Assembly (NCBI GenBank): GCA_000092065.1
Contig: CP000581.1
Reading direction: 5' to 3' (one strand)
DNA length: 64,000 nucleotides
From: Ostreococcus lucimarinus
Lineage: Eukaryota
Positions 1 through 64,000 of this stretch are shown in pieces. The position numbers and the translations under genes are program-made. Under the pieces are notes generated by a model. That model was given only the letters and a program-made list of their open reading frames with translations. It was not told where the DNA came from and made no database searches. The number at the start of each line of letters is the position of its first letter. Position 1 is the stretch's first letter.

Positions 1-151
1 GCAGCAGGTTCAGCGCTTGCTCGTACACCTCGAGCGCGCGCTTGATCGACCCCGCACCGTACAGCGCGTTCGCCTCATCCTTCAGCTCGACGGCGCGCTG
101 CGTGAAGACTTCGTCGTCGGGGTCTTCGCCACCGCGGTGCGCGCTCTTCAT
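1..151 (-). CDS. 5' end of a TPR-repeat protein; partial, runs off the window start
   Basis: The minus strand from ATG (151..149) reads MKSAHRGGEDPDDEVFTQRAVELKDEANALYGAGSIKRALEVYEQALNLL with no stop down to position 1. The KDEANALYGAGSIKRALEVYEQALNL stretch is a classic TPR helix pair. The ORF track omits it because it has no stop inside the window. Confidence 0.45.
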   Translation of the reverse strand, partial: MKSAHRGGEDPDDEVFTQRAVELKDEANALYGAGSIKRALEVYEQALNLL

Positions 152-334
152 CGCGAGCTTCGTCGTCGGCGCGTCTCTCGCGTTTGTCGTTCGTTCGCTT
201 CGCGCGCGCGTCGGTCGCGTCGCGTCCGCGCGCGTCGCGGTGCGCCGTCGTCGACGCGTCACCCAGCCAATCCCTTGAGGGTTTCGCCTAGGGTGGGTCG
301 CTCGCACACCCGGGTGTTCCGAGTCCCGACCCGT

Positions 335-409
335 ACTGTTCGCGCATACAGGTCGGTCGCCGCGAGCATCGGTGTCACTGTTTGCGCATACAGGTCGGTC
401 GCCGCGAAC
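335..409. repeat. Imperfect direct repeat of a ~31 bp unit, two copies (CTGTTCGCGCATACAGGTCGGTCGCCGCGA / CTGTTTGCGCATACAGGTCGGTCGCCGCGA) spaced ~43 bp, inside the divergent promoter between the TPR gene and the gene at 463
   Basis: Read directly from the sequence at 335-365 and 378-409; one mismatch between copies. Confidence 0.6.
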
Positions 410-462
410 CGAACGGTCGCATCGCCGGACGTCGTCGCGCGCGCCACCGTCGCGCGCGCGCG

Positions 463-1806
463 ATGTCGGCGATGCGCCGCCGCGAGAGATTGCTGCTCAA
501 GCGGCGCGTGCGTCGGTGCGGGCGCCTCGCGCTGTGCGTCGGGTTGCTGTGCGCGGGGCTCGTCATCGCGCGACGCCGCGCGTGGACGTGGACGGACGCG
601 GACGACGACGACGACGGCGGCGACGGCGGCGGCGCGGGACGCGGGTTCGGACGCGCGTCTTCGCGGCGACGCGGGTTCGCGGCGCGCGATGCGGCGCGCG
701 CGCCGGCGCGCGACGCGCCGGAGGGCGAACCGACGCGCGCGGTGGACGGCGCGGCGTCGACGTGCGGCGTCGGCGGGTCGGCGTTCGGCGAGCGAGGATG
801 CGCGAACGAGCGCGCGTATCCGGATTTAGACGTCGTGAGCGTGGCGGTGAAACCGTCGTGCGTGAACGCGGTGGCGGTGGCGGCGTTGAATCAGTACGTG
901 GGGCCGAGGAGGATCGTGGTCGTGGCGCCCGATGAGACGCGGTGCGAGACGTTTCGCGGCATGGCGACGAACGTGGAGTGTCACGCAGAGGACGCGTTTA
1001 TACGCGGGTTGACGAAGGATGCGGTTTCGTGGTATTTGGAGGACGCGTACGGAGATTCGCTCGGACGCGATGGCGCGCGCGCGCGATTCGTCGGTCGAGA
1101 ATTGGGAGGGTGGTATTTACAACAGTTGATCAAGCTCGGCGCGGCGACGTCGACGGCCATCGCGCATCCGCCGCTGAGCCGAAAGTTTTTGCTGTGGGAT
1201 TTGGACATGATCCCCTTGCGCCCGTTGACGCTGTTCAAGGGAGAGATTCCAGTGAGACAAATCGGTGGTAACGTCATCAAGTCGTACGAGGCGGCGTACG
1301 AGACGCTCACGGGTGATCGTCTGAAGTACGCCAAGGATGGTACGTCCTACGTCACGCATCAAATGGTCGTCGACGCGTCCATCATGGAGGAGATGCTCGA
1401 TGCGTTCGCACGCAAAGCTGATCGCACAGACGAACTAGCGACGACAAGCGACGAACTCCCGCGATGGGCTACCGCGGTTTTGCAATCGTTGAACCGCAAA
1501 GATCTCACGCTCGGCTTTAGCGAATACGCGACGTACGCCTCGTACGTCGTCGATAATCACCCGTCCGAGGTGTCCGTGGAATCGCGCAAAAAGTGGGCGC
1601 GCGCGAGCGGTGGCAAGCTTGGGATATCGTTCCAGCGCTGGATCAACCACGATGGTCTGTGTTGCCCGGGTCCGGGCGTGCTCGGGTTGATGAAATCTCG
1701 ACGGTTCGATTACGTGGGGCACGAAATCGGTCACGTAGAATCGTGCCGATACGACTCTCCCGAACACGAGTTCTCGTACGGGTTACCCATCACTGTGCCG
1801 GACTGA
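463..1806 (+). CDS. Hypothetical type II membrane protein with the layout of a Golgi glycosyltransferase (short basic cytosolic tail, one TM, acidic/Gly-rich stem, ~330 aa globular domain containing LWDLDMIP)
   Basis: Long ORF 382..1806 with the first ATG at 463 (MSAMRRRERLLLKRR...). The TM segment is LALCVGLLCAGLVIA and the stem is DADDDDDGGDGGGAG. The C-terminal domain has non-degenerate composition. I do not recognise the family, so the function is inferred from topology only. Confidence 0.5.
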   Translation: MSAMRRRERLLLKRRVRRCGRLALCVGLLCAGLVIARRRAWTWTDADDDDDGGDGGGAGRGFGRASSRRRGFAARDAARAPARDAPEGEPTRAVDGAASTCGVGGSAFGERGCANERAYPDLDVVSVAVKPSCVNAVAVAALNQYVGPRRIVVVAPDETRCETFRGMATNVECHAEDAFIRGLTKDAVSWYLEDAYGDSLGRDGARARFVGRELGGWYLQQLIKLGAATSTAIAHPPLSRKFLLWDLDMIPLRPLTLFKGEIPVRQIGGNVIKSYEAAYETLTGDRLKYAKDGTSYVTHQMVVDASIMEEMLDAFARKADRTDELATTSDELPRWATAVLQSLNRKDLTLGFSEYATYASYVVDNHPSEVSVESRKKWARASGGKLGISFQRWINHDGLCCPGPGVLGLMKSRRFDYVGHEIGHVESCRYDSPEHEFSYGLPITVPD

Positions 1807-1861
1807 CGCGCATTCAGTTTCGGTTGACGCATTTAAAGTTGTAACTTTCACAACAACGTCG

Positions 1862-3387
1862 TTATTTAGAGCTACCTACGTTCCAAAATCTCAGCTGTCC
1901 GTCGTCGCCGCCGCTGCACAGCCGTTCGCCTCCGTGGTAATCCACGGCGAAGTTTTTCCCGTCGTGCGACGAAACGCTGTGCAGTGGCACTCTACCACGA
2001 ATATCCCATAACTTGACTTTTCCGTCGTATCCACTACTCACGATGTGATGCTCGTTTGTTGGACTCCATCGAACGCACGACACCCACCCCTGCGTTTCAA
2101 ATCGCGCGCGTCAGTCAATCGGCGAAACAATTCATTCCGCGAAACAAATTTTTGCGCGCCGCTCGCAAAGTCTCAGTAAAAAATTAGAGTGATTGATTGT
2201 GCCCTCACGCACGAGTGTCGGGAATCAAAAGTGTGTTCATCACTGACTTTGCGAACGGGCGCGAGCGCGAGCGAGAGTACACATGACGACAAACTTACCT
2301 CGTGAGATTTGAGCTTCAGGCACGCCTTTGCCGACGCCGACTCTCGCGGATCCCACACGTTAACCAGGCGGTCGCTCCCCCCGAAAGCGAACCTACTTCC
2401 TCCCCTCGAGACATCCAAGGTATGGACTGAACTGTTCGTATGATGAGACTCCTTCTCTTCGCCAGTCTCCACGTCCCACGCTCGGATCGTATTATCGTAT
2501 GCGCCGGTCCAAAGTACTTGCGGGCTTTCCCAGGAAACCGCTCGCACTTGATCCGTGTGCCCACGCAACACGAGCTCCTCGCCGAGACCAATTTTCGCGC
2601 TCGCATCGTCGACCATCGCGTCGTCGTCTGTAGCCTCCGATTTCTTCGATGTTCTGCGCTTCTTCGTTACCTTTTCGTTCGCCGACTCGCCACCGTCGAT
2701 TTTCCACACTCGCGCCGTGCAGTCGACGGAACACGAGGCGAACAGTCGAGCGCCGTACGCGCTCGCGACGTCCGTCACAGTGCCCTCGTGACCCTTGAAA
2801 ACACGCTGCTCCCCGAGTTCACACTTTTTCCCAGTCAGCGTCACCGCATACGATCGCAAGGTGTGATCCGCCGAAGCCGCTAACACCACACACGCGTTTT
2901 CTGCGTCCGCGCCGGCGCTCGGCGGCGCCAAGCTCACCGAGCACACGCGCTCTTCCGCGCCTTCCAACTCGCACAGCAACTTACCCACGGGTGACCACAA
3001 CCGTGCTTTACCGTCGAAGGACCCCGTGACGACCGCTTTCGCCCAACTTCCATCGATCGAGCTCACCCACGCCTCGCATTTCGTCGTCTCAGCCGCCGTC
3101 GGCGGTCCCAGCGCCGGCACGTACTCCACCACCAGCGTCGCCTCCGCGCTCTTCCCGAGCCTCAGCGCCAACTTCGCCAGCGACGTGCGCAAAAGCGTTC
3201 CATCGATGAGGAAATCAAACGGCGTCGGCGTCGTCGCGCCGAGCAGGTGATTCACCACCTCGCTCAAGCCGTACCTCGTCAGCCGGCCCGGCACCTCGAT
3301 CGCGCTCTCACTCACGCGAAACTCCTCGGGCAGGCGCGTGACGAAGCTCACCGCGATCTCGACATCGCTCGCGTCCTCGTTCGACAT
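1862..3387 (-). CDS. WDR12: Ribosome biogenesis protein WDR12/Ytm1 homolog. Two exons: complement(2299..3387) and complement(1862..2089); intron ~2090..2298 (GTAAGT...CAG)
   Basis: N-terminal NLE/ubiquitin-like domain (MSNEDASDVEIAVSFVTRLPEEFRV...LSEVVNHLL) followed by WD40 repeats. The C-terminal WD repeat (GWVSCVRWSPTNEHHIVSSGYDGKVKLWDIR...) is a separate 73-aa ORF in the track. The two parts join in phase 0 through a GAG|GTAAGT donor and a CAG acceptor, giving ~438 aa like WDR12. The ATG at 3387..3385 was checked. The upper intron edge is +/-1 nt. Confidence 0.85.
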
Positions 3388-3756
3388 CGCCCTCGCGGTT
3401 TCCCGCGCGCCGTCGCGCGTCGTCGACGACTTCGCGTCGGCGAGCGCCGGCGGCTGCGCTTTTTCGTCGTCGCCCGAGGGCGCCTCACGTCGCGCGCGGG
3501 CGTTCGATCGCTCGTCACGCCCCGCTCGCGCGCGCGCCGATACCGTCGCTCGCGCTCGAAGTCGCGCCGCGCGTCTTTCGGCGCGTCGCCGGCCGCGCGC
3601 GTCGCCGAATGGCGACGCCGCGCTGTCCCCTTGGACGGTCGTTGCGGGCATTCGCCGCATACGCGCGCGCGCGCACCGTCCGTCGCGCGCGCACGAGCCG
3701 CGCAACGCGCGCAAAGTCGCGTGCGACGTCGCGCGCGCGCACACCGCGCGCGAGCG

Positions 3757-6700
3757 ATGTTCATCGCGCGGCGTCGGTCGTCGAACGAGGGCACCGTCCC
3801 GGGCGGAGCGGCGAACGCGGCGCCGTCGATCGTGCCCACGGGCGCGCGCGATGACGCGAGCGCGACGTCGCGCGCGGCAGAGCGGCGCGGTAGTGATCTC
3901 GCGTCGGGCGATGGTGGCGCGGAGCGGGCGGGAGGGACGAGCGGGACGGTGAACGCCGTCGTGGGATCGCAACCCGCGCGCGAACGCGCGGGCGCGACGT
4001 CGACGAGCGTGGCGAGGAAAAGGAGTTTCAATCGCTCGCGCACGGCGAAGGAGGACACGTTGAACGCGCTGCTCGAAAAACTGTGTGCGATCGATGTCGT
4101 GGATGAGGACTCGAGGGGATCGATGGAAGACGACGGGGCGCTGCGGGAACGCGTGGAGACGGAGGCGCGAAGCGCGAACCCGGCAGACTTTCTCAAGTTT
4201 AGAAACGCGGTACACGAACGTGTGGATACGATGATCACGGGCGAGGACGTAGCGAGAAAGCTCGGGGGACTGCGCGCGATTGATCAGCTCATCGAGGTGG
4301 AGTTTGGCGAGGAGGTCGAAAAGGTGAAGAAGTTTGCAGATTACTTGCTCGACGTCGTGAGCACGAGTGCGGAGGACTTGCTCGGATCGTCGTTGACGGA
4401 TGAACACAGAGAGCACCCTGTGGCGATTAATGATCCACTTTGGAGTAATGCGCGCGCGCGCGAACTCGTGGAGATGATGAGCCTGGTCTTAGGTCGATTG
4501 GTTTTGCACAGCGGGGCGTTGACGACTGAAATCGTCGACTCGCACGTGCAGCGTGCCATCGAGTTGTTGAACGCGGACGACGGGAATCAAGACGTGGTGA
4601 GCATGAAGCACTACGCCGCAGCTCTGACGCTGACCGAACTCGCGCGCAATGCGCCTACGATCTTCAACGTCCACGTACCAATTTTTATCTCGTCCATCTG
4701 GACCGCTTTGCGCGATCCATCTTTGAGAGTGCGCGAAGTCGCTGTCTTGGCGCTTCGCGAGTGTCTGATGGTGACGGAGCGCCGAGAGACGAGATATCGC
4801 GTGCAGTGGTACTACGCGTTGTACGAAGCCTGTCGAGCAGGATTGAAGCAAACTTCGAAAGTAGAAGAGATACACGGTTCATTGTTGGTGTTCGGCGAAT
4901 TACTGAGACACACTGGCGAGTTCATGTTGAGTCGCTATCGCGAAGTGGCGTTGACGATTTTGCGGCTTCAAGATTTTAAGAAGTCAATCATACGACGAAC
5001 GATCGTGAGTTTGATTCCCAAGTTAGCAGCATTTAGTCCACAGCGCTTCGCGGAGTCGTACCTGGTCGAGTCGTGTGCGTTGATCCTCACGACGATTCGC
5101 TCGCCGAACGATAGCGGCGCCGGCTTTCAAGCGCTCAGTCACCTCGCCGACGCAATGTCGTCAGTGATAGACGTTGATTCAGATGAAGTCACAGTTGGCA
5201 GCTCTTTACTGAGGTACTTGCCGGAAGTGAGTGCGGTAATGTACGACATGTTTACGTCTCGAGCAAGAGGACCGAACGCGTATCCAGAGGCGCTCGAGTG
5301 CGCCGGGGCTTTGATGAATTCGCTCCACTTAGCGTGGAAGCCGCATTTCGTAAACTTGTTGATGCCTATGTTCACCGCGGGGTTGTCCAAGTCGCTCGTC
5401 ATAGGGCTTGAATCTGCAGCCCAAGGTGCACCGGATCTGTTGCCGTCTATCCAATTGAAACTGGCAGACGCTATTGCGAGCGCGATTCATCAGGAACCGA
5501 CGACGGAGAAGAGCTGCCCGATGCCACCGAACAAAAAGATCGTGCAACTGGCGCTCAAAACGATGCGAACTTTCCCGTTCGAACCGACAGTGTTACTTCG
5601 ATCGATTCGCAAAAATGTCATTTGCTACCTGGACGATTCGTCAGCTGAGTCACGACTCGAAGCGGCGCTGACGTGTTGCAGCGCGTTGCGCCTCAGAGTG
5701 GGATCGAGCAAGAGCGTGACGACCGCGGTGGAGAACATCATGGAAGCGCTCATTCCAGTGGCGGTCGGCGACAACGATGCATCGATCAGAAATGCGCTGT
5801 TGACTGAATTTTGCAGGCCGAGCGCATCGATAGATTCGTACCTATCGCAGGCAAAATCTCTCAGGGCGTTGTTTTTGACAGTGAACGACGAGAGTGTTGC
5901 CATACGCATGTTAGGTATTGAGCTGCTTGGACGCTTGGCGACGAGGAATCCGGCGTACGTCCTTCCAGCACTACGTGTGCACATGCTGCAGCTTTTAGCT
6001 GAGCTCGAATATAGTAGCGAATCCCTGCATAGAGAGGAGAGTGCCAAGGTGATGGCGGTGATGATTCGCAGTTGTCCGCGGCTCGTCTCGCCGTATCTCT
6101 CCCCTATCTTGCGTTGCCTCATGTCTACGTTGAAGGCGGAAGAAGGCGGAGCGGCGAAGAGCTCGAAATCAAAACAAGACTCATCAGCACCGTCGAGCGC
6201 ATCTGTGGGAACTGCCGCGACCACGTTGCGACGAACATCATCATCCAAACAGACGTCGGCCATTGCGCCGTCGAAAAAACACGATATCACTGGCCGCGAA
6301 AAGGCAGCAGTACTTGGCACGATCGGCGAGCTTGCAAATGTTAGTGGATATGGCATCACGCCATTTGTTCAAGAGCTTCTCATTCTTCTATTGATAGCGC
6401 TGAAATCGGCAAGCACTCGCGACCATGCCGTCGTGACTCTCGGCAAGCTCATCGAGAGCTCGGGATACGTCGCTGAGCCGTTCACGACGCACCCGCAGCT
6501 TTTGCCACAGTTGCTCCGAATGCTGGCAAACGAACGCGGTATTGTCAGGAGCGAAGTACTGCGGACCCTGGGAATTCTTGGTGCGCTCGATCCGCATGCG
6601 CACAGAGGAAATGAAATTCGTTTGCACGGAGAGGGTGTACTAAGCGAAGAGGGCGTGCGCGGTGTGCGACAAGCGAGACTGAGTATGAAGATCGACGATG

Positions 6701-9700
6701 GCGCGACGGACAGCGCGCAGGTCGATGATTTAGGCAATAATGATGACGGTGACGAAGAGCTGGATATACTACCGATGCTTCATTTGACGTCGCTATCCGA
6801 TGACTATTACCCGACGATAGCGCTGAATTCGTTACTTCGTGTGCTGCGAGATCCTTCGCGCACGAGCGTTCGTCACATGGTGGTGCGAAGCATCGTGTAC
6901 ATTTTCCAAGTCCTCGACACGGCTTGTGTTCAATATTTACCTAGCGTCGTCCCAGTCATGCTGAGTGTGATTCGAACGAGTGATGATAGCCTGCGTGAAG
7001 GAATGTTTGTGGAGCTCGCTACTCTGGTGGGTGTCATCAAGGCACATATTCGCCGATACTTGTCGGACATCTTCGAGCTGATGAATATTGCATGGGATAG
7101 AAGCGGGATGTCCAAAAATACGCTGCTTTTGTGCGAAGAGCTTTCCGTCGCTTTGAACGACGAGTTCAGAAGGAGTTTACCCATGATTGTTCCTCGCATA
7201 GTTTCGTCGCTCGCAGAGGCTGAGCGCTTGCGCAGGTACGATTCAGTACCGTATATTCTTCACGCCTTGGAGACGTTCGGAACTTCGCTCAACGATCACC
7301 TCTACTTGATACTTCCGACGCTTGTGCGCATTTTTAAACCAAGCGTTTTGGATATGCCGCTTGACATCAAAAGAGGCGCTCTGCAGTCTCTGCGCAGACT
7401 GCTACCGCGCATGCGCTTGGCGGACCAGGCTGGGATTGTCGTTCACGCGTTGACGAGAGTATTGGACGTGGAGGACGTAGAGCTTCGTTTAGATGTACTA
7501 AACGTGCTCATATCGTTGGAGGTGTCTCTTGGGCGCGAATATGCGCTCTTCTTGCCCGTCGTAAAGCGTGCTGTTTCAAAGTGCGGCGTCAAGGATCCGG
7601 CGTTTGACGACATGGTCAAGCGAGTCGAAAGTGGTAATCCGCTACTCTTCGATGACCTTGAATCTGAATCGCTATTAATCGCGTCAGCCACGGAACATAG
7701 AAAACCTGTGCTTCAAAAGCATCTTTCAGTGAACCAACTTGCCGTTCGCCGCGCTTGGGAGAGCAGTCAGCGGTCTACCAAGGAAGATTGGCTAGAATGG
7801 ATGCGAAAACTTGCGTTGGATCTGTTGAAGAGCTCACCACTGCCGTCGCTACGAGCGTGCAGTGAGTTAGCGCAAGTGCAGCCGAATCTTGCTAGGGATC
7901 TATTTTGCGCTTCGTTTGTTTCGTGCTGGGCCGAGCTGAATGAAAGCCATCGAGAGATTCTAGTGCGCTCGCTGGAAGCCGCTCTCGGAAGCCCGACCAT
8001 TCCTCCTGAGATCGTCTCAGTTTTGCTCAATCTCTGCGAGTTCATGGAACACGATGAAAAGCCAATTCCAGTTGACGTGCGGACGTTGGGTATGATTGCT
8101 GAACGCTCCAGAGCTTACGCCAAAGCTTTGCACTACAAAGAACTTGAGTTCATAACGAACCCAGGTGCGTGCGTCGCAGCCATCATCGCCATCAACAACC
8201 AGTTGCAACTTCCCGAGGCGGCTCGAGGTGTGCTCGTGTACGCGCAAGAAAACTTGACGGTCGACATCAAAGAGTCGTGGTACGAGAAACTTGAACAATG
8301 GGACGATGCTTTGGAAGCGTATAAAAGAAAACTGGACGAGCTCGCCAGCGTGGATTCACCTCAAGCGATGGAAGAAAGACGTGAAGCGATGGTGGGGCAG
8401 CTTCGATGCTTGAACGCACTCGCGGAGTGGGAAGAAATTCAGAGAATCTACGAAGCTGGGAATCAAGCAAACGTCGATTGGGACGAGTATCGCAACGATG
8501 TTACTACGATTGCCGCGAAAGCTGCTTGGCATCTTGGAGATTGGGAGCAGATGGAGATTTGTACGAATCAACTTGATAGAGATCAAAATATCCGGGGTCG
8601 TCTCCCAAACGCCGACCGTGTCGATGCGATCGGCAAGCGTACGTCCAGCGTAGTGAACACTACTGATTGTGACTTTTACAAGTCCATTCTCGCCATCCGT
8701 CGAGGCGCACAGGACGAGGCGCGGGAGCATCTTGCCGCCGCGCGCGAGATGCTCGGCACGGAACTCGCGGCTCTCGTGAGAGAGTCTTACGACCGTTCTT
8801 ACGGAGCGCTCATACGAGCGCAACAGCTAACTGAGCTGGATGAAGTGATTGAATACGCGCAACTGACTGCGGTCGCTTCACCCGCGGCTGCGCGGCGACA
8901 AGAGATCATTCGAAAAATGTGGCGCGATCGAATCTACTTGGTCAAGCGTGACGTCGAGGTCTGGCAAGAGCTCTTGCAAGTTCGCTCATTGGTGTTGCCC
9001 ATGAGCGAAGAAACTGATATATGGCTTAAGTTTGCCTCTCTGAACCGCAAACAAGGGCGCGACCGTCAATCACGTCGAACGTTGTTGCGCCTCCTTGAGT
9101 ATGACCCAATCATGTGTGCCGAGGGCAAGCCAGGATTCGGCGCGGGTTCTGGGCGCCCTAAAGTCATGTTTGCGTTCGTGAAGCACTTGTGGCACACAGG
9201 ACAGAAAAGGCAAGCTTTTATGCGTCTTCAATCTCTCGCACACGAGTTGCGAGTGCAATTGGAAAACATGCGCGCTTCTGGTCAGACAGAGACGGATCAC
9301 AACAAGACGGTCTCGCGAGCTTTTCTCAAACTCGGCAAATGGCGCTGGGCGCTCACCGATAGTATGAACGATGAAACACTGACTGATGTGCTCATGGCGT
9401 TCAGAACCGCGACATCTGCGGACCAGCATTGGTCCAAGGCGTGGCATCACTGGGCATTGTTCAACGCCACGGCCATGGAACATTTCCATCGCCAAGGTGG
9501 TGCGTCAACAAAGGATGCGATGCAGCACGTCGCGCCAGCAATCAGTGGATTTTTCCGATCAATCTCTTTGGCAGGCTCATCCATGAAAGCCAAGGGTGGA
9601 TCACTGCAGGACATTCTACGCCTGCTCACACTTTGGTTCAATCACGGTGGCTCGCCCGAAGTCGAAACGGCCTTGATCGCTGGGTTTGGACACGTAAACA

Positions 9701-11793
9701 TCGACACTTGGCTCGCCGTGATCCCACAAATAGTTGCGCGAATTCACACGCACGTCTTACCTGTGAGAAATTTGATTTATCAGCTTCTGGTGCGTGTTGG
9801 CCGACAGCACCCGCAGGCGGTTCTCTATCCTTTGCTCGTGGCATGCAAGAGCCAGAGTACATCGAGACGAGCCGCGGCGCACGCGATTTTGGACAACGTG
9901 CGACAGCACAGCGCCTTACTCGTCGAGCAAGCACAAATCGTTTCTCTCGAGCTCATTCGAGTCGCGATCGTGTGGCATGAGGCCTGGCACGAGGCTTTGG
10001 AAGAAGCGTCACGTCTATACTTCGGCGAGCAAAACGTCGAAGGTATGATGGCAGTATTGACTCCATTGCATCACATCTTGGAACGCCAGGGTGCTGAAAC
10101 TCTTCAAGAGATGGGCTTCGTGCAAAACTACGGCCGCGAGCTTCAGGAGGCACACGACTTGTGTCAAAAGTACCGCCAAAGTAAGCGCGAAGAAGAGCTG
10201 AATCAAGCGTGGGACTTGTACTATCACGTTTTCAAGCGTATCACCAAACAGCTTCCTACAATGACGACATTGGAACTTCAGTACGTGTCACCGCGTTTGC
10301 TCAATTCGCGAGATTTAGAGCTGTGCGTTCCCGGCAACTATATATCTGGACAGGTGGAACAAGCCCAGATTAGAGCCTTCGCGCCGACTATGCACGTGAT
10401 CACGTCCAAGCAGAGACCGCGACGACTGCAAATTCATGGATCCGATGGTAAAGACTATGGTTACCTCCTGAAAGGTCATGAAGATTTGCGCCAGGACGAA
10501 CGCGTGATGCAACTCTTCGGTTTGGTGAACACGTTGTTGAACACGACCATGGCCACGGCACAACGAGACTTGGGCATCGCTCGCTATGCCGTCGTCCCGC
10601 TCTCCCCGAACAGCGGTTTGATTGGATGGGTGCCTAATTGCGACACCCTTCACGCGTTGATTCGTGAGTACAGAGACGCGCACAAGGTGCCACTGAATTT
10701 GGAACATCGCATGATGCTCGCCATGGCGCCGGATTACGATCATCTACCCCTCGTGAATAAGGTTGAGATTTTCCAACACGCCGTTGAAAACACTTCAGGT
10801 GGCGACTTGGCACGAGTTTTATGGTTGAAGAGTCGAAGTAGTGAGCAATGGCTCGAGCGCCGGACGACGTACACGCGATCTCTCGCCGTGATGTCTATGG
10901 TAGGCTACCTACTCGGCCTCGGAGATCGCCACCCATCAAACTTGATGGTGGATCGATACAGCGGTAAGGTGCTTCACATCGACTTTGGTGATTGCTTCGA
11001 ATCGTCGATGTACCGAGAAAAGTTCCCTGAAAAGGTCCCTTTCCGACTCACTCGCATGCTCGTCAGGGCGATGGAGGTGAGCGGCATCGAGGGCAACTTC
11101 CGAAGCACGTGCGAGAGCGTCGTGACGGTTTTGCGCGACAACAAAGACTCTGTCATGGCGATGTTAGAAGCCTTCGTGCACGATCCGCTCATCAACTGGC
11201 GTTTGCTGACGAACAATGTTCTCGCCCCAGACGGAGAATCGATGAATACATCAGCGCACGACGCGCAAACAAGCCCGGCTGAAACGCCGACGCCGAATCG
11301 CAGCCGCACGAGCAGTACTCCCGGCGCGGACGATAGCGACGGCGATCGGACGCCGACGCCAGGCAGACCATCAAATCGACCCTCGAGACAGGATTCGCGC
11401 CCTCCAAGCGTCGGCGTCATCGAAACACCGTCTGGTCCTGTTCCTTCGAGTACATCCGTTATAGGAGTCGAGGCCACGCACGCGATGGCTGCCATGGGCT
11501 CGAGCGTGCGCGATTCCAGTACGGCGACATCGGTGCTGTTGCGTCGAACCGAACTCATCAACGCGATGGAAGCGTACGGCATCGATGACGGGACAAACGA
11601 TGCACTGAATGAACGAGCGGTGAGTGTCATGCAACGCATGAGCGCGAAACTCACAGGTCGCGACGGCGATCATCATCACGTCGAATCGATGCAACCGGAT
11701 TCAGTCGAGATGCAAGTCGAGCGATTAATCTCTGAAGCTACGAGCGCAGAGAACCTCAGCGTTAGCTACGTGGGGTGGTGCCCGTGGTGGTAA
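3757..11793 (+). CDS. TOR: Serine/threonine-protein kinase TOR (target of rapamycin), single exon, ~2678 aa
   Basis: N-terminal HEAT repeats (GGLRAIDQLIEVEFGEE..KVKKFADY), a FAT region, an FRB-like segment, a PIKK kinase domain (LKGHEDLRQDERVMQLFGLVNTLL, DRHPSNLM, HIDFGDCF) and the FATC end ...SYVGWCPWW. Track ORF 3247..11793 begins at a GTG that overlaps the WDR12 exon on the other strand. The first ATG clear of that gene is 3757 (MFIARRRSSNEG...). Confidence 0.93.
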   Translation: MFIARRRSSNEGTVPGGAANAAPSIVPTGARDDASATSRAAERRGSDLASGDGGAERAGGTSGTVNAVVGSQPARERAGATSTSVARKRSFNRSRTAKEDTLNALLEKLCAIDVVDEDSRGSMEDDGALRERVETEARSANPADFLKFRNAVHERVDTMITGEDVARKLGGLRAIDQLIEVEFGEEVEKVKKFADYLLDVVSTSAEDLLGSSLTDEHREHPVAINDPLWSNARARELVEMMSLVLGRLVLHSGALTTEIVDSHVQRAIELLNADDGNQDVVSMKHYAAALTLTELARNAPTIFNVHVPIFISSIWTALRDPSLRVREVAVLALRECLMVTERRETRYRVQWYYALYEACRAGLKQTSKVEEIHGSLLVFGELLRHTGEFMLSRYREVALTILRLQDFKKSIIRRTIVSLIPKLAAFSPQRFAESYLVESCALILTTIRSPNDSGAGFQALSHLADAMSSVIDVDSDEVTVGSSLLRYLPEVSAVMYDMFTSRARGPNAYPEALECAGALMNSLHLAWKPHFVNLLMPMFTAGLSKSLVIGLESAAQGAPDLLPSIQLKLADAIASAIHQEPTTEKSCPMPPNKKIVQLALKTMRTFPFEPTVLLRSIRKNVICYLDDSSAESRLEAALTCCSALRLRVGSSKSVTTAVENIMEALIPVAVGDNDASIRNALLTEFCRPSASIDSYLSQAKSLRALFLTVNDESVAIRMLGIELLGRLATRNPAYVLPALRVHMLQLLAELEYSSESLHREESAKVMAVMIRSCPRLVSPYLSPILRCLMSTLKAEEGGAAKSSKSKQDSSAPSSASVGTAATTLRRTSSSKQTSAIAPSKKHDITGREKAAVLGTIGELANVSGYGITPFVQELLILLLIALKSASTRDHAVVTLGKLIESSGYVAEPFTTHPQLLPQLLRMLANERGIVRSEVLRTLGILGALDPHAHRGNEIRLHGEGVLSEEGVRGVRQARLSMKIDDGATDSAQVDDLGNNDDGDEELDILPMLHLTSLSDDYYPTIALNSLLRVLRDPSRTSVRHMVVRSIVYIFQVLDTACVQYLPSVVPVMLSVIRTSDDSLREGMFVELATLVGVIKAHIRRYLSDIFELMNIAWDRSGMSKNTLLLCEELSVALNDEFRRSLPMIVPRIVSSLAEAERLRRYDSVPYILHALETFGTSLNDHLYLILPTLVRIFKPSVLDMPLDIKRGALQSLRRLLPRMRLADQAGIVVHALTRVLDVEDVELRLDVLNVLISLEVSLGREYALFLPVVKRAVSKCGVKDPAFDDMVKRVESGNPLLFDDLESESLLIASATEHRKPVLQKHLSVNQLAVRRAWESSQRSTKEDWLEWMRKLALDLLKSSPLPSLRACSELAQVQPNLARDLFCASFVSCWAELNESHREILVRSLEAALGSPTIPPEIVSVLLNLCEFMEHDEKPIPVDVRTLGMIAERSRAYAKALHYKELEFITNPGACVAAIIAINNQLQLPEAARGVLVYAQENLTVDIKESWYEKLEQWDDALEAYKRKLDELASVDSPQAMEERREAMVGQLRCLNALAEWEEIQRIYEAGNQANVDWDEYRNDVTTIAAKAAWHLGDWEQMEICTNQLDRDQNIRGRLPNADRVDAIGKRTSSVVNTTDCDFYKSILAIRRGAQDEAREHLAAAREMLGTELAALVRESYDRSYGALIRAQQLTELDEVIEYAQLTAVASPAAARRQEIIRKMWRDRIYLVKRDVEVWQELLQVRSLVLPMSEETDIWLKFASLNRKQGRDRQSRRTLLRLLEYDPIMCAEGKPGFGAGSGRPKVMFAFVKHLWHTGQKRQAFMRLQSLAHELRVQLENMRASGQTETDHNKTVSRAFLKLGKWRWALTDSMNDETLTDVLMAFRTATSADQHWSKAWHHWALFNATAMEHFHRQGGASTKDAMQHVAPAISGFFRSISLAGSSMKAKGGSLQDILRLLTLWFNHGGSPEVETALIAGFGHVNIDTWLAVIPQIVARIHTHVLPVRNLIYQLLVRVGRQHPQAVLYPLLVACKSQSTSRRAAAHAILDNVRQHSALLVEQAQIVSLELIRVAIVWHEAWHEALEEASRLYFGEQNVEGMMAVLTPLHHILERQGAETLQEMGFVQNYGRELQEAHDLCQKYRQSKREEELNQAWDLYYHVFKRITKQLPTMTTLELQYVSPRLLNSRDLELCVPGNYISGQVEQAQIRAFAPTMHVITSKQRPRRLQIHGSDGKDYGYLLKGHEDLRQDERVMQLFGLVNTLLNTTMATAQRDLGIARYAVVPLSPNSGLIGWVPNCDTLHALIREYRDAHKVPLNLEHRMMLAMAPDYDHLPLVNKVEIFQHAVENTSGGDLARVLWLKSRSSEQWLERRTTYTRSLAVMSMVGYLLGLGDRHPSNLMVDRYSGKVLHIDFGDCFESSMYREKFPEKVPFRLTRMLVRAMEVSGIEGNFRSTCESVVTVLRDNKDSVMAMLEAFVHDPLINWRLLTNNVLAPDGESMNTSAHDAQTSPAETPTPNRSRTSSTPGADDSDGDRTPTPGRPSNRPSRQDSRPPSVGVIETPSGPVPSSTSVIGVEATHAMAAMGSSVRDSSTATSVLLRRTELINAMEAYGIDDGTNDALNERAVSVMQRMSAKLTGRDGDHHHVESMQPDSVEMQVERLISEATSAENLSVSYVGWCPWW

Positions 11794-11839
11794 AACACAA
11801 AATTTGTAACAACATCATTTCATCATAATGAAACGTCTA

Positions 11840-13207
11840 TCAAATCGCCAATTTAGCGCTCGGAGATCTAGCCGTGGACGCTTCTCTCGTAAATCGGTCG
11901 GCGTCGTGTTCTACGCTTCGGCGCGGAGACCGCGGAGTCTCGGACGATTGACTTCCCACAGTCGTCGTCACGGACATCAACTTTGAAAGCTCTGGCGCCG
12001 GAGGCGGTTTCCACGGCGATTCCGCGCTACCCTCTGCGTTGACTCGCCTGATGGGAACTTGCGTGACTTCGTCGTCGGCGAATTCGAGCGCTTTCCCGTT
12101 GGCACCGCTCTCTGGGGACTGCCACGGTTTGCCCGGGCGCGACGCACTCGAGCGAGGGATCGCAGCGTCCGGATTCGGCGGTGTGTCGTCGATGTCTTTG
12201 ATACCGGGTGGCGTTTTGCCGTTTTCGAGCATCTCTAAGATGTCCATAAAATTGCTCGGATGCGGGGGATCAATCAACTCGTCTCGCCCCGGTCGTCTTT
12301 GCGTCTGCTGCGCCGAAAAGAAGTTTGGATTTTCTGACGCGCTCGTTTGCGGACGCGGCGCGGTATTTAAGGTGAACTCGCCCGCGCTCGACGCCGGCTC
12401 TGGGGTGAACGCTAGACTCTCCCCTGACTCGCTCCCTTGCGGACTCGTCTTGAACGGCCAATCCTTGCTCGCGCGCGCCGCGGGCGACGACACCCCACTC
12501 GCCGTTCCACCGGCGGCGTACATCTGCTTCAATTCCGCCAACTCTGCCTTCATTTGCGTCTCTAAAAACGTCTTCACGTCCGTGATGCTGTCCCGAACGG
12601 TGGACGAAACCTCATTTTTAATCTCCTCTCGCAGCGCCTCGGCGCGCTCCTCCGCGCGTTCGACGCGTTCCACCGCGCGTTCAATCTTCCCCGCCAACTC
12701 CGGCGTGAGCGCCATCGCGCCCTCCTCCGCCACCACCCCATTCATCCGCGCGGGCGTTCGCGCGTCCTCGCTCCCCTCCGCGTCGTCCTTCGCGTCCCCT
12801 CCTCTCGCCGTCGCCTCGACGAATCGCGCCAACCACCGCCGCGCGCTCGGGTACGCCAAATACGCCGCTCCCACCACCGCCGCCATCCGCGCCGCCCCCC
12901 CCCACGCCGTCCCTCGTCTCTCCTCTACCTCCGCCATCGCTCCGCCCCCCCCGACGCCTTCCTCGCGTCCCGCGCGTCGAAACGCCTCGTCGATCTCGTC
13001 CTCGCGCACGCCCTTCCCCTTTAAAAATCCACGCTTCGCGTCGTCATCCCTCGACGCCCTGACGCTCGCGTGCGTCAGGAAGCTCACCGCGTTCGAGATC
13101 TCCGTCTCGCGCATCGCGGTCGTCGTCGCGCGCGGTCTGCGGTCGGCGGTCGTCGATCGAAGCGTCGGTCCGACGCCGGGCGTCGACGACACGAGACTCA
13201 ATCGCAC
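11840..13207 (-). CDS. PEX14: Peroxin-14 (PEX14) homolog
   Basis: Conserved PEX14 N-terminal domain [21 protein letters not shown]...[22 protein letters not shown], then a short hydrophobic AxxxA/GxxxG segment ([12 protein letters not shown]) and a coiled coil ([24 protein letters not shown]). The start may be the downstream Met at 13114 ([10 protein letters not shown]). Confidence 0.7.
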
Positions 13208-13379
13208 ACACGGACGCTACACCCTCGACCCTAAACGAGACTTTATATCACACACGGACGACGACGACGCCGGACGAAAACCTCGATCGACGGCGCGCGC
13301 GCGACGCGACGAGCGCGCGACACGCGCGATCGCGGCGCGGCGAACGCGACGAACGCTCGACGAGCGCGCGCGTTATACG

Positions 13380-15284
13380 ATGCGCGGGACGAACGCGTGC
13401 GCGACGACGATGCGCGGACGAACGACGACGACGACGACGACGACGACGGGACTCGCGGGACGGCGCGGAAAGACGGCGCGAACGGCGCGGACGGCGCGAG
13501 GGGCGGCGCGAGGGACGAACGAATGGACGAGAAAGGTGGTGGTGCGCGCGGGATCGAGCGGGGAGGGCGCGGATGGGGTGGCGCGCGCGCCGAGACCGGC
13601 GTACGTGCCGGGGGTTATCTCGGACCCGAAGTACGTGCGCGTGTTCGACACGACGCTGCGGGACGGGGAACAGTCCCCGGGGGCGACGCTGACGAGCAAG
13701 GAGAAGCTTGACATCGCGACGTCGTTGGCCAGGCTCGGGGTGGACATCATCGAGGCTGGATTTCCGATCGCGAGCCCGGACGATTTGGAGGCGGTGCGCG
13801 GCATCGCGAAAAAGGTCGGCAACGAAGTGTACGAGGACGGGTACGTGCCGGTGATTTGTGGGCTTTCGAGAGCGAATAAGAAGGACATCGACGCGGCGTG
13901 GGAAGGCGTGCGTCACGCGCTGCGACCGAGAATTCACACGTTCATCGCGACGAGTCCTATTCACATGGAGAGTAAATTGCGAAAAACCCCGGATGAAGTC
14001 GTGGCCATCGCCGTGGAAGCCGTCAAGTATGCGCGTTCGCTCGGGTGCGACGACGTCGAGTTTTCTCCGGAAGACGCCGGAAGATCCGATCCCGAGTTCT
14101 TGTATCGCATTTTGAGCGCCGTCGTCGAGGCGGGCGCGACGACTTTGAACATTCCGGACACGGTCGGGATTTGCCTGCCGGATGAATTCGGACAACTCAT
14201 CGCGGGCATCAAGGCGAACGTGAAGGGCATCGAGGGTGCGGTTATTTCGACGCACTGCCAAAATGATTTAGGTTTGTCCACGGCAAACTCATTGGCGGGT
14301 GTCGCGAACGGCGCGCGCCAGGTGGAGTGCACCATCAACGGCATCGGCGAACGCGCGGGTAACGCGTCGTTGGAAGAAGTCGCCATGTCCATTTTCATGC
14401 GCGGCCAATCACGCCTCGCGGGCGCGTACACTGGAATTAATCCGGTTTATATCTATCCCACTTCCCAGATGGTGAAAAACTACAGCGGTATGGCGATCCA
14501 ACCGCACAAGGCCATCGTCGGCGCGAATGCCTTTGCGCACGAGTCCGGCATCCACCAAGACGGCATGTTGAAGAACAAGCTCACCTACGAAATCATCGCC
14601 CCGGAGCAAATCGGGTACTTCAGAGGCGAAAACGACGTCGGTGTCGTCATGGGGAAGCACTCTGGTCGCCATGCGTTGTCTTCCAAGTTGAAGCAGCTCG
14701 GCGTGCCGATGGAAGGAGATGCGCTCGACGAAGTCTTCAATCGCTTCAAACTCGTCGCGGAGACGAAGCTCGGTGGGGTCAACGATGATGAGTTGCTGGC
14801 TATTGTGCGTGACGGCGAATCGGTGCAAGACCCGGCGTGGAGTTTGGAAACCGTGCAAGTCGTGTGTGGTACCACCGGTTTGCCCACGGCGACGGTGAAG
14901 ATGCTGGCCAAGGATGGTACGGTGCACATCTCCGCCGTCGTCGGTACCGGCCCGGTTGATGCCGCGTTCAAGGCGATCGACGCTCTCGTTGGATTAGATG
15001 TCGTGTTGACGGAGTACAGAGTCACCGCGGTTACCAAGGGCATCAACTCGCTGGCGGAGACGACCATCACGGTGAAGCCGCGAGAAGGCGCGGAGCAAAA
15101 GCTCGGCGCCGACGTCTTCAAGACCAACTTGCAAACCGGCGAAACCGCCGTTCGTTCGTTCACGGCTACCGGTGCAGACACCGATATTGTTGTGTCTTCT
15201 GCCCGCGCCTACGTCATCGCCCTCAACCGCATGACTGAATACGTTACCAAGGCCTACGTGGTCGAGGCCGTGGCGTCAAGATGA
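13380..15284 (+). CDS. leuA: 2-isopropylmalate synthase (LeuA/IPMS), plastid-type, with a Thr/Arg-rich transit peptide
   Basis: HMGL-like catalytic domain ([37 protein letters not shown]) plus the LeuA dimerisation/regulatory domain. The first in-frame ATG after PEX14 is at 13380 ([23 protein letters not shown]...). The upstream part of track ORF 12039..15284 is antisense to PEX14 and spurious. Confidence 0.9.
13422..13448 (+). repeat. (ACG)9 trinucleotide microsatellite encoding poly-Thr inside the LeuA transit peptide
   Basis: acgacgacgacgacgacgacgacgacg read directly; in frame it gives TTTTTTTTT. Confidence 0.7.
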
Positions 15285-15502
15285 GAAGCGCGCGGCGCGC
15301 GCGGCCGACAACTAGCCAGTCATACGCACACCTAGAAAGCATTATTGAATACAACACGTCAGTATCGTATGCGAATTCACCGCACTCGCCACACCGCGCG
15401 CCGCGCGCCCGACCGCGCGCGTTCGAACGTCGTCGGCGCGCCGTCGGCGACCTAGGTGTGGCCCAAGTGCGCGTCACATCGCCGCGTGCGCGTCGTCGTC
15501 GC

Positions 15503-16984
15503 ATGAGCACCTACGTCTACGTCGACGCCGATGGCGCCGGAAGCGATCGTAAAGCCGTGCAGCGTCGCACCGTGGACTACACCGCCACCACCGTGCGGTA
15601 CGTCGAGGAGCGCGTGTACGCGAAAGATCCGTGGAATTCTTCGCATCCGCGCCCTCTCCCCGGCGCGCTGCTCGATTTCATGCCTCCCGTGGCGTACCCA
15701 CACCTCCCCGCGACGTCGTTCGCCACGAAGTTCGTGCACGTGAGCAGTAATAAAATCAGAACGAGCGTGAACAAGGTGATGTTCATGCCGGATGGACGAC
15801 GGTTGTTGACGTGCTCGCAAAACGGAGAGTTTACGCTGTGGAACGGGATGTCGTTTAATTTCGAAACCATTCTACAAGCGCACAACGGACCGATTCGATG
15901 CGCGGAGTTTAGTAACAATGATAATTGGCTCCTCACCGGGGACGACGAAGGGAACGTGAAGTACTTTCAGACGACGTTTAATAACTTGCGTTCGTTTCAA
16001 GTGCACAAAGAACCGGTGACGTCGATTTCGTTCGCGAGGTCGGATTTGAAGTTTGCGACGGGAAGTGACGATGCGTCGGTGAAGATTGTAGATTTCGCGC
16101 GCGCAGAGACGGAGCACACGCTGAGCGGGCACTCTGGGGACGTGAAGACTGTGGAGTGGCATCCGTATTTGGGTCTCGTGGCGTCGGGAGGAAAGGATGG
16201 AGCGTTGAAGATGTGGGACCCTAAGAGCGGGCACTGCGCCACGACGTTATACGGGCATAAGAACGCAATAACATGCTCGAAATGGAACAAGAATGGGAAC
16301 TGGTTGGTGACGGGGTCGAAGGACCAGACGCTCAAGGTTTGGGATTTGCGAATGTTGAAGGAAATCGGTACCTACAGAGGTCACGGAAAGGATGTCACGG
16401 AAGTTGTCTGGCATCCCACGCACGAGGCCATGTTCACCTCGGGTGCGTTCGATGGTTCCATCAACTACTGGCTCGTGGGCGCTGGTGAAGCGCCTCACGC
16501 GGAAATCAAGGGTGGCCACGAAGCTTCAATTTTGAGCCTGGCGTGGCACCCGGCTGGACACATTCTCGTGAGCGGATCACAAGACAACACCACAAAGTTT
16601 TGGTGCCGCAACCGCCCGGGCGAGGTCGCGCGCGATACAGCCGCCGGTCGCATGCCGGCGGGTGGCGCTGTCGAGGCGGTCATTCCCACGACGCTTCCAC
16701 GACCGGTCGCGCCGCCCGGATTGCCGCCCGGATTGAAAACCGGCGCCGCGCCTCCTCGACGTCCAGTTGCGCCGAGCCGCTCGCGCGCACCGCCACCGGT
16801 TCCACCCCCAGGCGCACCACCACAGGGCCGTCCACAGGGGCGCGCGCCTCCGCCGGCACCGCCTCCTGGGGCGCCGCCTCAGGGTCGTCCGCAACCGCCC
16901 GGCGTCGGTCGCGGCAGACCGGCGGCGCCGCCGCGCCGAGGCCAACCCCCTCCGGGACTGGGCAATCGCCCCCCTGGACTGTAG
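15503..16984 (+). CDS. Polyadenylation factor WDR33/Pfs2 (plant FY-like): WD40 protein with a Pro-rich C-terminal tail
   Basis: Near-collinear match to WDR33: TKFVHVSSNKIRTSVNKVMFMPDGRRLLTCSQNGEFTLWNGMSFNFETILQAHNGPIRC ... SLAWHPAGHILVSGSQDNTTKFWCRNRPGE, then PPGLPPG/PPPxPPPGAPPQGRP repeats. The ATG at 15503 (MSTYVYVD) was chosen because track ORF 15281 overlaps the LeuA stop. Confidence 0.85.
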   Translation: MSTYVYVDADGAGSDRKAVQRRTVDYTATTVRYVEERVYAKDPWNSSHPRPLPGALLDFMPPVAYPHLPATSFATKFVHVSSNKIRTSVNKVMFMPDGRRLLTCSQNGEFTLWNGMSFNFETILQAHNGPIRCAEFSNNDNWLLTGDDEGNVKYFQTTFNNLRSFQVHKEPVTSISFARSDLKFATGSDDASVKIVDFARAETEHTLSGHSGDVKTVEWHPYLGLVASGGKDGALKMWDPKSGHCATTLYGHKNAITCSKWNKNGNWLVTGSKDQTLKVWDLRMLKEIGTYRGHGKDVTEVVWHPTHEAMFTSGAFDGSINYWLVGAGEAPHAEIKGGHEASILSLAWHPAGHILVSGSQDNTTKFWCRNRPGEVARDTAAGRMPAGGAVEAVIPTTLPRPVAPPGLPPGLKTGAAPPRRPVAPSRSRAPPPVPPPGAPPQGRPQGRAPPPAPPPGAPPQGRPQPPGVGRGRPAAPPRRGQPPPGLGNRPPGL

Positions 16985-17185
16985 TTAGCGACTGTAGATT
17001 ACACTTAGTTTTCGATATTTCCCTTGTCTTCACGCCGGCGCGCGTTTGAGGCGTCCATCCATCGCCGCCTTCGCGCCTCGTCAGCGTTCGGCCGCCGCGA
17101 GAGTGGATAGGGCGCGTCCCGACGCATCATCGCCCGTCTCCCGACGCCATTTTCGCGCGCACACGCACGCACGCTCGCACACAAG

Positions 17186-18186
17186 ATGTCCGCTTCGTTT
17201 GCCACCGTCCAACCGAGCGTCCGCGCGCGCGCGACGCTCCGATCCCGCGCGAGACGCGCCGATCGATCGTCGATCGTCGTCCGCGCGGGCAGCGCGGCGC
17301 AACAAAAAGGTCTCGGCGATCTCGACACCGTCAAGCTCACCGCCGCCGACGGTTCCACCGCGGACGTGTACTTGTTCGGCGGCGTCGTGACGAGTTTCAA
17401 GCCCAAGGGCGGTGACGACGTGCTGTACGTGCGCCCGGATGCGAAGTTTGACAAGGTGCGTCGGCGGCGAAGCGACGCGCGAGACGCGCTCGGACGATGA
17501 GCGAAGCGATGGAAGACTGACTGCGGTGTGGTAAACACAATCGCACGTAGAGTAAGCCGATTTCTGGTGGTTTGCCGCACTGCTGGCCGCAGTTCGGCCC
17601 GGGGGCGATTCAAGTGCACGGATTCGCGCGCAACGTCGACTGGACGCTCGTGAGCACGACGGATGGCGACGAACCGTCGATGACGATGGAACTCACGCCA
17701 AATGATTACACCAAGGCGATGTGGGATAAGGATTTCAAGGTGACGGAAACCGTCACGCTCAAGGGCGGCGCGCTCGAGGCGAAGCTCGTGGTTGAGAACA
17801 AGGGCAAGGAAGCGTTCGATTTCACTGGTTCGTTCCACACGTACTTGAGCGCCGACATCAACGCCGCCGCCGTCGGCGGGTTGAACGGCTGCAAGACGTT
17901 AGATCGACTCGCGGAGAAGGAATCCACCGTCTCTGGTGACGTCAAATTCCAAGGACCGATCGACAGCGTGTACTACGGCGTTCCGGAGACGCTTACGCTC
18001 GCCACGGGCAAGCGCACTGTGAGCATCAAGTCGAGCAAGACGTGGACAGAAGCCGTGGTGTGGACGCCGTGGACGGACATGGAGGCGTGCTACAAGGAGT
18101 TCGCGTGCGTCGAAAGCGCCGCCGTGACTCCGGTCGTCGTCGCTCCGGGCGGCTCTTGGACCGCCACCACGACGATTTCCGCGTAA
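17186..18186 (+). CDS. Glucose-6-phosphate 1-epimerase-like (aldose 1-epimerase/YeaD family). Two exons 17186..17455 and 17551..18186; intron 17456..17550 (GTGCGT...TAG)
   Basis: Exon 1 ends ...LYVRPDAKFDK. Exon 2 begins SKPISGGLPHCWPQFGP, matching the family motif SKPISGGIPxCFPQFG. The track splits the gene into 17186..17500 and 17572..18186, in different frames. The phase-0 join gives ~302 aa. The intron holds the GACTGAC branch motif 29 nt upstream of the AG. Minus ORF 17005..17838 is antisense junk. Confidence 0.8.
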
Positions 18187-18241
18187 ATTTGTCGCATTAT
18201 TACTTGCAATCAAAAATTTCATTTAAGTTCGCTATTCGTCG

Positions 18242-19324
18242 TTAAAAATACTTGTTTCCGAAGACCTTGGCGTCGTGCTCCTTCTTGAAATCATCGCGCG
18301 TCTGCGTGCCCGCCACTCCACCTCGATCGTTCAGCGTCGTGCGATCGAGTCTGATGTGATGCGGCGGTTGCAAAACAGCCTTCTCCGCGTCCGTCATTCC
18401 GTCCTCCGTGCCGTCGGGCCAGGTGGGATAGTACGACCGCCCGTATGCGTACGTCGACGGCGCGAATCTATACAGCACCGCTCGCCGCGTGTGCTTGGCC
18501 GTCCACGCTTGCGTACCGTGCGTCGCGGCTTCGGTAAAAAATAACACATCTCCAGCCTTCATCTTCGGGTTTACGACAAGGTCTTGATGCGACTTGTACT
18601 CTAAAATTTCTTGCGGGCACGGAAACATGGACTTGTGCGACCCCGGAAGGATGCAAAATCCTCCATCCCCGGGTTCAGTGTCGCTCAACGCCACGCTCAC
18701 ACCGATGAGTTGGTTATACATTCTCCCGCCTTCGCACGTGTACGCGAGCTCTTGACACCAACTCCCATCCGGATTCATCCTCCCTCCGTGAAACACGAAG
18801 CCGTCGGCGCCCGTCTTCTGTTGAATCATCAACGGTAAGTGATCCATGCGATACCCCTCCCCGACGAGCTCGTGATAATAAGGCACCAAGCGCTCGTGCG
18901 CGAGCACAGATCTAAACAACGTCGCGTCTCCGTTCTTCCACGATAACATCCCTCCCAAATCCGCGCGCCCCGTCGTCCCGTCGCCCGCGAGCGGGTCCCC
19001 CGCTTCCCCTCCCAACCGCAGTCGACCCTTGCGTTCGACGATCTCCGATTCCCGCGCATCGATCGCCGCGTTCATTTTCCTCACTTGCTCCGCGTCGTAC
19101 ACCCCGCGCACGACGACGAACCCGCGCAAATCGAACGCAAACTTTTCCTCCGTCGTCATTCGAGGCGTCGTCGTCGTCGACGCGTCGTCGTTGGCGTTCG
19201 CCATGGCGCGCGCGACGCGCTGAGCGCTCGCGCGATGCGAGCGAATCGACGAGGATCGTTCGTTCGACGTCTGGCGACGCCGAGCGCAGTGCGTGAGTAA
19301 AGGTGCGGGCGCCGAGAGAGGCAT
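18242..19324 (-). CDS. Phytanoyl-CoA dioxygenase (PhyH)-family Fe(II)/2-oxoglutarate oxygenase
   Basis: PhyH-like cupin core (FVFHGGRMNP...GDGGFCILPGSHK...GDVLFFTEAATHG). A better start may be M41 (MANANDDAS...) at 19204. Confidence 0.6.
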   Translation of the reverse strand: MPLSAPAPLLTHCARRRQTSNERSSSIRSHRASAQRVARAMANANDDASTTTTPRMTTEEKFAFDLRGFVVVRGVYDAEQVRKMNAAIDARESEIVERKGRLRLGGEAGDPLAGDGTTGRADLGGMLSWKNGDATLFRSVLAHERLVPYYHELVGEGYRMDHLPLMIQQKTGADGFVFHGGRMNPDGSWCQELAYTCEGGRMYNQLIGVSVALSDTEPGDGGFCILPGSHKSMFPCPQEILEYKSHQDLVVNPKMKAGDVLFFTEAATHGTQAWTAKHTRRAVLYRFAPSTYAYGRSYYPTWPDGTEDGMTDAEKAVLQPPHHIRLDRTTLNDRGGVAGTQTRDDFKKEHDAKVFGNKYF

Positions 19325-19381
19325 CGAGTGGCGCGTGACGTCGCTTTTTCGTTGCTACAAGGGAGTGTGCTAATCAATCTT

Positions 19382-20204
19382 CTAATCCATTCTGCTCTTT
19401 AACGTCCTGGTGAACGTCCCGTTGCCCTTGGTGACGACGGTCACGACTCCACCCCAACCGCTCAAACAATCTCTGTTCACGCCCGAGGTCAAGCAGTGCG
19501 AGATGACCTCGAACAACGCCTCGGGATCCAAGTCGCGCTTGTAAAACGACTCGCACACGCCGAAGAGCGACTCGACGTTGTCACCCGCGACGACGAAATC
19601 GTCCGTCGAGGCGTCGGCACCGATCAAATCCATGCTCGTGATGTACGGTTTACCATCTGCATCTAATCCGGCGACCACGGGTTCGGTGTAATACGGTGAG
19701 AATCGTTTCTCGTACAGCGTCGCGCTCACCACCGCGCCGAACACCTTCGGCGACATCACGCGGTTCTCCCGAAGTTCATACATGTCGTGCTTAAACTTTA
19801 ACTTTTGCGCCAGCGTGAGTTGATCGGCGATCAATCCCGTGAGTCCCAAGTACAACCGATCGTGGATCTTGTGCAACTTGGAGTAATCCACCGCCGCGGT
19901 TTGGTTTTGGTTGATGCCCAACCTGAGATCGGACGCGATCGCCACGCAATCCTTCCCCGTCATCGCTGCGTCGCGCGCCGCGCCGTGGTCGTTCGCGCGT
20001 CGTCAGTCACCGTTCATTCGCGTGCGTTCGCGCGTCGCGCGGCACCGTCGCGTCGCGCGTCGCATCGCGCGTCGCGTCGGACGTCGCGCGTCTTCGAATC
20101 GAACCCGCGTCGTCGTCGTCGTCGTCGTCGCGCGTCGTCGCCGTCGTCGTCGTCGTCGCGCACGCACCGATGACGGCGGCGCCGTTGTAGCTCATGATGC
20201 TCAT
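19382..20204 (-). CDS. PSMB3: Proteasome subunit beta type-3 (PSMB3/Pup3). Two exons complement(20168..20204) and complement(19382..~19965); intron ~202 bp (GTGCGT...CAG)
   Basis: Exon 1 gives [12 protein letters not shown] plus one G. Exon 2 supplies CG (Ala) and continues [14 protein letters not shown]...TRTLKSRMD. The result is collinear with human PSMB3 ([28 protein letters not shown]...TRTLKARMD) at ~206 aa. The donor is ATCG|GTGCGT and the GACTGAC branch motif lies 36 nt before the CAG. Confidence 0.9.
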
Positions 20205-20898
20205 CGCGCCCGTCCGTGCGCCCGCGCGGCGTCGCCGAGCGTCGCGCGTCGTCGTGTGCGGCGGTCGGCGGTCAACCACCGCACTCGTCCTCGCGCGTCG
20301 CCGTCGCGCGCGCGCATGCTTCGCCGCGCGTCGCGCGCGCTCGCGTCCCCGTCGCGCCTCGCCGCCGTCGTCGCCGCCGCGCGCCGTCGCCGCGCGCGCC
20401 CGTCGTCGTCGTCGCCGCCGTCGCCGTCGTCGTCGTCGACGTCTTCTCGCGACGCCGACGTCGACGCCGCGCCCACCGGCGCGGACGGCGCGTCGCGCGC
20501 GCCTCGACCGCGCGCGCGCGTCGACGTCGCCGACCTCCCGCGCGCGCGCGCGACCGACGCCGACGCCGAGACGACCGACGTCGACGCCGACGCCGACGCC
20601 GACGCGCTCGCCGCGAAGCGCCGCGCGTTCCACGCCGCGCGCGGCGTCGACGTCGCCGAGCACGGCGGCCCGCGCGGGCTGGAGCCGACGCGGTACGGCG
20701 ATTGGGAGCGCGGCGGGCGCGCGAGCGACTTTTAGCGCGCGCGACGACGCGCCGGCGCGCGAGATTGGATTTGAAACGTTCGTAATCTCGCATCCGACGT
20801 GGCGCGGGCGATCGAACGATCGGTCGCGAGAGCGCGACGCGCGCGCGATCGAACGATCGTCGACGCGCGAGGACGCCGAGGAGGACGACGCGAACGCG

Positions 20899-22473
20899 AT
20901 GCGTCGCGTGACGGCGATCGCGCGGGCGCGCGGCGCGCGACGCGCGGTGGAACGCGCGCGATGCGCGCGCGGAGGGGTGGTAACGGTTGGCGCGACGCCG
21001 CGCGTCGCGGGGGCGCGGAGCGACGCGATGGCGCGCGCGGTAGGGACGCGAACGCGGGCGTCGAGCTCGACGACGGAGGCGCGAGAGAATTTGGGGTTCG
21101 CCGCGCACGGATTGCTGGCGGAGACGGCGGTGTTCGCGCCGATGGATGTGCCGTCGACGGGGGGGACGCGCGCGGGGGCGAACGACGGCGCGGGGGGGGA
21201 GCGAACGTCGTACGCGGTCGATGATTTACCGACGCCGAAGGAGATGGTTCGAGTGTTGGATGAGTACATCGTCGGACAAGCGCACGCGAAGAAGGTGCTG
21301 TCGGTGGCGGTGTATAATCACTATAAGCGCGTAGGGGCGGAGGGCGAACGACGAGCGCGAGAGGCGAGCGCGGCGTTCGCGCAACGACTCGACGAAGAAG
21401 ACGGTGCTTTTGAGGATGAAAATGTAGTGGATGAAAATTCGCTCGATGATGTGACGTTGGAGAAGTCAAATATTTTACTGTGTGGACCGACGGGAAGCGG
21501 AAAGACGCTCTTGGCGAAGACGCTAGCGAAATTCGCCAACGTGCCTTTCGCCATCGCGGATTCGACTACTTTGACTCAGGCCGGTTACGTCGGCGAAGAC
21601 GTGGAGTCCATCTTGCACAAGCTCTTGCAGAACGCGAACTACGACGTTCAGGCAGCGCAGCGCGGCATCGTGTACATTGATGAAATCGACAAGTTGTCTC
21701 GCAAGAGCGACAACGTGAGCATCACGCGAGACGTCTCAGGCGAGGGCGTTCAGCAAGCCCTTTTGAAGATGGTTGAGGGCACGACGGTGAACGTACCGGA
21801 AAAGGGCGGTCGAAAGAACCCGAACTCGCAGTTTGTCCAGCTCGATACGACAAACATTCTTTTCATCTGCGGCGGCGCGTTCACGGGTTTGGAGAGCGTC
21901 ATCCAACAGCGTCTGTCCAAAAGCTCCATCGGTTTCGGTAAACCTGTGATCGCGCGAGATGAGCCAAACAGTAAGCAGGCGGTAGAAGCGGCGGCGAAAG
22001 CCTTGCAAGAGGTGGAGACTGGAGACATAGTCTCTTACGGTTTGATCCCAGAATTTGTCGGACGCTTTCCGGTGTGCGTACCGCTGTCCGCCCTGGGCGA
22101 AAAAGAGCTCGTGGATATCTTGACGAAACCTCGCGACGCAGTGGGCAAGCAGTATCAACGCCTTCTCGAAATGCACGGTGCCGACCTGACGTACACCGAC
22201 GAAGCGCTTTCACTCATCGCACGTGCCGCCGTCAAGCGAGGCACGGGCGCCCGCGGGTTGCGAACGCTTCTCGAGCGTTTGCTCACCGACGCCATGTTTG
22301 AAGTTCCCGACGATCCGACGGTTTCTGAAGTTCTTATCGATGGAGAGAGCGCGGAAGCAGGTCTGGCGCGACGCGGCGTGGCGGGTGCGAAACTCATCAG
22401 ATCGAAAGCGCGAAAATTTAAGGCGAAGAAGGGCTCGGCGAAGGACGAAGAAGGTTCCGCGGCTGAGGCATAA
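20899..22473 (+). CDS. clpX: ATP-dependent Clp protease ATP-binding subunit ClpX, organellar, with an Arg-rich presequence
   Basis: AAA+ core: [18 protein letters not shown] (Walker A), [10 protein letters not shown] (Walker B), sensor and IGF-like loops, and the C-terminal [10 protein letters not shown]. Track ORF 20194..22473 starts inside the PSMB3 first exon region. The first ATG downstream of that overlap is 20899 ([17 protein letters not shown]...). I did not see an N-terminal zinc-ribbon domain. Confidence 0.85.
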
Positions 22474-22631
22474 CGCCAATGTACACACGTTTGTTTTAAG
22501 TTTGTTTACATCAATATGTAATTTTACGAATGTTACAGCATCTATATATATATGCGATGACAGAAAATGTGCTTGGAGCGCGCTTGGAATGCATAGAATG
22601 CGCCAGCTGCTCGGCGAAGAACGCGCCAGCC

Positions 22632-23645
22632 TCAGCGAGTCTTCGACTTTGATCTCGAATTTGATAGTGAGTCCCTGCAGGCGAGGTAACCGTACATCCA
22701 TGGCATGGCGAGTGTCATCTTGATGAACAAGTGATTGCACCACTGTCTGTCCACGATACCATCTCGTAACAATGTGTAGGCGTTCTCTTGCCAGAACATC
22801 ACCCCCATGCAAAGCGGTTCAAGGACCGCACCGTGCAGCAAGCAGTACTTTGCCTGCAAGTTCGGCGGGAACGACGCCATGGCCACCGCAAGGCCGATGA
22901 TACACGATAGGATGCCGATTGCTAGATGATTTACCATCGCGTACTCGAATCGAGTACCGACTTTGAAATAGTACAGAAGCACCGGATCGCCGAACGCGAA
23001 TGTCGCCCCGTACAGCGCCAACAGAACCCAGTTGAAAAGCATCACCGTATGCGCCGTATTTCGCGGCTTATAAAACGGTCTCACGCGAGGAATCCCTGAA
23101 GACGTCGTCACGCAAAACACTACCGCCAGTCCAAACGAAATCATGAGCGACGACTGACGATAGAAATCCACCAACGTCGCGTTCCCCCGTCCCTGCCCTC
23201 GCCCTTGCGCCCCCTCGAACATCAACAACCCGATCCGCAAATAATTCGCGACCGCCGCGCGATGCACCCACTTCATTCGCACCGCCTCATCGCCCCACCG
23301 AATCACCATCAAAGTCTCTAACACCTCTCTAAAATGCATCACCGTGCACCACATGGACATCGAAAAGAATTCCCTCGTCGCGTTTTCCGCGTTGAAAAGC
23401 CGCTGTCCCGCGTCTTTACCGAACCACGCGAACGGCGCTCCGCACAGCATCTGCGCGAGCGCGAACGCGATGCAGCACCACAGCGCGGGTTTCGTGCCGA
23501 AGAGCGCGCTCGCGATCGCACCGCGCGGCGTCGTTCGTCCAATTCTTCGTCCATCGCGGTCCCTCGTCCGACCGCTCGCGCTCGTCGTCGCCGTCGCGCG
23601 ATCGCGCGCGCTGTCGCTCGCGGTCGTGCTGCTCGCGCGCGTCAT
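22632..23645 (-). CDS. Hypothetical polytopic membrane protein (~6 predicted TM helices), family not recognised
   Basis: The C-terminal 337 aa of track ORF 22632..24509 has normal composition and clear hydrophobic helices (ALWCCIAFALAQMLCGAPFAWF, LMISFGLAVVFCVTT, VMLFNWVLLALYGATFAF, LAIGILSCIIGLAVAMA). The upstream part of the track ORF is antisense of bS6 and Arg-rich junk. The proposed ATG is at 23645..23643 (MTRASSTTASD...). Confidence 0.5.
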   Translation of the reverse strand: MTRASSTTASDSARDRATATTSASGRTRDRDGRRIGRTTPRGAIASALFGTKPALWCCIAFALAQMLCGAPFAWFGKDAGQRLFNAENATREFFSMSMWCTVMHFREVLETLMVIRWGDEAVRMKWVHRAAVANYLRIGLLMFEGAQGRGQGRGNATLVDFYRQSSLMISFGLAVVFCVTTSSGIPRVRPFYKPRNTAHTVMLFNWVLLALYGATFAFGDPVLLYYFKVGTRFEYAMVNHLAIGILSCIIGLAVAMASFPPNLQAKYCLLHGAVLEPLCMGVMFWQENAYTLLRDGIVDRQWCNHLFIKMTLAMPWMYGYLACRDSLSNSRSKSKTR

Positions 23646-23853
23646 GTCGCGCGCGCGTCGCCGGACGACGTGGCGATCCGTCGCGCGCGCGGTGTGGTCG
23701 CGCGCGCGATGTGACGATCGCGTCAGGTTTTCGCGCGCGTCATCGCGTCGTCGCGCGGCAGTGCGCGACGCGCGCGAGCGGCACGACCGCGCGCGGCGAG
23801 CGAGGGCGCGCGCGCGAGCGTCGGCGACGCGCGGGCGACGCGCGGGCGACGGG

Positions 23854-24413
23854 ATGGTGCTGTACGACGCGATGATCGTCGTGAGCGCCAAGGTGCCGAA
23901 GACGGCGTGCGCGGACGTGCTGCGACGACTCGGCGCGAGCGTCATGGACGCGGGCGGGGTGGTGACGAACGTGGCGTCGTACGGCGCGCGGACGCTGGCG
24001 TACGAGTTTCGTCGACCGGGGGAGAAACACTTCGAGGTGCGGCGACGGAGGAGCGAACGATCGCGGGGGTTTGCCAGACGAGACGCGAACGCGAACCGAA
24101 CGAGGACGTCGTCGACGCGCGCGTGCGAGCATCGATGATGGCGCGGCGCGGTGATGATGAATGCGATGAAGGATGGCGACTGACGGCGAGGCGTGAGCGG
24201 CGATCGGACGCGCAGGCACAGTTTGTGAAGATGTCGTTTAACGCGCCGCCGACCCTCGTGGCGGAGGCGGAGCGCACGCTGCGCATCGACGAACGGGTCT
24301 TGCGGTGGGTGATCACGAAAAAGCGCGCTATGAGGCGATTGAATGATTATAAGGCGCACGATCCGAGGAATCCGAACGCGATGCAGAGTTATGATGGGCG
24401 GAAGCCGTCCTGA
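23854..24413 (+). CDS. rps6: Organellar ribosomal protein bS6. Two exons 23854..24036 and 24216..24413; intron 24037..24215 (GTGCGG...CAG)
   Basis: Exon 1 gives MVLYDAMIVVSAKVPKTACADVLRRLGASVMDAGGVVTNVASYGARTLAYEFRRPGEKHFE. Exon 2 gives AQFVKMSFNAPPTLVAEAERTLRIDERVLRWVITKKRAM... This matches the bS6 pattern (Y.i..v.p......v...i...GG.v....G.r.LAY.I....aHY..m.f.ap). The two halves sit in different track ORFs, 23344..24138 and 23907..24413. An Arg-rich presequence may start at the ATG at 23644. Confidence 0.75.
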
Positions 24414-24949
24414 GGGGCTCGAGAGGTGCGGCGGCGCTACGCGTTTGATTTTTTCGTCGACGGAACCGAGCGCGATCGACGATACCCGCGTGAGCTGTTC
24501 GTGAAACACGCGTTCACTCTGCGGATGACGATCAAAATTTAGTTATCCCTGTCTTACTCGCCGTGGCCGGCGTCGTATGATGATTAAGTTATTAGCTCTA
24601 GCCGACGCACGAGCGGCGCGGAGCGAATAGCGATCGCGGGACTGTCGACGAGCGCGCTTGGTTCTCTTTTTTCTCTCTTTTTTGCGTCCAGTCACACACG
24701 TTTGCCGATGAGGATGAAATCTTATCTTAGCGGATTTCTCTGATTTTTCGTGAGGAAATTCAAGACAACTGTTACACAACGCCAAGGCAATGGGTTTTCT
24801 CGACTCGACGGCGTGTCAGGAAGAACGTGGACGATGATAATCTACATATTCGGATTCCCTCAGAGCATGAGCAGTGATCGAGCATGTAACAACCTGACAC
24901 GTTTTCCTGTCACTTGTTTTTGGAGATGACGAACGATGAGCGAGGGAGA

Positions 24950-25093
24950 GTCTCTGATGATGAAGACAGCAAGGGCGTTTCTCAAAGAAACCATTCGCAG
25001 TGCCCGAACTCTAGAGTTTTCGCTACCGATTCGTCGGATGCCTAGCTTGAGAACTAGTGCAGGCCCCACCTTCCTTGGATGTCTGAGGAGACG
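24950..25093 (+). ncRNA. Candidate C/D-box snoRNA-like element (low confidence)
   Basis: 5' GTCTC followed directly by TGATGA (C box) at 24955-24960. 3' CTGA (D box) at 25084-25087 followed by GGAGAC, so GTCTC/GAGAC could form a 5-bp terminal stem. It lies in the AT-rich 3' region between convergent genes. There is no homology evidence and it is long for a snoRNA (~144 nt). Confidence 0.15.
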
Positions 25094-25294
25094 AACTTCG
25101 CTCATCGTTTTGCCAAGTCAAACTAGAATCAAAGTTCTTCGTCGGCTTGAAGTTTTCGTGTTCTGACGCGTCGCGTGACTTTTTTCGCCTTTGCAGGAAT
25201 GTTTAGCAGGTACATTTAGGTGCCGTGTAGTAGCGATTGATGAATAAATGTAGTTTAAAAAGAAGTTAAAGAATAAGAAACGAGGCTTCCGCGC

Positions 25295-26218
25295 TCACCA
25301 GTCGATCTTCTCGCCCGCGTAATCGTACAAGTTACCGCTGTGCTCGAGCGTGGCGCCGCCGATGACTTCGAGCAATCTCGTCACGGCGTATTCCGGAGTG
25401 AAAAGTTTGTCCGCCGGCACGTTCTTCTTGAACGGCTCGCTGAGCTTCGTGTCGACCGTTCCCGGGTGCACGCACATCGCGATGATGGGATGTTTCTTGC
25501 GCGCAAACTCGATGGAACAATTTCTCGTCAACTGATTCAACGCCGTCTTCGACGCTCTGTACGAATGCCAACCGCCCAAGGCGTTATCACCGATACTACT
25601 GACGCGCGCGCTCCAATTCGCGATCACCGGCACGTGTGCGTTACCGGCAAGATTCAACTCCGCCGTCTTCAGCATCAACGGCGAGAAATGTTTCATCATC
25701 ATCGTCGGGCCGAGCGCGTTGACGCGATACGACTCCACCATGTTCTCCGCCTCCGTCCTCGCGATCGAAGTCTCCGGCCGCATCTTCCCCTCGCTCAGCA
25801 CCGCGCTGACGTTCGCCATGAAGTCCAACCTCCCGAACTCTCTCTCGACCGTCGCCGCGGCGGCTTTCATCGACGCCTCGTCCTTGGCGTCCACGCGCAG
25901 CACGCGCAGCCGGTCGCCGTGCGCCTTTTGCAGCTCCTTCAGCCCATCGGCGTTGTCGGGATCTCGACACGTCGCCACGACGACGCCGCCGTGCGACTTA
26001 CCTCGAAAAACATCTCGATCCCGCTCGAGCATCTGCCGCGCCAGCTCGAGCCCGATCCCGCGCGACGCCCCCTGCACGAGCGTCGCGAAAGGCACCGGCG
26101 CGGTGACGTCGGTTCGACTCGCGAACGCTCGCACGGCGCGCATCTCGCGCGCGGACGCCGACGGACGCGCGGCGCGCATCGCGAGCGTCGACATCGCGCA
26201 CTTCATCGCGCTCGCCAT
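25295..26218 (-). CDS. Short-chain dehydrogenase/reductase (SDR) with an N-terminal transit-like peptide
   Basis: GASRGIGLELA (TGxxxGxG NAD(P)-binding motif), NAxG-like, and catalytic YRASK (YxxxK) with upstream Ser. The N-terminus MASAMKCAMSTLAMRAARPSASAREMRAVRAFAS is presequence-like. Confidence 0.85.
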   Translation of the reverse strand: MASAMKCAMSTLAMRAARPSASAREMRAVRAFASRTDVTAPVPFATLVQGASRGIGLELARQMLERDRDVFRGKSHGGVVVATCRDPDNADGLKELQKAHGDRLRVLRVDAKDEASMKAAAATVEREFGRLDFMANVSAVLSEGKMRPETSIARTEAENMVESYRVNALGPTMMMKHFSPLMLKTAELNLAGNAHVPVIANWSARVSSIGDNALGGWHSYRASKTALNQLTRNCSIEFARKKHPIIAMCVHPGTVDTKLSEPFKKNVPADKLFTPEYAVTRLLEVIGGATLEHSGNLYDYAGEKIDW

Positions 26219-26379
26219 GACGAAGACTCGCGCGCGACGATGTGACGGCGCGAGGTCGCGCGCCGGAGGGGCGCGCGAGAGAGGTCGGCGCGCGCGCTTC
26301 GATTCCGCCTCGACGACGACTTCGTGTTACATACAATCGACTAATCCCTCGCCGCGCGCGCGTTTTAACGCGCGCGCGC

Positions 26380-26823
26380 TCAATTCGCCTCGCTCGGCGT
26401 CTTCGTCTTGAGCTGTAGGGCGTGAATCGGGTTATCCATCTCCTCGCTGAGCGCGTCGTAAATCATGCGGTGTCGAAGCACCTGGCGCTTGCCCTCGAAC
26501 GCCTCGCTCACGATCTCCACCTTGAAGTGCGTCTCCGCGCTCGGGTCCCCGCGCGCGGGATTCCCGACGTGCCCGGCGTGCGCCGCGCTCTCGTCGATGA
26601 CGACGAGGGACGCGGGCGCGAGCGCGCGCGTGAGTTTTTGAGTGATGGCGGTGTACACGGGACGACCGACGTTCATCTTCGCCCCGGCGGTCTCTTGACA
26701 CGCGGAGCCGTCGGGTTGGACGTCGACGATCGTGGTCGTTCGACGCGCGCGGCTCGGAGCGCGGGCGCGGCCGGAAAGAAGCGGTGCGCGCGCGTGAACG
26801 ATGAGGGTCGCGGCGACGGGCAT
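26380..26823 (-). CDS. bolA: BolA-family protein with an organellar presequence
   Basis: C-terminal BolA fold signature HFKVEIVSEAFEGKRQVLRHRMIYDALSEEMDNPIHALQLKTKTPSEA. Confidence 0.8.
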   Translation of the reverse strand: MPVAATLIVHARAPLLSGRARAPSRARRTTTIVDVQPDGSACQETAGAKMNVGRPVYTAITQKLTRALAPASLVVIDESAAHAGHVGNPARGDPSAETHFKVEIVSEAFEGKRQVLRHRMIYDALSEEMDNPIHALQLKTKTPSEAN

Positions 26824-26997
26824 GAGCCGGCGAGGCGCGAAGTGCGGTGGAGGGCGCGCGAACGACCGCGCTCGCGGTCGCGGTCGCTGAGCTCGATTTC
26901 GCGTGGATGGCGTGGAAATGCATGGAAGTAGGCGTCGTATTTAAAGCGCGACGCTCGATCGCGCGCGTGATGGTCGTCAGAGCATCGACCGAAGCGG

Positions 26998-27703
26998 TCA
27001 AGCCTTCGTGTACATCTTCGCCAGGTCGTCGAGCGAGTGATCGAGATGGCAGCAAAAGTCGGTGTCGACGTTTTGTTTGCACTTCATCGCGTTTTGCATC
27101 ACCAAGTGGTGAATCTTGAGCGCGTCGACGTAATCCTCCGGCGACATCTCCGCCGCCTTGACGCGTTGGCAGAGACAATATTCGCCGATGAGGGCGATGA
27201 TCTTCCCGCAGTGTTCTTCCTTGGTCATCACCCACCGCATGGACTGGTTCAACTTCACCGGATCCGACAACCCACCGGCGAGCTCATTGATCTGCGTCAT
27301 GGCTTTTCGAATCGTCGCCGACATTTCGCGAAGACTCGCCACCATGGCGGGATCGTCGAAAATCCCGCACGGCACTTGACAGTGCCCACCGCGCACGCGC
27401 ACGCGCGCGTGCACGGTAGATTCGTTTTCGAGCGCCGCGTCGTCCCGCAGCACCGCGCCGCGCGCGTCGGTTAAGTAATCGAACGCCGCGCCTCGGCGTC
27501 GCAGCGCCGCGCGCGCCGACCCCGCCGTCGCCGCGTCCCTAACCACCAGCGTCTTTCCCTCCACTGCGCGCGCGCGCGTTCGAGCGTTTCGTCAGTCGCG
27601 CGCTCGCCGTCGTCGTTCGCGCCTTCGCCACGCGTCCCGCGCCGACGCGTCGATCGCGCGCGCGCGGCGCGCGACGCGCACCCGTGCGCGCGAAGATTTG
27701 CAT
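26998..27703 (-). CDS. sodN: Nickel superoxide dismutase (NiSOD, sodN) fused to a degenerate N-terminal ubiquitin-like leader. Two exons complement(27682..27703) and complement(26998..27563); intron 27564..27681 (GTGCGC...CAG)
   Basis: The Ni-hook HCQVPCGIF follows directly after ...VHARVRVRGG. The leader MQIFARTVEGKTLVVRD...LENESTVHARVRVRGG aligns with ubiquitin (MQIFVKTLTGK...QKESTLHLVLRLRGG). The track ORF begins at a GTG with no in-frame ATG. The real ATG CAA ATC TTC GCG CGC ACG G sits 118 bp upstream and joins through a G|GTGCGC donor and a CAG acceptor, with GACTGAC 27 nt upstream of the AG. The split codon G+TG gives Val. Confidence 0.85.
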
Positions 27704-27775
27704 GTCGAGTCGATTCGTCGTAAAGTGACGCGACTTCGTCGTCGCGACTTCGACGCGCGTCCGAGGCGCGCGCGC

Positions 27776-29635
27776 ATGGCGTCGCGCGTCGCGGCGACGC
27801 CGGCGACGCCGCGCGTCGTCTCGCGGCGCGCGGCGCGCGAGACGCGCCGCGCGCGCGCGTCGGCGCGCGCGAACGCGGGGACATCGGCGCGCGACGACGA
27901 CGTCGACGACGCGGCGACGCTGCGCGCGCTCGCCGACGAGCCCGAATCGCCCAAGGACGAGCGCGCGTCGAAGCGAGCGCTGGAGATCGTGCGCGCGGCG
28001 CGAGCGTCGAAGTCCGCGCTCGGGAGCACGAGGGCGTGGAACTCTGCGCTGCGAGCGGTCGCGCGCGCGGCGAACGAAGACGACGGGAAGGCGCGCGTGC
28101 GCGAAGTGTGGGGGTACATGCGCGATGGGAAGGTGCGGTTGAATGATTTCACGCTCGGGGAGTTGGCGCGAGGATTGTGCCGAGCATCGCGGGACGTGCC
28201 GGAGACGCTGACGACGCTGCGGGAGGCGGTGTCGCTGGGGGCGACGATGAACTCGTACGCGCTCACGACGATGTTCGCGGCTTGTAAGCGAGAGCAATAC
28301 GCATATCGCAGGGCGAAGGGGAAGTGGGCGCGCGATGAGAATAAGAAGATGATTGAGACGTTGCAGGAGGTGTGGAATGCTGGTAGGGGATATCACAACG
28401 GGTACTCGCTCGCGAACGCGATGCGAACGTTTCAATTGTCCGATCGCGAGGATCTCGCTTTGGAGATATTCAAGGAAGGCGAGGTTAAAGTATTGGACGC
28501 GCACGCTCTGCGTTGCGCGTTGCAAAGTTACGCCGCGGTGGAGGGATTGAAGAGCGCGGACGAAATGTATCGTCGCGGCAAAAAGGAAGGCGTCGTCATC
28601 GACGTCGGACACGTCAACACTTTGCTTTACGCAGCGATGGAGTCGGGCGATCACGTATACGCGACGAAAATATTTGACGATATGGTTGCGGGCGCTGAAC
28701 CATCGCCAGACGTGCTGTCGTTGGTGTACGTGTTATCAGCGTGCGCCAAGGCGAAGGAAGCCGACGTCGCGATGGAGTACTTTGAGCGCGGGTTAAAGGC
28801 GGGAATCGACTACGATATCTCCACCATCGACGCCTTGTTAAAATCGTGCGCAAAATCTGGGCGTGCCGTTGACGCGCTGGAGGTGTTCATGGACGCGACG
28901 GCTCATGGTATCAAAGTGAGAGAGTCTACAATTACTCTTTTGCTCTCGGCGTACCAAGACATCGCCGCCCAGCCCGGGCAACTGGAACAGGCGCTGACGA
29001 TCGTGGACATGGGCTTGTTTTTGAACGTTGAGCCGACCGATCGCATGGTTAAGGCACTGCTCCGCTTGTGCGTTGCGGGTGACGATCTCGATCGGGGTCG
29101 CGAGGAACTTCGCAAGGCTTGCGAACGCGGTGTGCGTGTGACGTGCTCTGCATTGAGCATTCTAGCCGAGCCGTACGCGGCTCGCGGCGATATCGACGGT
29201 GCACTGGACGTTATTCGATCAGGTAAAGGCATGGGGATCGAACTGAAATCTGGCGTGTTCATACAATGCGTCTCAGCCCGGAAAGCCCGCGGTGACGGCG
29301 ACGGCGCGCTCGTCCTGTACAAAGCGTCCAGAGACGAGTTTGATGTCGAGCCGAGCGCCCGAATCATAAACGAGCTTTTTGACGCTCTCGGACGTAAGGG
29401 GATGTGGGAAGAAGCGCTTCGAATCCTTTCCGACGACGTGCTCTCCGTGGATGGCGTCGCGCGCGCCGGCTTTAGCGAAACGGCGGTATCCCATCTAGTT
29501 CGCGCCTTCATCAACGCGGGTGATCTCGAGCAAGGCGCCGCAGCGCTCGAGATTGGTAAAATGCTCACGAATTCCGCGAACAAACTCGCCGAAGAGCGTC
29601 TGCGCGCCGCACAGAAGCGGAAGCTCAAGAGATGA
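27776..29635 (+). CDS. Pentatricopeptide repeat (PPR) protein with an organellar transit peptide
   Basis: Repeated ~35-aa helical units with the PPR/TPR-like pattern (e.g. YSLANAMRTFQLSDREDLALEIFKEG, VNTLLYAAMESGDHVYATKIFDDMVAGAEPSPDVLSLVYVLSACAKA). The presequence is Ala/Arg-rich, MASRVAATPATPRVVSRRAARETRRARASARA. The first ATG is 27776; the track begins at a TTG at 27698. Confidence 0.75.
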   Translation: MASRVAATPATPRVVSRRAARETRRARASARANAGTSARDDDVDDAATLRALADEPESPKDERASKRALEIVRAARASKSALGSTRAWNSALRAVARAANEDDGKARVREVWGYMRDGKVRLNDFTLGELARGLCRASRDVPETLTTLREAVSLGATMNSYALTTMFAACKREQYAYRRAKGKWARDENKKMIETLQEVWNAGRGYHNGYSLANAMRTFQLSDREDLALEIFKEGEVKVLDAHALRCALQSYAAVEGLKSADEMYRRGKKEGVVIDVGHVNTLLYAAMESGDHVYATKIFDDMVAGAEPSPDVLSLVYVLSACAKAKEADVAMEYFERGLKAGIDYDISTIDALLKSCAKSGRAVDALEVFMDATAHGIKVRESTITLLLSAYQDIAAQPGQLEQALTIVDMGLFLNVEPTDRMVKALLRLCVAGDDLDRGREELRKACERGVRVTCSALSILAEPYAARGDIDGALDVIRSGKGMGIELKSGVFIQCVSARKARGDGDGALVLYKASRDEFDVEPSARIINELFDALGRKGMWEEALRILSDDVLSVDGVARAGFSETAVSHLVRAFINAGDLEQGAAALEIGKMLTNSANKLAEERLRAAQKRKLKR

Positions 29636-29734
29636 CGAATTGACGCGACGCGAGGCGTTCGCGATTGTAAAATCAAAGCAATGCAGCCACACTTCGCCAC
29701 ACCCGCGCGCGTTTCACCGCGCATCTACGCGAGC

Positions 29735-31624
29735 ATGTCGAACGATGACCCCCCGGCGTCATCCGCCGCTGCGGCTGCGCCACCCGACGACGACGGCGCC
29801 GCCGCAGGCGACTGGCTCTTCGCCGCGCCGCCTCCCAAAACGAAGAAGCGAAAGACGCTCGCGCACGAGTCCGTCTACCTCGACGCGCTGCCCTCGGCGT
29901 CGATGTACGAACGATCGTTCATGCACCGCGACACCGTGACGCACGTCGCGTTCGCGACGACGCACGATTTCTTCGTCACGGCTTCAATCGATGGACACTT
30001 GAAGTTTTGGAAGAAGCGACACCGCGGCGTGGAGTTTGTGAAGCACTTTCGAGCGCACGCGAGCGAGATCCTCGGATTGAGCGTGAGCGCAGATGGAGGG
30101 ATGTGCGCGACGATCGGGAGCGATAATACGTGCAAGATATTCGATGTGGTGAACTTTGACATGTTGTTGATGCTGAAGCTGCCGTACGCGCCGACGGCGT
30201 GCGAGTTCGTGTTTCGAAGAGGAGATGCCGTCCACGCACTCGCGATCGGGGACGATGCGGGAACGATCCGAGTGTACGATGCGCTGTCGTCAAGCGCAGA
30301 GCCAGTGAAGACGTTGGATAAGTTGCACAGATCGAGAATCACGGCGTTGCGATACAACTCGGCGCGCGAATGCGTCATCTCCGCCGAGGAGAAGGGAGCG
30401 TTGGAGTACTGGTCATCGCGACCAGAGGACGATTACGCGGCGCTGACGAGCTCCAACCACGCGAAAATTGAGTTTAGATACAAATTAGACACAGATCTTT
30501 ATGCCTTGGCCAAGGTAAAGACGGCGGCGTACGCCCTCGAGGTGAGCGCCGACGGCGAAAAGTTTAGCACAACTGGCCCAGACAGGCGAGTGCGAGTGTT
30601 CCGATGGAAGACTGGCAAGTTGATTAAAGACATAGACGAATCCTTGGAAGGCGCGGAGGACGTTCAACGGAGTGGGATCGAGAAGTACGTGCTCGAGGAT
30701 ATAGATTTCGGAAGACGATTGGCCATCGAACGCGAATTGACGAAGTCGCTCGAAAAGCACGCGTGGCCGAATGCTATCTTTGACGAAAGCGGAAACTTCC
30801 TCATTTACGCCTCGCACTTGGGTATCAAGGTGGTAAACCTAGTGACGAATCAGTGTCCACGAATTATCGGTAAAGTGGAGAACACGGAACGATTTACTCG
30901 CTTGGCGTTGTTTCAAGGCGTGCCGCAAAAAGACAAACGAGCGAGAGGTTCAGGCAAAGACGTCAAAGTAGCCGAGAAAGACCCCACGATCGTGGCGTGT
31001 GCATTCAACAAGGTTCGTATGTATATATTTTCTAGTCACGAACCGGAAGAAGGCGACGATGCAGCGACTGGACGCGACGTGTTTAACGAAAAACCACGCG
31101 CGGAAGAGCTACTCGCGGCGTCGGCGCTGCCATCCGCGGGCGCGGGCGTGGCGACGAGCGCGGTGATTCACACGACGCTTGGTGATATTCACGTTCAGTT
31201 CTTCCCGAACGAGTGCCCGAGGACTTGCGAAAACTTCAGCACGCACGCGCGAAACGGTTACTACGACGGTATAGTCTTCCATCGAGTGATAAAGAACTTT
31301 ATGGTTCAAACCGGCGATCCGCTCGGCGACGGCACTGGCGGCCAGTCTATATGGGGTGGCGAGTTCGAGGATGAAATCGTTCGTGACTTGCGCCACGATC
31401 GGCCATTCACCGTATCCATGGCAAATGCCGGCCCGAATACCAACGGGTCGCAGTTTTTCATCACCACCGTCGCCACACCCTGGCTCGACGGCAAGCATAC
31501 AGTCTTCGGACGCGTCACGCGGGGCTCTGACGTCGTGCAAGCAATCGAAAATACGAAGTGCGACAAGCACGACAAGCCTTTAGAAGACATCACGATGCTG
31601 AGCATCAAGCTCAACTACAATTGA
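29735..31624 (+). CDS. Peptidylprolyl isomerase domain and WD repeat-containing protein (PPWD1/CYP71-like): N-terminal WD40 + C-terminal cyclophilin
   Basis: WD40 repeats ([29 protein letters not shown]) and a complete cyclophilin domain ([23 protein letters not shown]...[22 protein letters not shown]...[18 protein letters not shown]...[11 protein letters not shown]). Possible starts are 29681 or 29735 (MSNDDPP). Confidence 0.9.
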
Positions 31625-31668
31625 TTCAGCGCTATTAAGCAAACTCAGTGTTGTTACAACAAACATTT

Positions 31669-32964
31669 CTAACTCTTTTGCAACTCGTCGTAAAGACTAT
31701 TGGCGGCTGAGCGCAACGTCGATCCAACACGACTGGCGACATTCTTCACAGCGTGCAAATCGTTCTTCGCGGCGAGTGACATTTTTTGCATGAGATCGCG
31801 CGCACTCAAATCGGTGTCGTCACCGTCGAACCCATCAAATCTCCCGTCGCGCTGGCCGTACTGGTTTGACGACGCCGAACTCATGTTGCCGTAATTGCCG
31901 TACGAAGAACTGTTCGCTGCTGGCGATGAGTATCTTCCCGCAGAAGCTTGTGGAGCTTGTGCGCCTTGCGTATTGTGCAAACCGTAACGCGGATCTGGGT
32001 TGGTGTAGTAGTTCGGTCTGTAAGTCCCGCTTGGACTCGACTTCTGTTGTTGCGGCGCGCTCGAGGTGAACTTGGGATTGAGCAATGTCACGTGCCCATC
32101 AGCCGAGCGACCAATGTTCGAAGGCTTCTTCACTTCGACCGGCGCCGGCGCCGGCGGTGCGACGGCGGGCGCTGGGGGCGACACGACGGTGACTTCTTCT
32201 TCATCCGATTGCTCGCCCATTGCCGGTTCCTCTTCTTCCGCCAGCGGTTCGGTTGAAGTAAAGCCCGGCGAAGTCGCAGGCGCCTTTGCCATCGCTCCCG
32301 GCCCAGTTTTCGTCTTCGGTAAGCTCATCATCGGCCGTTTCGCGAAAATCGAACTTCTCGGCTTCGACGGTAATGGTTTCTTCACCTCTACCGCGCGTTT
32401 CACCGCCACTTCCGCCGGTTTCGACTCCACCACCTTCTTCGCCGCCGCCGGCGCGGCTTCCTTCTCGGCGAGTTTGAAAAAGTCATCCTCCTCCAACACG
32501 TCCCCCCCCCGTGGCGATCTCGGCGACGTCGGCGCCTCCCCACTCGACCTCAACGCCTCGACCTCCTTCGCGATCTGTTTCGCGTACAACATCGCCGCTC
32601 GAGACGTATACTTTTGCCCGATGCGTCCTCGTTCCGCCGCGCTCCACCCGTGCTTTGAAAAAAACGCCCTCGCCTTATCGTTCCCTTTCGTCACCCTGAA
32701 CACGTCCAGCTCGTTCGCGCTCCACCGATCCATGTTCGCGCTCTTCACCATGCTCACGTGCACCCCGAGCGATCGATGGACGCCCGAGCAGTCGAGACAG
32801 ACGAAGACGCCAAAGTTTTTCGACGTCCACTTCGGGCACGGCGATCCGCAATCGAAGCACGCACGATTACCACCCTTGCGCAGGAGCGCGCCGAACAGTG
32901 CATCGCGCGCGGCGTCGTCGATCGCCTTCGCGTTCGCGGCGTCGGCGCGCTCGGGCGGCGCCAT
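31669..32964 (-). CDS. ADP-ribosylation factor GTPase-activating protein (ArfGAP, Glo3/ArfGAP2-3-like)
   Basis: N-terminal ArfGAP zinc finger [47 protein letters not shown], followed by a low-complexity tail. Confidence 0.85.
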
Positions 32965-33102
32965 GTTCGCGTCGTCGCGTGCCGCGCGGCGAGATCGAAT
33001 CGACGATCCGTAACCGTAACACGGACCACCGCCCGACGTTCGAATTCAAATCGCGACAGCTCGACGACGCACACGGCGACGCGCGCGCCATCGCCCGGCG
33101 CG

Positions 33103-36100
33103 ATGACGACGACGACGATCGCGCGGTGCGTCGAACTCGCGGACGAACTCCGTCGTGGGTCCGCGCAAGGCGGCGATGGTCGCGCGAAACGAGGCGCGAC
33201 GACGCGCGATGCGGCGACGGTGTTGGAGGTGCGGCGATGCGATTTGAATCTCGCGCGCGCGCGATCGCGCGCGCGCGACGCGACGCGCGCGCGGTCGGGC
33301 GAGGACGGCGCGCGAGGGGCGAAGGACGATTTGACTGACGATGCGGTGTCGCGGAACGGCGACGATGACGCGCGACGGTAGGCGTTGGCGGACGCGCTGA
33401 GCAAGGTGGACCAGGGCGGGGAGGGCGCGAAGGCGCTCGAGTCGACGACGAAGACGCTCACGACGCGGAAGATGATGACGAACGAGAGTAAGAAGGTTCG
33501 GGTGTTGACGGCGCTGTGCGTGTCGGATATCATGCGCGTGTGCGCGCCGGAGGCGCCGATTGCGGGGGATGAGGCGATGCGAGACGTGTACGAATTGTTC
33601 TTGGACGCGCTGGGGAGTTTGAAATCCATCGAGAGCGAGGAATTCGAAGCGGCGAAGAGTTTGTTGGTGAACGTGGCGAACATTGGGCTGTGCGTGCCGA
33701 TGTTGGATTTGGAGTGCGCCGGCGCGGAGACGCTCGTGCGCGATCTGTTCAAGGTTTTACTGGACGCGGTGAACGCGGCCAACTCGACCACGGTGACGGA
33801 AGAAATCAGCAAGGTGCTATCGACGATGATTGAAGAAAGCTCGGACGAGGACACTCCGGTGCCTTCTGACGTGACGTTTGAGGTGTTGTCGCGGTTGATT
33901 GATCCCGTGCGCACGGAGAATCCGGCGTCGTACATGTTAGCGGGCGAACTCGTTCGAAAGTGCGAGCATCAGCTGCACACGCCGATTCAGACGTTTTTGA
34001 CGCAGGCGATGCATGGACTCGTGGATGAAGACGACGCGCTCGCGTCCTTGAGTAAACGTCACGTGGATATCATCGAAGAAATCGCGGTATGCGATCCCAC
34101 GGCGCTCGTCACCGTATGGCCTTCGGTGACGGACGATTTGCAGGCGGATGATTTGAGCACGCGACTGCGAGCGGTGAAGCTCTTCCGTCGAGTGTTCGCG
34201 TACGAGGGATCAACAACGGCCGAGGATTACCCGCACTTGCTGCTCGAGTTCGTTCGTCGATTTAACGACAAGGCGGTTGAAGTTCGCGCGGAAATGATCA
34301 AGTGGAGCTCGAAGTTTTTGAAGACACGCGTCGATCCAAACGCCGCGCTCACCTCTGTGCCGGCGGCGACCGTCATGAAGCAACTACGAGAGCGTTTACA
34401 TGATTTCGACGACACGATTCGTACGGCGTCCATCAACGCGTTGTGTGACGTGTTAGACAAACCGACTTCGACTGAGATTTTCCCGCATGATCTCGTTCTT
34501 GAGATCGGTGAACGCATCAAGGACAAGAAATCGGGGGTGCGAAAGACGGCGCTGAAACGCTTGTGCATCGCGTACCGCGCGTACGCGCAACGCTGCGCCG
34601 ATGACGTGCCGGCTTGGGAAATGAAACGATTTGACTGGATCCCGGGCGCTCTTCTGCGTGCTATCACGATTCCAGATGTGCGCTTACACGTCGTCGAGCC
34701 CGTGCTCGCGATGCTTTTCCCGGCCAAGATGTCCGCCGACTTGCGCAGCACCTTCTGGCTGCGCGCTTTGAACCTCGCCGACGCGTTCACCGTTCGATGC
34801 TTGAAGCATTTCTTGCTCGCCAAGTCTCGTATTCAAGCCGACATGCGTGAGTACTTGCTCCTTCGTTCGAAACTGAGCAAGATGAACAAGAAGGAAGGCG
34901 ACGCTGCGTTGACGAAGATCGTAGACGCCATCAAGGTGCACTTTCCGGATAAGCAAAAGGCGAAAACGGCGATGATGGCGTTACATGCGCAGAAAGATGG
35001 GAATGTTTTCAGATGCATTCAAACTATGTTGAATCCGGAGACTTCTTTCGCGAACGCGGTGAAGGCTGAAGAGGACGCCACAAAGCGTGCGAAGTCTAGT
35101 TCACAAGCGGTGGATCAAGAATTCATTAAGACACTATTGTTGAAGATCCAGTCCGCGCCGTTTGGACGTGAGCACGTGCGCGGCACCCTCAAGGCCGCAT
35201 GTAAGGCTACTCGAGCCGCGCAAACGTCAAAGAACACCAGCACCCCTCAAGGAGTTGTCGTCGCACTCGAACACTTGTGCATTCTCGCTGAAACATTCCC
35301 CAAACTGTTCTCCGGATGTGGCGATGAGATTGACGAATTACTCGATGCTAATGATCAATTGACGGTTACATCTACGTGCAAGGTTGTTTCAGAAGCCGCG
35401 GCGGCGCTCAAAGTAACTCCTCGCCGAGGGTCGATTTGGGAAAAGTTGAAGGTGAAGTGCTCGAGCGGCGATCGAAAGCAAGCCAAGTTGGCGACGAAGG
35501 CGCTCGGTTTGTTACAAATGGATCTCGACGAGCGAATCGATGCCACTGATATCATCGCTGGAGCGACTGCCGGGCAGTTGAGCGATGTTTATCTCCATAT
35601 CGTCGAACTTCTCGCCGAAGACTTGGTCGCCGACTCTGATCTCCCCGCCGTGCTCGGCGCCGTCGGCAGCATCGGCACTTTGCACCAGCAAATCTTCATG
35701 TTACAACTCGCCGAAGTCGAGCAGTACGTGGTCCACACCCTTTTGACGCGTCCACCACCAACGGGCCGCATCGCCGTCGGTGTCGTGAGCGATCTCGCGA
35801 CTTTGCAAGCGTATGGTTTGAAGGCGCTTGCCAAGGCGGCGGCGCATCGTTCCGCCGCCGATACCGTCGAGTCCTCCTTCACTACACGCGTGATCGAGCT
35901 GCTCCATAGCTATGCCGATATCGACTCTTACAAGAATGATGGTATGTTTGCGGAATACTCAGGCACAGATGCTGCGCATTTGCGATTCACCGCATGCAAG
36001 GCAATGCTTGGTATTTCTCGCAACGCGGCGATTGGCTTGGTCAAACCCGACGCCTGGATTTGCGTCTCCATGTTCTTGCATCAGTGTGAGTCCGCGACGA

Positions 36101-37266
36101 TGCGCCGCGAAATGGTCGCTAAGTTGAAGAGTGGTCTTGTCGTGCGCCCGGGCGAACGAATGCTCTCCATGATGTGGGCAGCGACGCTCGCGCTCGCGCT
36201 CGTCGACAAGGACAAGAGCGTGCGCGACTCGGCCAACGATGTGTTTGCGAACTGGGTCGCGGCTCAACGGCAAAGATCTGCGGCGATTGCGGCGCAAGCG
36301 GCTACAAAGAAAACCAACGATGACCCATCGCAAAAGTTTTTGATCGTCCACATGCCCGAGTACGTGCTTGTGTACATGGTGTTCCTTCTGACGCGCCACC
36401 CGCTCGCTCCGAAGACTGCAGAGGAAGGCATGGAGGAGCGCGGGCAGAAGTGGCGTCAAGTGCAGCTGATCATGTCCGCCGCCATTTCTTCTCTGACGCA
36501 CGGTACGAATGGTGATGCAATTCCCGTCACGTGCAAGATGCTACGCCGTTTGAAGACGACGCTCGATAAGGTGAATCCGGGCAACTCGGATTTGATTTAC
36601 TCGCTGAGCGATTTAGCGTTGTTCCTCGTCGTCGATCAGGCCGGCACGAAGGGCTGGGATACGAGTAAGTTTCCTGGACACGTGGTGTATCCGGCACAGC
36701 TTTACAAGACGACGCAGTTTATGGCGAGTGGTCCTCCAGCGAAAGAAGGTGCGCAGCCCGGTCTCGGCGATTACAGTCACTTGCCACGCGGTTACGTTAT
36801 CGTGCGTTCGGTGCCGATCGCATCAACGTCGACCACAACCGCCAAGACGAACGCAAAGGCTACTCAGAAACGATCGCGAAGCAAATCTTCGTCTGCGGCG
36901 ACGACGAGCAAGAGTGCGAAGACGCTGAAGCAAACCAAGTTGTCATTCGCAGCGGGAACTCGAGCGATGCCCGAGCGCACCGCGCGAAGAGACGCCGTCG
37001 TCGACGTCGGCGATCGCGACATTGACAATGAATTCGATGATGAGTACGAAAGTGAAGATGACTACGACGAAATTGACGCGAACACGGCGCTTGTCGTTGT
37101 GTCGTCGCCGCCGACCTCGCCTGGGCCGTTGTCGGAAAACACCACTGCGCACACGCAAGCTAGAAAACGCAAGGTCGACAAAGCGCCTCGCGCGTCGGAC
37201 TTGGACGAACCCATGGTCAGTGCCGTGGACCCCGAGGAAAAACGCTCGAGAAGACGACGAAGATAA
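33103..37266 (+). CDS. PDS5: Sister chromatid cohesion protein PDS5 homolog. Two exons 33103..33228 and 33382..37266; intron 33229..33381 (GTGCGG...TAG, 153 bp)
   Basis: HEAT-repeat protein collinear with PDS5 (KKVRVLTALCVSDIMRVCAPEAP ~ [40 protein letters not shown]). The track ORF starts at a TTG right after an in-frame TAG (33379-81). GACTGAC sits 43 nt upstream of that TAG. An upstream exon MTTTTIARCVELADELRR...DAATVLE in the same frame ends in GAG|GTGCGG. Joined, the N-terminus resembles plant PDS5 (LVKLLKQAATCLSELDQ ~ VLEALADALSKVDQ). Confidence 0.8.
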
Positions 37267-37365
37267 ACGCACGACAATAATGTACCAGATAACGACACGT
37301 TAGACAACTAGATGAACGCCCGATAGATTTTTGACATGTACGAAAATGATATTACACAACCATCG

Positions 37366-38367
37366 TTACAGACGCGTCGACCACTCGTTGGTCGACTCGC
37401 TCTTGAATTTGTCTCCAAAAATGTGCAAGAAGACGCCGACCGCGCCTAATCCTGAGCACAAGCTTCCGGCCAAAAAGTAACAGGCTGGAAATACGAGGTT
37501 GCGTCCGCCGATCCAACTGTTTGTCGCCAATACAACGGCCTTTTCACCGTTAAACTTGTACGTGTTGTAGCGATTCTGTATCGTAAACGTGATCGTGTCG
37601 CCCTTGGCAATATCCGCATTGATCACGCCGACGAGTTTACGGAACTTACTCAGCGCCGCAGTGCGCATCCACGTCGCGAAGTCTTCGTCTGTGTCGACGT
37701 TGCCCGTAATCTGCCCCCCACCGCGAGTCGCTTGATCCGTATTCATATTCGTCGGTGCGTAATCCCCGAGCTTATACTTCAGATCCGATTTCCACGCGAT
37801 GTTCGCAGAGTCGATGGTCGTCGCCGCGCCGTTCACCGCCACCGCGTACGAATCGTTGAAAAAACTCCACGCCTGCACGCCGCAAGGGCTAATCTCGGCC
37901 CCCGCCGACGTCTTTTCGTGCGTCGTGCACAAGCCTTGAGACGGTTTCCCCATCAATTGGAAGTAATCCAAGTCCCTCACGAACGCGCGATGATTCTGGA
38001 AAAAGTTGCTCAATTCGTAGTACACGTACACCGGCTTGTTCATGTTCGACTTCGCCGTGAGCGTCACCGTGCACGTCGTCCCCGCGCCGTTAAACGACAT
38101 TTGCATCGCCTGTTCCGCCGAGGTCGGGAAAAATCCGCTCGCGCACGTCGCCGCGTCGTCGTATCTCTTCACCAGCGTGCGCAGATCGTTGGCGGTGTTG
38201 AAGATCGCCGCACCGACGGCGAAACACGCGACGCCGATGCTGATCATCAACTTCGCCGTGAGCGCGGGCGTGAGCGCCGGTCGCCTGGCCCAGAGCTGCT
38301 GCTGCGAGAACGCGCTGAACGCGGGCTTGCGCGACGTCGGCGCGGTCGTCCGCGCGGCGCCGGCCAT
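37366..38367 (-). CDS. CDC50/LEM3 family protein (ALIS-like beta subunit of P4-type lipid flippase)
   Basis: Signature SAFSQQQLWARRPALTP and two TM helices flanking a large ectodomain with conserved Cys and N-glycosylation-like sites. Full-length, ~333 aa. Confidence 0.85.
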   Translation of the reverse strand: MAGAARTTAPTSRKPAFSAFSQQQLWARRPALTPALTAKLMISIGVACFAVGAAIFNTANDLRTLVKRYDDAATCASGFFPTSAEQAMQMSFNGAGTTCTVTLTAKSNMNKPVYVYYELSNFFQNHRAFVRDLDYFQLMGKPSQGLCTTHEKTSAGAEISPCGVQAWSFFNDSYAVAVNGAATTIDSANIAWKSDLKYKLGDYAPTNMNTDQATRGGGQITGNVDTDEDFATWMRTAALSKFRKLVGVINADIAKGDTITFTIQNRYNTYKFNGEKAVVLATNSWIGGRNLVFPACYFLAGSLCSGLGAVGVFLHIFGDKFKSESTNEWSTRL

Positions 38368-38477
38368 CGCGCGCGAGTCGATATCGTCGCGAAATCGCGT
38401 CGCCGAATGCGGAAGCCGTTGCGAGCCCCGCCGCGGGCTCGCTCCGCACTCGCGCGCGCGCGGTCGTCGCGCTCGCG

Positions 38478-39752
38478 ATGAGCGAACACAAGAAACTGAT
38501 GCGGATGACCGCGCGAGCGTTCTACGCCACGAGCTACGCGCGCGAACGCCTCAACGCGCGCGCGGTGGCGCCGAAACCGACGACGTCGACCGACAAAGCC
38601 AACTCTGGGGACGTCGCGATGATGGACGTGGGCGCCGCGCCGAGCGCGGTCAAGGCGCCGGTGGTGGATAAAAAGACGAAGATCGATGATCCGCGCGTCG
38701 TGGAGGTGGTCGTGGACGCGCTGACGCGACGGACGTGGACGAGAGAGGATGATTTAGCGAACGATCTCAAGTTGAGTTTCAAGCAAGTGCGCAAGTTGTT
38801 GACGTACCTCGAGCGAGAGAAGCTCGTATCGCGGGCGCACGTTCGGGAGAAGGATAAGGCGCGCGCGCAGGCGTTGGCGGAGCGTGGGATAACGGATGCG
38901 CCGGACGTGAAGAAGACGGTGAGTTGGTGCTCGTTGAATTACGGACGCGCGCTCGACGTGACGAGGTATCGGCTGCACGTGATGAAGAAGCAGGCGAGAC
39001 AACGCGTGGATAAGGGCAAGATACACGAGGTGTACGTGTGCGTCGGGCCGACGGAATTTTGTGGGAAGATTTACTCGAGCTTGGACGCGGCGGCGCTGTT
39101 GGATCCGGTGGAGATGGTTTTCAAGTGCTCGAATTGCGGGTGCGAGGTGCGGCAGGCGGGGAAGGACGGGGCGCCTGAACCGGAGGGTGCGGCGAGAGAG
39201 ACCAAAGAAAGCTTGCAGCGGCGATACGACGAACTCGAGCGCCAATTTAAGCCCTTGGAGGCGCAGCTTGCGAAGGCGATGAAGACACCGGCGCCGTTGT
39301 ACGGGACGTTGACGGAGTGGGCGGTGGCGAGAAAGCGATACTCTCAAAACAAGGGCGGCGGCGGCGGTGGCGGCGGTGGGCGGCGAGGCGGTGCCGCACT
39401 CGATGTGCACCTCGAGGAGACTAAATTTGTCGTCGAACTCGGGTCCACGGCGGAGGAACAACAGAAGCAGGCCGAGATTGACGCCATAAAGGTTCAACCA
39501 GAGTGGGTGACGCGCAACCAATTCGAGAAGGAGGATGCCGCGCAGGGCGCCGCGGCGAACGGCGAAGATGCGAAGGATGCGGCGGCGAAACCAACGGCAG
39601 ATAATGAAGTGCAAGAGCAATACCTGCAAGCTTTGCTCTCAGCACTACAAAAACAGCAGGGCGGAAAGAAGCCCGAAGACAAAAAGGAAGAGGTGGCGGC
39701 TGACGTCGCCGCTGCCGTCGACGATATGTTCGACGAGTGGGAGGACGTGTGA
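38478..39752 (+). CDS. General transcription factor IIE subunit alpha (TFIIE-alpha/TFA1)
   Basis: N-terminal winged helix (RAFYATSYA...VVEVVVDALTRRTWTREDDLANDLKLSFKQVRKLLTYLEREKLV), a zinc ribbon (YVCVGPTEFCGKIY...FKCSNCGCEV) and an acidic C-terminus. Confidence 0.8.
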   Translation: MSEHKKLMRMTARAFYATSYARERLNARAVAPKPTTSTDKANSGDVAMMDVGAAPSAVKAPVVDKKTKIDDPRVVEVVVDALTRRTWTREDDLANDLKLSFKQVRKLLTYLEREKLVSRAHVREKDKARAQALAERGITDAPDVKKTVSWCSLNYGRALDVTRYRLHVMKKQARQRVDKGKIHEVYVCVGPTEFCGKIYSSLDAAALLDPVEMVFKCSNCGCEVRQAGKDGAPEPEGAARETKESLQRRYDELERQFKPLEAQLAKAMKTPAPLYGTLTEWAVARKRYSQNKGGGGGGGGGRRGGAALDVHLEETKFVVELGSTAEEQQKQAEIDAIKVQPEWVTRNQFEKEDAAQGAAANGEDAKDAAAKPTADNEVQEQYLQALLSALQKQQGGKKPEDKKEEVAADVAAAVDDMFDEWEDV

Positions 39753-39851
39753 CCACGCTGTGCTCGTTCTAATCAAGATTGATTTAGCTATCATCAATAC
39801 CGATCTGATTTAGACTACACTGTACGTTGATTTTGTTACACACGCGCGATG

Positions 39852-41657
39852 TTACTTGTAGAAACGCCGGAGCGCCTTTGACGTGCCTTCGGGCGCGTAC
39901 GGCGCCGAAGAAGCGGCGCCTGCCGTCGATCCGGGCGCGGCGACGCCACCGCGCTTTTCGGTGATACCAGCTTCGCGCAAACGCTTCGCTTCCATCTTTG
40001 CCAATTTCTTGTCGTCGATGACGTTCAACTGCTTCTTTCTATACCTCTTTGACGTCCTATTCTTGCCCTTCATCTTCGTCTTTTCTTCATTCTTGTCGCG
40101 CTGAGCCTTTCTCGACGACAGCTCAGCCTCGATCGCTTGCTGACGACGCTCAGCTTGTACCTCCTTCGGCACTGCTCGAAGCTTACCGACAGCATCGGGG
40201 TCGAGCTGAATAGTTTCCGAAGGAAGTTTATCGAGCAAACGCGCGACTTCTTGCTCGCGGCGCTGGCCCTTCGTCTCGTACGGGTTCGCCACAAACGTGT
40301 CAAAGTTCGGTTCACCAGCACCTGGAATGAGTAAACTCGTGAATCCACGCGTGTGTCCGACACCTAAAACATCGTCGTACGGGCAAAACTTCATGGAGTT
40401 GATTTTTTGTCCGTGGGAAAACTGGTGCTTCATGTACGGCGAATTTTGCTTCGTCGAGAGTGCGTCCTTCCAGATTTGCACCGTGCTCCCCCAACCAACG
40501 GCGAGCATGCCGCGCTGGGAGATTTGAATGTGATCTGACGGCTGCGCCGAGTAGTACGCGTGTACGGGCATGTACGTGCGCAAATCCCAAACCTTGACTT
40601 GTCCGTCTGATCCCGAAGTCACCATGTACTTACCCCCGTTGTCAATCGCCACTCCTCGCACGGTGCCTCGATGACATAACATCTTCACCAGTGATGTGCC
40701 TTGATTCGGGCTCCACAAAGTCACAGTTCCGTTTTTATGGCCGCAATGCACGACGGCGTTATAATTGCTGTGCGTCATCGCGTTACACTCGCCGAGTTTG
40801 GTGCGATACTGCGCCACAATTTTCCCGTACGTCGTGTCTTGCCAGCGCAAAATCCCTTGATTCCCAATCGAACATAGCAAAAAGTGCTTCGGTAAAAATG
40901 TGAGCTTATTGACATGCATATGATCGTTCAAGCAGTGAACCTCCAGGCCTCGCTTATCGTAAATGTACGTGTACTTGTCTTGCGCCGCGGCGTAAAACTG
41001 TTCGTTGTGCAAAAACTTGACATCTTTCACCGTTTCACGCGCATCCGTCTCGCTAATCATATAATGACGCTGCCACTCCATCATGCTTAGCGCGCCCTCG
41101 CTCGAACCTAACAACAACTCTCGTCCGTTTTGCGAATAATCGACGTAGTACCGTCCCGTTCCCGGCACGTCCAAATCAAACGCCTTCTTCGCGGCGTTCA
41201 CATCCACATTATTCACGATATCCCGCTGTTGATACTGATACGTCCTCTCGCCCTCATCCGCCTCGAGCACTCCCGGTTCTTCGCTCGCCAACCACTTCTC
41301 GTGCGTCGCCGCCGCCGTCGCCGCCTCGTCGGCCAAATTTTGACTCTCTCGCAGCGTCGCGCGCACCTTCTTATCGCTCACGTGCTTGCTCGACACCCGC
41401 TCGCCGACGCGATACTTTTTCGCGCGCTCGCGAAGGTCTTTATCGTACTTTTTCTGTCGGCGCGCCACCGCCTCGGCGTTCATCGCGTCGTCCTCGCGTC
41501 GTCCCGTCGTCGCACCGCCGCCGCCGCCATCATCCTTCGCGCCTCCCACTCGCGCCTCCCGTTCGTACGCCGCCGTCGACGCGTTCAGCGCCGCGAACGT
41601 CGCGTCGAGCGCGGCGTCGCCGTCGGCGTCGTCGTCGTCGCGTCGTCGTCGTCCCAT
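39852..41657 (-). CDS. U3 snoRNP protein UTP7/WDR46 (BING4)
   Basis: WD40 repeats plus the BING4 C-terminal domain (FCPYDDVLGVGHTRGFTSLLIPGAGEPNFDTFVANPYETKGQRRE), then a basic tail. Confidence 0.85.
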   Translation of the reverse strand: MGRRRRDDDDADGDAALDATFAALNASTAAYEREARVGGAKDDGGGGGATTGRREDDAMNAEAVARRQKKYDKDLRERAKKYRVGERVSSKHVSDKKVRATLRESQNLADEAATAAATHEKWLASEEPGVLEADEGERTYQYQQRDIVNNVDVNAAKKAFDLDVPGTGRYYVDYSQNGRELLLGSSEGALSMMEWQRHYMISETDARETVKDVKFLHNEQFYAAAQDKYTYIYDKRGLEVHCLNDHMHVNKLTFLPKHFLLCSIGNQGILRWQDTTYGKIVAQYRTKLGECNAMTHSNYNAVVHCGHKNGTVTLWSPNQGTSLVKMLCHRGTVRGVAIDNGGKYMVTSGSDGQVKVWDLRTYMPVHAYYSAQPSDHIQISQRGMLAVGWGSTVQIWKDALSTKQNSPYMKHQFSHGQKINSMKFCPYDDVLGVGHTRGFTSLLIPGAGEPNFDTFVANPYETKGQRREQEVARLLDKLPSETIQLDPDAVGKLRAVPKEVQAERRQQAIEAELSSRKAQRDKNEEKTKMKGKNRTSKRYRKKQLNVIDDKKLAKMEAKRLREAGITEKRGGVAAPGSTAGAASSAPYAPEGTSKALRRFYK

Positions 41658-41752
41658 CGCTCGCGTCGCGGCGTCGAGTTGTCCCGTCCCGCCCGGGACG
41701 CGCGCGCGTCACACCGCGCCGCCGCATCGCGACGACGCGACGACGCGACGCC

Positions 41753-41998
41753 ATGGCGCACGAACAGAACCCCGAGGCGGTGATGCACCAAGTCAAAGCC
41801 GAGCTCGCGAACGCGTACGCGCAGGAGTTCTTCACGACGGTTCGGGACAAGTGCTTTCAAAAGTGCGTCACCAAACCGGGCGGGTCGATGTCGAGCGGCG
41901 AAGCGACGTGCCTGTCGAGGTGCACGGACAGGTACGTCGAGGCGACGAAGATGATTTCGCACGTCGTGTTGCAAGCGTACTCCAAGGGTGGGGTGTGA
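41753..41998 (+). CDS. Small Tim (Tim13/Tim8-like) mitochondrial intermembrane-space chaperone
   Basis: 81 aa with a twin CX3C motif (CFQKC ... CLSRC) in the usual spacing. Confidence 0.8.
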   Translation: MAHEQNPEAVMHQVKAELANAYAQEFFTTVRDKCFQKCVTKPGGSMSSGEATCLSRCTDRYVEATKMISHVVLQAYSKGGV

Positions 41999-42156
41999 TC
42001 GATCGCGAGGCGGTGAACGGCGAGAGCGGGAGGAGGGGTCGCCGGGAGGCGCGAGAGGCGGATCGGCGCGCGAAGATGATTGTAATAAGTAATCGATGCG
42101 TAGAATTGAAAGAATCGGTTAATGTTGTCAATGCGTGATGGTGTCGTGCGTCGCGC

Positions 42157-45100
42157 TCACGCGTTGTCGGACTCGGACTCCGCGAGGATGGCGGATTTGT
42201 CTAATCGCGTCGAGCTGTCGTACGCGGGATTGATTTTCGGAAGCGACGAACCGCTGTTGCTCCAATCTTCCAAAAACCACGCACTGCCGCCGCGGACGGT
42301 CAGCTCGGAGGGTTCGACGGGAATTTTGGACATCGACGAGAGGTCATGGGAACTCAAGCCACGCGAGAGCATGGCGCGAACCATTTCGGCGTGCGCGCTG
42401 GATTGCACCAAGACACGCCCGTCGTCGACCGAGCTAAGTTCGTCGGCGTTCAATTTGACCGGTGAGGACGAATTGGATAGCTTCGTCGGACTATGTTTCG
42501 CGAGCGCATTGAAAACGTGCTTATGTCGCTCGTGCAGCGCATCTAAGCCGTTGAGAATGCTCAAATCTATCGACAGCGAGTCACCATCCAAGCCCGTGAG
42601 TCGCCTCGCGAGCTCGAGTTGCGTCAACGGCTCAAGCGCGTCGTTTTCTCGAGCGGCTTCCTCGAGCAAATCAGCTGAACACCACGCGAGTTCGACATCA
42701 CTACTGTCGTGATCACCGTCGAGCGATGTTCGCTTGACACCAGCGTTTTTCGCCCGTAGTTGTCGGTTGATGTACTGAAGAATACGATGCACCTCCATCG
42801 GCGTGGCGACGACGCTAAGCATGTCAGTGACGTGCTTTTGATACGCCATTCTTCTGCTTTGCTCGTCCAAATTATCGATTACGTTCAAGGGTTCGCCTTT
42901 GGCGATGCTACCTTTCTCCATCGCGAGGTCCAGTTCCCAGCTATTGCCTTTGTACACAGACACATCTTCCTCTTCATGATCGCGCTGTTCGACTTCCTGA
43001 GATGCCGTGCTCGCGCGAGTTAACTCGATGTGAAGGCTTAACGCGTCACTGAAACTCGTTGGAATCGCCAATCGTTTCGCTGGTCGCACTTTATTTGGGC
43101 TCGTAAACACGTTATTGTTCGTAAACGAGGCACCGAGCCAATCGTCCGCTGCCTTGAGAATACTACCGCAGCTCGGTCGACGGGTCGGATCCATGACGAG
43201 TGCCGCTTTGATGAGCTTGATGAAATGCTTTGGCACAGTATCAGGGAACGTTGGAGACAATCCTTGCTGAAGCGCACGCCACTGACCCTCAACAGCGGTG
43301 CCTGAAGGATAACCCTTGAGTAATACCATAAGAAGCACACCGACAGACCATACGTCGCACTTCTTCGTGTATGGCTTGCGCCGAAGCACTTCCGGCGCGC
43401 TAAAGAATTTCGTCCCAACGTGTCCTTTCATAGTTTCGTGCGCCAAGCAGAACGTCGCGCTGCCGAAGTCGATTATTTTCAAAGTCGGAATAGCGCCTGG
43501 TTTGGGTGACCACGGCTCTTTGAGCATGATATTGTCGGGCTTCAAGTCTCTGTGCGCGACGCCCAACGAGTGCATGAACGACACTGCCCCGAGTAGTTGG
43601 TTGGCGAATACGCACCAATCACCCTCATCAAAAAGACCGCGTTGCGCGATGGCCTGTATTAATGTTCCACCAGTGTAAATATCGGTCACGATATGAGTCA
43701 CTTCGCTCTTCAATAACGGACTGTCTTCGTACACCATTAACTTCAACGGAAAGTTTGGATGATGCCCACATAATACTTGCAATGCATCGCACTCGTCTTT
43801 GATGGCATTCTCGTCGACTTTCGTGCGCAAAATCGACTTGACAGCCAAGATATCGCCCGTCTTCCGATCGACTGCCCGTCTCACCGAGCCGTAAATACCG
43901 CGGCCGATGAGATCTCCCACTTCCAAGTCGTCGTACACCTTCTTTGACGCAAAGTTTCCGAAATTTCGTCCTTGGTGCACAGTCACGTCTGGACAATCCG
44001 CGTTGGCTTCCTCGATCTCCAACAACTGCTCCCTCGTGAGAGGCTCTCGCTTTTTCTCAGTTCGCGTGTACGAGTAAACTTCGCCGATCACGGGCTCGAT
44101 CACCCTGAGTCGTTCCTCCAACTCGCCGAGCGACGGAATGTCTACGCAGATGGCGGTGATGTCGTCGTGAATCCCGCGAACTTTCAGAACCTTTTCAACG
44201 ATGCCATCCGCGCACGTGTCGGACCCCATGTATTCCATGCACTCGCGCGCGATTTCGCCATCCTTCAAAGCGGAAAAAACCCCGTCCGAGGCGATTAACA
44301 GTCGACATCCCGCGGCTGGGATGCGCACGCGCGTGAACTCTGGTTCGCAGATGAGTGCCGCGCAGTCGAAGTCTCCAAAGGCTCTCGAAACGGCGTAGCC
44401 ACCAGGAAACACGCGCAACGGCCCCAACTCTTCGCCCGCGTTGCCTCGCAGGCGCGCCAGCCTGCACTCGGTCTGAATCAAACGCCTAGCCTCAAACGGA
44501 TCCACCGGGTTGTGATCGCGCGACAGCCGCACGTGCTTGTCTCGATCCTCCGCCGAGATCGCTCCAAACTCCGAGGGATGCGGCAGCATCAGCGCCGCCG
44601 AGTCCCCGACGTTCGCCGTCACCGCGTCGAACGCCAACGCATCATCCCCTCGCCCGCTCACCACGCGCTGTATCGCCACCACGTTCACCGTCGACCCCCC
44701 CTCGGGCGCGGGTCCGTGACAAAAGAAACATCCCGTCGCGTTGCTCATCCCGTACTCGCTCTCCGTCCGCAAAATCGCCCGTCGCATCGCTCGCTCGACC
44801 GTGTCCTCGCCGTCCTCGCCGTTTCCCTCCCGACCGCGCGCCTCCTCGCCCGATCGCGTCCTCGCCTCGAGCATCCGAAACTCGTGCTCCAAGTTTCGTC
44901 CCAAGTGTCGCTCCAGGTACGCCGTCGCCGTGTCGTCCTTGTGCCCGTCGAACACGCAGTACACCGCGCACACGCGCCCGACCGCGACGCGCGCGTCGGT
45001 ATCATCGCGCTCCGTCGCGCACCACGCGTCGACGAGATTCGGGAACACCAGGTAGCCGTCCTGCGCCTTTTTCACGACGCATCGCGCGCGCCAGGGCGCG

Positions 45101-45165
45101 AACGGCGATGGCGCGCACGACGGCGACGAATGCGGCGCCGACGACGGCGCGTCGCGCGCGCGCAT
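42157..45165 (-). CDS. Fusion protein: N-terminal PP2C phosphatase domain + Ser/Thr protein kinase domain + ~400 aa C-terminal region of unknown function
   Basis: PP2C motifs AVYCVFDGHKDD, VANVGDSAAL, SRAFGDF, IASDGVFSAL, HDDITAICVDI. Kinase motifs IGRGIYGSVRRAVDRKTGDILAVK (Gly loop/VAIK), HRDLKPDNIML, KIIDFGSA (DFG), GTKFFSAPE (APE), DVWSVGVLL. It is one continuous ORF. The upstream Arg-rich part of track ORF 42157..45978 is discarded; the proposed ATG is at 45165..45163 (MRARDAPSS...). Confidence 0.8.
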   Translation of the reverse strand: MRARDAPSSAPHSSPSCAPSPFAPWRARCVVKKAQDGYLVFPNLVDAWCATERDDTDARVAVGRVCAVYCVFDGHKDDTATAYLERHLGRNLEHEFRMLEARTRSGEEARGREGNGEDGEDTVERAMRRAILRTESEYGMSNATGCFFCHGPAPEGGSTVNVVAIQRVVSGRGDDALAFDAVTANVGDSAALMLPHPSEFGAISAEDRDKHVRLSRDHNPVDPFEARRLIQTECRLARLRGNAGEELGPLRVFPGGYAVSRAFGDFDCAALICEPEFTRVRIPAAGCRLLIASDGVFSALKDGEIARECMEYMGSDTCADGIVEKVLKVRGIHDDITAICVDIPSLGELEERLRVIEPVIGEVYSYTRTEKKREPLTREQLLEIEEANADCPDVTVHQGRNFGNFASKKVYDDLEVGDLIGRGIYGSVRRAVDRKTGDILAVKSILRTKVDENAIKDECDALQVLCGHHPNFPLKLMVYEDSPLLKSEVTHIVTDIYTGGTLIQAIAQRGLFDEGDWCVFANQLLGAVSFMHSLGVAHRDLKPDNIMLKEPWSPKPGAIPTLKIIDFGSATFCLAHETMKGHVGTKFFSAPEVLRRKPYTKKCDVWSVGVLLMVLLKGYPSGTAVEGQWRALQQGLSPTFPDTVPKHFIKLIKAALVMDPTRRPSCGSILKAADDWLGASFTNNNVFTSPNKVRPAKRLAIPTSFSDALSLHIELTRASTASQEVEQRDHEEEDVSVYKGNSWELDLAMEKGSIAKGEPLNVIDNLDEQSRRMAYQKHVTDMLSVVATPMEVHRILQYINRQLRAKNAGVKRTSLDGDHDSSDVELAWCSADLLEEAARENDALEPLTQLELARRLTGLDGDSLSIDLSILNGLDALHERHKHVFNALAKHSPTKLSNSSSPVKLNADELSSVDDGRVLVQSSAHAEMVRAMLSRGLSSHDLSSMSKIPVEPSELTVRGGSAWFLEDWSNSGSSLPKINPAYDSSTRLDKSAILAESESDNA

Positions 45166-45350
45166 GGCGCGACGACGCTCGGTGCGATGATGTCTCTTCG
45201 CGCGCGCGACGACGGCGCGCGGCGACGCGCGCGGGCGCGGGACTCGCGTCGCGACGCTTCGGATTGTGCGCGAGGTCGACACCGACGCGACGGTCCGAGT
45301 GCCGCGATCGAGCCGCGCGGGACGGAGCGCGAGACGCGGAAGAGAGGACG

Positions 45351-46736
45351 CTAAGGATCGATTAAAAAGGAAGGGAGACCGGTCGCGACGTCCTCGCGAA
45401 GAGATTCGAGGAAAACGCGGTCGGTGAGGGCGAAGGCGTGGGCGAAGGGCCAGGTGGGGACGGAGACGACGGCGGCGAAGCCGCGCGCGACGGCGTCGAG
45501 GTCGCCGCGAGGCGAGTCGTCGGCGACGACGACGCCCTTGGTGACGCGGAACGCGGAGGAAAGCGGACGCGCGTCGGACGACGTCGATGATGATGGTGAT
45601 GGTTGCGACGACGCGCGCGCGGCGAGGAGCCTCTCGGTGGCGAGCTGTCGGACGAATCGAGCGTCGCGGTCCGTCGCTCGGACGTCCGAGGCGACGGTTT
45701 GCGACGGCAGCGTTCGACCGAAGCGGTCGGTGGGGACGGAATCCACGGGGACTTCGTCGTCGAACACGGCCTGGACGCGCTGCTGGCGCCAAAACACGCC
45801 GGGACGGGCGGCGCGGAACTTTGACTTCGGCGTCCATTTCGCCGGAACGCTCAAATCCAAGTAAATGTCCGCCTCCACGAACGCGTCTCTTAGCGCCGCG
45901 CGTCGCGACTGTGGAGTCGTGTGTTCGACGGCGGTGTCGTTGACGTGAACCGTGCCCGAGCCGCCGAGCGACCAACAATCTTTGGCGGCGAAATCATCGC
46001 CACCGTCATCTAAAACTTGCCTCGCCAGCTCGTCGTCCATCGGCAACTGCGCCGTGCCGAGGCTCGCCCACCGCCCGTTCGTCGGAAACGGAAAATGTGA
46101 GCGAGGATTGTTCGCGGGCGACTTCGTCGGCAGCACTCGCAGGACGACACTCACGAGTTGCTCGAGCGCGCACGCGCACGGCTCGAACGACGTCGTCTGC
46201 GTCGTCGTCGGGATCGTCGCGCACACGGTGGGCGTTCCCGAGACGGCGGCGCGATTGGCGCATCGTCGAGCGCGACTCCCGCGCCCATCCTCACCCAAGC
46301 ACACCTCGCGCCCGCCCACGACCAGGCAGAGGACGCATTCGTATCCTAGTTGCGCCAAAATACCGTCCGTCGCGTCCAGCGCGACGACGGCGGCGTCCTC
46401 GCCGGAGCCGCGAAGCGCGTACGCGTCGCCGTCGCCGCGCGCCAACCGCAGCTCGCGCCCATCGCGCGTCAACCCATCCACGTCGTCGTGCGACAGCGTA
46501 AAGACGCGCAAATTGTGCGCGGCGGCGACGTCCGCGAGCTTCAGCGCGCACGCAGCGAGATCGTCGTCGCGCGGGCCGAGCAAGAGCACGCAGGCCTGGG
46601 TGCGTGTCGGAACAGACGACGACGTCGACGCGCGCGACGAGGACGACGAACGGCGACACGAGGACGACGAGTGACGGCGATGGTGCGCGGCGAAGGAATG
46701 CGCGCGCGCGGCTGCGCGCGCGGCCGCGCGCGGCAT
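45351..46736 (-). CDS. Hypothetical protein (461 aa), family not recognised
   Basis: Long ORF with normal amino-acid composition and codon use (VLLLGPRDDDLAACALKLADVAAAHNLRVFTLSHDDVDGL...). No motif I can assign. Arg-rich ORFs on the opposite strand are rejected. Confidence 0.4.
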   Translation of the reverse strand: MPRAAARAAARAHSFAAHHRRHSSSSCRRSSSSSRASTSSSVPTRTQACVLLLGPRDDDLAACALKLADVAAAHNLRVFTLSHDDVDGLTRDGRELRLARGDGDAYALRGSGEDAAVVALDATDGILAQLGYECVLCLVVGGREVCLGEDGRGSRARRCANRAAVSGTPTVCATIPTTTQTTSFEPCACALEQLVSVVLRVLPTKSPANNPRSHFPFPTNGRWASLGTAQLPMDDELARQVLDDGGDDFAAKDCWSLGGSGTVHVNDTAVEHTTPQSRRAALRDAFVEADIYLDLSVPAKWTPKSKFRAARPGVFWRQQRVQAVFDDEVPVDSVPTDRFGRTLPSQTVASDVRATDRDARFVRQLATERLLAARASSQPSPSSSTSSDARPLSSAFRVTKGVVVADDSPRGDLDAVARGFAAVVSVPTWPFAHAFALTDRVFLESLREDVATGLPSFLIDP

Positions 46737-46782
46737 GTTGTGACGAGAAACAAGAACAAGAAATTACAAGACACCGGGACGC

Positions 46783-48369
46783 TCACGCGCCCATGTACAA
46801 TTTTTGTCGGCGAGTGACGACGATGCGGCAGACGGGACAGCGACGCATGCGGCGAGCGCACTTGCGGCACATGCACGCGTGACCGCAGGGAATTAAGACG
46901 CACTGCACGGGTAAGGTCATGCATACGACGCACTCGCTGTCGGGGACGCCGCTGCGGCGCTTGGACTTTGTGACGACGGGTTCGCCGGTTTCGTCTTCCG
47001 AGACTTCGATGGAGGAAGACGGAGGAATTTCGCCGGTGTCTTCGCGGTCATCGCTATCGTTGGAGTGTGCGGCGGTGGGATCGGTGAGTTCCGAGGTGGC
47101 GTCCTCGTTCGTCGCCGGCGGTTGCTCACCGTCGCCGGCGCCGTCCTCGTCGTCAGACGTGCTCAAATCGCTCGCCTCTTCCCACTCATCCATCACGGTG
47201 TTGTCTTCGCGTTGACGTAACAATGGTTCGTGCATCATCAACCGCTGCGCCCGGATTAAGTTGACCTGTTCCACGTGCCGGCAAAGAATGGCGCGAATGC
47301 AACATCCGAGTAAGACGCCGCTCAACATCACGGCGTATTGCCACGTCTCGCCGTACATCCCGGCCGCGCCGTCGTCGACATCACCGCACGCGTCGCCCAT
47401 CCACCCGATGTGACACTCGCAGTGACCGTCGATGACGCAGTCCCCGTGACCGTTACAGTGATTCAAATGCGAGCACCCGTCGCTCAACGGTTGCGGCGCG
47501 GCGTCTCGTCGCACGCACGCCTTGCAGCATCGCAACGGCGTCGAGGGCACGAGCATTGGCGAGCCGAGGGCGCCCATCGCGGATATCACTGACTCAAACC
47601 CACTCACCGCCGCCCCGTTCGTGCCGACAGCCTCGGGCGTGTTCGTTTGCCCGCACGAAACATCGAACCCTTCCTCCGCCGCGCACTCGCACTCGTTCGT
47701 CCCGAGAGCGTTTCCGCTCGGCAACACAAACTTGACCTTGCAGCACTCGCCTTGGTCTTTGGGATAATAAAACGCCGACCCCCGCGTCGTCTGTGCCTTA
47801 TTCACCCGATTGAAGCCTTGCAAGAATGTCCCCGCCGGGCACACCATGTCCTGTCCCGAAGGCGTGCTCGCCCGCGTGGGCACGCAGTCCACGCTCAGCG
47901 CTCTCAAACTCTCGATCGTCGCCTCTCCGTCCGCCGCGTCCGTCACCGCCGGAAACACATCTCGAACCTTTGTCTTACCGTCCAAATCGCTCGAGCTCAG
48001 GCACGGGACGCAGCATATCGCTCGAGATAGCGGCACCAACCCGTCGCCGCGCCCGTCCCGGCCGGCGTACTCGCCGCTCGCCTCGAAACCGCCCACGACG
48101 GCGCCCTCGCGATCGCACTCGAGCCCGTTTGCCGCGGTCGAAAACGTGCACTGACACAGGCCGAGCGTCCGGAGCGTCGCCGGCGGCTCGGTCGCCGCAT
48201 ACGCGCGCGAAGAAGGCGAAATTTCAGTCGATGACGCGACGCGTTCGACGCGCCTCGTGACGGTGAAACCGCCATCGTCGACGTCCGACGGCGCCACACG
48301 CGCGTGCGAGGCGACGAAACATATCGCGATGCACGAGATGAGAAGCGCGCGGCGCGCGATGGCGCGCAT
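46783..48369 (-). CDS. Type I transmembrane RING (C3HC4) E3 ubiquitin ligase with a Cys-rich / EGF-like ectodomain
   Basis: Signal peptide MRAIARRALLISCIAICFVASHA, an ectodomain with many Cys including an EGF-like CNGHGDCVIDGHCECHIGWMGDACG, a TM helix YAVMLSGVLLGCCIRAILC, an acidic linker and a C-terminal RING CVVCMTLPVQCVLIPCGHACMCRKCARRMRRCPVCR. Confidence 0.7.
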   Translation of the reverse strand: MRAIARRALLISCIAICFVASHARVAPSDVDDGGFTVTRRVERVASSTEISPSSRAYAATEPPATLRTLGLCQCTFSTAANGLECDREGAVVGGFEASGEYAGRDGRGDGLVPLSRAICCVPCLSSSDLDGKTKVRDVFPAVTDAADGEATIESLRALSVDCVPTRASTPSGQDMVCPAGTFLQGFNRVNKAQTTRGSAFYYPKDQGECCKVKFVLPSGNALGTNECECAAEEGFDVSCGQTNTPEAVGTNGAAVSGFESVISAMGALGSPMLVPSTPLRCCKACVRRDAAPQPLSDGCSHLNHCNGHGDCVIDGHCECHIGWMGDACGDVDDGAAGMYGETWQYAVMLSGVLLGCCIRAILCRHVEQVNLIRAQRLMMHEPLLRQREDNTVMDEWEEASDLSTSDDEDGAGDGEQPPATNEDATSELTDPTAAHSNDSDDREDTGEIPPSSSIEVSEDETGEPVVTKSKRRSGVPDSECVVCMTLPVQCVLIPCGHACMCRKCARRMRRCPVCRIVVTRRQKLYMGA

Positions 48370-48604
48370 GGCGGCGCGTCGCGCGCGATAATGCCGACCA
48401 ACCGCCGCGCGGGGCGAAGTCGAAGCCGCGCCGCGAAACGAAAATCCACGACGAGACGAACGCGCGCGCCCGAAACCGAAACTAAACGACGAAACGATCG
48501 AACACGAGCGCATCGCTCGACGCGCGACGCTCAAACGGCGCTCTTGACGCTCGATTAAATTCTACCCTAGCGCGCGAAGCCGCGCGGTCGCGCCTCCGCG
48601 CCCT

Positions 48605-49015
48605 CTAATCCTCCTCTTCGTCCACGTACGCCCGCCCACCGCCGAACGTGAACGGCGTCCACCGTCCCTGCACGCTCGGCTTCTTCGTGAAGTGCCTGTG
48701 CTTCATCGGTTTGCTCCCGGGCTTACCCTTTTCGCTCGCCAACCACCGCACGTGCGTCTCCACCGCGTTCGCGCTCAGATTCTTCAACCCCACCGCCTTC
48801 TCGTGCCCGTTCGCGTACGTCGCGCGCACGTGCGGGTCTCCTCCTCTTCTTATCTCCGTCGTCGCCTCGGTTGAGTCGCCGTGGACGAGCGCGCGCGCTT
48901 TAAATTCATCCCAGCCTCCACTCAGGACGAACTCTTTGATCCCTCGCGACGTCCCCGTGACGTCGCAGTACACCAGGCGCAGCGCGCGCAGCTGCGCCAC
49001 GCCGCGAATGGACAT
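48605..49015 (-). CDS. Mitochondrial ribosomal protein mL43 (MRPL43/yeast MRPL51; L51_S25_CI-B8 thioredoxin-like fold)
   Basis: VAQLRALRLVYCDVTGTSRGIKEFVLSG...HVRATYANGHEKAVGLKNLSANAVETHVRWL fits the mL43 family pattern. Confidence 0.7.
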   Translation of the reverse strand: MSIRGVAQLRALRLVYCDVTGTSRGIKEFVLSGGWDEFKARALVHGDSTEATTEIRRGGDPHVRATYANGHEKAVGLKNLSANAVETHVRWLASEKGKPGSKPMKHRHFTKKPSVQGRWTPFTFGGGRAYVDEEED

Positions 49016-49137
49016 CGCGCGCGCGCGTCGACCGAGCCTCGCGCGCGACGTGCCGAGACGCGTACGCGCGCCGGTGAGTGCGGCGCCGACGCGGCTTGCG
49101 CCATTCGTCGGCGTCGCGCGCCCGCGACGCGCGATCG

Positions 49138-49884
49138 ATGGCGATGCGCGCGTCGCTCGCGATGCGCTCGAGCGCGTCGGCGCTCGAGCTTCGATGCGCG
49201 CGACGCGCGCGCGTCGCGCGCGCGCGACGCGCGGCGATGATGACGTCGGCTGCGAGTGGGACGACGCGCGTGAACGTCCCGAGCGACGCGCCGTCGGACG
49301 CGCTGGAGGCGCTGCGCGCGGTAGAAGTGATGCGCGCGATCGACGGCGCGCGCGTCACCGTGCCCGAGGTCGTCGGCGCGCGAGGCACGGTGGTGGTGCA
49401 GTTCCTGAGGTCGTTTGGGTGATTTTTCGCGAGCGAGCGAGCGGTGGAGCTCGCTCGCGACGCGATACCGACGCTCGATGCGGCCGGCGTGCGATTGGTG
49501 GTGGTTTCGATCGGAACGCTGGAACGAGCGAAGGATTTTAGCCGGGAGAATGATTTTCCGATCGAGTTGCTGTACGCGGACGCGGAGAGCGCGACGTACG
49601 AGGCGTTGAAGCTGCGAAAGGGCGCGAAACAGACGTTCATGGAGAAGTCGACGCCGGAGAGCATTCTGAAGCGATGGAACAAGGATGGAGCGAAAGATTT
49701 GCTCGGGGTGTTGAAGCGTTGGAAGCCGTGGTTGCCGCCGAGACCGGACCAAGGGTATCAACAAGGCGGCTCGTTCGTGTTTCGAGACGGCGTCGCGACG
49801 TACGTCTCGTACGACGTCTCCACGGGAGCGCACGCGCCGTTGGACGACATTTTCGAAGCCGCGGGCGTCTCGACGTCGAATTAG
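49138..49884 (+). CDS. selU: Candidate selenoprotein U (SelU/PRXL2/AAED1 family, thioredoxin-like) with an in-frame UGA (49420..49422) read as selenocysteine, plus an organellar-type presequence
   Basis: Track ORFs 49078..49422 and 49444..49884 are in the same frame with exactly one TGA between them. Read through, the junction is TVVVQFLRSFG-U-FFASERAVELARDAIPTL...LVVVSIGTLERAKDFSRENDFPIELLYAD. This matches the PRXL2/SelU active-site region (AVIMAVRRPGCFLCREEAADL), with U in the position of the first Cys. The start may be 49138 (MAMRAS...) or 49237 (MMTSAASG). Confidence 0.7.
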
Positions 49885-50124
49885 TCGCGCGCGTGATCGA
49901 CGCATAGTTTTCCTCGCGCTAGAGCCGCGCTCGCGTCCTCGTGACGTCTCCTCGGCCAAGCGGCTTCGGCCTCCGAAGAGATCGATACGACGCGTTCGCG
50001 ACCCCGCGCGAGGAAACGCAGTGTAAAACAATCAACCAGCTCAGAAATCAGCGCTCCCTCGCCGCCGGCGTCGCACCCGTGCATATATTCTGCTATCTCT
50101 TACAAACGCCGCCCCGACGGCTCG

Positions 50125-50568
50125 CTACGTACGCCGACTCAGTGTCCGTCCCCCTTCGACGCCTTCACGCTCGCCACGCGCTTCATGTACCTACGCGCGA
50201 GCGCACAAACGCGACGATTATTCCGTCAGTCGCCCATCGCGCCGCGCGCGCGTTCGCTCAGACACCATCAAGCGCGACACCGATCGCCATCGCCACCGTC
50301 GCGCCGATCGCCGTCGACGCCTCGCGCGCGACGCGCGTCCGACGCGCGCGCGACGCGTCGATCGAGGTCGCACGCACTCTTTGTATTGACACTTCTCGTA
50401 CACGTGTCGCTCGTGCCCGCACTTCCACGGGAGGTAGAAGGATTTGCGCCTGCACTCGTTCAGTGGGATGAGAAGGTGCGCGCAAAAGTCTCTGTATCCG
50501 ATGTCGAGCTTGGCGCGCTTCATGTCCTCGCGCGAGGCTATCATTTCGCTTTGGTCGGACGAGCCCAT
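50125..50568 (-). CDS. NDUFB7: NADH dehydrogenase [ubiquinone] 1 beta subcomplex subunit 7 (NDUFB7/B18). Probably two exons complement(50374..50568) and complement(50125..50190); intron 50191..50373
   Basis: MGSSDQSEMIASREDMKRAKLDIGYRDFCAHLLIPLNECRRKSFYLPWKCGHERHVYEKCQYKEC is collinear with plant NDUFB7 (twin Cx9C, ...LPWKCEDERHVYEKCEYE). After ...KEC the unspliced ORF runs into an Arg-rich tail. TGC|GTGCGA fits the local donor consensus. An intron with GACTGAC 34 nt before a TAG acceptor would give the C-terminus VHEARGEREGVEGGRTLSRRT. Confidence 0.7.
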
Positions 50569-50810
50569 GCCTGCGGTGGACGCGCGCGTCGGCGTGTGAG
50601 GCGCGGGGCGAATCGACGAGAGCGAGACGCTGTCGGGTTACGGCGGGCGAGGCCGGACGCGAGAGAAAGACGGGCGGTGACGGTGAAGACTAGGCGCCGT
50701 GAGACCGTTCTCGTAAGAGTACGCGCGGTGCGTTTCGGGCGTTGAATGGGTACGTGTTACACTTGCATGGCGATTGTCTGAGAGTCGCGCGCGCGCGAAA
50801 TCGAAGACGT

Positions 50811-52637
50811 TCACGCCGCGGGCGTTCTGCGCTTGATCTTCATGGGGAGGCCGCCGGCGGTGTGAATGGTGGCGCCCATCTCCATGCCGATATCTTTCGG
50901 GTCCTTTTGTAACTCGAAATCGTATCGGCGAAGCGTCATCGCCATCGCGATGGTGGCTTCGAGCATGGCGAATTGGTCGCCGATGCACTTTCGCGCGCCG
51001 GCGCCGAATGGGATGAAGGCGAAATCAGAGGCGACTTCGTTGGGGTAGAGCCCAGTGAGCAAATCGGGGTTGTATCCGGCCCAGTCTTTGACGCCTGGGT
51101 TCTTGAAAGGGCGCTTGAATCGGAATGGGTCGAATTCGTCGGGGTTTTCCCAGCACTCGGGTGAGCGGTGCAAATTCCACACGCTGATAAAAATATCCAT
51201 CCCCTTGATGAGAGTCACTTCGACATCTCCCGCGCCCTTGGGCAGCGTCACGTCTTCGAGGCATCGACGAATGAGAATCGGTGGCTCTGGGTACAGACGC
51301 AACGCCTCGGCGATGCACAAACGGACAGACTCGAGCTTTTGGATGTCGTCGTACGTGGGCGTTCTGTCGTCGTCGCCGAAGACTTCGTCGATGTCGGCTT
51401 GGATCCTCTTGAGCAATTCAGGCTTTTGCACCAAACAAAACAAGCCCCACGTGAGCACAGCGGCGGTGGTCTCGTGACCAGCGATGAGCATGGTCATCAA
51501 ATCATCGCGAAGCTGCACGTCCGTGACGTCGGCGCCTCGAATGTCGACCAGAAATCGCAACAAGGACGGATCCTTGACTTTGCTGTAATCTCTGTTTTGC
51601 AACTCTTCCAAATCGTCCGTGCCTTCGAACTGTTGCGCTTGCTTGATCAATCCGTTCAACGTGTCGTTGATGATGGACATATTCTTCTTAAACTCGCGCT
51701 GTCGAGGGACGATGTCCGTCGCGAAGGGCAAGTTCCAATAGGGAAAATAAAACGTACTGCGATGCGCCGCCTCTTGCAAGCAGTTGTACACGGCGCTGAT
51801 GATGGGAGACTCCTTTGTCACCGACCCAAAATCGTAGTTGAATACCGCCAAGCCGATAATATCCAAACTCACAGAGCAAAAACGCTCCTCCATGTCCACC
51901 ACTTCGCCGCTCGCCGCGGCTTTATCCAAATTCCGCACGAGCGCGTTCGAGCAGTGACCGAACAAGCCGACCATGTGATCGAGCCACGCCTTGTGAAATC
52001 CCGGCACGAGTTGCCGACGGCGATTCTTCCACACGGCGTACGGCGCTGGAATCAGTCCCTGTCCCATGATTGGCTCCAAAATCTCCGCCAGCACCCCTTT
52101 ATCGAACGAAAACGGCTTCTCCTTCAGCACCTCTCGCACGACGACGGGATCGCTCAGCACCATGAAAACCTTGGGCCCGAACGCCAACTTGAACACCCCA
52201 CCGTACCTTCGAAAGTACGGGTACAGCGCCAAGAAAATCGGTCCCCCCACCAAATCATCGATCACGCCCTCGCACACGGGCGCGTTATCCTTGCTCTCCT
52301 TATCGCCGTACGTCTGCAAAATCTGCGTCACCCACAGCGAGACGATGTCGCGAAACTTGAGCTCCTCGGGCTTGAAATCATCGCTCGGGATCGTCTCCTC
52401 CTCCGGTTCCTTCACCGCCCGCGCGACGACCGCGCGATTCCACGCGTCACCGACCGCGCGTTCGCGCGCGGCGTCGCCCCGCCGCGGCGTCGCGCGACGC
52501 ATCGCGCGCGTCGGCGCCGACAGAGCCGCTAGGGCAACTCTAGCGCTTCGCGCGCGCCGCGCGCCCGCGCGCGCGCGACGCGCGCCGAGCGTCGTCGACG
52601 TCGACACCGCGGCGCTCGATACCATCGCGGCGTGCAT
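50811..52637 (-). CDS. CYP97: Cytochrome P450 CYP97 family (plastid carotenoid hydroxylase, LUT1/LUT5-like) with a transit peptide
   Basis: LIAGHETTAAVLTWGLFCLV (I-helix AGxxT), ESVRLCIAEALRLYPEPPILIRRCLED (ExxR/PERF region) and FIPFGAGARKCIGDQFA (heme-binding FxxGxRxCxG). Strongly CYP97-like over the whole length. The first ATG is 52637 (MHAAMVSS...). Confidence 0.9.
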   Translation of the reverse strand: MHAAMVSSAAVSTSTTLGARRARAGARRARSARVALAALSAPTRAMRRATPRRGDAARERAVGDAWNRAVVARAVKEPEEETIPSDDFKPEELKFRDIVSLWVTQILQTYGDKESKDNAPVCEGVIDDLVGGPIFLALYPYFRRYGGVFKLAFGPKVFMVLSDPVVVREVLKEKPFSFDKGVLAEILEPIMGQGLIPAPYAVWKNRRRQLVPGFHKAWLDHMVGLFGHCSNALVRNLDKAAASGEVVDMEERFCSVSLDIIGLAVFNYDFGSVTKESPIISAVYNCLQEAAHRSTFYFPYWNLPFATDIVPRQREFKKNMSIINDTLNGLIKQAQQFEGTDDLEELQNRDYSKVKDPSLLRFLVDIRGADVTDVQLRDDLMTMLIAGHETTAAVLTWGLFCLVQKPELLKRIQADIDEVFGDDDRTPTYDDIQKLESVRLCIAEALRLYPEPPILIRRCLEDVTLPKGAGDVEVTLIKGMDIFISVWNLHRSPECWENPDEFDPFRFKRPFKNPGVKDWAGYNPDLLTGLYPNEVASDFAFIPFGAGARKCIGDQFAMLEATIAMAMTLRRYDFELQKDPKDIGMEMGATIHTAGGLPMKIKRRTPAA

Positions 52638-52751
52638 CGCGCGACGGACGCGCGCGTCGCGTCTGCGTCGCGGAATACCGTTCGTCAACCGACCGCTCGA
52701 GCGCGACGCGACGCGCGCGCGTCAGTCGTCGGCGCGCGCGCGACGGCCCGC

Positions 52752-53537
52752 ATGGCCGACGACGCGGCGCGCGCGCGCGTCGGCGAGCCCGTGGGCGCGC
52801 GCAAGCGTCGATTACCGGCGAGCGTGCGCGACGCGGCGAGACCGAAGGCGAAGACGACGCCGAGAGAGAAATCCGCGCGCGGTGCGAGCGCGCGCGAGAA
52901 CGCGCGGACGACGGCGCGCGGGCGCGCGGCGAATCAGGTGACGGAGAACGCGCGCGCGGAATCCCCGGTGCGCGAGGAAGCGCGTTTGTACGACGTGGTG
53001 TCGGACGACGACGAGGACGACGACGCGGCGGCGCGCGCGGCGGCGGTTCCGACGGCGTCGACCTCGACGGCGACGACGCTGACGAGCACGGCGATCGGGT
53101 GCGTGAAGACCGTCACGGATGATGCGCTCGTGGAGGCGGCTCGATTTTATTGCGGCTCGAGCACGAAAGCGAAAGCGTTGGCGAGCGCGGCGGAGCCGTC
53201 GGCGCCGTCGGCGCCGACGCCGGATTCGCCGCCGCGCGAGCCTCCGCCCGCGAAGCCCGCGCCATCGCGTCGGCCGTTGCCGTGGTCCAATAAGCTCGAA
53301 ACGTTCGATGATATGTTCTCCATGTTCACCGGCGGTACGGCGGCGCCGAGCGGGGTTTCCCAGCCGTCGACGGCGGCGAATGCGAACGCGTCGCGAGGCG
53401 CCGCCGCGGAAACCTTCGTCGAGGCGCTTCGCTCGCAGCCCGATCCCGCGACCGTGACGGCGAAAACCAAGCCCAAACTCAGTTTCGCCGCGCTCATGGC
53501 GAACGACGAGCCGGAATCGTTCGAGGACTCCGATTAG
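52752..53537 (+). CDS. Hypothetical low-complexity protein (Ala/Pro/Ser-rich, acidic DDDEDDD block)
   Basis: ORF 52632..53537 with the first ATG at 52752 (MADDAARARV...). It ends ...KPKLSFAALMANDEPESFEDSD. No recognisable domain; coding status is moderately supported by length only. Confidence 0.35.
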   Translation: MADDAARARVGEPVGARKRRLPASVRDAARPKAKTTPREKSARGASARENARTTARGRAANQVTENARAESPVREEARLYDVVSDDDEDDDAAARAAAVPTASTSTATTLTSTAIGCVKTVTDDALVEAARFYCGSSTKAKALASAAEPSAPSAPTPDSPPREPPPAKPAPSRRPLPWSNKLETFDDMFSMFTGGTAAPSGVSQPSTAANANASRGAAAETFVEALRSQPDPATVTAKTKPKLSFAALMANDEPESFEDSD

Positions 53538-53663
53538 ACTAGCCCGATTAGAATAGTAATCAGCGCGCATGTACTCCCGGGTGTTTGCCCTAGTCGAAAA
53601 CAGTTGCTCGGCGCGTCGTTCGCCTCGCACACGCCCGCGCGACGCGCGCGCGCTCGGCTGGAC

Positions 53664-55002
53664 ATGCTCGCCGCGATCGCGAAACGCGCCGCCTCGTCAG
53701 CGTGCGCCCGGACGGTGCGCGCGACGCGAAGCGACGACGCGCGAGTCGACGATCGCTCGACGCGTGGGATCGATTGCGAAACGATCGGTCGCGCGCGCGA
53801 CGCGGTGACGCGCGCTCGCGCGCTCGAACGACGGCGAAACGAATGACTGATGGATCGCACGCGAACAGACGACGACGCACGCGCGTTGGACGCGGGCGTT
53901 CGCGGCGGATGCGAACGATGAGAAGATGGTCATCGAGACGCCGGTGCCGTTCAAGGGACATCTCATCGTACCGCCGTCGCAGATGGTGGAGACGACGAAG
54001 AGCGAGATTATCGATATGTTCACGCAGGCGTACATGATGCGTCGATTGGAGATCGCGGCGGATGTGCTTTATAAGGGGAAGTTTATTCGCGGTTTTTGTC
54101 ACCTGTACGACGGTCAAGAGGCGGTGTGCGTGGGCATGGAAGCGGCGTTGAATAAGCAAGACGCGGTGGTGACGTCGTATCGGGATCATTGTATTCATCT
54201 TGGTCGTGGAGGGACGCCGCTCGAGGTGATGGCGGAGTTGATGGGACGCGTGGACGGCGCGGCGAAGGGGATCGGCGGGTCGATGCACATGTACCGCCGA
54301 GAGGCAAACTTTTTCGGCGGCAACGGCATCGTCGGCGCGCAGACCGCGATCGGGGCCGGTTTGGGGTTCGCATTCAAGTACAACAAACAACCGAATGTGG
54401 CGGTGACGATGTATGGAGACGGGGCGGCGAATCAAGGGCAGTTATTCGAGGCGCTCAACATGGCGGCTCTCTGGGATTTGCCCGTGATTTTCATGTGCGA
54501 AAACAACCATTACGGTATGGGTACCGCACAAGATCGCAGTGCGAAGAGCCCTGTCTATTACAAGCGTGGGGATTACGTTCCGGGTTTGAAAGTTGACGGC
54601 ATGGACGCCCTCGCGGTGAAGCAAGCGATGAAGTTCGCGAAGGAGTACTGCGTCGCGGGCAACGGCCCGATCGTGATGGAGATGGACACGTACCGTTACC
54701 ACGGCCACTCCATGAGCGACCCGGGAAGCACGTACCGTACGCGCGATGAAATCACGGGCATTCGCCAAGAGCGCGATCCCGTCGAGCGTTTGCGCAAGCT
54801 TATCACTGAACATAATTTGCTCGACGCGACGCAAATTAAGCAAATCGAAAAGGAGCAACGGCGCATCGTCGACGAGGCTGTCGAGCAAGCCAAGGCGAGC
54901 CCGCTGCCGCCGAACGAAAACTTGACTAAAAACATGAACACCAACTTGGAGAACATCGTCGTTCGCGGCGTAGACTCGCAGACTTTCCACGCTTTAGTTT
55001 AA
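53664..55002 (+). CDS. PDHA: Pyruvate dehydrogenase E1 component alpha subunit, mitochondrial. Exon 2 = 53869..55002; putative presequence micro-exon 53664..53714 (intron 53715..53868, GTGCGC...CAG)
   Basis: Exon 2 covers the whole mature enzyme ([11 protein letters not shown]... [19 protein letters not shown] ... TPP motif GDGAANQG ... [21 protein letters not shown]). The in-frame sequence upstream of its ATG ([19 protein letters not shown]) has no Met and follows a CAG. An upstream exon [17 protein letters not shown] ends in ACG|GTGCGC in a compatible phase and would give a typical mitochondrial presequence. The branch-like motif AATGACTGATGG lies 17 nt before the CAG. Confidence 0.85.
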
Positions 55003-55065
55003 GGAGAGACAGCTGACGTGAATAGGAATAAAAATTAAAACCAACAAAACGACGCCGCGACAGAA

Positions 55066-56103
55066 TTATTTGTTAAACGCGTCAACGAGCGTGCCAACCG
55101 CGAAGAGAATGAACAACGAACCGCCCGCGTACGCCACGACGCGCTCAGAAATGTAATCGCCTATGACGTCGCCGATGGTGACGGCTCCGGCGGTGGCGAT
55201 GAAATGCCCCGCGAGCGCCCCGCCGACAACTTGACCTGGGTCAGCCGCAGCGGCTAACGCGATGGTGGCGAAAAACGACTTATCGCCCCATTCGGCGCCG
55301 AACACTAGCGCAGCCGTGGTCGCGATCAACGCCATCTCGTCGTTAAACGTACTACCCAAGCCTTCCACGGCTTCCTTGGCGTCCTCCTCCTCCTCCTCAG
55401 CTTTGCTCTCCTCCGCCGATCGAATCGTTTGCACGCCGAAGAACAACAACAACCCGGCCGCTAAGAAGTCATCCCACGGAACGCTCGTCTCGAACGGCAA
55501 ATTCTCATCCAACTGATGAAGAAACTGGCCGAGCGTCACCGAAATCACCGTCATCGCCGCGAGCGCCCCGTACGTCCCCGCGAACACCGCCTTTTTATCC
55601 TGCTGCAGCGCCAGCAGCACGGCGATGAAGAACGTCTTATCCCCAATCTCACTGAACAAAATTAAAAGCAACCCTTGCAAAAATCCGCCGTCCGCGGCGT
55701 CGTCCGCGACGACCTCAGCCGCCGCGCGCGCGTGCTCGGGCGCCAGCAGCGCGAGCGCCGCCGCCCCCGCCCCCGCCGCGCACGTCCGCACCACCGTCGT
55801 CGCCGTCGTCGCCGTCGCGACTTCGCGCGCGATGGCATCGCGTCCGCGCGCGTCCGTCGCCGTCCCCGCGCGCGTCGTCGTCGCCGTCGTCGCCGTCGCG
55901 CGCGTCGCGCCGACGCATCTTGTGGATAAACTTTTCGTCGCGTTCGAACGCGCGACGCGTCGCGCGGGCGTCCCGCGCGCGCTCGCGCGCGGGACCGCGC
56001 GCGCGAACACCGTCGCTCGCATCGCGCGCGCGAGCCTCGCGGCGCCGGGCGTCGCGCAGTGCGCGACGCGGCGCGTCACTTCGCCGCGCCGGTCGGTCGC
56101 CAT
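55066..56103 (-). CDS. GDT1/TMEM165/UPF0016-family cation (Ca2+/Mn2+):H+ antiporter (PAM71/CCHA1-like) with a transit peptide
   Basis: Two copies of the family signature E-x-G-D-K-T/S (SEIGDKTFFIAVLLA and AEWGDKSFFATIALA) in two 3-TM halves separated by an acidic loop. The N-terminus MATDRRGEVTRRVAHCATPGAARLARAMRATVFARAVP is presequence-like. Confidence 0.85.
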   Translation of the reverse strand: MATDRRGEVTRRVAHCATPGAARLARAMRATVFARAVPRASARGTPARRVARSNATKSLSTRCVGATRATATTATTTRAGTATDARGRDAIAREVATATTATTVVRTCAAGAGAAALALLAPEHARAAAEVVADDAADGGFLQGLLLILFSEIGDKTFFIAVLLALQQDKKAVFAGTYGALAAMTVISVTLGQFLHQLDENLPFETSVPWDDFLAAGLLLFFGVQTIRSAEESKAEEEEEDAKEAVEGLGSTFNDEMALIATTAALVFGAEWGDKSFFATIALAAAADPGQVVGGALAGHFIATAGAVTIGDVIGDYISERVVAYAGGSLFILFAVGTLVDAFNK

Positions 56104-57031
56104 GGCGTCGTCCGAGCGCGCGCTCGCGACGCCGTCCTGGCGCGCGGTGTCGCGCGCGGTGGCGGCGCGCGCGATGTGGTACGCGCTCGACGCGCCGTGC
56201 GCGTGGAGCTTGGGCGCGGAGGACGCGCGCGCGGCGCGATGGGACGAAGACGAAGCGACGACGTCGCGGATGGTTGACGAGGACGACCTCGACGACGACG
56301 GCGCGCTGCTGCGCCTGCGCGAGGCGCGCGCGACGAAGCTGACGCACGTTCGAGGGTCGTTCGACGCGCACTTGGTGGACGTGCGGGATTGGTTGGCGCG
56401 GTTCGGCGCGCCTCGCTCGGTGGCGCGGGCCGGCCTCGGCCACGCGGCGTACGGGAGCGAGTTGTTTCCGTGCGCGGTGGCGTCGTTCGGCGCGCATCGC
56501 TCGATGTTTCGCGCGGTTTGTGGGCGCGCGAGCGAGCGGTTGATGTTTCTGTACGCGACGTGCAGTCAGAGAAAGTTTTATCGATGGGCGTTGACGCGCG
56601 CGGGGGCGTTCGATCGAGAGACGGCGGCGGTGAATTTTTACACGGGAGAAACGACGCGCGCGTTGTCGGGATTCGAGATTGCGAGTCTGGCGTTGATACA
56701 CGCGGCGGATATTTTGAGCGTGCAGACGCCGGGGAGGGCGGTGAACACGGCGACGGCGTTCGCGATGTGTTTGGTGGCGAGCGCGGCGGCGACGTTTCGC
56801 GAAGAGACGCGAGACGGAGACGCGGACGCGAGTCTCGTCGATTTCGCCGACGCGCTCGAAAACGACGTCTTGGACGATATCTTAAAAGCCATGGTCGCCA
56901 CGTCCGAGCGGAAAAGCAAAAGCGCGTGGCGAGAGTTGCGCGAAGAGGCGATGGCGCGAGCGCGCCATCGCTTGCGCCGAACGCGAATCGACGCCGTCAT
57001 GGTGATGCGAGCCACGGGCGTTTTGAATTAG
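56102..57031 (+). CDS. Hypothetical protein; weak resemblance to the HD-domain hydrolase pattern (H...GLGHAAYGSE)
   Basis: The downstream 310 aa of track ORF 55625..57031, starting MASSERALATPSWRAVS... The upstream part is antisense of the GDT1 gene. Composition is coding-like. Function uncertain. Confidence 0.4.
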   Translation: MASSERALATPSWRAVSRAVAARAMWYALDAPCAWSLGAEDARAARWDEDEATTSRMVDEDDLDDDGALLRLREARATKLTHVRGSFDAHLVDVRDWLARFGAPRSVARAGLGHAAYGSELFPCAVASFGAHRSMFRAVCGRASERLMFLYATCSQRKFYRWALTRAGAFDRETAAVNFYTGETTRALSGFEIASLALIHAADILSVQTPGRAVNTATAFAMCLVASAAATFREETRDGDADASLVDFADALENDVLDDILKAMVATSERKSKSAWRELREEAMARARHRLRRTRIDAVMVMRATGVLN

Positions 57032-57257
57032 CGTCGCCGGTCGCGACGGGATTCAAACTAGTACGTCAGAGGTAGATACAAAGTTAGATGGTAGCGACGT
57101 TTTAAGTCATCGTAGGTGGTGGGATTCTAAGTCATCGTAGGTGGTGGCATGCAACGCCGATTCGCGTCGCCGAGGCCTCTCGCCTAACAACGCGCGCAGA
57201 ACACAACTTTCGAGACATCAATCGTCTCGACGTTGCCGACACCAGTGCGCGTCGCCC

Positions 57258-58362
57258 ATGCGCGCGCGCGTCGATGACATTTTACGCGCGCAGCCTACGT
57301 CGCAGAGTATCCCCGCCGAAGTCGTCGCGTACGAACTCAAGCGACTCATCCTCGAGGTGTGCCCCGCGCGCGACGATTCGCGTCCCGAGGCGCAAGACTG
57401 ACCATGTGACATAGCTCGACGAAAACGTCCACGACAGCGCGCGCTCGTCAACCTGGCCGTCCGTCCGTACATTTTTCGTCGACTCTCTGCAGTTGATCGA
57501 GTCGTCCGAGCCCGCGCGACGGGTCGCTGAAGCGTTGCGCGATTTGGAAGCGAGCTTTCTGATCACGTCTCAAAAACAGCAATGGCTCGACGGCGAACGC
57601 GAGGATTGGCTTGAGACCGTGCGCCTAGTTGCACGAGTGGTTGATCGACCGTTGATGACTTTTGGGTTACTGAGAGTGATTGGTTCTTTGCTGAACGATC
57701 TGGCGATGTCGCTGAAGGAGGGTTCGTTCGTGCCGGCGTTCACGCGCCCTCGGACAGCCGTCGATGCGACGAGGAAATCGTTGTGGCACGCTCGAGTGGA
57801 GGCGATCTTGATCAGTGGTATCGCGACCGACGAGCGCGACGCGCGCGTGCTCGAAGAGCGATACTTTAGCGACGTGTTGCGACTACGCGCGCCCGAGGCG
57901 AGCGAACAGCCGGTTTTGTTGAACGCCACGCGGTTCGTCGCGCCGATGCCTCGCGAAGAAACTCGAGTTCCCGCGGAGCGGGAACGCGAGCTCAGACTCG
58001 CGCAGTCGTACAACTTTTCTACGGATGTACTTATACGAAGACAGGAGACTCGACGGCGATGTGCGCCACGAAGGCTCATGATTAGCGATGAGGACGAAGA
58101 TGATCCTTACAGCGCCGTCGGCGGCGACGCGGAAGAGCTTGAAAGACTTCGCGGCGAGGTCGCTCGATTGCAAATCGAACGCGAGCAAGAGGTATTGTGC
58201 ACGATTTGCTACTCGAACAAGCGTGACACTGTCGTGTGTCCGTGCTTACACTTGATGTATTGCAGCGCGTGCATCGCGCGACTTCGAGACCAGGGAGGGA
58301 GCGAAGCGCGGTGTCCACATTGTCGATGCGCGATGACGGGGTTGTTGCAAATATTCTCGTGA
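57258..58362 (+). CDS. RING-type (C3HC4, C-terminal) E3 ubiquitin ligase. Main exon 57493..58362 (or from 57415); probable upstream exon 57258..57356
   Basis: C-terminal RING CTICYSNKRDTVVCPCLHLMYCSACIARLRDQGGSEARCPHCRC. The track ORF begins at a TTG directly after the acceptor-like catttttcgtcgactctctgcag. The in-frame region has no ATG for 54 codons. Upstream ORF MRARVDDILRAQPTSQSIPAEVVAYELKRLILE ends in GAG|GTGTGC. GACTGAC at ~57396 sits 12 nt before one possible acceptor (ATAG at 57414) and 95 nt before the CAG at 57492. Both acceptors keep the frame. Confidence 0.6.
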
Positions 58363-58421
58363 ATGCACGATTTGCCGTTGTTATGTTACAGTACACATTC
58401 GTTTCGACTTGTAATGATCAA

Positions 58422-60299
58422 TTAGTCCGCGAGCACCTTACTAGACCAGCTGAGAGCGAGATTACGCGCGATGTTTGGCCCGTCGCCGACCGCGTTTTGC
58501 ACCAGCTTTTGGATATTGACCTCTCGTTGAAGCGTCGCAACGAGACGTGCGAGCTCGTCCACTTGTAAGCGATCGTCTTCCGTCAACGCGAGGAGCAGTT
58601 GCTGACGAAGTTTAGCGTCCGTAAGAAGTAACCCCGCGCCATCCGTGGCGGTTTCCGTCAAATCGAGGTTCCCGCCGCCGTCTCGCGCGAGATCGATCAA
58701 GTTTTCAAGGCGGCGCCATTGAAACTTGTCTTGCTTGAACAACACTTGAATCAAGCGCTCGCGAAGCGAAACGTCTCGGTCTGTCAATAACCGCTTGGCG
58801 ACGTACGGATACGCGACTTCGAGAAACTTGAAGTCCGGCTTCAACGTCATGCAAATCCCTTCTTGCGTCAACAGCGAGCGGATGACGAGCGAAAACCGCT
58901 CTGGGATGCGAATTGGGTACTGGTACACGAGCTTGTTGAAACTCGACGTCACGGTGCGAAAGTTGAAATTGGCTAACGATGCCGTGCGAGCGTCTTGCCA
59001 AATGTCTTGAAGCGCCGGAACAATGGGCCGCACGTCCGTGCCTGGGGTCAAGAAACCGAGACGAATGAAATCACCCGCCATGCTTTCGTAGTCCTCGTTC
59101 ACCGCGTGCACGACGGCGTCGATGAGCACCTCCTTATTCGTTTGCGTCAGCTGCGCGACGTTCCCAAAATCTACGTACGCGATGCGCCCGTCGCGCATCG
59201 CGAAAATATTACCCGGATGCGGGTCGCCGTGGAATAATCCAAACTCCAACAACTGTCTCAGCCCGCTCACGACGCCCACCTTGATGAACTCCTCGACGTC
59301 GATGCCGGCGTCGACGATGCCTTGCGGATCTGTGCATCGAACGCCATCGATCCATTCCATGGTCAAAATCTTCGACCCGGAGTACTCTTTGTAGTACTTT
59401 GGGATCTTCACGATGGGATCGTCCTTGAAATTGTCGTAAAAATCGCTCAAGTTGCGCCCCTCTTGCACGTAATCGAGTTCCTCCAAGAGCTTCTCGCCAA
59501 ACTCGTCCACGATGAGCTGGGCGTTGCAACCCAACGCGCGCACGGAGTAGCCGTTGATGAACCACGCCAGCGTGCGAAACAATAACAAGTCTCTGTAAAT
59601 GATGGGCTCGATCCCCGGCCGTTGCACCTTGATGGCGACTTCCTCGCCGCTCTCGCGAAGCGTCGCTCGGTACACCTGCCCGAGCGACGCCGCCGCGATC
59701 GGATCGCTCGAAATCACCGAGAACACCTCATCGATCGGTCGTCCGAGCTCGCTTCGAATGATATCAAACGCGGTCGCGTTATCGAACGGCGGCACGTCGT
59801 CTTGAAGCTTGCACAACTCCTCCATGTAATCGCTTCGCACGATATCCGGCCGGTTCGCCAACACCTGCCCCGCCTTGACGAACGACGGCCCCAACTTCGC
59901 CAACTGCACCCTCAGCTGCTCGCTTCGACTCACCACGCGTTCGGTTTCGTTCAACTTATCGTACAGCAACCCACTCGCGAACGCCGTGGCGTTGAACACG
60001 ATCTCCCCGCACCGCGCCGCCGTCCGCGCCGCTTCCCCCGGCCCTCGCATCGCGCGCTCTCTCACCACCGCCGGCGAGTACTTGGGCGCGATCGCGCACG
60101 CCCCGTTCTGCCCGTACAGTTCCTCCACGTCCCTCGCGTCCGGCTGCGCCACCGTCCCCGCGCTCGCCGTCGCGCCGTCGCCTCGCCGCCGCCTCTGGAT
60201 AAGCGCGCGCCGTCCCGTCGCGCCGCCCGTCGTCGCGCGCGTCGTCCCACCGCCGCGCGTCGCGCCGCGCGTCGTCGTCGTCATCATCGCCGTCGCCAT
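58422..60299 (-). CDS. ABC1/ADCK/UbiB-family atypical kinase (plastid ABC1K-like) with a Thr/Gly/Arg-rich transit peptide
   Basis: ABC1 domain: LGPSFVKAGQVLANRPDIV, AAASLGQVYRATL, EVAIKVQRPGIEP, HGDPHPGNIFAM, YVDFGNVAQL. The first ATG outside the Arg-rich junk of track ORF 58422..60971 is 60299..60297 (MATAMMTTTTRGATRGGG...). Confidence 0.85.
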   Translation of the reverse strand: MATAMMTTTTRGATRGGGTTRATTGGATGRRALIQRRRRGDGATASAGTVAQPDARDVEELYGQNGACAIAPKYSPAVVRERAMRGPGEAARTAARCGEIVFNATAFASGLLYDKLNETERVVSRSEQLRVQLAKLGPSFVKAGQVLANRPDIVRSDYMEELCKLQDDVPPFDNATAFDIIRSELGRPIDEVFSVISSDPIAAASLGQVYRATLRESGEEVAIKVQRPGIEPIIYRDLLLFRTLAWFINGYSVRALGCNAQLIVDEFGEKLLEELDYVQEGRNLSDFYDNFKDDPIVKIPKYYKEYSGSKILTMEWIDGVRCTDPQGIVDAGIDVEEFIKVGVVSGLRQLLEFGLFHGDPHPGNIFAMRDGRIAYVDFGNVAQLTQTNKEVLIDAVVHAVNEDYESMAGDFIRLGFLTPGTDVRPIVPALQDIWQDARTASLANFNFRTVTSSFNKLVYQYPIRIPERFSLVIRSLLTQEGICMTLKPDFKFLEVAYPYVAKRLLTDRDVSLRERLIQVLFKQDKFQWRRLENLIDLARDGGGNLDLTETATDGAGLLLTDAKLRQQLLLALTEDDRLQVDELARLVATLQREVNIQKLVQNAVGDGPNIARNLALSWSSKVLAD

Positions 60300-60588
60300 C
60301 GCGCGCGTCGCGTCGCGCTCCAACGCCCTCGCGCGCGTCGCGCGCGCCGTCGTGTGCGGACGCGCCGTGACGTCGACGCGCCCGCGCGCGCGCGGCGATT
60401 CGATTCGTCGCCGCCGACGCCGACGCGACGCGTTTTCGCGCGTTTTCGCGCGCGCGCCGAATCGCGAAAATTTCGTCGCGTCGCGTCGCGTCGCGCGCGC
60501 CGCGTTCGCGACGACGCCGCGCGCGCGATGCGTCGGCGCGAACGCGCGCGTCAGACGGCGACGCGGCGATTCGATTCGATTCGCGTCG

Positions 60589-61179
60589 ATGCGCGCGCTC
60601 GTCGCGGCGGCGCTCGTCGCGGCGCTCGTCGCGCTCGCGGCGGCGCGCGGCGTCGCGAGCGCCGCGCCGCCGGCGACGATCGCGGCGTCGCGGGACGCGA
60701 TGGATTCGCTGCCGCGCGACGACGACGACGCCGCGCGACGACGGTTGCGATGCAACGCGTGCGCGGCGGCGTGCGACGCGCTCGTGCGCGATCTCGCGCG
60801 GGAGCGCGCGCGGAGGGGCGGGACGCTGACGCGCGCGCTTGCGGACGCGACGATGGAGGCGACGTGCGCGCGCGCGGGGGAAGAGCTCGGGTTGACGATG
60901 CGCGACGGGCGGGTCACGGAGACGTTCGCGGAGGACGACGGGACGGCGCGAGCGAGAGGGCGATGGATCACGGTGTACGCGCGGGAGGCGTGCGCGAGGC
61001 TGATCGATGGAGAACACGACGATGCGTTGATGACGTTCGGGAAGCGGGACGACGGCGGGGCGCGAATGGAGGCGAGGGAGGCGCTGTGTCACGCGAGAAC
61101 GGGGACGTGCGAGAGCGCGTCGGCGGCGCGCGCCGCGAACGAGTTGGAGGCGCGGGATCGGCGGGATCGCGAGCTTTAG
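60589..61179 (+). CDS. Hypothetical small secreted/ER Cys-rich protein ending in -DREL (possible ER-retention variant). Its Cys pattern and C-terminal retention-like signal are faintly reminiscent of MANF/ARMET
   Basis: The C-terminal 196 aa of track ORF 59875..61179: signal peptide MRALVAAALVAALVALAAARGVASA, 7 Cys (CNACAAAC, TCARAG, ACARL, CHARTGTCE), ends ...EARDRRDREL. The upstream part of the track ORF is antisense of ABC1K. Confidence 0.45.
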   Translation: MRALVAAALVAALVALAAARGVASAAPPATIAASRDAMDSLPRDDDDAARRRLRCNACAAACDALVRDLARERARRGGTLTRALADATMEATCARAGEELGLTMRDGRVTETFAEDDGTARARGRWITVYAREACARLIDGEHDDALMTFGKRDDGGARMEAREALCHARTGTCESASAARAANELEARDRRDREL

Positions 61180-61228
61180 CGAAGTAGTGTGGTGTGCATG
61201 CATCACGTGTATATTTCTAACGCTAGTA

Positions 61229-64000
61229 CTAGGAAATCGTGTGTTGCGTAGACGGATCCTCGTAGTCGCGGCTCGGTAAGACGCGAGGCGCCGGAATCGG
61301 CGAATCGTCCCACACTCGCGATCGTGATCGTAAAGGCACCAAGTCGTCCGATCGGTGCGTGTCTTGCGCGTTGTCGTCGTCCGTGCCCAATGAGATCATG
61401 GAATTGGACGTGAGTTGCGTGCGCGGATCTTCACCGATTGGGTTGTCCGCATCTTCGGCCACCGTGGGCTGTCGGGGTAGTTGCAACGACAAGCGACGAT
61501 TCGGCGAACGCGACGTCGCGTTCGCGACGCCAGACTCGATGTCGAACTCGATCGATCGTCGATCAGAGTCGATCGATCGTCGCGGCATCGTCGACTTTTG
61601 AGCGTTCAATCGGTTGTCTGGGCCGATGAAAATGGAGCGTTGTCGCGAAACCTTGTTCGACAAGCCTCGTAAAAATTCCCTCTTCTTTTGCGCCCTGAGC
61701 GAAGTTCTCGATTTACCAGAGGTCGGCGATTGCAAGAGCTTGTCGGTCGGGATGACGTAAATGAGCAAATCATTGACGCTCTCAAACGTGCAGTAACCAT
61801 CCCTGTCGGGCTCCACGGGAAGTGATTCAGATGCGGATTCGTCCACGGACATCTTCGCCGCGAGCGCGGCGAGATTTTGAGACGAGCCGCGCACGAGACC
61901 ATTTTTCCCGAATTTCAACGCCGACAAGCGCGACTCAAGCTTACTCTCAAGCGCGCTCGAAGCCGACGTTGTTGCGTTGGATAGCATGCCCGTCCGTTTG
62001 AAAGTCACGACGCACGGCGCTGGGATGTTGCCGCACGTATTGTTGTACAGAGATCCACGAAGCAAAATCACCACTTGTCTGTCGTCGTGCTCGAGTTTTG
62101 ATCCTTGCGAAATTTTCACGAGTTTACCCGCGCGTACGAGTTTATTCACGGGAAGATCCGGTAAGACGCTATCTAGTTCGCTGCGCAACACGGTCTCCGC
62201 CAACAAACCGAGCACCACTCGCCACATAAACTCGAGCGTTTCCGCCTCACGAAGATCGCCGCGTAGGCTGTCCAAAAGTGAGCGCGGAAGGACGAAACCA
62301 AACATAGTCGTCTGCGCCGTCGCACGAATACCACTACGATTTGGTTCTTCTTCATTCGCGTCATTTGCCAGCGCTTCGTACAAGGCCAAAGCCCACGCGT
62401 GCGGATGCGACTTACAGCCTGCCGTAATTTGTTGCGTCGCATCCGCCGCAGACTCGATGAGTACGACGCCGTTGCCGACAAGCATAATTCCGTCGTTCAA
62501 CTTGACATTGGGGTCGATGATGATGTCACCCACGTTAAACTCTACAACTTCTGCTTCTCGAAGGAAGTGTTTACGAATCTCTCGCGACTTGATGCCCACG
62601 CGTTGCGTGAAATCAAAGAGCGGAATCGCAGCGAGGATGCGGCCAGGTGACGTACGCGATGGTGGGAGCGGATGCATAATCAGCCTTTGAAGGTAGAGGT
62701 CGTGCTCGGCCTGTAACATTGATCCTTCCGATTCGTCCAGCAATCCCGTATGCGTCAAGAGTTTTGTTTCTTCCATCGTCACCTCCAGAATTTCACGCGC
62801 GAGTGCCTCGGATCTCAGCGAACGCGCCACAGCGTTGTGAGCGTGCTGCATCTCTTTCAGCATTTCAACGGCTTGGACGACCTCGGTATCCGACTCGAAG
62901 AGAACATCTCGCACATGATGTGACTTGATGGACGTTTCGTTTGCTAGATTTTCGCCGACACCAGCCTTTGTGAGTGTATAACTCTTTGCCAGCTCGGCGA
63001 CTTCCGATTGCGCTTCCTCCTTGGCTTGCTCTTCCTCTTCGTTTTTGCCTAGTAAAGATTTGAATTGCTCTGAAGTCAAGCGATGGGCACTAATTAGGGC
63101 ATGTAAACCTTGCATTTGACGTCTCGTGCCCATCCAGCCTTCTTCGACGAGCCTGAGGTAACGCAAGGTTTTGATGATTCGCATACCCCACGCTCGACGT
63201 TCAAACGCCTTGACGACGGCGCTCTTCACGCGGCTCTGCTTCATGAAGCGGTTGAACTCGTCGAACGTACACAATACGTTCGATTTTGACTTATCAGTTG
63301 CTCGCTCGCAGGCGATAAGCAACCCGTGAGCAACTTTTGCGTCAATCAAGTCGTCTTCAAGCATCGACCAGACTTCTTTACAGAGCCCGGCCAAGAAACG
63401 ATCACGCATCTCGTGCATGAGCTGAGCGTCCATTTTCGCGATCTCGTGCTTGAACTCGATTTCCGTTTCGTCTGTTTGTGTGCGAAGGAATGGCACGAGC
63501 TGCTTAACCGCCGTGAAGTCGGGCGCGCCGAGATACTGCGCACCAGTTTGGTCCAGCTTTTCGTCGTAGTGCGCGAGCGCGCGCTCGTGAATGGCTTTGC
63601 GAGCAGCCAATAACGTTCGGTCGTGACTAAGCCCGGGCGTAAGCAGGCCGACAATGCGAAGCATAGCTGCCGCAGAAGATGCATTGATTAACAGCGTCCC
63701 AATCACTGCGGCGGAAACCATTACGAGCGTCAATCCACGCTCTCGCTTTGTGAAATGCGCATCATCCTCCAACACGACGAGCGCGAGCGCCAAACCGACA
63801 GCGCCACGTAGACCGCTCCAAATGGCTATAAAGGTCTCACGCATGCTTAAGACGTGTCCTTTGTAGTAGTTCATCCACGGAAACAGCATCGCCGTGACGA
63901 CAAAACGAATTATGTTGAGGCACAAGTAGAGGAGAATACCCCACCCCAGGTCGCTGGCTTTGATGTCCAGTTCGCCGAGCAAAATATCTGCGACGATCAG
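61229..64000 (-). CDS. Na+/H+ exchanger (CPA1/NHE) C-terminal TM region fused to a long cytosolic tail containing a cyclic-nucleotide-binding-like domain. Partial: the 5' end lies beyond the window
   Basis: N-terminal part of the visible ORF (MLGELDIKASDLGWGILLYLCLNIIRFVVTAMLFPWMNYYKGHVLSMRETFIAIWSGLRGAVGLALALVV) matches the last NHE TM helices. The tail contains a cNMP-binding-like beta-roll (FLREAEVVEFNVGDIIIDPNVKLNDGIMLVGNGVVLIES...) and Ser-rich regulatory stretches. The ORF is open to the window end. Confidence 0.7.
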   Translation of the reverse strand: MIVADILLGELDIKASDLGWGILLYLCLNIIRFVVTAMLFPWMNYYKGHVLSMRETFIAIWSGLRGAVGLALALVVLEDDAHFTKRERGLTLVMVSAAVIGTLLINASSAAAMLRIVGLLTPGLSHDRTLLAARKAIHERALAHYDEKLDQTGAQYLGAPDFTAVKQLVPFLRTQTDETEIEFKHEIAKMDAQLMHEMRDRFLAGLCKEVWSMLEDDLIDAKVAHGLLIACERATDKSKSNVLCTFDEFNRFMKQSRVKSAVVKAFERRAWGMRIIKTLRYLRLVEEGWMGTRRQMQGLHALISAHRLTSEQFKSLLGKNEEEEQAKEEAQSEVAELAKSYTLTKAGVGENLANETSIKSHHVRDVLFESDTEVVQAVEMLKEMQHAHNAVARSLRSEALAREILEVTMEETKLLTHTGLLDESEGSMLQAEHDLYLQRLIMHPLPPSRTSPGRILAAIPLFDFTQRVGIKSREIRKHFLREAEVVEFNVGDIIIDPNVKLNDGIMLVGNGVVLIESAADATQQITAGCKSHPHAWALALYEALANDANEEEPNRSGIRATAQTTMFGFVLPRSLLDSLRGDLREAETLEFMWRVVLGLLAETVLRSELDSVLPDLPVNKLVRAGKLVKISQGSKLEHDDRQVVILLRGSLYNNTCGNIPAPCVVTFKRTGMLSNATTSASSALESKLESRLSALKFGKNGLVRGSSQNLAALAAKMSVDESASESLPVEPDRDGYCTFESVNDLLIYVIPTDKLLQSPTSGKSRTSLRAQKKREFLRGLSNKVSRQRSIFIGPDNRLNAQKSTMPRRSIDSDRRSIEFDIESGVANATSRSPNRRLSLQLPRQPTVAEDADNPIGEDPRTQLTSNSMISLGTDDDNAQDTHRSDDLVPLRSRSRVWDDSPIPAPRVLPSRDYEDPSTQHTIS

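What the first reader, a model, noticed from the sequence alone, without database searches (positions are those of the whole stretch)
17456..17550. Shared intron grammar: donor G|GTGCG(T/G/C/A) and a conserved GACTGAC branch motif 17-43 nt upstream of the AG in at least 9 introns missed by the ORF track
I reconstructed introns by homology. WDR12: ~2090-2298, GTAAGT donor. G6P-epimerase: 17456-17550. PSMB3: ~19966-20167. bS6: 24037-24215. NiSOD: 27564-27681. PDS5: 33229-33381. NDUFB7: 50191-50373. PDH-E1a: 53715-53868. RING: 57357-57414/57492. All end in YAG. Eight of nine start with GTGCG or GTGTG after a G/exon-final purine. Every one contains GACTGAC, in the forms gatggcGACTGACgg, gatgggcGACTGACgg, gatggaaGACTGACtg, ggtGACTGACga, gattGACTGACgc, tttGACTGACga, cgcGACTGACga and caaGACTGACca (GACTGAT in one case). 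The motif lies 17-43 nt before the 3' splice site, i.e. a yeast-like, highly constrained branch point. Lengths cluster at 95-210 nt. This grammar correctly predicted two 5' exons (NiSOD, PDS5) whose products then matched homologs. It can be used to re-annotate the region.
Basis: seen in the sequence. Interest (0 to 1): 0.65.

Follow-up and report, generated by a model that had tools for sequence, protein, structure and literature searches.

The report
Known green-alga intron splicing signals
The nine gaps in these genes are real spliceosomal introns of a tiny marine green alga, and their shared start (GTGCG) and branch-site (GACTGAC) signals are the ones already published for Ostreococcus and Micromonas, so the pattern is correct but ordinary.

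Summary
All nine intervals are GT..YAG introns. Eight carry GACTGAC and one GACTGAT, with the branch A 13-43 nt before the 3' splice site. Seven start with GTGCG, one with GTGTG and one with GTAAGT. GACTGAC is not enriched in the window overall (11 seen, 9 expected). However, 8 of the 11 copies lie on the sense strand of introns, which make up 1.06% of the strand-specific sequence (69-fold, p 2.5e-14).

Every junction is supported by Pfam profile continuity or by orthologous loci from metagenomic relatives. In those relatives exon conservation stops at the GT and resumes at the AG. The intron interior diverges and the motif persists.

Two boundaries need correction. The NDUFB7 donor is at 50377, not 50373. 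The RING acceptor is at 57414, giving a 58-nt intron.

The grammar matches what Irimia & Roy (2008) reported for Ostreococcus lucimarinus: GTGCGTG, ACTGAC in 87% of introns, GACTGACG in 66.5%, CGCAG, and a branch-to-AG distance of 20-35 nt. Verhelst et al. (2013) reported the same for Micromonas. It is therefore already known. The introns are not introner copies.

One less ordinary result came out. The flagged G6P-epimerase intron sits at three positions (0, +9, +31 nt) in sibling lineages. It sits at a fourth position in a distant lineage and is absent in others.

The parts
17456..17550 (+). G6P 1-epimerase intron, 95 nt, phase 0. Donor aag|GTGCGT, acceptor ACGTAG|agt.
   Evidence: The spliced product gives one Aldose_epim match, residues 48-300 against profile 2-299/299, spanning the junction at aa 90/91. 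Intronless orthologues (L028, L029, L005, M. pusilla L007) read RPDAKFDKSKPISGGLPHCWPQFG without a break.
17515..17521 (+). Branch motif GACTGAC (aaGACTGACt). Branch A is 30 nt from the 3' splice site.
   Evidence: The first AG downstream is the acceptor.
2090..2298 (-). WDR12/Ytm1-like intron, 209 nt, phase 0. Donor gag|GTAAGT, acceptor ACGCAG. 50% GC. Hosts a box C/D snoRNA candidate.
   Evidence: A WD40 repeat match at 358-392 spans the junction at aa 363, and an NLE domain lies at the N-terminus. No relative's locus covers this gene.
2110..2116 (-). Branch motif GACTGACG, 21 nt from the 3' splice site.
19966..20167 (-). PSMB3 intron, 202 nt, phase 1. Donor tcg|GTGCGTG, acceptor ACGCAG.
   Evidence: The Proteasome profile 3-189/189 spans the junction at aa 12/13. 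The same position is used in L005/L009 and L012. Exon identity stops at the GT and resumes at the AG.
20002..20008 (-). Branch motif GACTGACG, 37 nt from the 3' splice site.
   Evidence: The motif is kept in both relatives although the intron interior has diverged.
24037..24215 (+). Ribosomal protein bS6 intron, 179 nt, phase 0. Donor gag|GTGCGG, acceptor GCGCAG.
   Evidence: The Ribosomal_S6 profile 2-90/90 spans the junction at aa 61. The same position is used in L009 and L012.
24178..24184 (+). Branch motif GACTGACG, 32 nt from the 3' splice site. Two AGs lying 7 and 14 nt after the branch A are skipped.
27564..27681 (-). Ubiquitin-NiSOD intron, 118 nt, phase 1. Donor cgg|GTGCGC, acceptor GCGCAG. 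Exon 1 encodes MQIFART.
   Evidence: Alignment A3 shows residue 1 aligned with MQIFVKT of ubiquitin-NiSOD fusions. L012 has the same junction with GTACGC..GACTGACG..GCGCAG.
27591..27597 (-). Branch motif GACTGACG, 28 nt from the 3' splice site.
33229..33381 (+). PDS5 intron, 153 nt, phase 0. Donor gag|GTGCGG, acceptor CGGTAG.
   Evidence: The PDS5 profile starts 3 aa before the junction, upstream of the first ATG of the long ORF. L012 has an intron at the same codon..TLE|GLADALSRVDQGG, with GACTGACG.
33333..33339 (+). Branch motif GACTGACG, 43 nt from the 3' splice site.
50191..50377 (-). NDUFB7 intron, 187 nt, phase 2. Corrected donor aga|GTGCGTG, acceptor GCGTAG|gtacatgaag.
Evidence: The corrected model scores 105.8 bits against profile 1-61/63. 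GGA|GTGCGTG and AG|GTACATGAA are conserved in L016 and L019, giving ..QYKEYMKRVAS..*.
50225..50231 (-). Branch motif GACTGACG, 35 nt from the 3' splice site.
53715..53868 (+). PDH E1-alpha intron, 154 nt, phase 0. Donor acg|GTGCGC, acceptor GAACAG. It lies in the presequence.
   Evidence: Exon 1 ([10 protein letters not shown]..) is conserved as MLGSIARRAA / MLGAIARRAV in L016 and L019. Both have GTGCGC..GACTGACG..GATAG at the equivalent place.
53845..53851 (+). Branch motif variant GACTGAT, 18 nt from the 3' splice site.
57357..57414 (+). RING-finger gene intron, 58 nt, phase 0. Donor gag|GTGTGC, acceptor ACATAG.
   Evidence: The sequence after 57414 (LDENV..) is conserved coding sequence (LDDAV..) in L016 and L019. 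tblastn of the short-intron model starts exactly at aa 34 with a better E-value (5e-57 against 6e-49). The exon 1 end ..LILE|GTG is conserved.
57396..57402 (+). Branch motif GACTGACC, 13 nt from the 3' splice site.

Best explanation
These are ordinary U2-type spliceosomal introns in a small, intron-poor green alga of the class Mamiellophyceae. The alga is an unnamed lineage that these databases hold only as metagenomic contigs. I infer that it is most likely Ostreococcus-like.

In this group most introns carry near-invariant signals:
- a 5' splice site G|GTGCG(T), read by U1 and then U6 snRNA;
- a branch site (G)ACUGAC(G), whose penultimate A is bulged when the motif pairs with the GUAGUA box of U2 snRNA and attacks the 5' splice site;
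- the first AG about 15-45 nt downstream, often CGCAG, as the 3' splice site.
No polypyrimidine tract lies between the branch site and that AG.

Shown here: the intervals interrupt reading frames exactly, and removing them restores conserved proteins. The boundaries and the motif are conserved across species while the intron interiors are not. The motif is essentially confined to the sense strand of introns.

Inferred here: the A of GACTGAC is the lariat branch point, and the stringency reflects selection for efficient recognition in an intron-poor genome. That last idea is Irimia & Roy's hypothesis.
For: - GT..YAG boundaries and the motif are present in all nine introns.
- GACTGAC is 69-fold enriched on the sense strand of introns, p 2.5e-14. 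None lie on the antisense strand. The whole-window count is at the chance level.
- The first AG after the motif is the acceptor in 8 of 9 introns.
- Pfam profiles are continuous across five junctions. Ubiquitin homology supports NiSOD exon 1.
- Twelve orthologous introns of seven genes in relatives sit at the same codon positions. Eleven have GACTGAC and one has GACTGAT, although interiors differ in sequence and length. Exon identity drops exactly at the GT and returns at the AG.
- Precise removal of 17456-17550 reproduces the uninterrupted sequence of intronless orthologues.
- The published consensus is identical. O. lucimarinus EST-confirmed non-chromosome-2 introns have GTGCGTG, 87% ACTGAC, 66.5% GACTGACG, a CGCAG preference and a branch-to-AG distance of about 20-35 nt. 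Micromonas has AG|GTGCGT and NCTGAC.
- The window gives 8/9 ACTGAC, 6/9 GACTGACG, 4/9 CGCAG, and a median motif-to-AG spacing of 27 nt.
Against: - There is no transcript evidence for this organism. No spliced full-length protein of the window species was found in the protein collection, so splicing itself is inferred.
- Branch-point use of the A has not been mapped.
- The G before ACUGAC and the G after it are not explained by pairing with a canonical U2 GUAGUA box. Irimia & Roy also found no snRNA explanation.
- Three GACTGAC copies lie outside the verified introns. One of them, 52727(-) in a 5' leader, is unexplained.
- Short 5'-UTR introns, or introns lacking the motif, could have been missed. 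'Every intron has it' therefore rests on 9 of at least 9.
Confidence: 0.92

Rival explanations
1. The introns resemble each other because they are copies of a mobile intron family, like the introner elements of Micromonas. On this view the shared strings such as gatggcGACTGACgg reflect common descent, not a splicing signal.
For: Micromonas carries thousands of introner elements, and the IE-C class of RCC299 has a conserved GACTGACG. Several window introns share GC- and CG-rich interiors, and mononucleotide-shuffle z-scores reached 17.
Against: With dinucleotide-preserving shuffles, no intron pair stands out: the best z is 3.6 among 36 pairs, and the scores are explained by CG/GA-rich composition. 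Lengths range from 58 to 209 nt. Seven of the nine introns occupy the same codon positions in relatives at 67-92% amino-acid identity, so they are old. Orthologous introns have already lost all similarity except the signals.
Confidence: 0.03
2. GACTGAC is a chance or compositional feature of GC-rich non-coding DNA and has no function.
For: The total count in the window equals the shuffle expectation (11 against 8.96). Three copies lie outside introns.
Against: Eight of 11 copies fall in 1.06% of the strand-specific sequence, all on the sense strand and all 13-43 nt from the 3' splice site. The motif is retained in 11 of 12 orthologous introns whose remaining sequence has diverged. In relatives' loci of about 21 kb, most copies again mark introns.
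Confidence: 0.01
3. The motif is a conserved intronic element with a role other than the branch site. It could be a binding site for a splicing enhancer protein, with the true branch lying elsewhere.
For: The branch point was not mapped. The flanking G residues of GACTGACG are not accounted for by canonical U2 pairing. The G6PE relatives tolerate GACTGAG and TATTGAC.
Against: ACUGAC fits the universal CURAY / yeast UACUAAC branch consensus, with the bulged A in register (established knowledge of U2-branch-site pairing). One relative has the yeast consensus TACTAAC at that place (L041). The distance to the AG and the AG-free stretch after the motif are what a scanning 3' splice-site choice from a branch point predicts. 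The literature treats it as the branch site.
Confidence: 0.04

Closest known systems
Canonical (non-chromosome-2) introns of Ostreococcus lucimarinus (Irimia & Roy 2008, PMC2483917)
   Same: Donor GTGCGTG. ACTGAC in 87% of introns (8/9 here). Extended GACTGACG in 66.5% (6/9 here). CGCAG acceptor preference (4/9 here). Branch-to-AG distance about 20-35 nt (median 27 here). Intron-poor genome: about 9 introns in about 30 genes here.
   Different: The window organism is not identifiable as O. lucimarinus. Its closest relatives in the databases are unnamed metagenomic contigs. Named Mamiellophyceae are only 62-64% identical for G6PE and 79-83% for CYP97B. The branch-to-AG range here is somewhat wider, 10-40 nt.
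Canonical introns of Micromonas RCC299 and CCMP1545 (Verhelst et al. 2013, PMC3879977)
   Same: Donor AG|GTGCGT and branch motif NCTGAC. High-GC introns. They coexist with other intron classes.
   Different: Micromonas is reported to have the branch 43-52 nt from the acceptor; here it is 13-43 nt. Micromonas has more introns per gene, plus introner elements.
Introner element class IE-C of Micromonas RCC299
   Same: Short introns with a conserved GACTGACG branch site. The 58-nt RING intron is of similar size.
   Different: IE-C members are sequence-similar copies at novel positions. The window introns show no mutual similarity beyond the signals. The RING intron is positionally conserved in relatives.
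Hemiascomycete yeast introns (UACUAAC branch site, GUAUGU donor)
   Same: An intron-poor genome with near-invariant donor and branch sequences, and 3' splice-site choice by the first suitable AG downstream.
   Different: The consensus sequences differ (GUGCGU and GACUGAC) and arose independently by convergence, as argued by Irimia & Roy.

Membership tests
Mamiellophyceae canonical constrained spliceosomal introns (Ostreococcus/Micromonas type) | GT-AG boundaries that restore an open, homologous reading frame when the interval is removed | tested here: met
   Nine of nine.
Mamiellophyceae canonical constrained spliceosomal introns (Ostreococcus/Micromonas type) | 5' splice-site consensus (A)G|GTGCGT(G) | tested here: met
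   GTGCG in 7/9 and GTGCGT in 3/9. The exon-final base is G in 8/9. The exceptions are GTGTGC and GTAAGT.
Mamiellophyceae canonical constrained spliceosomal introns (Ostreococcus/Micromonas type) | ACTGAC branch motif in most introns, often extended to GACTGACG | tested here: met
   ACTGAC in 8/9 and GACTGACG in 6/9, against published figures of 87% and 66.5%.
Mamiellophyceae canonical constrained spliceosomal introns (Ostreococcus/Micromonas type) | Branch-to-AG spacing of a few tens of nt, with a CGCAG-like acceptor | tested here: met
   Motif-to-AG spacing is 10-40 nt with a median of 27. CGCAG in 4/9 and CGYAG in 6/9.
Mamiellophyceae canonical constrained spliceosomal introns (Ostreococcus/Micromonas type) | Removal from transcripts, and a lariat at the motif's A | not testable with these tools
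   No transcript data are available for this organism. The protein collection holds only exon-wise ORF calls for it.
Introner elements (Micromonas IE-A/B/C/D, transposon-like repeated introns) | Significant sequence similarity among many introns of one genome | tested here: not met
   No pair exceeds dinucleotide-shuffle controls convincingly (maximum z 3.6 of 36 pairs). Only 9 introns of one 64-kb window were compared.
Introner elements (Micromonas IE-A/B/C/D, transposon-like repeated introns) | Lineage-specific, novel positions absent from close relatives | tested here: not met
   Seven of the eight introns that could be checked are at conserved positions in relatives. Only the G6PE intron varies in position or presence.
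BOC1-type introns of Mamiellophyceae outlier chromosomes | Short, low-GC introns without a discernible branch motif | tested here: not met
   The introns here are 50-79% GC and all have the motif.

The most novel reading that the evidence does not exclude
The flagged G6P-epimerase intron may be a rare documented case of intron relocation over more than one base, or of a true insertion hot spot.

The coding stretch RPDAKFDKSKPISGGLPHCWPQFG is invariant. Within it the intron lies:
- after FDK in the window species and a 92%-identical relative (position 0, phase 0);
- after SKP in two other sibling lineages (+9, phase 0);
- inside the Cys codon in two more (+31, phase 1).
The nearest outgroup lineages and Micromonas have no intron at all. 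A distant lineage, sister in the tree to an intronless group of contigs (about 62% identical to the window), has its own intron at +16. No locus has an intron anywhere else in the gene.

The intron-bearing lineages are monophyletic, and a +9 lineage branches first (99.7% bootstrap). That implies one gain followed by at least two exact relocations, or several independent gains within 31 nt. Reverse splicing of the excised intron into a nearby site of its own transcript, followed by cDNA-mediated gene conversion, would explain exact relocation without any change to the protein.
Probability: 0.45. Interest if true: 0.55.

Novelty: already known. Interest (0 to 1): 0.25.

Why it matters
For annotation, the result is practical. 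Prokaryote-style ORF callers split these genes. The metagenome records call exon 1 and exon 2 of G6PE, bS6, PSMB3 and NiSOD as separate or truncated proteins. A simple rule recovers them. On either strand, GACTGAC followed by the first AG 10-45 nt downstream, with a GTGCG-type donor 50-200 nt upstream, marked a verified intron for 8 of the 11 GACTGAC copies in this window.

Biologically it adds one more lineage to the known picture of convergent, very strict splice signals in intron-poor eukaryotes. It does not change that picture.

The part that could matter to specialists is the G6P-epimerase intron. Its position differs by 9 and 31 nt among sibling species with an unchanged protein. A standard review states that sliding beyond one base lacks evidence. 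This locus offers a concrete test case for sliding against parallel gain.

Tried and rejected
I used the unspliced PhyH neighbour instead.
- Naming the organism failed. Its closest relatives carry no taxon names. 'Ostreococcus-like' is inferred from the intron grammar, about 60% GC, gene density, Mb-scale relatives' contigs, and slightly higher identity to Bathycoccus than to Micromonas.
- Mononucleotide shuffles suggested intron-intron homology. Dinucleotide shuffles removed it.
- tblastn suggested PDS5 was intronless in L012. Reading the DNA showed an intron at the same codon, so the HSP had read through it.
- MAFFT pairwise alignments of orthologous introns did not put the GACTGAC copies in register because of indels. 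I located them by search instead.
- Sequence similarity could not decide sliding against independent gain for G6PE. Even same-position introns of different lineages show none.
- The phylogeny of the inner G6PE clade is unresolved.
- The Rfam gathering scan of the window found nothing. No SECIS was found downstream of the candidate Sec gene.
- A 5'-UTR intron around 52727(-) was considered. There is no convincing donor and the motif is not conserved in relatives.
- I did not search for U1 or U2 snRNA genes of this organism. None are in the window, and no tool can scan the collections with an RNA model.

Full report
**What is at the coordinates.**
Window 17456-17550 (+) lies between two ORFs of one gene. 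The upstream ORF ends ..RPDAKFDK and the downstream one starts SKPISGGLPHCWPQFGPG... Joining 17186-17455 to 17551-18186 gives a 301-aa protein. It matches the Pfam aldose 1-epimerase profile in a single stretch, residues 48-300 against profile 2-299 of 299, running across the junction at residue 90/91. Homologues are annotated glucose-6-phosphate 1-epimerase. The interval starts aag|GTGCGT, holds GACTGAC at 17515-17521, and ends ACGTAG.

**The nine introns.**
I rebuilt each spliced product and tested it.

Pfam profiles run unbroken across the junction for:
- G6PE;
- PSMB3 (Proteasome 3-189/189, junction at aa 12);
- bS6 (Ribosomal_S6 2-90/90, junction at aa 61);
- the WDR12/Ytm1-like protein (NLE domain plus a WD40 repeat spanning the junction);
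- NDUFB7.

That model gives ..CQYKEYMKRVASVKASKGDGH* and scores 105.8 bits over profile 1-61/63. In two relatives the same GGA|GTGCGTG donor and AG|GTACATGAA acceptor are conserved, and the frame ends at a conserved stop.

The NiSOD 5' exon encodes MQIFART. The spliced protein aligns from residue 1 with ubiquitin-NiSOD fusion proteins of diatoms and Guillardia (MQIFVKT..LRGG|HCxVPCG).

For PDS5, the Pfam match begins 3 residues before the junction and about 30 residues before the first ATG of the long ORF, so an upstream exon is required.

**Relatives.**
The window organism is not a named genome in these databases. Metagenomic contigs 99.4-99.8% identical to the window exist (L001-L004, L030-L036). 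More distant syntenic contigs give sibling lineages:
- L012-L015, from Mb-scale contigs, 83-93% amino-acid identity;
- L005 and L009-L011, 67-84%;
- L016/L018 at 88% and L019 at 92%.

Named taxa are far. For G6PE, Micromonas pusilla is 62% identical, Mantoniella beaufortii 64% and Bathycoccus prasinos 63%. For CYP97B, Bathycoccus is 80-83% and M. pusilla 79%. I therefore call it an unnamed member of the Mamiellophyceae. 'Ostreococcus-like' is my inference, not a result.

**Comparative test of the junctions.**
In these relatives the PSMB3, bS6, NiSOD, PDS5, NDUFB7, PDH-E1a and RING introns sit at the same codon positions. In pairwise alignments, exon identity ends at the predicted GT and resumes at the predicted AG, while the interiors differ in sequence and length.

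PDH-E1a exon 1 ([10 protein letters not shown]..) is conserved as MLGSIARRAA and MLGAIARRAV.

For the RING gene, the sequence after the acceptor at 57414 (LDENV..) is conserved coding sequence in relatives (LDDAV..). The short-intron model aligns from exactly its first post-junction residue with the better E-value. The intron is therefore 57357-57414 (58 nt), not 57357-57492.

Of these 12 orthologous introns, 11 keep GACTGAC and one has GACTGAT. Donors vary more: GTGCG, GTACG, GTGGG and GTGAT.

**Is the motif more than chance?**
GACTGAC occurs 11 times on both strands of the window, against 8.96 +/- 3.05 in dinucleotide-preserving shuffles, so there is no overall excess. Its placement is what is extreme. 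Eight of the 11 copies lie on the sense strand of the nine introns, which total 1355 nt or 1.06% of the strand-specific sequence. That is 69-fold enrichment with binomial p 2.5e-14. None lie on the antisense strand of introns. GACTGACG gives 6 of 9 copies inside introns.

The three outside copies are accounted for as follows. One overlaps a stop codon at 1801. One is antisense to a coding ORF at 23152. One lies in the 5' leader of the CYP97B gene at 52727 (-), with no convincing donor and no conservation in relatives.

GTGCG is frequent (326 copies) and only weakly enriched, so the donor alone predicts little.

In 8 of 9 introns the acceptor is the first AG after the motif. In bS6, two AGs lying 7 and 14 nt after the branch A are skipped. 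The stretch between the motif and the AG is not pyrimidine-rich (T 0-26%).

**Not introner copies.**
Micromonas is known for repeated 'introner' introns, so I tested whether the shared strings reflect common descent. Local alignment scores between the nine introns look high against mononucleotide shuffles. They fall within dinucleotide-preserving shuffles, with a best z of 3.6 among 36 pairs. The apparent similarity is CG/GA-rich composition: 6-17% T in seven of the nine and CpG observed/expected near 2 in eight of the nine. Together with the positional conservation in relatives, this rules out a recent mobile family for these introns.

**Comparison with what is published.**
Irimia & Roy (2008, PMC2483917) reported on EST-confirmed O. 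lucimarinus introns outside chromosome 2. They found 87.2% with ACTGAC, 66.5% with GACTGACG, the 'atypical' donor GTGCGTG, a CGCAG acceptor preference, and a broad branch-to-AG peak at about 20-35 nt. Verhelst et al. (2013, PMC3879977) gave AG|GTGCGT and NCTGAC for canonical Micromonas introns. They noted that GACTGACG is the extended Ostreococcus branch site.

The window gives 8/9 ACTGAC, 6/9 GACTGACG, 7/9 GTGCG, 4/9 CGCAG, and a median spacing of 27 nt. A full-text search for the motif returns only these two papers among relevant hits. The mechanism is standard U2-type splicing. The branch-point role of the motif's A is inferred from its fit to the CURAY/UACUAAC consensus and its spacing, and has not been mapped.

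**The flagged intron is positionally unstable.**
This is the one result I did not expect. A metagenome scan with the G6PE protein returned 80 loci. Within the invariant stretch RPDAKFDKSKPISGG(L/V/I)PHCWPQFG, the intron positions are as follows:
- After FDK (position 0): the window species and a 92%-identical relative, L102.
- After SKP (+9 nt, phase 0): L020/L040-43 and L025-27/L038-39.
- Inside the Cys codon (+31, phase 1): L044 and L022/L053-56.
- Inside a Gly codon (+16): L088/L089, a distant lineage about 62% identical to the window that groups beside an intronless set of contigs (L060-L082).
- Absent: L005/L028/L029, M. pusilla and all other lineages.

Match lengths indicate no intron elsewhere in the gene.

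The intron-bearing sibling lineages form one clade next to the intronless L005/L028/L029 group. With G6PE exon 2 plus PhyH (1098 columns), a +9 lineage branches first with 99.7% bootstrap, and the rest is unresolved.

The minimum history is one gain, two exact relocations and one independent distant gain. The alternative is four or more gains within 31 nt. Intron sequences cannot decide between these, because even same-position introns of different lineages share no detectable similarity.

A standard review states that sliding beyond one base lacks support (PMC3488318). Simmons et al. (2015) mention possible insertion hot spots in Micromonas. I report this as the most novel reading not excluded, not as a conclusion.

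**Verdict.**
The grammar is already known for this algal group and is useful for re-annotation. Interest is low, apart from the relocation and hot-spot pattern of the G6PE intron.

Noticed in passing
window 49078-49884 (+), in-frame TGA at 49420-49422: The AhpC-TSA_2 (PRXL2/SelU-like) gene is one reading frame interrupted by a single TGA, in the context FLRSFG-TGA-FFASE. This is the place of the family's redox Cys/Sec. The TGA and both flanks are conserved in relatives L016, L018 and L019, so it is probably a selenocysteine codon. ORF tracks split the gene into 114-aa and 153-aa pieces. Rfam found no SECIS in the 3' region.
   Followed up: partly
window about 2164-2253 (-), inside the WDR12 intron 2090-2298: A box C/D snoRNA candidate: a 9-bp terminal stem CGCAAAGUC/GACUUUGCG, C box GUGAUGA and D box CUGA. 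It gives full-length but sub-threshold Rfam matches (SNORD60 E 0.01, SNORD12 E 0.03), and the fold z-score is -3.15. This probably explains why this intron is longer, 50% GC, and has a GTAAGT donor. From memory only, the guide before the D box looks complementary to a conserved 18S rRNA stretch; I did not test this.
   Followed up: partly
window 26991-27705 (-): The nickel superoxide dismutase is a ubiquitin-NiSOD fusion (..RVRVRGG|HCQVPCGIFDD). A deubiquitinase-type cut would expose the N-terminal His that the enzyme needs. The same architecture is widespread in diatoms and cryptophytes in the search results.
   Followed up: partly
G6PE loci L020-L104 against window 17456-17550: The intron position in the G6P-epimerase gene differs among sibling lineages (0, +9, +31 nt). 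A distant lineage has one at +16, and many lineages have none. See the novel case.
   Followed up: yes
window 52721-52727 (-); also L012 17419 (-) and L016 9939 (-): GACTGAC(G) copies lie in short 5' leader or divergent-promoter regions, 35-90 nt upstream of start codons, without a usable donor or acceptor. They could be chance, 5'-UTR introns or another element. The window copy is not conserved in relatives.
   Followed up: partly
whole window, 2-kb bins: GC content alternates gene by gene. Long genes are 53-56% GC: mTOR at 4-12 kb, PDS5 at 34-38 kb, the PP2C-kinase at 42-44 kb, and the gene at 62-64 kb. Many bins covering short genes are 63-68% GC.
   Followed up: no
window about 13281: Near-identical metagenomic contigs L001 and L002 stop matching the window at this point, upstream of the LeuA-like gene. 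L002 continues with different genes, while L003 and L004 continue collinearly into Pex14 and mTOR. This is either a structural variant or an assembly chimera.
   Followed up: no
window 22635-24542 (-) against 23900-24410 (+): A 636-aa ORF with no Pfam match is called as a gene in the metagenome records. Its upstream end overlaps the bS6 gene on the opposite strand, so the 5' part of that ORF is probably not coding.
   Followed up: no

What the first reader, a model, noticed from the sequence alone, without database searches (positions are those of the whole stretch)
26998..27703. NiSOD precursor with a degenerate ubiquitin leader (MQIF...RVRGG|HCQVPCG) whose start codon region is split by a 118-bp intron
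Mature NiSOD must begin with His1 of the Ni-hook (HCxxPCG). Here HCQVPCGIF follows directly after ...ESTVHARVRVRGG. The leader aligns to ubiquitin along its length (MQIFARTVEGKTLVV vs MQIFVKTLTGKTITL; ESTVHARVRVRGG vs ESTLHLVLRLRGG). Cleavage by a deubiquitinase after GG would expose His1. This replaces the SodX-peptidase system used by bacteria. The ubiquitin part is far more diverged than a functional ubiquitin, so it looks like a dedicated leader. I believe ubiquitin-NiSOD fusions have been noted in Ostreococcus; this should be verified. The MQIFART exon was only found by using the local intron grammar (G|GTGCGC donor, GACTGAC branch), which supports both the gene model and that grammar. 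The position-9 residue is Phe rather than the usual Tyr.
Basis: partly seen in the sequence, partly recalled or inferred. Interest (0 to 1): 0.7.

Follow-up and report, generated by a model that had tools for sequence, protein, structure and literature searches.

The report
Known ubiquitin-NiSOD fusion gene, Ostreococcus lucimarinus

Summary
On the minus strand, a 22-nt first exon (27703-27682, MQIFART+G), a 118-nt GT..AG intron (27681-27564) and a second exon (27563-26998) give a 195-aa protein. It reads ...RVRVRGG|HCQVPCGIF.

The splice is proven. A public polyadenylated transcript contig equals the window minus exactly those 118 nt. The same 22-nt exon and phase-1 intron occur in six related loci.

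The C-terminal 128 aa are NiSOD (Pfam Sod_Ni E=1e-33; best fold matches are Streptomyces NiSOD). The 67-aa leader is a real but eroded ubiquitin:
- It is 34% identical to ubiquitin and alone gets no Pfam ubiquitin hit.
- A profile of six clade leaders hits ubiquitin at about 1e-8 to 1e-10.
- A model built without canonical ubiquitin superposes on ubiquitin (TM 0.72-0.79).

None of this is new. The exact 195-aa product is GenBank XP_001415976.1 (Ostreococcus lucimarinus CCE9901). Ubiquitin-NiSOD fusions, including those of Ostreococcus, are published, as is activation of the Ni-hook by ubiquitin-specific proteases. Cleavage remains untested.

One possibly under-described nuance is that erosion is confined to the Ostreococcus clade. 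The closest relative carrying a canonical ubiquitin keeps it at 96% identity.

The parts
27682..27703 (-). Exon 1: ATG plus 19 nt, encoding MQIFART and the first base of codon 8 (ubiquitin strand beta1)
   Evidence: It is contiguous with exon 2 in transcript contig L011. A 22-nt exon 1 is also present in 5 of 6 related loci; in L017 only 16 nt lie on the contig, which starts inside the exon.
27564..27681 (-). Phase-1 spliceosomal intron, 118 nt, 79% G+C, GTGCGCG...ACTGAC(27596-27591)...CAG
   Evidence: It is exactly absent from the polyadenylated contig L011. The intron sits at the same codon position in 7 loci, with lengths 118-295 nt. It has no repeat copies in the window.
27385..27563 (-). 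Exon-2 part of the ubiquitin-derived leader (residues 8-67), ending ...VHARVRVRGG
   Evidence: Profile of six clade leaders against the PDB: ubiquitin at E about 1e-8 to 6e-10. hhalign probability 97%. AF2 model superposes on ubiquitin, TM 0.72-0.79.
27358..27384 (-). Ni-hook HCQVPCGIF. His68 would be residue 1 of the mature enzyme.
   Evidence: H68, C69, P72, C73, G74 and F76 are invariant in 66 homologues.
27001..27384 (-). NiSOD domain, 128 aa, predicted four-helix bundle
   Evidence: Pfam PF09055 E=1.2e-33. AF2 pLDDT is mostly above 90 here. The top 8 Foldseek hits are Streptomyces NiSOD.
26998..27000 (-). Stop codon TGA
26915..26997 (-). 3' UTR (83 nt); poly(A) is added after 26915
   Evidence: L011 matches the window down to 26915 and then carries 22 A.
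27776..29635 (+). Divergent neighbour: a PPR-repeat protein. Its ATG lies 72 nt from the NiSOD ATG.
   Evidence: The same neighbour is present in the orthologous loci.
26380..26823 (-). Downstream neighbour: a BolA-like protein. It is not a SodX-type peptidase.
   Evidence: BolA E=1e-31. The synteny is conserved.

Best explanation
This is the nuclear gene for the ubiquitin-NiSOD fusion protein of Ostreococcus lucimarinus CCE9901 (XP_001415976.1). It is transcribed from the minus strand, loses one 118-nt intron after 22 nt of CDS, and is polyadenylated 83 nt after the stop codon. The 195-aa product has two parts. The first is a 67-residue ubiquitin-fold leader ending in Arg-Gly-Gly. The second follows with no linker and is a 128-residue NiSOD whose first residue, His68, must become the free N-terminus to bind Ni. 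The most likely maturation (inferred, not shown) is cleavage after Gly67 by the cell's ubiquitin C-terminal hydrolases or ubiquitin-specific proteases. These enzymes release the ribosomal proteins eL40 and eS31 from their ubiquitin fusions in the same way. In bacteria the SodX peptidase does the equivalent job. In the Ostreococcus clade the ubiquitin part has stopped being a usable ubiquitin and persists as a dedicated, still-folded pro-peptide: 1 of 7 lysines is left, Ile44 has become Asp/Thr, Val70 has become Arg, and 9 residues are deleted.
For: Shown:
- Gene model: the exact 195-aa product is in NCBI as an O. lucimarinus protein.
- Transcript: Logan contig L011 (from run SRR28369184) equals window 29203-27682 joined to 27563-26915, followed by A22, with 2 mismatches.
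- Sister species: spliced, polyadenylated contigs L012-L016.
- Conservation: the mini-exon and phase-1 intron are present in 7 loci, with synonymous changes in the exon (GCG/GCT, ACG/ACC).
- NiSOD: Pfam 1e-33. Foldseek finds 1T6U/3G4X at probability 1.0, TM 0.65 normalised to the target.
- Leader is ubiquitin-derived: end-to-end alignment at 34% identity; profile E about 1e-8 to 6e-10 against 76-aa ubiquitin; hhalign 97%.
- Leader fold: an AF2 model built from Ostreococcus-clade leaders only has beta-beta-alpha-beta-beta-beta order, pLDDT 78. All 50 top PDB hits are ubiquitin.
- Selection: leader dN is 2-5 times that of the SOD domain. Leader dN/dS is about 0.3-0.7, against 0.07-0.27 for the SOD domain among the six clade loci, so the leader is relaxed but not neutral.
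- The invariant leader residues include F4, G10, T12, R63 (=Ub R72) and G66-G67.

From the literature: the fusion is known in 116 eukaryotes, including Ostreococcus and Micromonas (PMC6332867). Cleavage by ubiquitin-specific proteases to activate the Ni-hook has been proposed (PMC4460010).
Against: - No cleavage, Ni binding or SOD activity was tested here. PMC4460010 says the eukaryotic enzyme had not been functionally characterised.
- The leader has lost two of the three Ile44-patch residues (I44, V70), and L71 and L73 are now Val. Recognition by general deubiquitinases is therefore not guaranteed.
- The window's leader alone does not reach Pfam ubiquitin at E<=10. Single-sequence phmmer against monomeric ubiquitin gives only E about 0.1.
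- In the full-length AF2 model, residues 1-7 have pLDDT below 50.
- dS is saturated at about 1, so the dN/dS values are rough.
Confidence: 0.83

Rival explanations
1. The leader is removed after Gly-Gly, but not by the general deubiquitinases. The agent would be a dedicated or co-evolved protease, either a specialised DUB paralogue or an unrelated peptidase, because the leader no longer looks like ubiquitin on its binding surfaces.
For: I44 to D/T and V70 to R in all six clade leaders. R74 is variable (R/L/I). Nine residues are deleted. Leader dN is 2-5 times that of the SOD domain.
Against: The fold, the beta1-beta2 hairpin, R72 and G75-G76 are retained. These are the main determinants of the tail-in-groove recognition used by UCH/USP enzymes (established knowledge). 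No candidate protease lies next to the gene.
Confidence: 0.13
2. The eroded leader marks a decaying or non-functional gene. The protein would not be processed and would not act as a SOD.
For: The ubiquitin moiety is far more diverged than any working ubiquitin (22-34% identity).
Against: SOD-domain dN/dS is 0.07-0.27 among the six clade loci. The Ni-hook is invariant. Spliced, polyadenylated transcripts exist in two species. The leader itself has dN/dS below 1, and its Gly-Gly is invariant.
Confidence: 0.03
3. The gene is unspliced. Translation starts at the GTG at 27564 (the 188-aa ORF called by prokaryote-style gene finders), and the MQIF resemblance upstream is chance.
For: Automatic calls in public collections give exactly this 188-aa ORF (P0001).
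Against: The transcript contig lacks the 118 nt exactly. The mini-exon is conserved in 7 loci while intron length and sequence vary. GTG starts are not used in nuclear genes.
Confidence: 0.01

Closest known systems
Ubiquitin-NiSOD fusion proteins of marine algae (Ubiq-NiSOD; Sibbald et al. 2019, PMC6332867; Groussman et al. 2015, PMC4460010)
   Same: Same architecture, with ubiquitin ...RGG directly followed by HCQVPCGIFDDP. Overall identity to diatom, cryptophyte and other homologues is 50-56%. The first-exon/intron position is the same as in the closest relative carrying a canonical ubiquitin (L008). This gene is a member; Ostreococcus is named in those papers.
   Different: In most members the ubiquitin is canonical (96% identical to human ubiquitin in L008). 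Here and in five related Ostreococcus-type loci it is 22-34% identical, has 0-2 lysines, and is 65-78 aa long.
Bacterial NiSOD (SodN) with SodX peptidase, e.g. Streptomyces (PDB 1T6U)
   Same: Sod_Ni family, N-terminal Ni-hook His1/Cys2/Cys6, predicted four-helix bundle. Both need proteolytic exposure of His1.
   Different: The pro-sequence is a 67-aa ubiquitin fold rather than a short peptide. No SodX-type gene is adjacent. Position 9 is Phe, not Tyr. Sequence similarity is too low for phmmer to find the PDB entries.
Natural ubiquitin fusions to ribosomal proteins eL40 and eS31
   Same: N-terminal ubiquitin with a C-terminal Gly-Gly fused in frame to a cargo that is released by deubiquitinases (established knowledge). 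These entries appear among the PDB hits.
   Different: There the released ubiquitin is canonical and feeds the ubiquitin pool. Here the released leader is unlikely to be usable as ubiquitin.

Membership tests
NiSOD (Pfam PF09055 Sod_Ni) | Sequence match above the family's curated threshold | tested here: met
   116.8 bits against a cut-off of 25, E=1.2e-33, residues 67-194.
NiSOD (Pfam PF09055 Sod_Ni) | Ni-hook H-C-x-x-P-C-G-x-Y at the start of the mature protein | tested here: inconclusive
   HCQVPCGIF is present and has the metal ligands His1, Cys2 and Cys6. Position 9 is Phe, not Tyr, and it is invariant in 66 eukaryotic homologues. A Streptomyces Y9F mutant structure exists (3G4X).
NiSOD (Pfam PF09055 Sod_Ni) | Four-helix-bundle fold of solved NiSOD | tested here: met
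   AF2 helices at 79-105, 109-136, 149-171 and 176-192. The top 8 Foldseek PDB hits are NiSOD, probability 1.0, TM about 0.65 normalised to the target, though E is only about 0.01.
NiSOD (Pfam PF09055 Sod_Ni) | Free His1 N-terminus after processing, Ni binding, SOD activity | not testable with these tools
   Needs protein chemistry.
Ubiquitin-NiSOD fusion (Ubiq-NiSOD) | Ubiquitin-derived domain ending in Gly-Gly fused directly to His1 of NiSOD in one ORF | tested here: met
   ...RVRVRGG|HCQVPCG in the spliced CDS. Transcript L011. Leader homology to ubiquitin.
Ubiquitin-NiSOD fusion (Ubiq-NiSOD) | Orthology to the described fusion genes | tested here: met
   All best homologues are Sod_Ni, most with Pfam ubiquitin, including the G. 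theta 'ubiquitin-superoxide dismutase fusion protein'. The intron position is shared with L008. The exact protein is the O. lucimarinus entry.
Ubiquitin family (Pfam PF00240) | Match to the Pfam ubiquitin model | tested here: not met
   The window's leader gets no hit at E<=10. Only 2 of 6 clade leaders match, best E 0.0024.
Ubiquitin family (Pfam PF00240) | Homology and beta-grasp fold | tested here: met
   Profile E about 1e-8 to 6e-10 against 76-aa ubiquitin. hhalign 97%. Predicted fold TM 0.72-0.79 to ubiquitin, using no canonical ubiquitin in the alignment.
Ubiquitin family (Pfam PF00240) | Features of a working ubiquitin signal: seven Lys, the L8/I44/V70 patch, near-invariant sequence | tested here: not met
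   One Lys is left (K11), while the SOD domain keeps 10. I44 and V70 are replaced. Identity is 34%.
Ubiquitin family (Pfam PF00240) | Cleavage after Gly76 by deubiquitinases | not testable with these tools
   R72, G75 and G76 equivalents are invariant. Cleavage itself is inferred.
Bacterial SodN/SodX maturation system | Short pro-peptide and an adjacent S26-type SodX peptidase gene | tested here: not met
   The leader is a 67-aa ubiquitin fold. The neighbours are BolA and PPR genes (for orthologous loci). The rest of the genome was not searched.

The most novel reading that the evidence does not exclude
Within the Ostreococcus clade only, the ubiquitin of the Ubiq-NiSOD fusion has escaped the constraint that keeps ubiquitin nearly invariant. 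It has become a lysine-poor pro-peptide without the Ile44 patch, keeping just what is needed to fold and to be cut after Gly-Gly. Its six graded variants (22-34% identity to ubiquitin) would then be a natural map of the minimal determinants for deubiquitinase processing of linear fusions. I did not find this erosion described in the papers I could read. Sibbald et al. mention a 'degenerate' fusion only for a doubtful red-algal transcript.
Probability: 0.5. Interest if true: 0.4.

Novelty: already known. Interest (0 to 1): 0.2.

Why it matters
The finding matters little as a discovery. The gene model has been in GenBank since the O. lucimarinus genome was published. The fusion class and the proposed activation by ubiquitin proteases are also in print.

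It has two practical uses:
- It is a clean validated case of a 22-nt first exon that prokaryote-style gene callers in public metagenome collections miss. They start at an internal GTG or read through the intron, so the ubiquitin part goes unseen. Sibbald et al. warn about exactly this problem.
- The Ostreococcus series of eroded leaders, set beside a relative with canonical ubiquitin, is ready-made material for asking which ubiquitin features deubiquitinases really need.

Tried and rejected
- phmmer of the NiSOD domain alone against PDB sequences did not find Streptomyces NiSOD. Only Pfam and the fold comparison link them.
The same sequence worked as P0121.
- The supplementary file of PMC6332867 holds no Ostreococcus text. 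A further literature search on sodN, ubiquitin and Ostreococcus added nothing.
It is therefore not evidence by itself.
- The intron is not a repeated element; only short CG-rich matches occur elsewhere.
- Rejected readings: pseudogene, unspliced GTG start, and chance resemblance to ubiquitin (see rivals).
- I did not establish species names for loci L001-L010 and L017. 'Sister species' and 'closest relative with canonical ubiquitin' (L008, probably Micromonas-like) are descriptions by similarity only.

Full report
**1. What is in the sequence**

On the minus strand an ATG at 27703 opens ATGCAAATCTTCGCGCGCACGG (MQIFART plus one base). Next comes GTGCGCG..., then an ACTGAC at 27596-27591, then ...GCGCAG ending at 27564. 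After that an open frame runs to a TGA at 27000-26998.

Joining 27682 to 27563 gives a 588-nt CDS and a 195-aa product. It reads MQIFARTVEGKTLVV...ESTVHARVRVRGG followed directly by HCQVPCGIFDDP....

Unspliced, the ATG frame stops after 54 codons. The downstream frame is closed by a TGA at 27594 and offers only a GTG start. The first in-frame ATG lies beyond the Ni-hook. An unspliced message therefore could not make a NiSOD with a removable leader.

**2. Is the splice real?**

Three independent lines say yes.

(a) The exact 195-aa sequence is already a public protein: XP_001415976.1 / ABO94268.1 / UniRef100_A4RRW7, 'predicted protein [Ostreococcus lucimarinus CCE9901]', on a 1,152,508-bp record. 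This names the organism. It also shows that the gene model, intron included, is the existing annotation.

(b) A contig assembled from the public run SRR28369184 (L011) carries that ORF uninterrupted.
- It equals window 29203-27682 joined directly to 27563-26915, with one mismatch in each part.
- It then ends in 22 A.
- It is therefore a spliced, polyadenylated mRNA. It fixes the junction, the poly(A) site (26915) and an 83-nt 3' UTR.

(c) Comparative evidence comes from five Ostreococcus-type loci with the same PPR-NiSOD-BolA synteny where enough flanking sequence is held, and from one locus whose ubiquitin is canonical.
- Five of the six loci hold a full 22-nt first exon; L017 is cut at the contig end and holds only 16 nt of it. 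The exons encode MQIF(A/T/V)(R/K)T, or MMIFARA in one locus.
- It is followed by GT[GA]CG[CT], an ACTGAC-like motif 23-62 nt before the acceptor, and CAG.
- The intron is in phase 1 in every locus.
- Intron lengths range from 118 to 295 nt, and the intron sequences are unrelated.
- The exon differs by synonymous changes between species (GCG/GCT, ACG/ACC), as expected for coding sequence.
- Spliced, poly(A)-tailed contigs also exist for the closest sister species.

**3. The NiSOD part**

- Residues 67-194 match Pfam Sod_Ni at E=1.2e-33.
- An AlphaFold model built on 66 homologues gives four long helices with pLDDT mostly above 90. The hook region has low confidence, as expected without metal.
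- Its eight best PDB matches are Streptomyces NiSOD entries (1T6U, 3G4X, 3G50, 1Q0D). Probability is 1.0 and TM is about 0.65 normalised to the target, although E is only about 0.01.
- Plain sequence search does not reach those entries.
- H68, C69, P72, C73, G74 and F76 are invariant across the 66 sequences.
- The Phe at mature position 9 is thus a trait of the whole eukaryotic fused clade, not of this gene. Streptomyces has Tyr there, and a Y9F mutant has been crystallised (3G4X).

**4. The leader**

Taken alone, the 67-residue leader is a marginal ubiquitin.
- It gets no Pfam ubiquitin hit at E<=10.
- phmmer against monomeric ubiquitin gives E about 0.1, though the alignment runs end to end.

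Homology becomes clear once relatives are used.
- The six clade leaders align over their full length with ubiquitin at 22-34% identity. Two of them (L006, L010) are visibly intermediate...GRTV(A/T)(I/V)D(I/V)...D(D/T)(V/I)RA(I/V)RAKLR(N/E)K.
- A profile of the six hits 76-aa ubiquitin chains in the PDB at E about 1e-8 to 6e-10, covering 1-73 of the profile and 1-76 of ubiquitin.
- hhalign gives 97% probability, E 9e-11.

A structure prediction made from Ostreococcus-clade leaders only, with no canonical ubiquitin in the alignment, supports the fold.
- It gives strands 2-6 and 12-16, helix 21-30, and strands 37-39, 45-46 and 57-61, then a free tail. pLDDT is 78 and pTM 0.66.
- All 50 best PDB matches are ubiquitin, with TM 0.67-0.79 normalised to the query and rmsd 2-3 Å.

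The leader is therefore ubiquitin-derived and probably still folds as a beta-grasp.

**5. How eroded is it?**

Against ubiquitin numbering (alignment), these features are kept:
- M1-F4, G10, T12, G47, T66 and H68.
- R72 and G75-G76, which are invariant in the clade.

These features are changed:
- K6 to R.
- I44 to D/T.
- L69 to A and V70 to R.
- L71 and L73 to V.
- Nine residues around 52-62 are deleted in this species.

One lysine of seven survives, while the NiSOD domain keeps ten. The loss is therefore not just G+C pressure (and the sequence itself).

Between clade members, leader dN is 2-5 times that of the NiSOD domain. Leader dN/dS is about 0.3-0.7, against 0.07-0.27 for the SOD domain. 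dS is about 1 and saturated, so these values are rough. The leader is relaxed but not free.

By contrast, the closest relative with a recognisable ubiquitin (L008, probably Micromonas-like; taxon not established) is 96% identical to human ubiquitin and has the same exon/intron layout.

**6. Mechanism**

Shown here: a single transcript encodes a ubiquitin-fold leader ending in Gly-Gly that abuts His1 of a NiSOD.

Established knowledge:
- NiSOD binds Ni through the free amine of His1, so the pro-sequence must be removed.
- Linear ubiquitin fusions are cut after Gly76 by UCH/USP enzymes with almost any following residue except Pro.

Inferred: the same enzymes cut here after Gly67 and replace the bacterial SodX step. 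Groussman et al. proposed exactly this for the diatom fusions and noted that the eukaryotic enzyme had not been characterised (PMC4460010).

The gene's neighbours are a BolA-like gene and a divergent PPR gene whose ATG is 72 nt away. No peptidase is adjacent. With ubiquitin at the N-terminus there is no room for a transit peptide, so a cytosolic location is likely (inference).

The main uncertainty is whether general deubiquitinases still accept a leader that has lost I44 and V70. A specialised protease is the chief rival.

**7. Comparison with what is known, and novelty**

Sibbald et al. 2019 (PMC6332867) describe Ubiq-NiSOD fusions in 116 eukaryotes and name Ostreococcus and Micromonas as the only Archaeplastida with the fusion. 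They credit Palenik 2007, Dupont 2008 and Schmidt 2009 for the Ostreococcus genes, and Schmidt 2009, Bayer and Groussman for noticing the in-frame ubiquitin.

In the texts available to me I did not find a statement that the ubiquitin is eroded specifically in the Ostreococcus clade while staying canonical elsewhere, or that the first-exon/intron position is shared. This is a modest nuance, and I could not read Schmidt 2009. I score the finding as already known, with low interest.

**8. Side result on the 'grammar'**

The seven orthologous introns do share GT[GA]CG[CT] and an ACTGAC-type motif near the 3' end. A loose pattern of that kind is no more frequent in this G+C-rich window than in shuffled sequence (14 against 13 +/- 4). 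The correct call of the mini-exon rests on the MQIF match plus frame logic. It does not validate the grammar as a predictor.

Noticed in passing
window 27704-27775 (between the NiSOD ATG at 27703, minus strand, and the PPR ATG at 27776, plus strand); L011: The two divergent genes have start codons only 72 nt apart. The transcript-derived contig L011 runs from inside the PPR gene straight into the spliced NiSOD mRNA. Either the 5' ends of the two transcripts overlap or the assembly merged them. Sister-species NiSOD transcripts start only about 36 nt before the ATG (L012-L016).
   Followed up: partly
public protein clusters (e.g. P0001, P0003, P0011, P0013, P0036, P0049): Automatic gene calls for this gene in metagenome collections nearly all start wrongly. 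They begin at an internal GTG/ATG or read through the intron (e.g. MTDDARTARDSRA|VEGTT......SNA|VTGKTITLEVE). They lose the MQIF exon, and some carry names such as 'small subunit ribosomal protein S27Ae'.
   Followed up: yes
L005 3077-3290 (leader of the P0011-type locus): This relative's leader is 78 aa, 11 aa longer than the window's. It has an extra MTRLDEETSLDAFGVV stretch where the window's species has a deletion relative to ubiquitin. The loop between strands 4 and 5 is therefore length-variable within the clade.
   Followed up: partly
window 27592-27594 within the intron: The TGA that closes the exon-2 reading frame upstream lies inside the putative branch-point motif ACTGAC (27596-27591). 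Intron retention therefore cannot extend the ORF.
   Followed up: no
whole window: G+C alternates between about 53% and 68% in 2-kb blocks around a mean of 60%. The intron itself is 79% G+C, higher than the flanking exons. I did not examine whether the high-G+C blocks are intergenic or intronic.
   Followed up: no

What the first reader, a model, noticed from the sequence alone, without database searches (positions are those of the whole stretch)
42157..45165. Single-gene fusion of a PP2C phosphatase domain and a Ser/Thr kinase domain
A complete PP2C catalytic domain (FDGH...SRAFGDF...ASDGVFSAL...DDITAICVDI) is followed in the same ORF by a complete CAMK-like kinase domain (GRGIYGSV...VAVK, HRDLKPDN, DFG, APE) and then ~400 aa of unknown sequence. 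An opposing phosphatase and kinase in one polypeptide is uncommon. Plants have a kinase-then-PP2C gene, as far as I recall At2g40860. Here the order is reversed. This suggests a self-resetting signalling module.
Basis: partly seen in the sequence, partly recalled or inferred. Interest (0 to 1): 0.55.

Follow-up and report, generated by a model that had tools for sequence, protein, structure and literature searches.

The report
PP2C phosphatase–kinase fusion gene, Ostreococcus
One intron-free gene of the tiny green alga Ostreococcus really does encode a protein phosphatase, a protein kinase and a conserved regulatory tail in a single chain, but this fusion is already listed in protein-domain and kinome surveys of these algae, so only its function is unknown.

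Summary
On the minus strand, 45165..42157 is one uninterrupted 1002-codon ORF. It encodes a PP2C/PPM phosphatase domain (aa ~25-345), a 65-aa linker, a CAMK/CDPK-like kinase domain (aa ~411-680) and a 322-aa tail. All catalytic residues of both domains are invariant in 19 homologues. Every segment, linker included, is under purifying selection (dN/dS 0.07-0.18). There is no in-frame ATG between aa 313 and 477. Two transcriptome assemblies of relatives carry the whole architecture on one mRNA.

The window is Ostreococcus lucimarinus-like. The O. tauri orthologue appears to be Ot01g05370. A 2014 kinome survey lists it as 'CAMK-like' and 'PP2C fragment', and its phosphoproteome shows Ser phosphorylation in the invariant tail motif R-G-L-S (window S938). 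PP2C-Pkinase architectures in Ostreococcus and Micromonas were tabulated in 2010. The reverse order is plant VTC3 (At2g40860).

The fusion is therefore real but not new. The tail is a family-specific helical module with no assignable fold and is not an EF-hand domain. A 'self-resetting' kinase/phosphatase switch acting on RxxS sites in its own tail is plausible but untested.

The parts
42157..45165 (-). Complete CDS of the PP2C-kinase fusion protein (1002 aa plus stop)
   Evidence: Single ORF, translation without internal stop. The exact protein is present in public assemblies, and 99%-identical cluster members are annotated 'serine/threonine protein kinase/serine/threonine protein phosphatase PrpC'.
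44131..45093 (-). PP2C/PPM phosphatase domain, aa ~25-345. Putative metal/catalytic residues are D36 (motif KKxQDG), D73-G74-H75 (DGH), D188 (GDS), D265, D294-G295 and D334-D335.
   Evidence: Pfam PF00481. A family profile hits solved PP2Cs (PPM1K, HAB1/ABI-type, PPM1A) at E 3e-17 to 2e-10 with these motifs aligned. The residues are invariant in 19 homologues. The AF2 domain is mostly pLDDT 70-90.
43936..44130 (-). Inter-domain linker, aa 346-410, with the invariant motif D393-V-T395-V396 (43975-43989)
   Evidence: Conserved in all 19 homologues. dN/dS is 0.14 against the 85%-identical relative. It has no Met codon.
43126..43935 (-). Ser/Thr protein kinase domain, CAMK/CDPK-like, aa ~411-680. 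Key residues are G421xG423xxG426, K443, E458, H538-R-D540-L-K542-P-D-N545, D566-F-G568, A590-P-E592, D604 and R663.
   Evidence: Pfam PF00069 E 2.5e-48. The best solved relatives are CDPK and CaMK kinase domains, E 3e-33. All listed residues are invariant in 19 homologues. dN/dS is 0.07.
43060..43086 (-). Basic segment R694-P-A-K-R-L-A700-I-P702 about 15 aa after the kinase domain. It is a candidate pseudosubstrate or autoinhibitory junction (inference only).
   Evidence: R694, A696, L699 and P702 are invariant among the 9 Ostreococcus-type orthologues. It resembles basic-x-x-Ala-hydrophobic pseudosubstrates. The AF2 model is not confident here.
42493..42891 (-). Conserved helical core of the tail, aa 759-891
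   Evidence: AF2 tail model has pLDDT 83-95 over these residues. It is conserved across the family. It has no Pfam family and no significant structural or sequence match to known folds.
42352..42363 (-). Invariant R935-G-L-S938 motif. S938 corresponds to a serine found phosphorylated in vivo in the O. tauri orthologue.
   Evidence: Phosphopeptide GLS(p)SYNLSATEK of Ot01g05370 is in supplementary file 1 of PMC4143559. The peptide matches orthologue P0006 at aa 919-930 exactly, and the motif is invariant in 9 orthologues.
42274..42300 (-). C-terminal motif T956-V-R958-G-G-S961-A-W-F. An R-x-x-S-(A)-W-hydrophobic motif is kept in distant family members.
   Evidence: Invariant in 9 orthologues. 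Related motifs (RSPSWW, RTDSWL, RRGSAWI, RTASWW) occur in Micromonas- and Bathycoccus-like members.

Best explanation
SHOWN: this is one intron-free nuclear gene of an Ostreococcus lucimarinus-like alga. Its protein has three parts. The first is an N-terminal PP2C/PPM phosphatase domain with every metal-binding and catalytic motif kept. The second is a CAMK/CDPK-like Ser/Thr kinase domain with every catalytic residue kept. The third is a conserved, family-specific 322-aa tail. The whole architecture is kept as one ORF across Mamiellophyceae-type sequences and is the apparent orthologue of O. tauri Ot01g05370. The tail of that orthologue is phosphorylated in vivo on the serine of an invariant R-G-L-S motif. 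INFERRED: both enzymes are active. The basophilic (R at -3) kinase phosphorylates substrates that include RxxS/T sites in its own disordered tail (T857, S938, S961). The tethered PP2C removes those phosphates or phosphates on shared substrates. The polypeptide would then behave as a bifunctional switch whose output depends on how the tail and its unknown ligands bias kinase against phosphatase. The basic RPAKRLAIP segment just after the kinase domain may act as a pseudosubstrate. Confidence is about 0.95 for the gene and architecture part and about 0.3 for the mechanism.
For: There is a single ORF with two Pfam domains. Catalytic residues of both domains are invariant in 19 homologues spanning 32-87% identity, and PP2C motifs align to solved PP2Cs. 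The kinase is closest to CDPK/CaMK structures. dN/dS is 0.07-0.18 in PP2C, linker, kinase and tail. No in-frame ATG lies between aa 313 and 477. MMETSP transcripts P0096 (Micromonas pusilla) and P0256 carry pp2c-linker-kinase-tail on one mRNA ORF. The exhaustive search finds the three-part architecture in about 8 clusters at 50% identity. The species assignment rests on the neighbouring Tim13 being identical to O. lucimarinus XP_001415643.1. The O. tauri phosphopeptide maps onto the invariant RGLS motif. Three invariant RxxS/T sites lie in the tail.
Against: There is no enzymatic, genetic or RNA evidence for this species. The PP2C domain is divergent (DGHKD instead of DGHGG, Lys for the motif-1 Arg, Pfam match only to profile positions 36-223), so activity is not guaranteed. 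The kinase has an invariant Gly at the canonical activation-loop phosphosite (3 residues before the GT of the P+1 loop), so control by activation-loop phosphorylation and dephosphorylation is not supported. The kinase responsible for the RGLS phosphorylation is unknown. AF2 gave no confident inter-domain or tail-docking information (pTM 0.43).
Confidence: 0.55

Rival explanations
1. Both domains are active but work on different targets. The fusion would merely co-localise or co-express a phosphatase and a kinase of one pathway (for example the PP2C acting on an upstream kinase), with no auto-reset on the protein's own tail.
For: Both sets of catalytic residues are conserved. There is no conserved Ser/Thr at the canonical activation-loop position (alignment). 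The plant kinase::PP2C protein VTC3 has no demonstrated intramolecular cycle either.
Against: Three invariant RxxS/T sites matching a CAMK-type consensus sit in the protein's own tail, and one is phosphorylated in vivo in the orthologue. Linker length and sequence are conserved, which suggests a fixed geometric relation between the domains.
Confidence: 0.3
2. One domain is a pseudoenzyme. The divergent PP2C domain would serve as a phospho-binding or docking module (as in TAB1), or the kinase would be a scaffold, so the protein has only one activity.
For: The PP2C domain is atypical. Single-sequence matches to solved PP2Cs are weak (E 1e-3). DGHGG is replaced by DGHKD/DGHVN, and the motif-1 Arg is Lys. 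TAB1 pseudophosphatase appears among the weak profile hits.
Against: All acidic metal ligands and the His of DGH are invariant over a family that has otherwise diverged to about 32% identity. Pseudoenzymes normally lose these residues. The kinase keeps every catalytic residue.
Confidence: 0.12
3. Artefact: two adjacent genes or transcripts read as one ORF, with a hidden intron, an internal start or an assembly join between the PP2C and kinase parts.
For: No RNA data exist for this exact locus. The O. tauri survey labelled the orthologue only as 'PP2C fragment'.
Against: The frame is continuous. The linker has dN/dS 0.14 and an invariant DVTV motif. No ATG lies between aa 313 and 477. The same fused ORF occurs in hundreds of independent contigs and in two transcriptome assemblies of relatives.
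Confidence: 0.02
4. It is a domain-permuted orthologue of plant VTC3 (At2g40860) and shares its role in controlling the ascorbate pool.
For: Both combine a Ser/Thr kinase and a PP2C domain, and VTC3 is reported as conserved in land plants and algae.
Against: The domain order is opposite. None of the best 150 representatives of an exhaustive search has a kinase-then-PP2C order. The kinase is CDPK/CaMK-like and carries a family-specific tail. Outside the family the PP2C domain scores no better than generic PP2Cs.
Confidence: 0.03

Closest known systems
Ostreococcus tauri Ot01g05370 (XP_003074601.1, Q01FP2; 'calcium-dependent protein kinase, putative')
   Same: It is the apparent orthologue. Its phosphopeptide GLSSYNLSATEK matches P0006, a 986-aa protein 60% identical to the window protein over 95% of its length with the same PP2C-kinase-tail layout. 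PMC4143559 lists it as CAMK-like, describes it as PEPKR-like in the text, and lists it as 'PP2C fragment'.
   Different: It is from another species. The published survey did not recognise a complete PP2C domain or discuss the fusion. That P0006 is Ot01g05370 rests on the peptide match, not on the full sequence.
O. tauri 'PP2C-K' proteins Ot03g04580 and Ot12g00410 ('PP2C with kinase domain', PMC4143559), and the Pfam architecture PP2C-Pkinase tabulated for Ostreococcus and Micromonas (PMC2939887)
   Same: They have a PP2C and a protein kinase domain in one polypeptide in the same genus, with the kinase C-terminal.
   Different: Ot03g04580 starts with a region that looks like a short-chain dehydrogenase (my reading of the sequence, not tested) and has a different kinase domain (HRDIKPANVFV...), so it is a different gene.
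Arabidopsis VTC3 (At2g40860), a kinase::PP2C protein needed for light-induced ascorbate accumulation
   Same: It has a Ser/Thr kinase and a PP2C domain in one chain in the green lineage. Mutations in either domain give the phenotype.
   Different: It has the opposite domain order and no comparable tail, and it is reported to be in the chloroplast. It is not among the nearest relatives found. This is probably an independent fusion.
Bacterial PP2C-STYK composite kinases (Pseudomonas spp.; PMC1262709)
   Same: They have a PP2C-like domain tethered N-terminally to a Hanks-type kinase domain.
   Different: They are bacterial and not detectably closer in sequence than any PP2C or kinase. They have no tail.
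CDPK, CDPK-related and PEP-carboxylase-kinase-related kinases (CDPK-SnRK superfamily)
   Same: The kinase domain is most similar to CDPK and CaMK catalytic domains. It is followed by a basic junction and a helical C-terminal module, as in the kinase-junction-CaM-like-domain layout. CDPK activation domains are the top Foldseek hits for the tail, though not significant.
   Different: No EF-hands are present: no Pfam hit, hhalign probability 0.5% against calmodulin, and the loop residues are neither conserved nor Ca-binding. CDPKs have no PP2C domain.

Membership tests
PPM/PP2C protein phosphatases (PF00481) | Profile match above the curated threshold | tested here: met
   59.2 bits against a cut-off of 20.3. 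The family profile hits solved PP2Cs at E 3e-17.
PPM/PP2C protein phosphatases (PF00481) | Conserved acidic metal ligands and the DGH motif. The PPM1A equivalents D38, D60/G61/H62, D239 and D282 are numbered from my own knowledge. | tested here: met
   D36, D73-G74-H75, D294-G295 and D334-D335 are invariant in 19 sequences. DGH, GDS, DG and D[DN] motifs align to PPM1K. The equivalence of D36 rests on motif position and on HAB1-type alignments that start at profile position 14.
PPM/PP2C protein phosphatases (PF00481) | Metal-dependent phosphoserine/threonine phosphatase activity | not testable with these tools
   Needs an enzyme assay.
Eukaryotic protein kinases (PF00069), CAMK group | Profile match and all catalytic motifs (GxGxxG, VAIK Lys, alphaC Glu, HRDxKxxN, DFG, APE) | tested here: met
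   165 bits. All residues are invariant.
Eukaryotic protein kinases (PF00069), CAMK group | Grouping with CAMK/CDPK-SnRK kinases in a phylogeny | tested here: inconclusive
   The best solved relatives are all CDPK, CaMK or SnRK2, and the O. tauri orthologue is classed CAMK-like/PEPKR in PMC4143559. No tree was built here.
Calcium-dependent protein kinases (CDPK) | C-terminal calmodulin-like domain with EF-hands | tested here: not met
VTC3-type kinase::PP2C proteins (At2g40860) | Kinase domain N-terminal, PP2C domain C-terminal | tested here: not met
   The order here is PP2C then kinase.
VTC3-type kinase::PP2C proteins (At2g40860) | Orthology (closest relatives share the VTC3 layout) | tested here: not met
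   No kinase-then-PP2C protein is among the best 150 representatives. A direct comparison with the VTC3 sequence was not done.
Mamiellophyceae PP2C-kinase-tail family (O. tauri Ot01g05370 group) | Collinear PP2C, DVTV linker, CAMK-like kinase and conserved tail with RGLS and RxxS(A)W motifs | tested here: met
   Full-length alignments at 55-87% identity, and about 32-34% to Micromonas-type members. Own HMMs detect all four segments. Conserved neighbours (RING/EGF gene, Tim13, BING4/Utp7) are found in relatives.

The most novel reading that the evidence does not exclude
The protein is a self-contained one-polypeptide phospho-timer. Its CAMK-like kinase would autophosphorylate the invariant RxxS/T sites of its own tail (S938 is phosphorylated in vivo in O. 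tauri). The tethered PP2C would erase these marks in cis. The family-specific helical tail domain, a fold with no known relatives, would bind an unknown signal that sets the balance. This would give Mamiellophyceae, which have very small kinomes, a compact pulse-generating or set-point module.
Probability: 0.15. Interest if true: 0.6.

Novelty: new member of a known kind. Interest (0 to 1): 0.3.

Why it matters
Kinase/phosphatase fusions are natural experiments in 'paradoxical' bifunctional signalling. Ostreococcus is a genetically tractable minimal eukaryote with about 130 kinases. This work adds three points to the existing catalogue entries. First, the orthologue annotated as 'CDPK, putative' / 'PP2C fragment' carries a complete PP2C domain that looks catalytically intact. 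Second, the fusion plus a novel tail is conserved throughout the Mamiellophyceae-type sequences found. Third, a published phosphosite falls on an invariant RGLS motif of that tail, which gives concrete mutants to test. It does not reveal a new kind of system.

Tried and rejected

3. Foldseek against AFDB50 was not available.

4. A profile search with the PP2C part alone and with the tail alone returned only fragments of the same family plus generic PP2Cs (at most 80 bits). No stand-alone close PP2C was found, and the tail was not found in any other architecture.

5. Prasinoderma coloniale PP2C-kinase proteins (P0133, P0196, P0288) score only marginally above generic PP2Cs and kinases against the family HMMs. 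Whether they descend from the same fusion is left open.

6. I first assumed that O. tauri 'PP2C-K' Ot12g00410 was the orthologue. This was replaced by Ot01g05370 after the phosphopeptide match.

7. The upstream in-frame extension to 45978 was rejected as coding on GC3 and on overlap with the neighbouring ORF.

8. No second copy of this family exists in the window.
Full report
**1. What is there**

The finding's coordinates hold one open reading frame on the minus strand. The mechanical ORF runs 45978..42157. The first ATG is at 45165, and translation of 45165..42157 gives 1002 residues and a terminal stop.

The in-frame extension upstream of 45165 has GC3 of 0.60. The frame used by the neighbouring 461-codon ORF (45351..46736) has 0.78, and that ORF's stop lies 186 nt upstream of the ATG. 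The 1002-aa model is therefore the sensible one, and gene callers produced the same model on hundreds of public contigs.

Pfam finds PP2C (PF00481, aa 68-307, 59 bits, cut-off 20.3) and Pkinase (PF00069, aa 415-671, 165 bits). The gene is on the minus strand. The Lys motif here is LAVK. The uncharacterised tail is about 322 aa rather than about 400.

**2. Are both domains complete and plausibly active?**

Nineteen homologues (87% down to 32% identity) were aligned.

- **PP2C domain.** The invariant residues are D36 (in KKxQDG, or LKxED in Micromonas-type members, which is the motif-1 position), D73-G74-H75 (DGH), D188 (GDS), D265 (SRAxGD), D294-G295 and D334-D335.
- The single sequence matches solved PP2Cs only weakly (PPM1K, E 1e-3). 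A profile of the family matches PPM1K, plant clade-A PP2Cs and PPM1A at E 3e-17 to 2e-10, with those motifs in register.
- The Pfam alignment is partial because the domain has lineage-specific insertions and a divergent N-terminal motif, not because it is truncated.
- **Kinase domain.** G421/G423/G426, K443, E458, H538-R-D540, K542, N545, D566-F-G568, A590-P-E592, D604 and R663 are all invariant.
- Its nearest solved relatives are CDPK and CaMK catalytic domains (E 3e-33 and below).
- The position three residues before the GT of the P+1 loop is the canonical activation-loop phosphosite in PKA, CaMKI and AMPK (my own knowledge). Here it is an invariant Gly (G581), so classical activation-loop control is not indicated.

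**3. One gene or two?**

- No stop interrupts the frame.
- The only Met codons near the junction are at aa 313 and 477, so no AUG could start a kinase-only product between the domains.
- Against the locus of the 85%-identical relative (L005), Nei-Gojobori dN/dS is 0.17 (PP2C), 0.14 (linker), 0.07 (kinase), 0.18 (tail core) and 0.09 (C-terminal region). The linker is therefore translated in this frame and constrained.
- The linker holds an invariant D-V-T-V motif.
- My HMMs for the four segments find the collinear pp2c-linker-kinase-tail layout in two transcriptome-derived ORFs, MMETSP Micromonas pusilla A0A7S0I7J6 (P0096) and the complete transcript P0256.
- RNA evidence for this very species was not available.

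**4. Organism and orthologues**

The adjacent 81-aa Tim13 protein is identical to Ostreococcus lucimarinus CCE9901 XP_001415643.1. The BING4/Utp7 neighbour clusters with XP_001415979.1. The window is therefore O. lucimarinus or a very close strain.

A relative with 64% identity keeps the same neighbours (RING/EGF gene, PP2C-kinase, Tim13, BING4).

An exhaustive HMMER scan of 1.8 billion representatives found the three-part architecture in about eight 50%-identity clusters, all Mamiellophyceae-like. It also found a few PP2C-kinase proteins without the tail, including Prasinoderma coloniale. Those score only slightly above generic PP2Cs and kinases. No kinase-then-PP2C protein is among the best 150.

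**5. What is already known**

- PMC2939887 (2010, Table 2) lists 'PP2C Pkinase / Pkinase PP2C' architectures for O. tauri, two Micromonas strains, Arabidopsis, rice and grapevine.
- The O. tauri kinome paper PMC4143559 lists a 'PP2C-K' class, Ot03g04580 and Ot12g00410.
- The same paper lists Ot01g05370 as 'CAMK-like' and 'PP2C fragment', and describes it as PEPKR-like in the text.
- Its phosphoproteome table holds the peptide GLS(p)SYNLS(p)ATEK for Ot01g05370. That peptide occurs exactly in P0006 (aa 919-930), the 60%-identical full-length orthologue. Ot01g05370 is therefore the apparent O. tauri orthologue, and the protein is expressed and phosphorylated there.
- At2g40860 is VTC3, a kinase-then-PP2C protein needed for light-induced ascorbate accumulation.
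- N-terminal PP2C fused to a Ser/Thr kinase is also described in Pseudomonas.

**6. The tail**

There is no Pfam family. AF2 on a 24-sequence alignment gives a confident helical core at aa 759-891 (pLDDT 83-95) and disorder elsewhere.

| Search | Result |
|---|---|
| Foldseek against PDB | Nothing with E below 0.7. CDPK activation domains head the non-significant list. |
| hhalign against calmodulin | Probability 0.5%. |
| Tail-only profile search | Only fragments of the same family. |

The tail is therefore a family-specific module of unassigned fold.

It carries three invariant basophilic sites: R-R-L-T857, R-G-L-S938 and R-G-G-S961. S938 aligns with the serine phosphorylated in O. tauri. 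The last site is part of an R-x-x-S-(A)-W-hydrophobic motif that is recognisable even in Micromonas- and Bathycoccus-like members.

About 15 residues after the kinase domain lies a conserved basic segment, RPA(K/R)RLAIP. It looks like a pseudosubstrate, but this is inference only.

**7. Most likely mechanism**

Shown: the protein is a single chain with an intact PPM active site, an intact CAMK-like kinase and a conserved, phosphorylated tail.

Inferred: the kinase, with R at -3 preference as in CAMKs, phosphorylates substrates that include its own tail. The tethered PP2C reverses this. The tail and its unknown partners set the balance.

The main rival is that the two activities serve different targets and the fusion only co-localises them. 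A pseudoenzyme reading is disfavoured by the invariant catalytic residues. The two-gene artefact and the permuted-VTC3 readings are essentially excluded by the data above.

**8. Verdict**

The fusion is real, well conserved and probably bifunctional. It is already catalogued in this genus and functionally uncharacterised, so it is a new member of a known kind. Interest is modest at 0.3. The useful additions are three:

- The PP2C domain is recognised as complete.
- The conserved tail is defined.
- A published phosphosite is linked to an invariant motif.

Noticed in passing
window 45351..46736 (-): A 461-codon ORF with no Pfam family sits between the RING/EGF gene (46783..48534 -) and the PP2C-kinase gene. 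GC3 of 0.80 in its frame supports coding, and the exact protein is called on more than 400 public contigs as 'hypothetical protein'. It has no homologue at the syntenic position, or anywhere in the 15-kb loci, of the 64%-identity relative, where that intergenic gap is only about 330 bp. It looks like a lineage-specific gene.
   Followed up: partly
window 43975..43989 (-) and 42274..42300 (-): A similar short motif occurs twice in the protein: D-V-T-V-H-x-G in the PP2C-kinase linker and E-L-T-V-R-G-G in the C-terminal tail. Both are invariant among orthologues (Micromonas-type members have D-V-T-V-R-R-G in the linker). It could be a repeated docking or phospho-acceptor element. This is unexplained.
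   Followed up: no
L005 (contig of P0002, 85% identical) 3204..9143: Downstream of the closest distinct orthologue the neighbours differ from the window. There is a 1003-aa ORF without Pfam hits and a UCH ubiquitin hydrolase instead of Tim13 and BING4. Synteny is therefore broken in that lineage although it is kept in the more distant 64% relative.
   Followed up: no
window 39852..48534 versus L001-L004: The PP2C-kinase evolves faster than its neighbours. It is 64% identical, against 86% (BING4/Utp7), 89% (Tim13) and about 70% (RING/EGF protein) for the same pair of genomes.
   Followed up: partly
window, whole length: GC content alternates between about 0.53 and 0.68 in 2-kb bins across the window. 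Within the fusion gene GC3 falls from 0.92 (N-terminus) and 0.79 (PP2C) to 0.60 (kinase).
   Followed up: no
window 43630..43560 approx. (aa 546-565, -): The kinase domain has an insertion of about 8 residues between HRDLKPDN and DFG (PWSPKPGAIP), with invariant W552 and P560. It is a family-specific feature of the beta7-beta8 region of unknown role.
   Followed up: no

What the first reader, a model, noticed from the sequence alone, without database searches (positions are those of the whole stretch)
61229..64000. Na+/H+ exchanger with a cyclic-nucleotide-binding-like cytosolic tail (partial gene at window edge)
The visible ORF starts inside the last NHE transmembrane helices (FIAIWSGLRGAVGLALALVV). 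It continues into an ~850-aa tail that includes a cNMP-binding-like beta-roll. CNBD-bearing NHEs are rare, with the sperm-specific SLC9C type as the known example. In a flagellate alga such an exchanger could couple cAMP/cGMP to pH or Na+ control.
Basis: partly seen in the sequence, partly recalled or inferred. Interest (0 to 1): 0.5.

Follow-up and report, generated by a model that had tools for sequence, protein, structure and literature searches.

The report
Algal SOS1-type sodium/proton antiporter gene
The window ends inside an ordinary green-alga copy of the plant salt-tolerance transporter SOS1, whose long tail has the shape of a cyclic-nucleotide-binding domain but probably does not bind cyclic nucleotides.

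Summary
On the minus strand, 61229-64000 is one open frame of 923 codons that runs off the window edge. It begins at the end of TM10, includes TM11-13 of a CPA1 Na+/H+ exchanger, and continues into a cytosolic tail of about 800 aa. A metagenome contig 99.8% identical in DNA supplies the missing 324 N-terminal residues. The full protein is 1247 aa, intronless, with PF00999 at E=9e-53.

The family profile matches rice and Arabidopsis SOS1 best (E=2.5e-177). The match is colinear through the transport domain, helical domain, CNBD-like domain and beta-CTD. Sea-urchin SLC9C1 comes second (about 1e-129).

Pfam PF00027 does not detect the tail. However, a confident AlphaFold model (pLDDT 85, pTM 0.81) hits the SLC9C1, SOS1, MloK1, HCN2 and CRP cyclic-nucleotide-binding domains. 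A profile-profile comparison with canonical CNBDs gives 96% probability.

There is no voltage sensor. The phosphate-binding cassette is non-canonical: a 4-9 residue acidic insert, and Ser at the canonical Arg column with a conserved Arg one residue before it.

The named orthologues are from Ostreococcus (59% identity) and Bathycoccus (39%), which are non-flagellate picoalgae. SOS1 homologues in green algae are already described. Verdict: a new member of a known kind, of low interest.

The parts
61229..64000 (-). 3' part of the coding sequence: residues 325-1247 of a 1247-aa SOS1-type Na+/H+ antiporter plus the TAG stop (61229-61231). The 5' 972 nt lie beyond the window edge.
   Evidence: The full gene is on contig L001 at 4828-8571, which is 99.8% identical in DNA to window 60591-64000. 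There are 3 aa differences.
63641..63943 (-). TM11, TM12 and TM13 of the CPA1 transport domain. TM11 Arg (fragment R32) aligns with SpSLC9C1 R399. TM12 carries the GLRGAVGLALAL motif.
   Evidence: Hydropathy, motif positions, alignments to SOS1 and SLC9C1, weak NCBIfam CPA1 hits.
62666..63640 (-). Cytosolic alpha-helical domain (alpha-CTD, or 'coupling helices'), fragment residues 121-445. It contains a low-confidence acidic linker at 63002-63049.
   Evidence: All-helical in the AF2 model. Aligns with SOS1 residues about 450-585 and 620-720.
62165..62665 (-). [quoted passage not shown]
   Evidence: AF2 pLDDT 84.9, pTM 0.81. Foldseek hits to the CNBDs of SLC9C1, OsSOS1, MloK1, HCN2 and CRP/GlxR. 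hhalign 95.9% against canonical CNBDs. PF00027 is not detected.
62315..62401 (-). Non-canonical phosphate-binding-cassette region HAWALALYEALANDANEEEPNRSGIRATA. Glu (fragment E542) is retained. There is a variable acidic insert and a conserved R-S-G (R555 at nt 62336-62338) just before strand beta7.
   Evidence: Compared with AtSOS1 E813/Y820 as described in PMC10372031.
61994..62143 (-). beta-CTD, a second small beta domain after the CNBD-like domain, fragment residues 620-669.
   Evidence: Six strands in the model. Foldseek alignments of 225-240 columns with SLC9C1 and OsSOS1 span it. HMM alignment to OsSOS1.
61232..61993 (-). Low-complexity, predicted-disordered C-terminal tail with conserved islands: LKFGKNGLVRGSSQNL (61871-61918), RSPNRRLS (61481-61510), EDPRTQLTS (61406-61432), VWDDSPIP (61292-61315) and the C-terminal YEDPSTQHTIS (61232-61264).
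   Evidence: Conservation across 10 homologues. Low pLDDT at the start of the tail. No sequence similarity to any solved chain, including the SOS1 tail.

Best explanation
This is the 3' three-quarters of the gene for the SOS1/NHX7-type (NhaP-like, CPA1) Na+/H+ antiporter of a Mamiellales picoalga, most likely an Ostreococcus. By homology it is a homodimeric 13-TM exchanger that uses the proton gradient to extrude Na+. Its activity would be set by a large cytosolic platform (helical domain, CNBD-like domain, beta-CTD) and by a long disordered C-terminal tail. I infer that the CNBD-like domain works as in plant SOS1: as a structural and regulatory module that locks or releases the transport domain, not as a cAMP/cGMP sensor. 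I also infer that regulation runs through phosphorylation of the conserved Ser/Thr-rich tail motifs, plausibly by the single CBL-CIPK pair these algae possess. Shown: the ORF, family membership, domain architecture, CNBD-like fold, absence of a voltage sensor, and conservation. Inferred: plasma-membrane location, Na+ extrusion, autoinhibition, kinase control, and lack of cNMP binding.
For: 1. PF00999 at E=9e-53 on the full-length protein. The transport-site residues D164, N192-D193, R356 and R389 are invariant across 13 homologues.
2. The family profile hits OsSOS1 8iwo at E=2.5e-177 and AtSOS1 7y3e at 4e-173. Each hit has two colinear stretches covering profile positions 30-602 and 689-1185. 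SLC9C1 scores about 1e-129 and NHE1 1e-21.
3. The CNBD plus beta-CTD model is confident. It matches the CNBD-like domain and beta-CTD of OsSOS1 at TMq 0.59, the highest query-normalised TM-score in the list, and SLC9C1 at 0.5-0.56.
4. There is no hydrophobic segment after TM13: the maximum 19-residue Kyte-Doolittle hydropathy average is 1.25.
5. PF00027 is undetected. The PBC has a 4-9 residue insert of variable length. It has the L-Y-E arrangement of SOS1, in which E813 occupies the phosphate site.
6. The orthologue is transcribed in cultured Ostreococcus: an MMETSP transcript, 59% identical and colinear end to end.
7. Ostreococcus and Bathycoccus each have one CBL and one CIPK, and the algal CIPK clade includes SOS2/CIPK24 (PMC4030171).
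8. SOS1 homologues with this architecture are already reported in green algae (PMC7573149; PMC3355601).
Against: No functional data exist for this protein. The post-beta-CTD tail has no detectable sequence similarity to the SOS1 autoinhibitory C-loop, C-helix or DSPS site, so autoinhibition and CIPK control are extrapolated. A conserved Arg (R879 in full-length numbering) next to the canonical PBC Arg column, plus the retained Glu, leaves ligand binding open. Land-plant SOS1 has Tyr at the Arg position. Membrane localisation is not testable here.
Confidence: 0.8

Rival explanations
1. A genuinely cyclic-nucleotide-regulated Na+/H+ exchanger: a voltage-sensor-less counterpart of sperm SLC9C1, in which cAMP or cGMP binding to the tail domain loosens the cytosolic platform and tunes exchange.
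For: The CNBD fold is established. Glu866 and the R879-S880-G881 motif just before strand beta7 are at least 90% conserved in the family. An Arg in this loop recurs in other algal and protist SOS1-like proteins, whereas land plants have Tyr. SLC9C1, which does bind cAMP (PMC10620091), is a clear homologue of the whole tail.
Against: PF00027 is missed in the fragment, the full protein and 12 of 13 family members. Alignments anchored on beta7 put Ser880, not Arg879, in the canonical Arg column. The helix-to-beta7 loop carries an acidic insert of variable length (4-9 residues). The canonical Gly before the Glu is replaced by Tyr or Phe, as in SOS1, where the Glu fills the phosphate site and cNMP binding is considered impossible. 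The closest relative overall is SOS1, not SLC9C1.
Confidence: 0.12
2. An orthologue of the flagellar/sperm SLC9C family (NHE plus voltage-sensing domain plus CNBD), serving flagellar pH signalling.
For: Significant sequence and fold similarity to SpSLC9C1 in both the transport domain and the tail.
Against: There are no S1-S4 helices: no hydrophobic segment after TM13. There is no PF00520 hit, whereas true SLC9C-like relatives P0078 and P0125 show PF00520 plus PF00027. The helical domain is continuous with SOS1. The named orthologues come from Ostreococcus and Bathycoccus, which lack flagella (my own knowledge). VSD-bearing sNHE has been found only in Metazoa (PMC6660944).
Confidence: 0.02
3. 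An SOS1-like exchanger that has been repurposed, for example to an endomembrane or chloroplast-envelope location or to K+/H+ or Li+/H+ exchange. Its tail would be regulated by something other than CBL-CIPK, through its own conserved motifs (DPxTQxT repeats, WDDSP, KFGKNGLVRxSS).
For: The tail beyond the beta-CTD shares nothing detectable with the SOS1 tail but has its own strongly conserved islands. The N-terminal 30 residues are Ala/Ser-rich. AtNHX8/SOS1B shows that selectivity can differ within the clade (PMC7573149).
Against: The transport-site residues and the whole structured cytosolic platform are conserved with SOS1. A marine cell has a constant need for plasma-membrane Na+ extrusion (general knowledge).
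Confidence: 0.06

Closest known systems
Plant SOS1 / NHX7 (Arabidopsis 7y3e and 8jd9; rice 8iwo and 8j2m)
   Same: Same order of parts: 13-TM CPA1 transport domain, helical alpha-CTD, CNBD-like domain, beta-CTD, long flexible C-tail. It is the best sequence match (E=2.5e-177, colinear) and has the highest query-normalised TM-score for the CNBD plus beta-CTD model. The PBC has the same Y-E arrangement. PF00027 is weak or absent. There is no voltage sensor.
   Different: Identity in the tail is low: 15-18% in the Foldseek alignments of the predicted model to the SOS1 structures. The PBC loop is 4-9 residues longer and carries a conserved R-S-G where land plants have P-Y-[IL]-C. The C-terminal tail shows no detectable similarity to the SOS1 C-loop, C-helix or DSPS region and has its own motifs. 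The protein is about 100 aa longer.
Sperm-specific Na+/H+ exchanger SLC9C1 (sea urchin; 8pcz, 8otq, 8u6z and others)
   Same: Homologous transport domain, coupling helices, CNBD and beta-CTD. The TM11 Arg corresponds to R399.
   Different: SLC9C1 has an S1-S4 voltage-sensing domain inserted among the coupling helices and a canonical cAMP-binding PBC (R1053). The window protein has neither. SLC9C1 is metazoan (PMC6660944).
Shorter NhaP-type exchangers fused to a canonical CNBD (for example P0021 at 846 aa and P0025 at 831 aa: PF00999 plus PF00027)
   Same: An NHE transport domain followed by a CNBD.
   Different: These have a PF00027 domain above threshold (up to E=7e-23). They are 400 aa shorter, and only the transport domain matched in the sequence search (about 16-20% query coverage). 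hhalign of the CNBD-like profile against P0021 alone was insignificant.

Membership tests
CPA1 Na+/H+ exchanger (Pfam PF00999) | Na_H_Exchanger domain above the gathering score | tested here: met
   P0001, the full-length version of the window ORF, scores 179.9 bits against a cut-off of 26.2, over residues 47-437. The window fragment alone holds only TM11-13 and gives just weak NCBIfam CPA1 hits.
CPA1 Na+/H+ exchanger (Pfam PF00999) | Conserved transport-site residues (TM5 T-D, TM6 N-D, TM11 Arg, TM12 G-L-R-G) | tested here: met
   D164, N192, D193, R356 and R389 are invariant in the 13-sequence alignment. R356 and R389 lie inside the window (fragment R32 and R65). R32 aligns with SpSLC9C1 R399.
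SOS1 / NHX7 (plant NhaP-type exchanger with a regulatory tail) | Colinear architecture: transport domain, alpha-CTD, CNBD-like domain, beta-CTD | tested here: met
   Two colinear HMM stretches cover OsSOS1 residues 7-583 and 620-1123. The models show the helical domain, the beta-roll with flanking helices, and a second beta domain. The Foldseek hit to 8iwo has TMq 0.59.
SOS1 / NHX7 (plant NhaP-type exchanger with a regulatory tail) | SOS1 is a closer relative than any other characterised NHE | tested here: met
   595 bits for OsSOS1, 438 for SLC9C1 and 80 for NHE1. No explicit phylogeny was built.
SOS1 / NHX7 (plant NhaP-type exchanger with a regulatory tail) | C-terminal autoinhibitory segments (C-loop, C-helix) and the SOS2 (CIPK24) phosphorylation site | tested here: inconclusive
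   A profile of the post-beta-CTD tail finds no solved chain at E<=10. A conserved WDDSP near the C-terminus resembles what I recall as the plant SOS2 target site, a DSPS motif near the C-terminus; this is from memory and was not checked here. A single CBL-CIPK pair exists in Ostreococcus and Bathycoccus.
SOS1 / NHX7 (plant NhaP-type exchanger with a regulatory tail) | Plasma-membrane Na+/H+ exchange that confers Na+ tolerance | not testable with these tools
   Needs yeast complementation, vesicle transport assays and localisation.
SLC9C (sperm-specific NHE) | S1-S4 voltage-sensing domain (PF00520) between the transport domain and the CNBD | tested here: not met
   No PF00520 hit. There is no hydrophobic segment after TM13: the maximum 19-residue Kyte-Doolittle hydropathy average is 1.25. 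Positive controls P0078 and P0125 show PF00520.
SLC9C (sperm-specific NHE) | Canonical cNMP-binding CNBD (PF00027, PBC with Arg) | tested here: not met
   There is no PF00027 hit. Ser sits at the canonical Arg column in beta7-anchored alignments.
Cyclic-nucleotide-binding domain superfamily (fold level) | Eight-stranded beta-roll flanked by helices A and B/C, with a short helix in the PBC position | tested here: met
   The secondary-structure order in the pLDDT-85 model fits this. Foldseek gives 219 hits at E<=0.001; the listed top 50 are mostly CNBD-containing proteins, including the isolated SLC9C1 CNBD 9ydf (TMt 0.68) and MloK1 (0.59). hhalign gives 95.9%, E=6.5e-9, against PF00027-positive CNBDs.
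Cyclic-nucleotide-binding domain superfamily (ligand-binding competence) | PBC signature G-E-x-[AG]-L ... R-[ST]-A with canonical spacing | tested here: inconclusive
   Glu is retained, but it is preceded by Tyr or Phe rather than Gly. The spacing is lengthened by 4-9 residues. R-S-G is conserved, but the Arg falls one column before the canonical Arg.

The most novel reading that the evidence does not exclude
Prasinophyte SOS1-type exchangers, unlike land-plant SOS1, may keep a ligand-competent CNBD. The evidence is the conserved Glu866 and Arg879-Ser-Gly at the pocket entrance, shared with several other algal and protist homologues. If so, this protein would be a cAMP/cGMP-modulated (or otherwise small-ligand-modulated) Na+/H+ exchanger without a voltage sensor: a living intermediate between SOS1 and sperm SLC9C1.
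Probability: 0.12. Interest if true: 0.55.

Novelty: new member of a known kind. Interest (0 to 1): 0.2.

Why it matters
As it stands, this is a routine annotation improvement. Public records call these proteins only 'NhaP-type Na+/H+ or K+/H+ antiporter' or 'Cation/H+ exchanger transmembrane domain-containing protein'. They are in fact full-architecture SOS1 orthologues of abundant marine picoalgae.

The result shows that the SOS1 cytosolic platform (helical domain, CNBD-like domain, beta-CTD) predates land plants and is shared with animal SLC9C1. The one point of wider interest is the conserved Arg-Ser-Gly in the binding-cassette loop. If that pocket still binds a ligand, it would bear on when SOS1 lost, or SLC9C kept, cyclic-nucleotide control. 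It would also offer a simple VSD-free system for studying CNBD-to-transporter coupling.

Tried and rejected
- Pfam and NCBIfam on the fragment gave no Pfam family and only weak CPA1 hits. The transport domain is mostly outside the window, and this was solved by recovering the full-length protein.
- PF00027 was sought at permissive thresholds on the CNBD segment of all 13 family members. Only one weak match appeared, at E=0.014.
- hhalign of the CNBD profile against single canonical sequences was uninformative: P0021 at probability 0.2% and P0125 at 20%. It became significant only against an alignment of six PF00027-positive CNBDs.
- The word-indexed homology search with the tail alignment returned only the same close relatives. 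The exhaustive representative search was needed to see the wider family.
- The AFDB50 fold library was unavailable, so no UniProt-named structural neighbours were obtained.
- A profile of the post-beta-CTD tail found nothing in the PDB, so homology of the autoinhibitory tail to SOS1 could not be shown.
- I first read R879 as the retained canonical PBC arginine, from its position three residues before beta7 in the model. Alignments anchored on beta7 place it one column earlier, so I downgraded that claim.
- The voltage-sensor hypothesis was rejected.
- The neighbouring genes are an ABC1 kinase, a RING finger protein and a 196-aa secreted-looking ORF. They show no functional link.
Full report
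**Observation**

The region 61229-64000 contains a single long open frame on the minus strand. It has 923 codons with no stop, a TAG stop at 61229-61231, and it is still open at the window edge.

A 19-residue Kyte-Doolittle hydropathy scan finds hydrophobic segments only in residues 17-117. These are three transmembrane helices at nt 63641-63943. After residue 130 the maximum score is 1.25. The description is therefore correct: the last helices of a membrane domain followed by a very long soluble tail.

**Recovering the rest of the gene**

A protein search returned a 1247-aa protein (P0001) that covers the fragment completely and differs from it at three residues. It is encoded on a 9.2-kb metagenome contig (L001). 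That contig is 99.8% identical in DNA to window 60591-64000 and continues 5.8 kb beyond the window edge. On it the gene is one uninterrupted ORF (L001 4828-8571). The window therefore holds residues 325-1247.

The full protein has a Na_H_Exchanger domain (PF00999) at residues 47-437 with E=9e-53. The fragment alone gives no Pfam family and only weak NCBIfam CPA1 hits, because it keeps only TM11-13.

Thirteen homologues of 32-95% identity over the full-length alignment align end to end. The transport-site residues D164, N192, D193, R356 and R389 are invariant. The 90%-identity cluster has 224 members from marine metagenomes. This is a real, conserved gene.

**Which exchanger it is**

A profile of the 13 sequences was searched against all solved structures. 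It matches rice SOS1 (8iwo, E=2.5e-177, 595 bits) and Arabidopsis SOS1/NHX7 (7y3e, 4e-173) best. Each match has two colinear stretches that together cover the transport domain, the helical cytosolic domain, the CNBD-like domain and the beta-CTD.

Sea-urchin SLC9C1 follows at about 1e-129 (438 bits). NHE1 is far behind at 1e-21. The fragment alone gives the same ranking.

An exhaustive HMM search with the tail only found 235 clusters (at 50% identity) with E<=1e-3 among 1.84 billion representatives. Eight full-length examples scanned with Pfam show three domain patterns. Some are SOS1-like: NHE only, or NHE with a sub-threshold PF00027 match. One is NHE with a PF00027 match above threshold and no voltage sensor (P0049). 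Two are SLC9C-like: NHE, Ion_trans voltage sensor and PF00027 (P0078, P0125). The window protein belongs to the SOS1-like pattern.

**Is there a cyclic-nucleotide-binding fold?**

Pfam PF00027 does not detect one. It finds nothing in the fragment or the full-length protein, and nothing in 12 of the 13 family members scanned as isolated domains. Stronger methods show that the fold is there:

- An AlphaFold2 model of fragment residues 446-680, built with the family alignment, has mean pLDDT 84.9 and pTM 0.81. It shows an N-terminal helix, an eight-stranded beta-roll with a short helix between strands 6 and 7, three C-terminal helices, and then a second six-stranded beta domain.
- Foldseek against the PDB returns 219 hits at E<=0.001. 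The top hits are SLC9C1 (TMq 0.5-0.56 over about 230 columns), the isolated SLC9C1 CNBD (9ydf, TMt 0.68), the MloK1, HCN2, CNG, GlxR and CRP CNBDs, and OsSOS1 (TMq 0.59).
- A profile-profile comparison with an alignment of six PF00027-positive CNBDs taken from other NHE-CNBD proteins gives 95.9% probability, E=6.5e-9, over 160 columns.
- The larger tail model (pLDDT 70) is all-helical upstream of this domain. It also finds SLC9C1 and SOS1 first.

**Is it likely to bind cAMP or cGMP?**

The AtSOS1 structure paper reports that its CNBD-like domain cannot bind nucleotide. The conserved PBC arginine is replaced by Y820, and the E813 side chain occupies the phosphate site (PMC10372031).

In the window protein the corresponding stretch is HAWALALYEALANDANEEEPNRSGIRATA. 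The Glu is retained but is preceded by Tyr, as in SOS1, rather than by the canonical Gly. The loop between the short helix and strand beta7 carries an acidic insert whose length varies by 4-9 residues among close homologues. It is followed by an R-S-G motif that is at least 90% conserved.

An Arg in this loop recurs in several other algal and protist SOS1-like proteins, whereas land-plant sequences have K-P-Y-[ILV]-C-D. I first took this Arg (R879 in full-length numbering, fragment R555) for the canonical one. However, the HMMER alignment to OsSOS1 and the hhalign alignment to canonical CNBDs are both anchored on the invariant Ala of beta7. Both put Ser880 in the canonical Arg column and Arg879 one position earlier. 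Model coordinates could not be inspected.

My reading is that nucleotide binding is unlikely (about 0.12) but not excluded.

**No voltage sensor, and probably no flagellum**

There is no PF00520 hit and no hydrophobic segment between TM13 and the CNBD-like domain. The region aligns continuously with the SOS1 helical domain.

Cluster look-ups show that the 59%-identical orthologue cluster contains a UniRef entry from Ostreococcus, derived from an MMETSP transcript marked complete and colinear with the window protein to the last residue. The 39%-identical cluster contains Bathycoccus prasinos proteins. The window therefore comes from a Mamiellales picoalga, most likely an Ostreococcus. To my own knowledge that genus lacks flagella, so the flagellar-signalling speculation has no support.

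The literature already treats SOS1 as the VSD-less homologue of sNHE, and reports VSD-bearing forms only in Metazoa (PMC6660944).

**How it most likely works**

This section is inference by homology, drawing on PMC10372031 and PMC10620091. The protein would be a homodimeric 13-TM elevator-type exchanger that extrudes Na+ against the inward proton gradient. Its core domain would be restrained by the cytosolic platform of helical domain, CNBD-like domain and beta-CTD, and regulation would be delivered through the flexible C-terminal tail.

The tail beyond the beta-CTD is low-complexity, and its start is modelled with low confidence. It contains strongly conserved islands: LKFGKNGLVRxSSQNL, C-x-FE-x3-D-x-LLYVIP, KK-x2-FL-x2-L, RSPxRRLS, one to three copies of D-P-x-T-Q-x-T, WDDSP, and the C-terminal EDPSTQHTIS.

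This tail has no detectable similarity to any solved chain, including the SOS1 C-loop and C-helix. Autoinhibition and CIPK control are therefore extrapolations. They are made plausible by the single CBL-CIPK pair in Ostreococcus lucimarinus and Bathycoccus, whose CIPK falls in the clade that contains SOS2/CIPK24 (PMC4030171).

**Comparison with what is known, and novelty**

SOS1/NhaP-clade exchangers are documented in single-celled green algae, and the NHE plus CNBD combination is stated to have arisen in algae (PMC3355601; PMC7573149). What is added here is modest:

- These Mamiellales proteins, annotated only as generic NhaP-type antiporters, carry the complete SOS1 cytosolic architecture.
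- Their CNBD-like domain is too divergent for Pfam.
- Their binding-cassette loop differs from that of land plants.
- Their regulatory tail is lineage-specific.

This is a new member of a known kind. Interest is 0.2. The most novel reading still open is a ligand-competent CNBD in a VSD-less relative of SLC9C1, with probability of about 0.12.

Noticed in passing
window 60589-61179 (+) versus 61229-64000 (-); whole window: Adjacent convergent genes differ sharply in base composition. The SOS1-like CDS has GC 54% and GC3 62%. The neighbouring 196-aa ORF has GC 75% and GC3 90%. At 2-kb scale the whole window alternates between about 53-56% and 64-68% GC.
   Followed up: partly
window 60589-61179 (+): A 196-aa ORF with a signal-peptide-like N-terminus (MRALVAAALVAALVALAAARGVASA), several Cys residues and a C-terminal ...RDREL. 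It has no Pfam family. Its stop lies only about 50 nt from the stop of the SOS1-like gene (convergent 3' ends).
   Followed up: partly
window about 60165-60700: A very GC-rich spacer made of degenerate short tandem repeats (CGTCG, CGCGTTTTCG, and 12-48-nt units). It creates spurious long Arg/Ala-rich ORFs on both strands, including an artificial N-terminal extension of the ABC1 kinase ORF.
   Followed up: partly
window 58422-60971 (-) and 57493-58362 (+): The upstream neighbours are an ABC1 atypical kinase (PF03109, E=1.4e-70, domain at residues 388-632 of the listed ORF) and a C3HC4 RING-finger protein. There is no evident functional link to the exchanger.
   Followed up: partly
window 61232-61432 (-); homologues P0010, P0014, P0029, P0030: The C-terminal tails carry repeated short linear motifs that differ by lineage. 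This clade has D-P-x-T-Q-x-T, two to four copies including the extreme C-terminus. The high-GC homologues P0014, P0029 and P0030 have [DE]-T-F-P-P-R in three to five copies. Their function is unknown.
   Followed up: no
cluster of P0012: NCBI record MDA9787438.1 is labelled 'sodium:proton antiporter [bacterium]', yet it sits in the same 90%-identity cluster as Bathycoccus prasinos proteins. It looks like a eukaryotic contig binned into a bacterial MAG.
   Followed up: no
L001 1623-4547 (+), beyond the window edge: The gene upstream of the exchanger on the extending contig encodes an importin-beta family protein of the CSE1/CAS type (PF03810, PF08506, PF03378).
   Followed up: no
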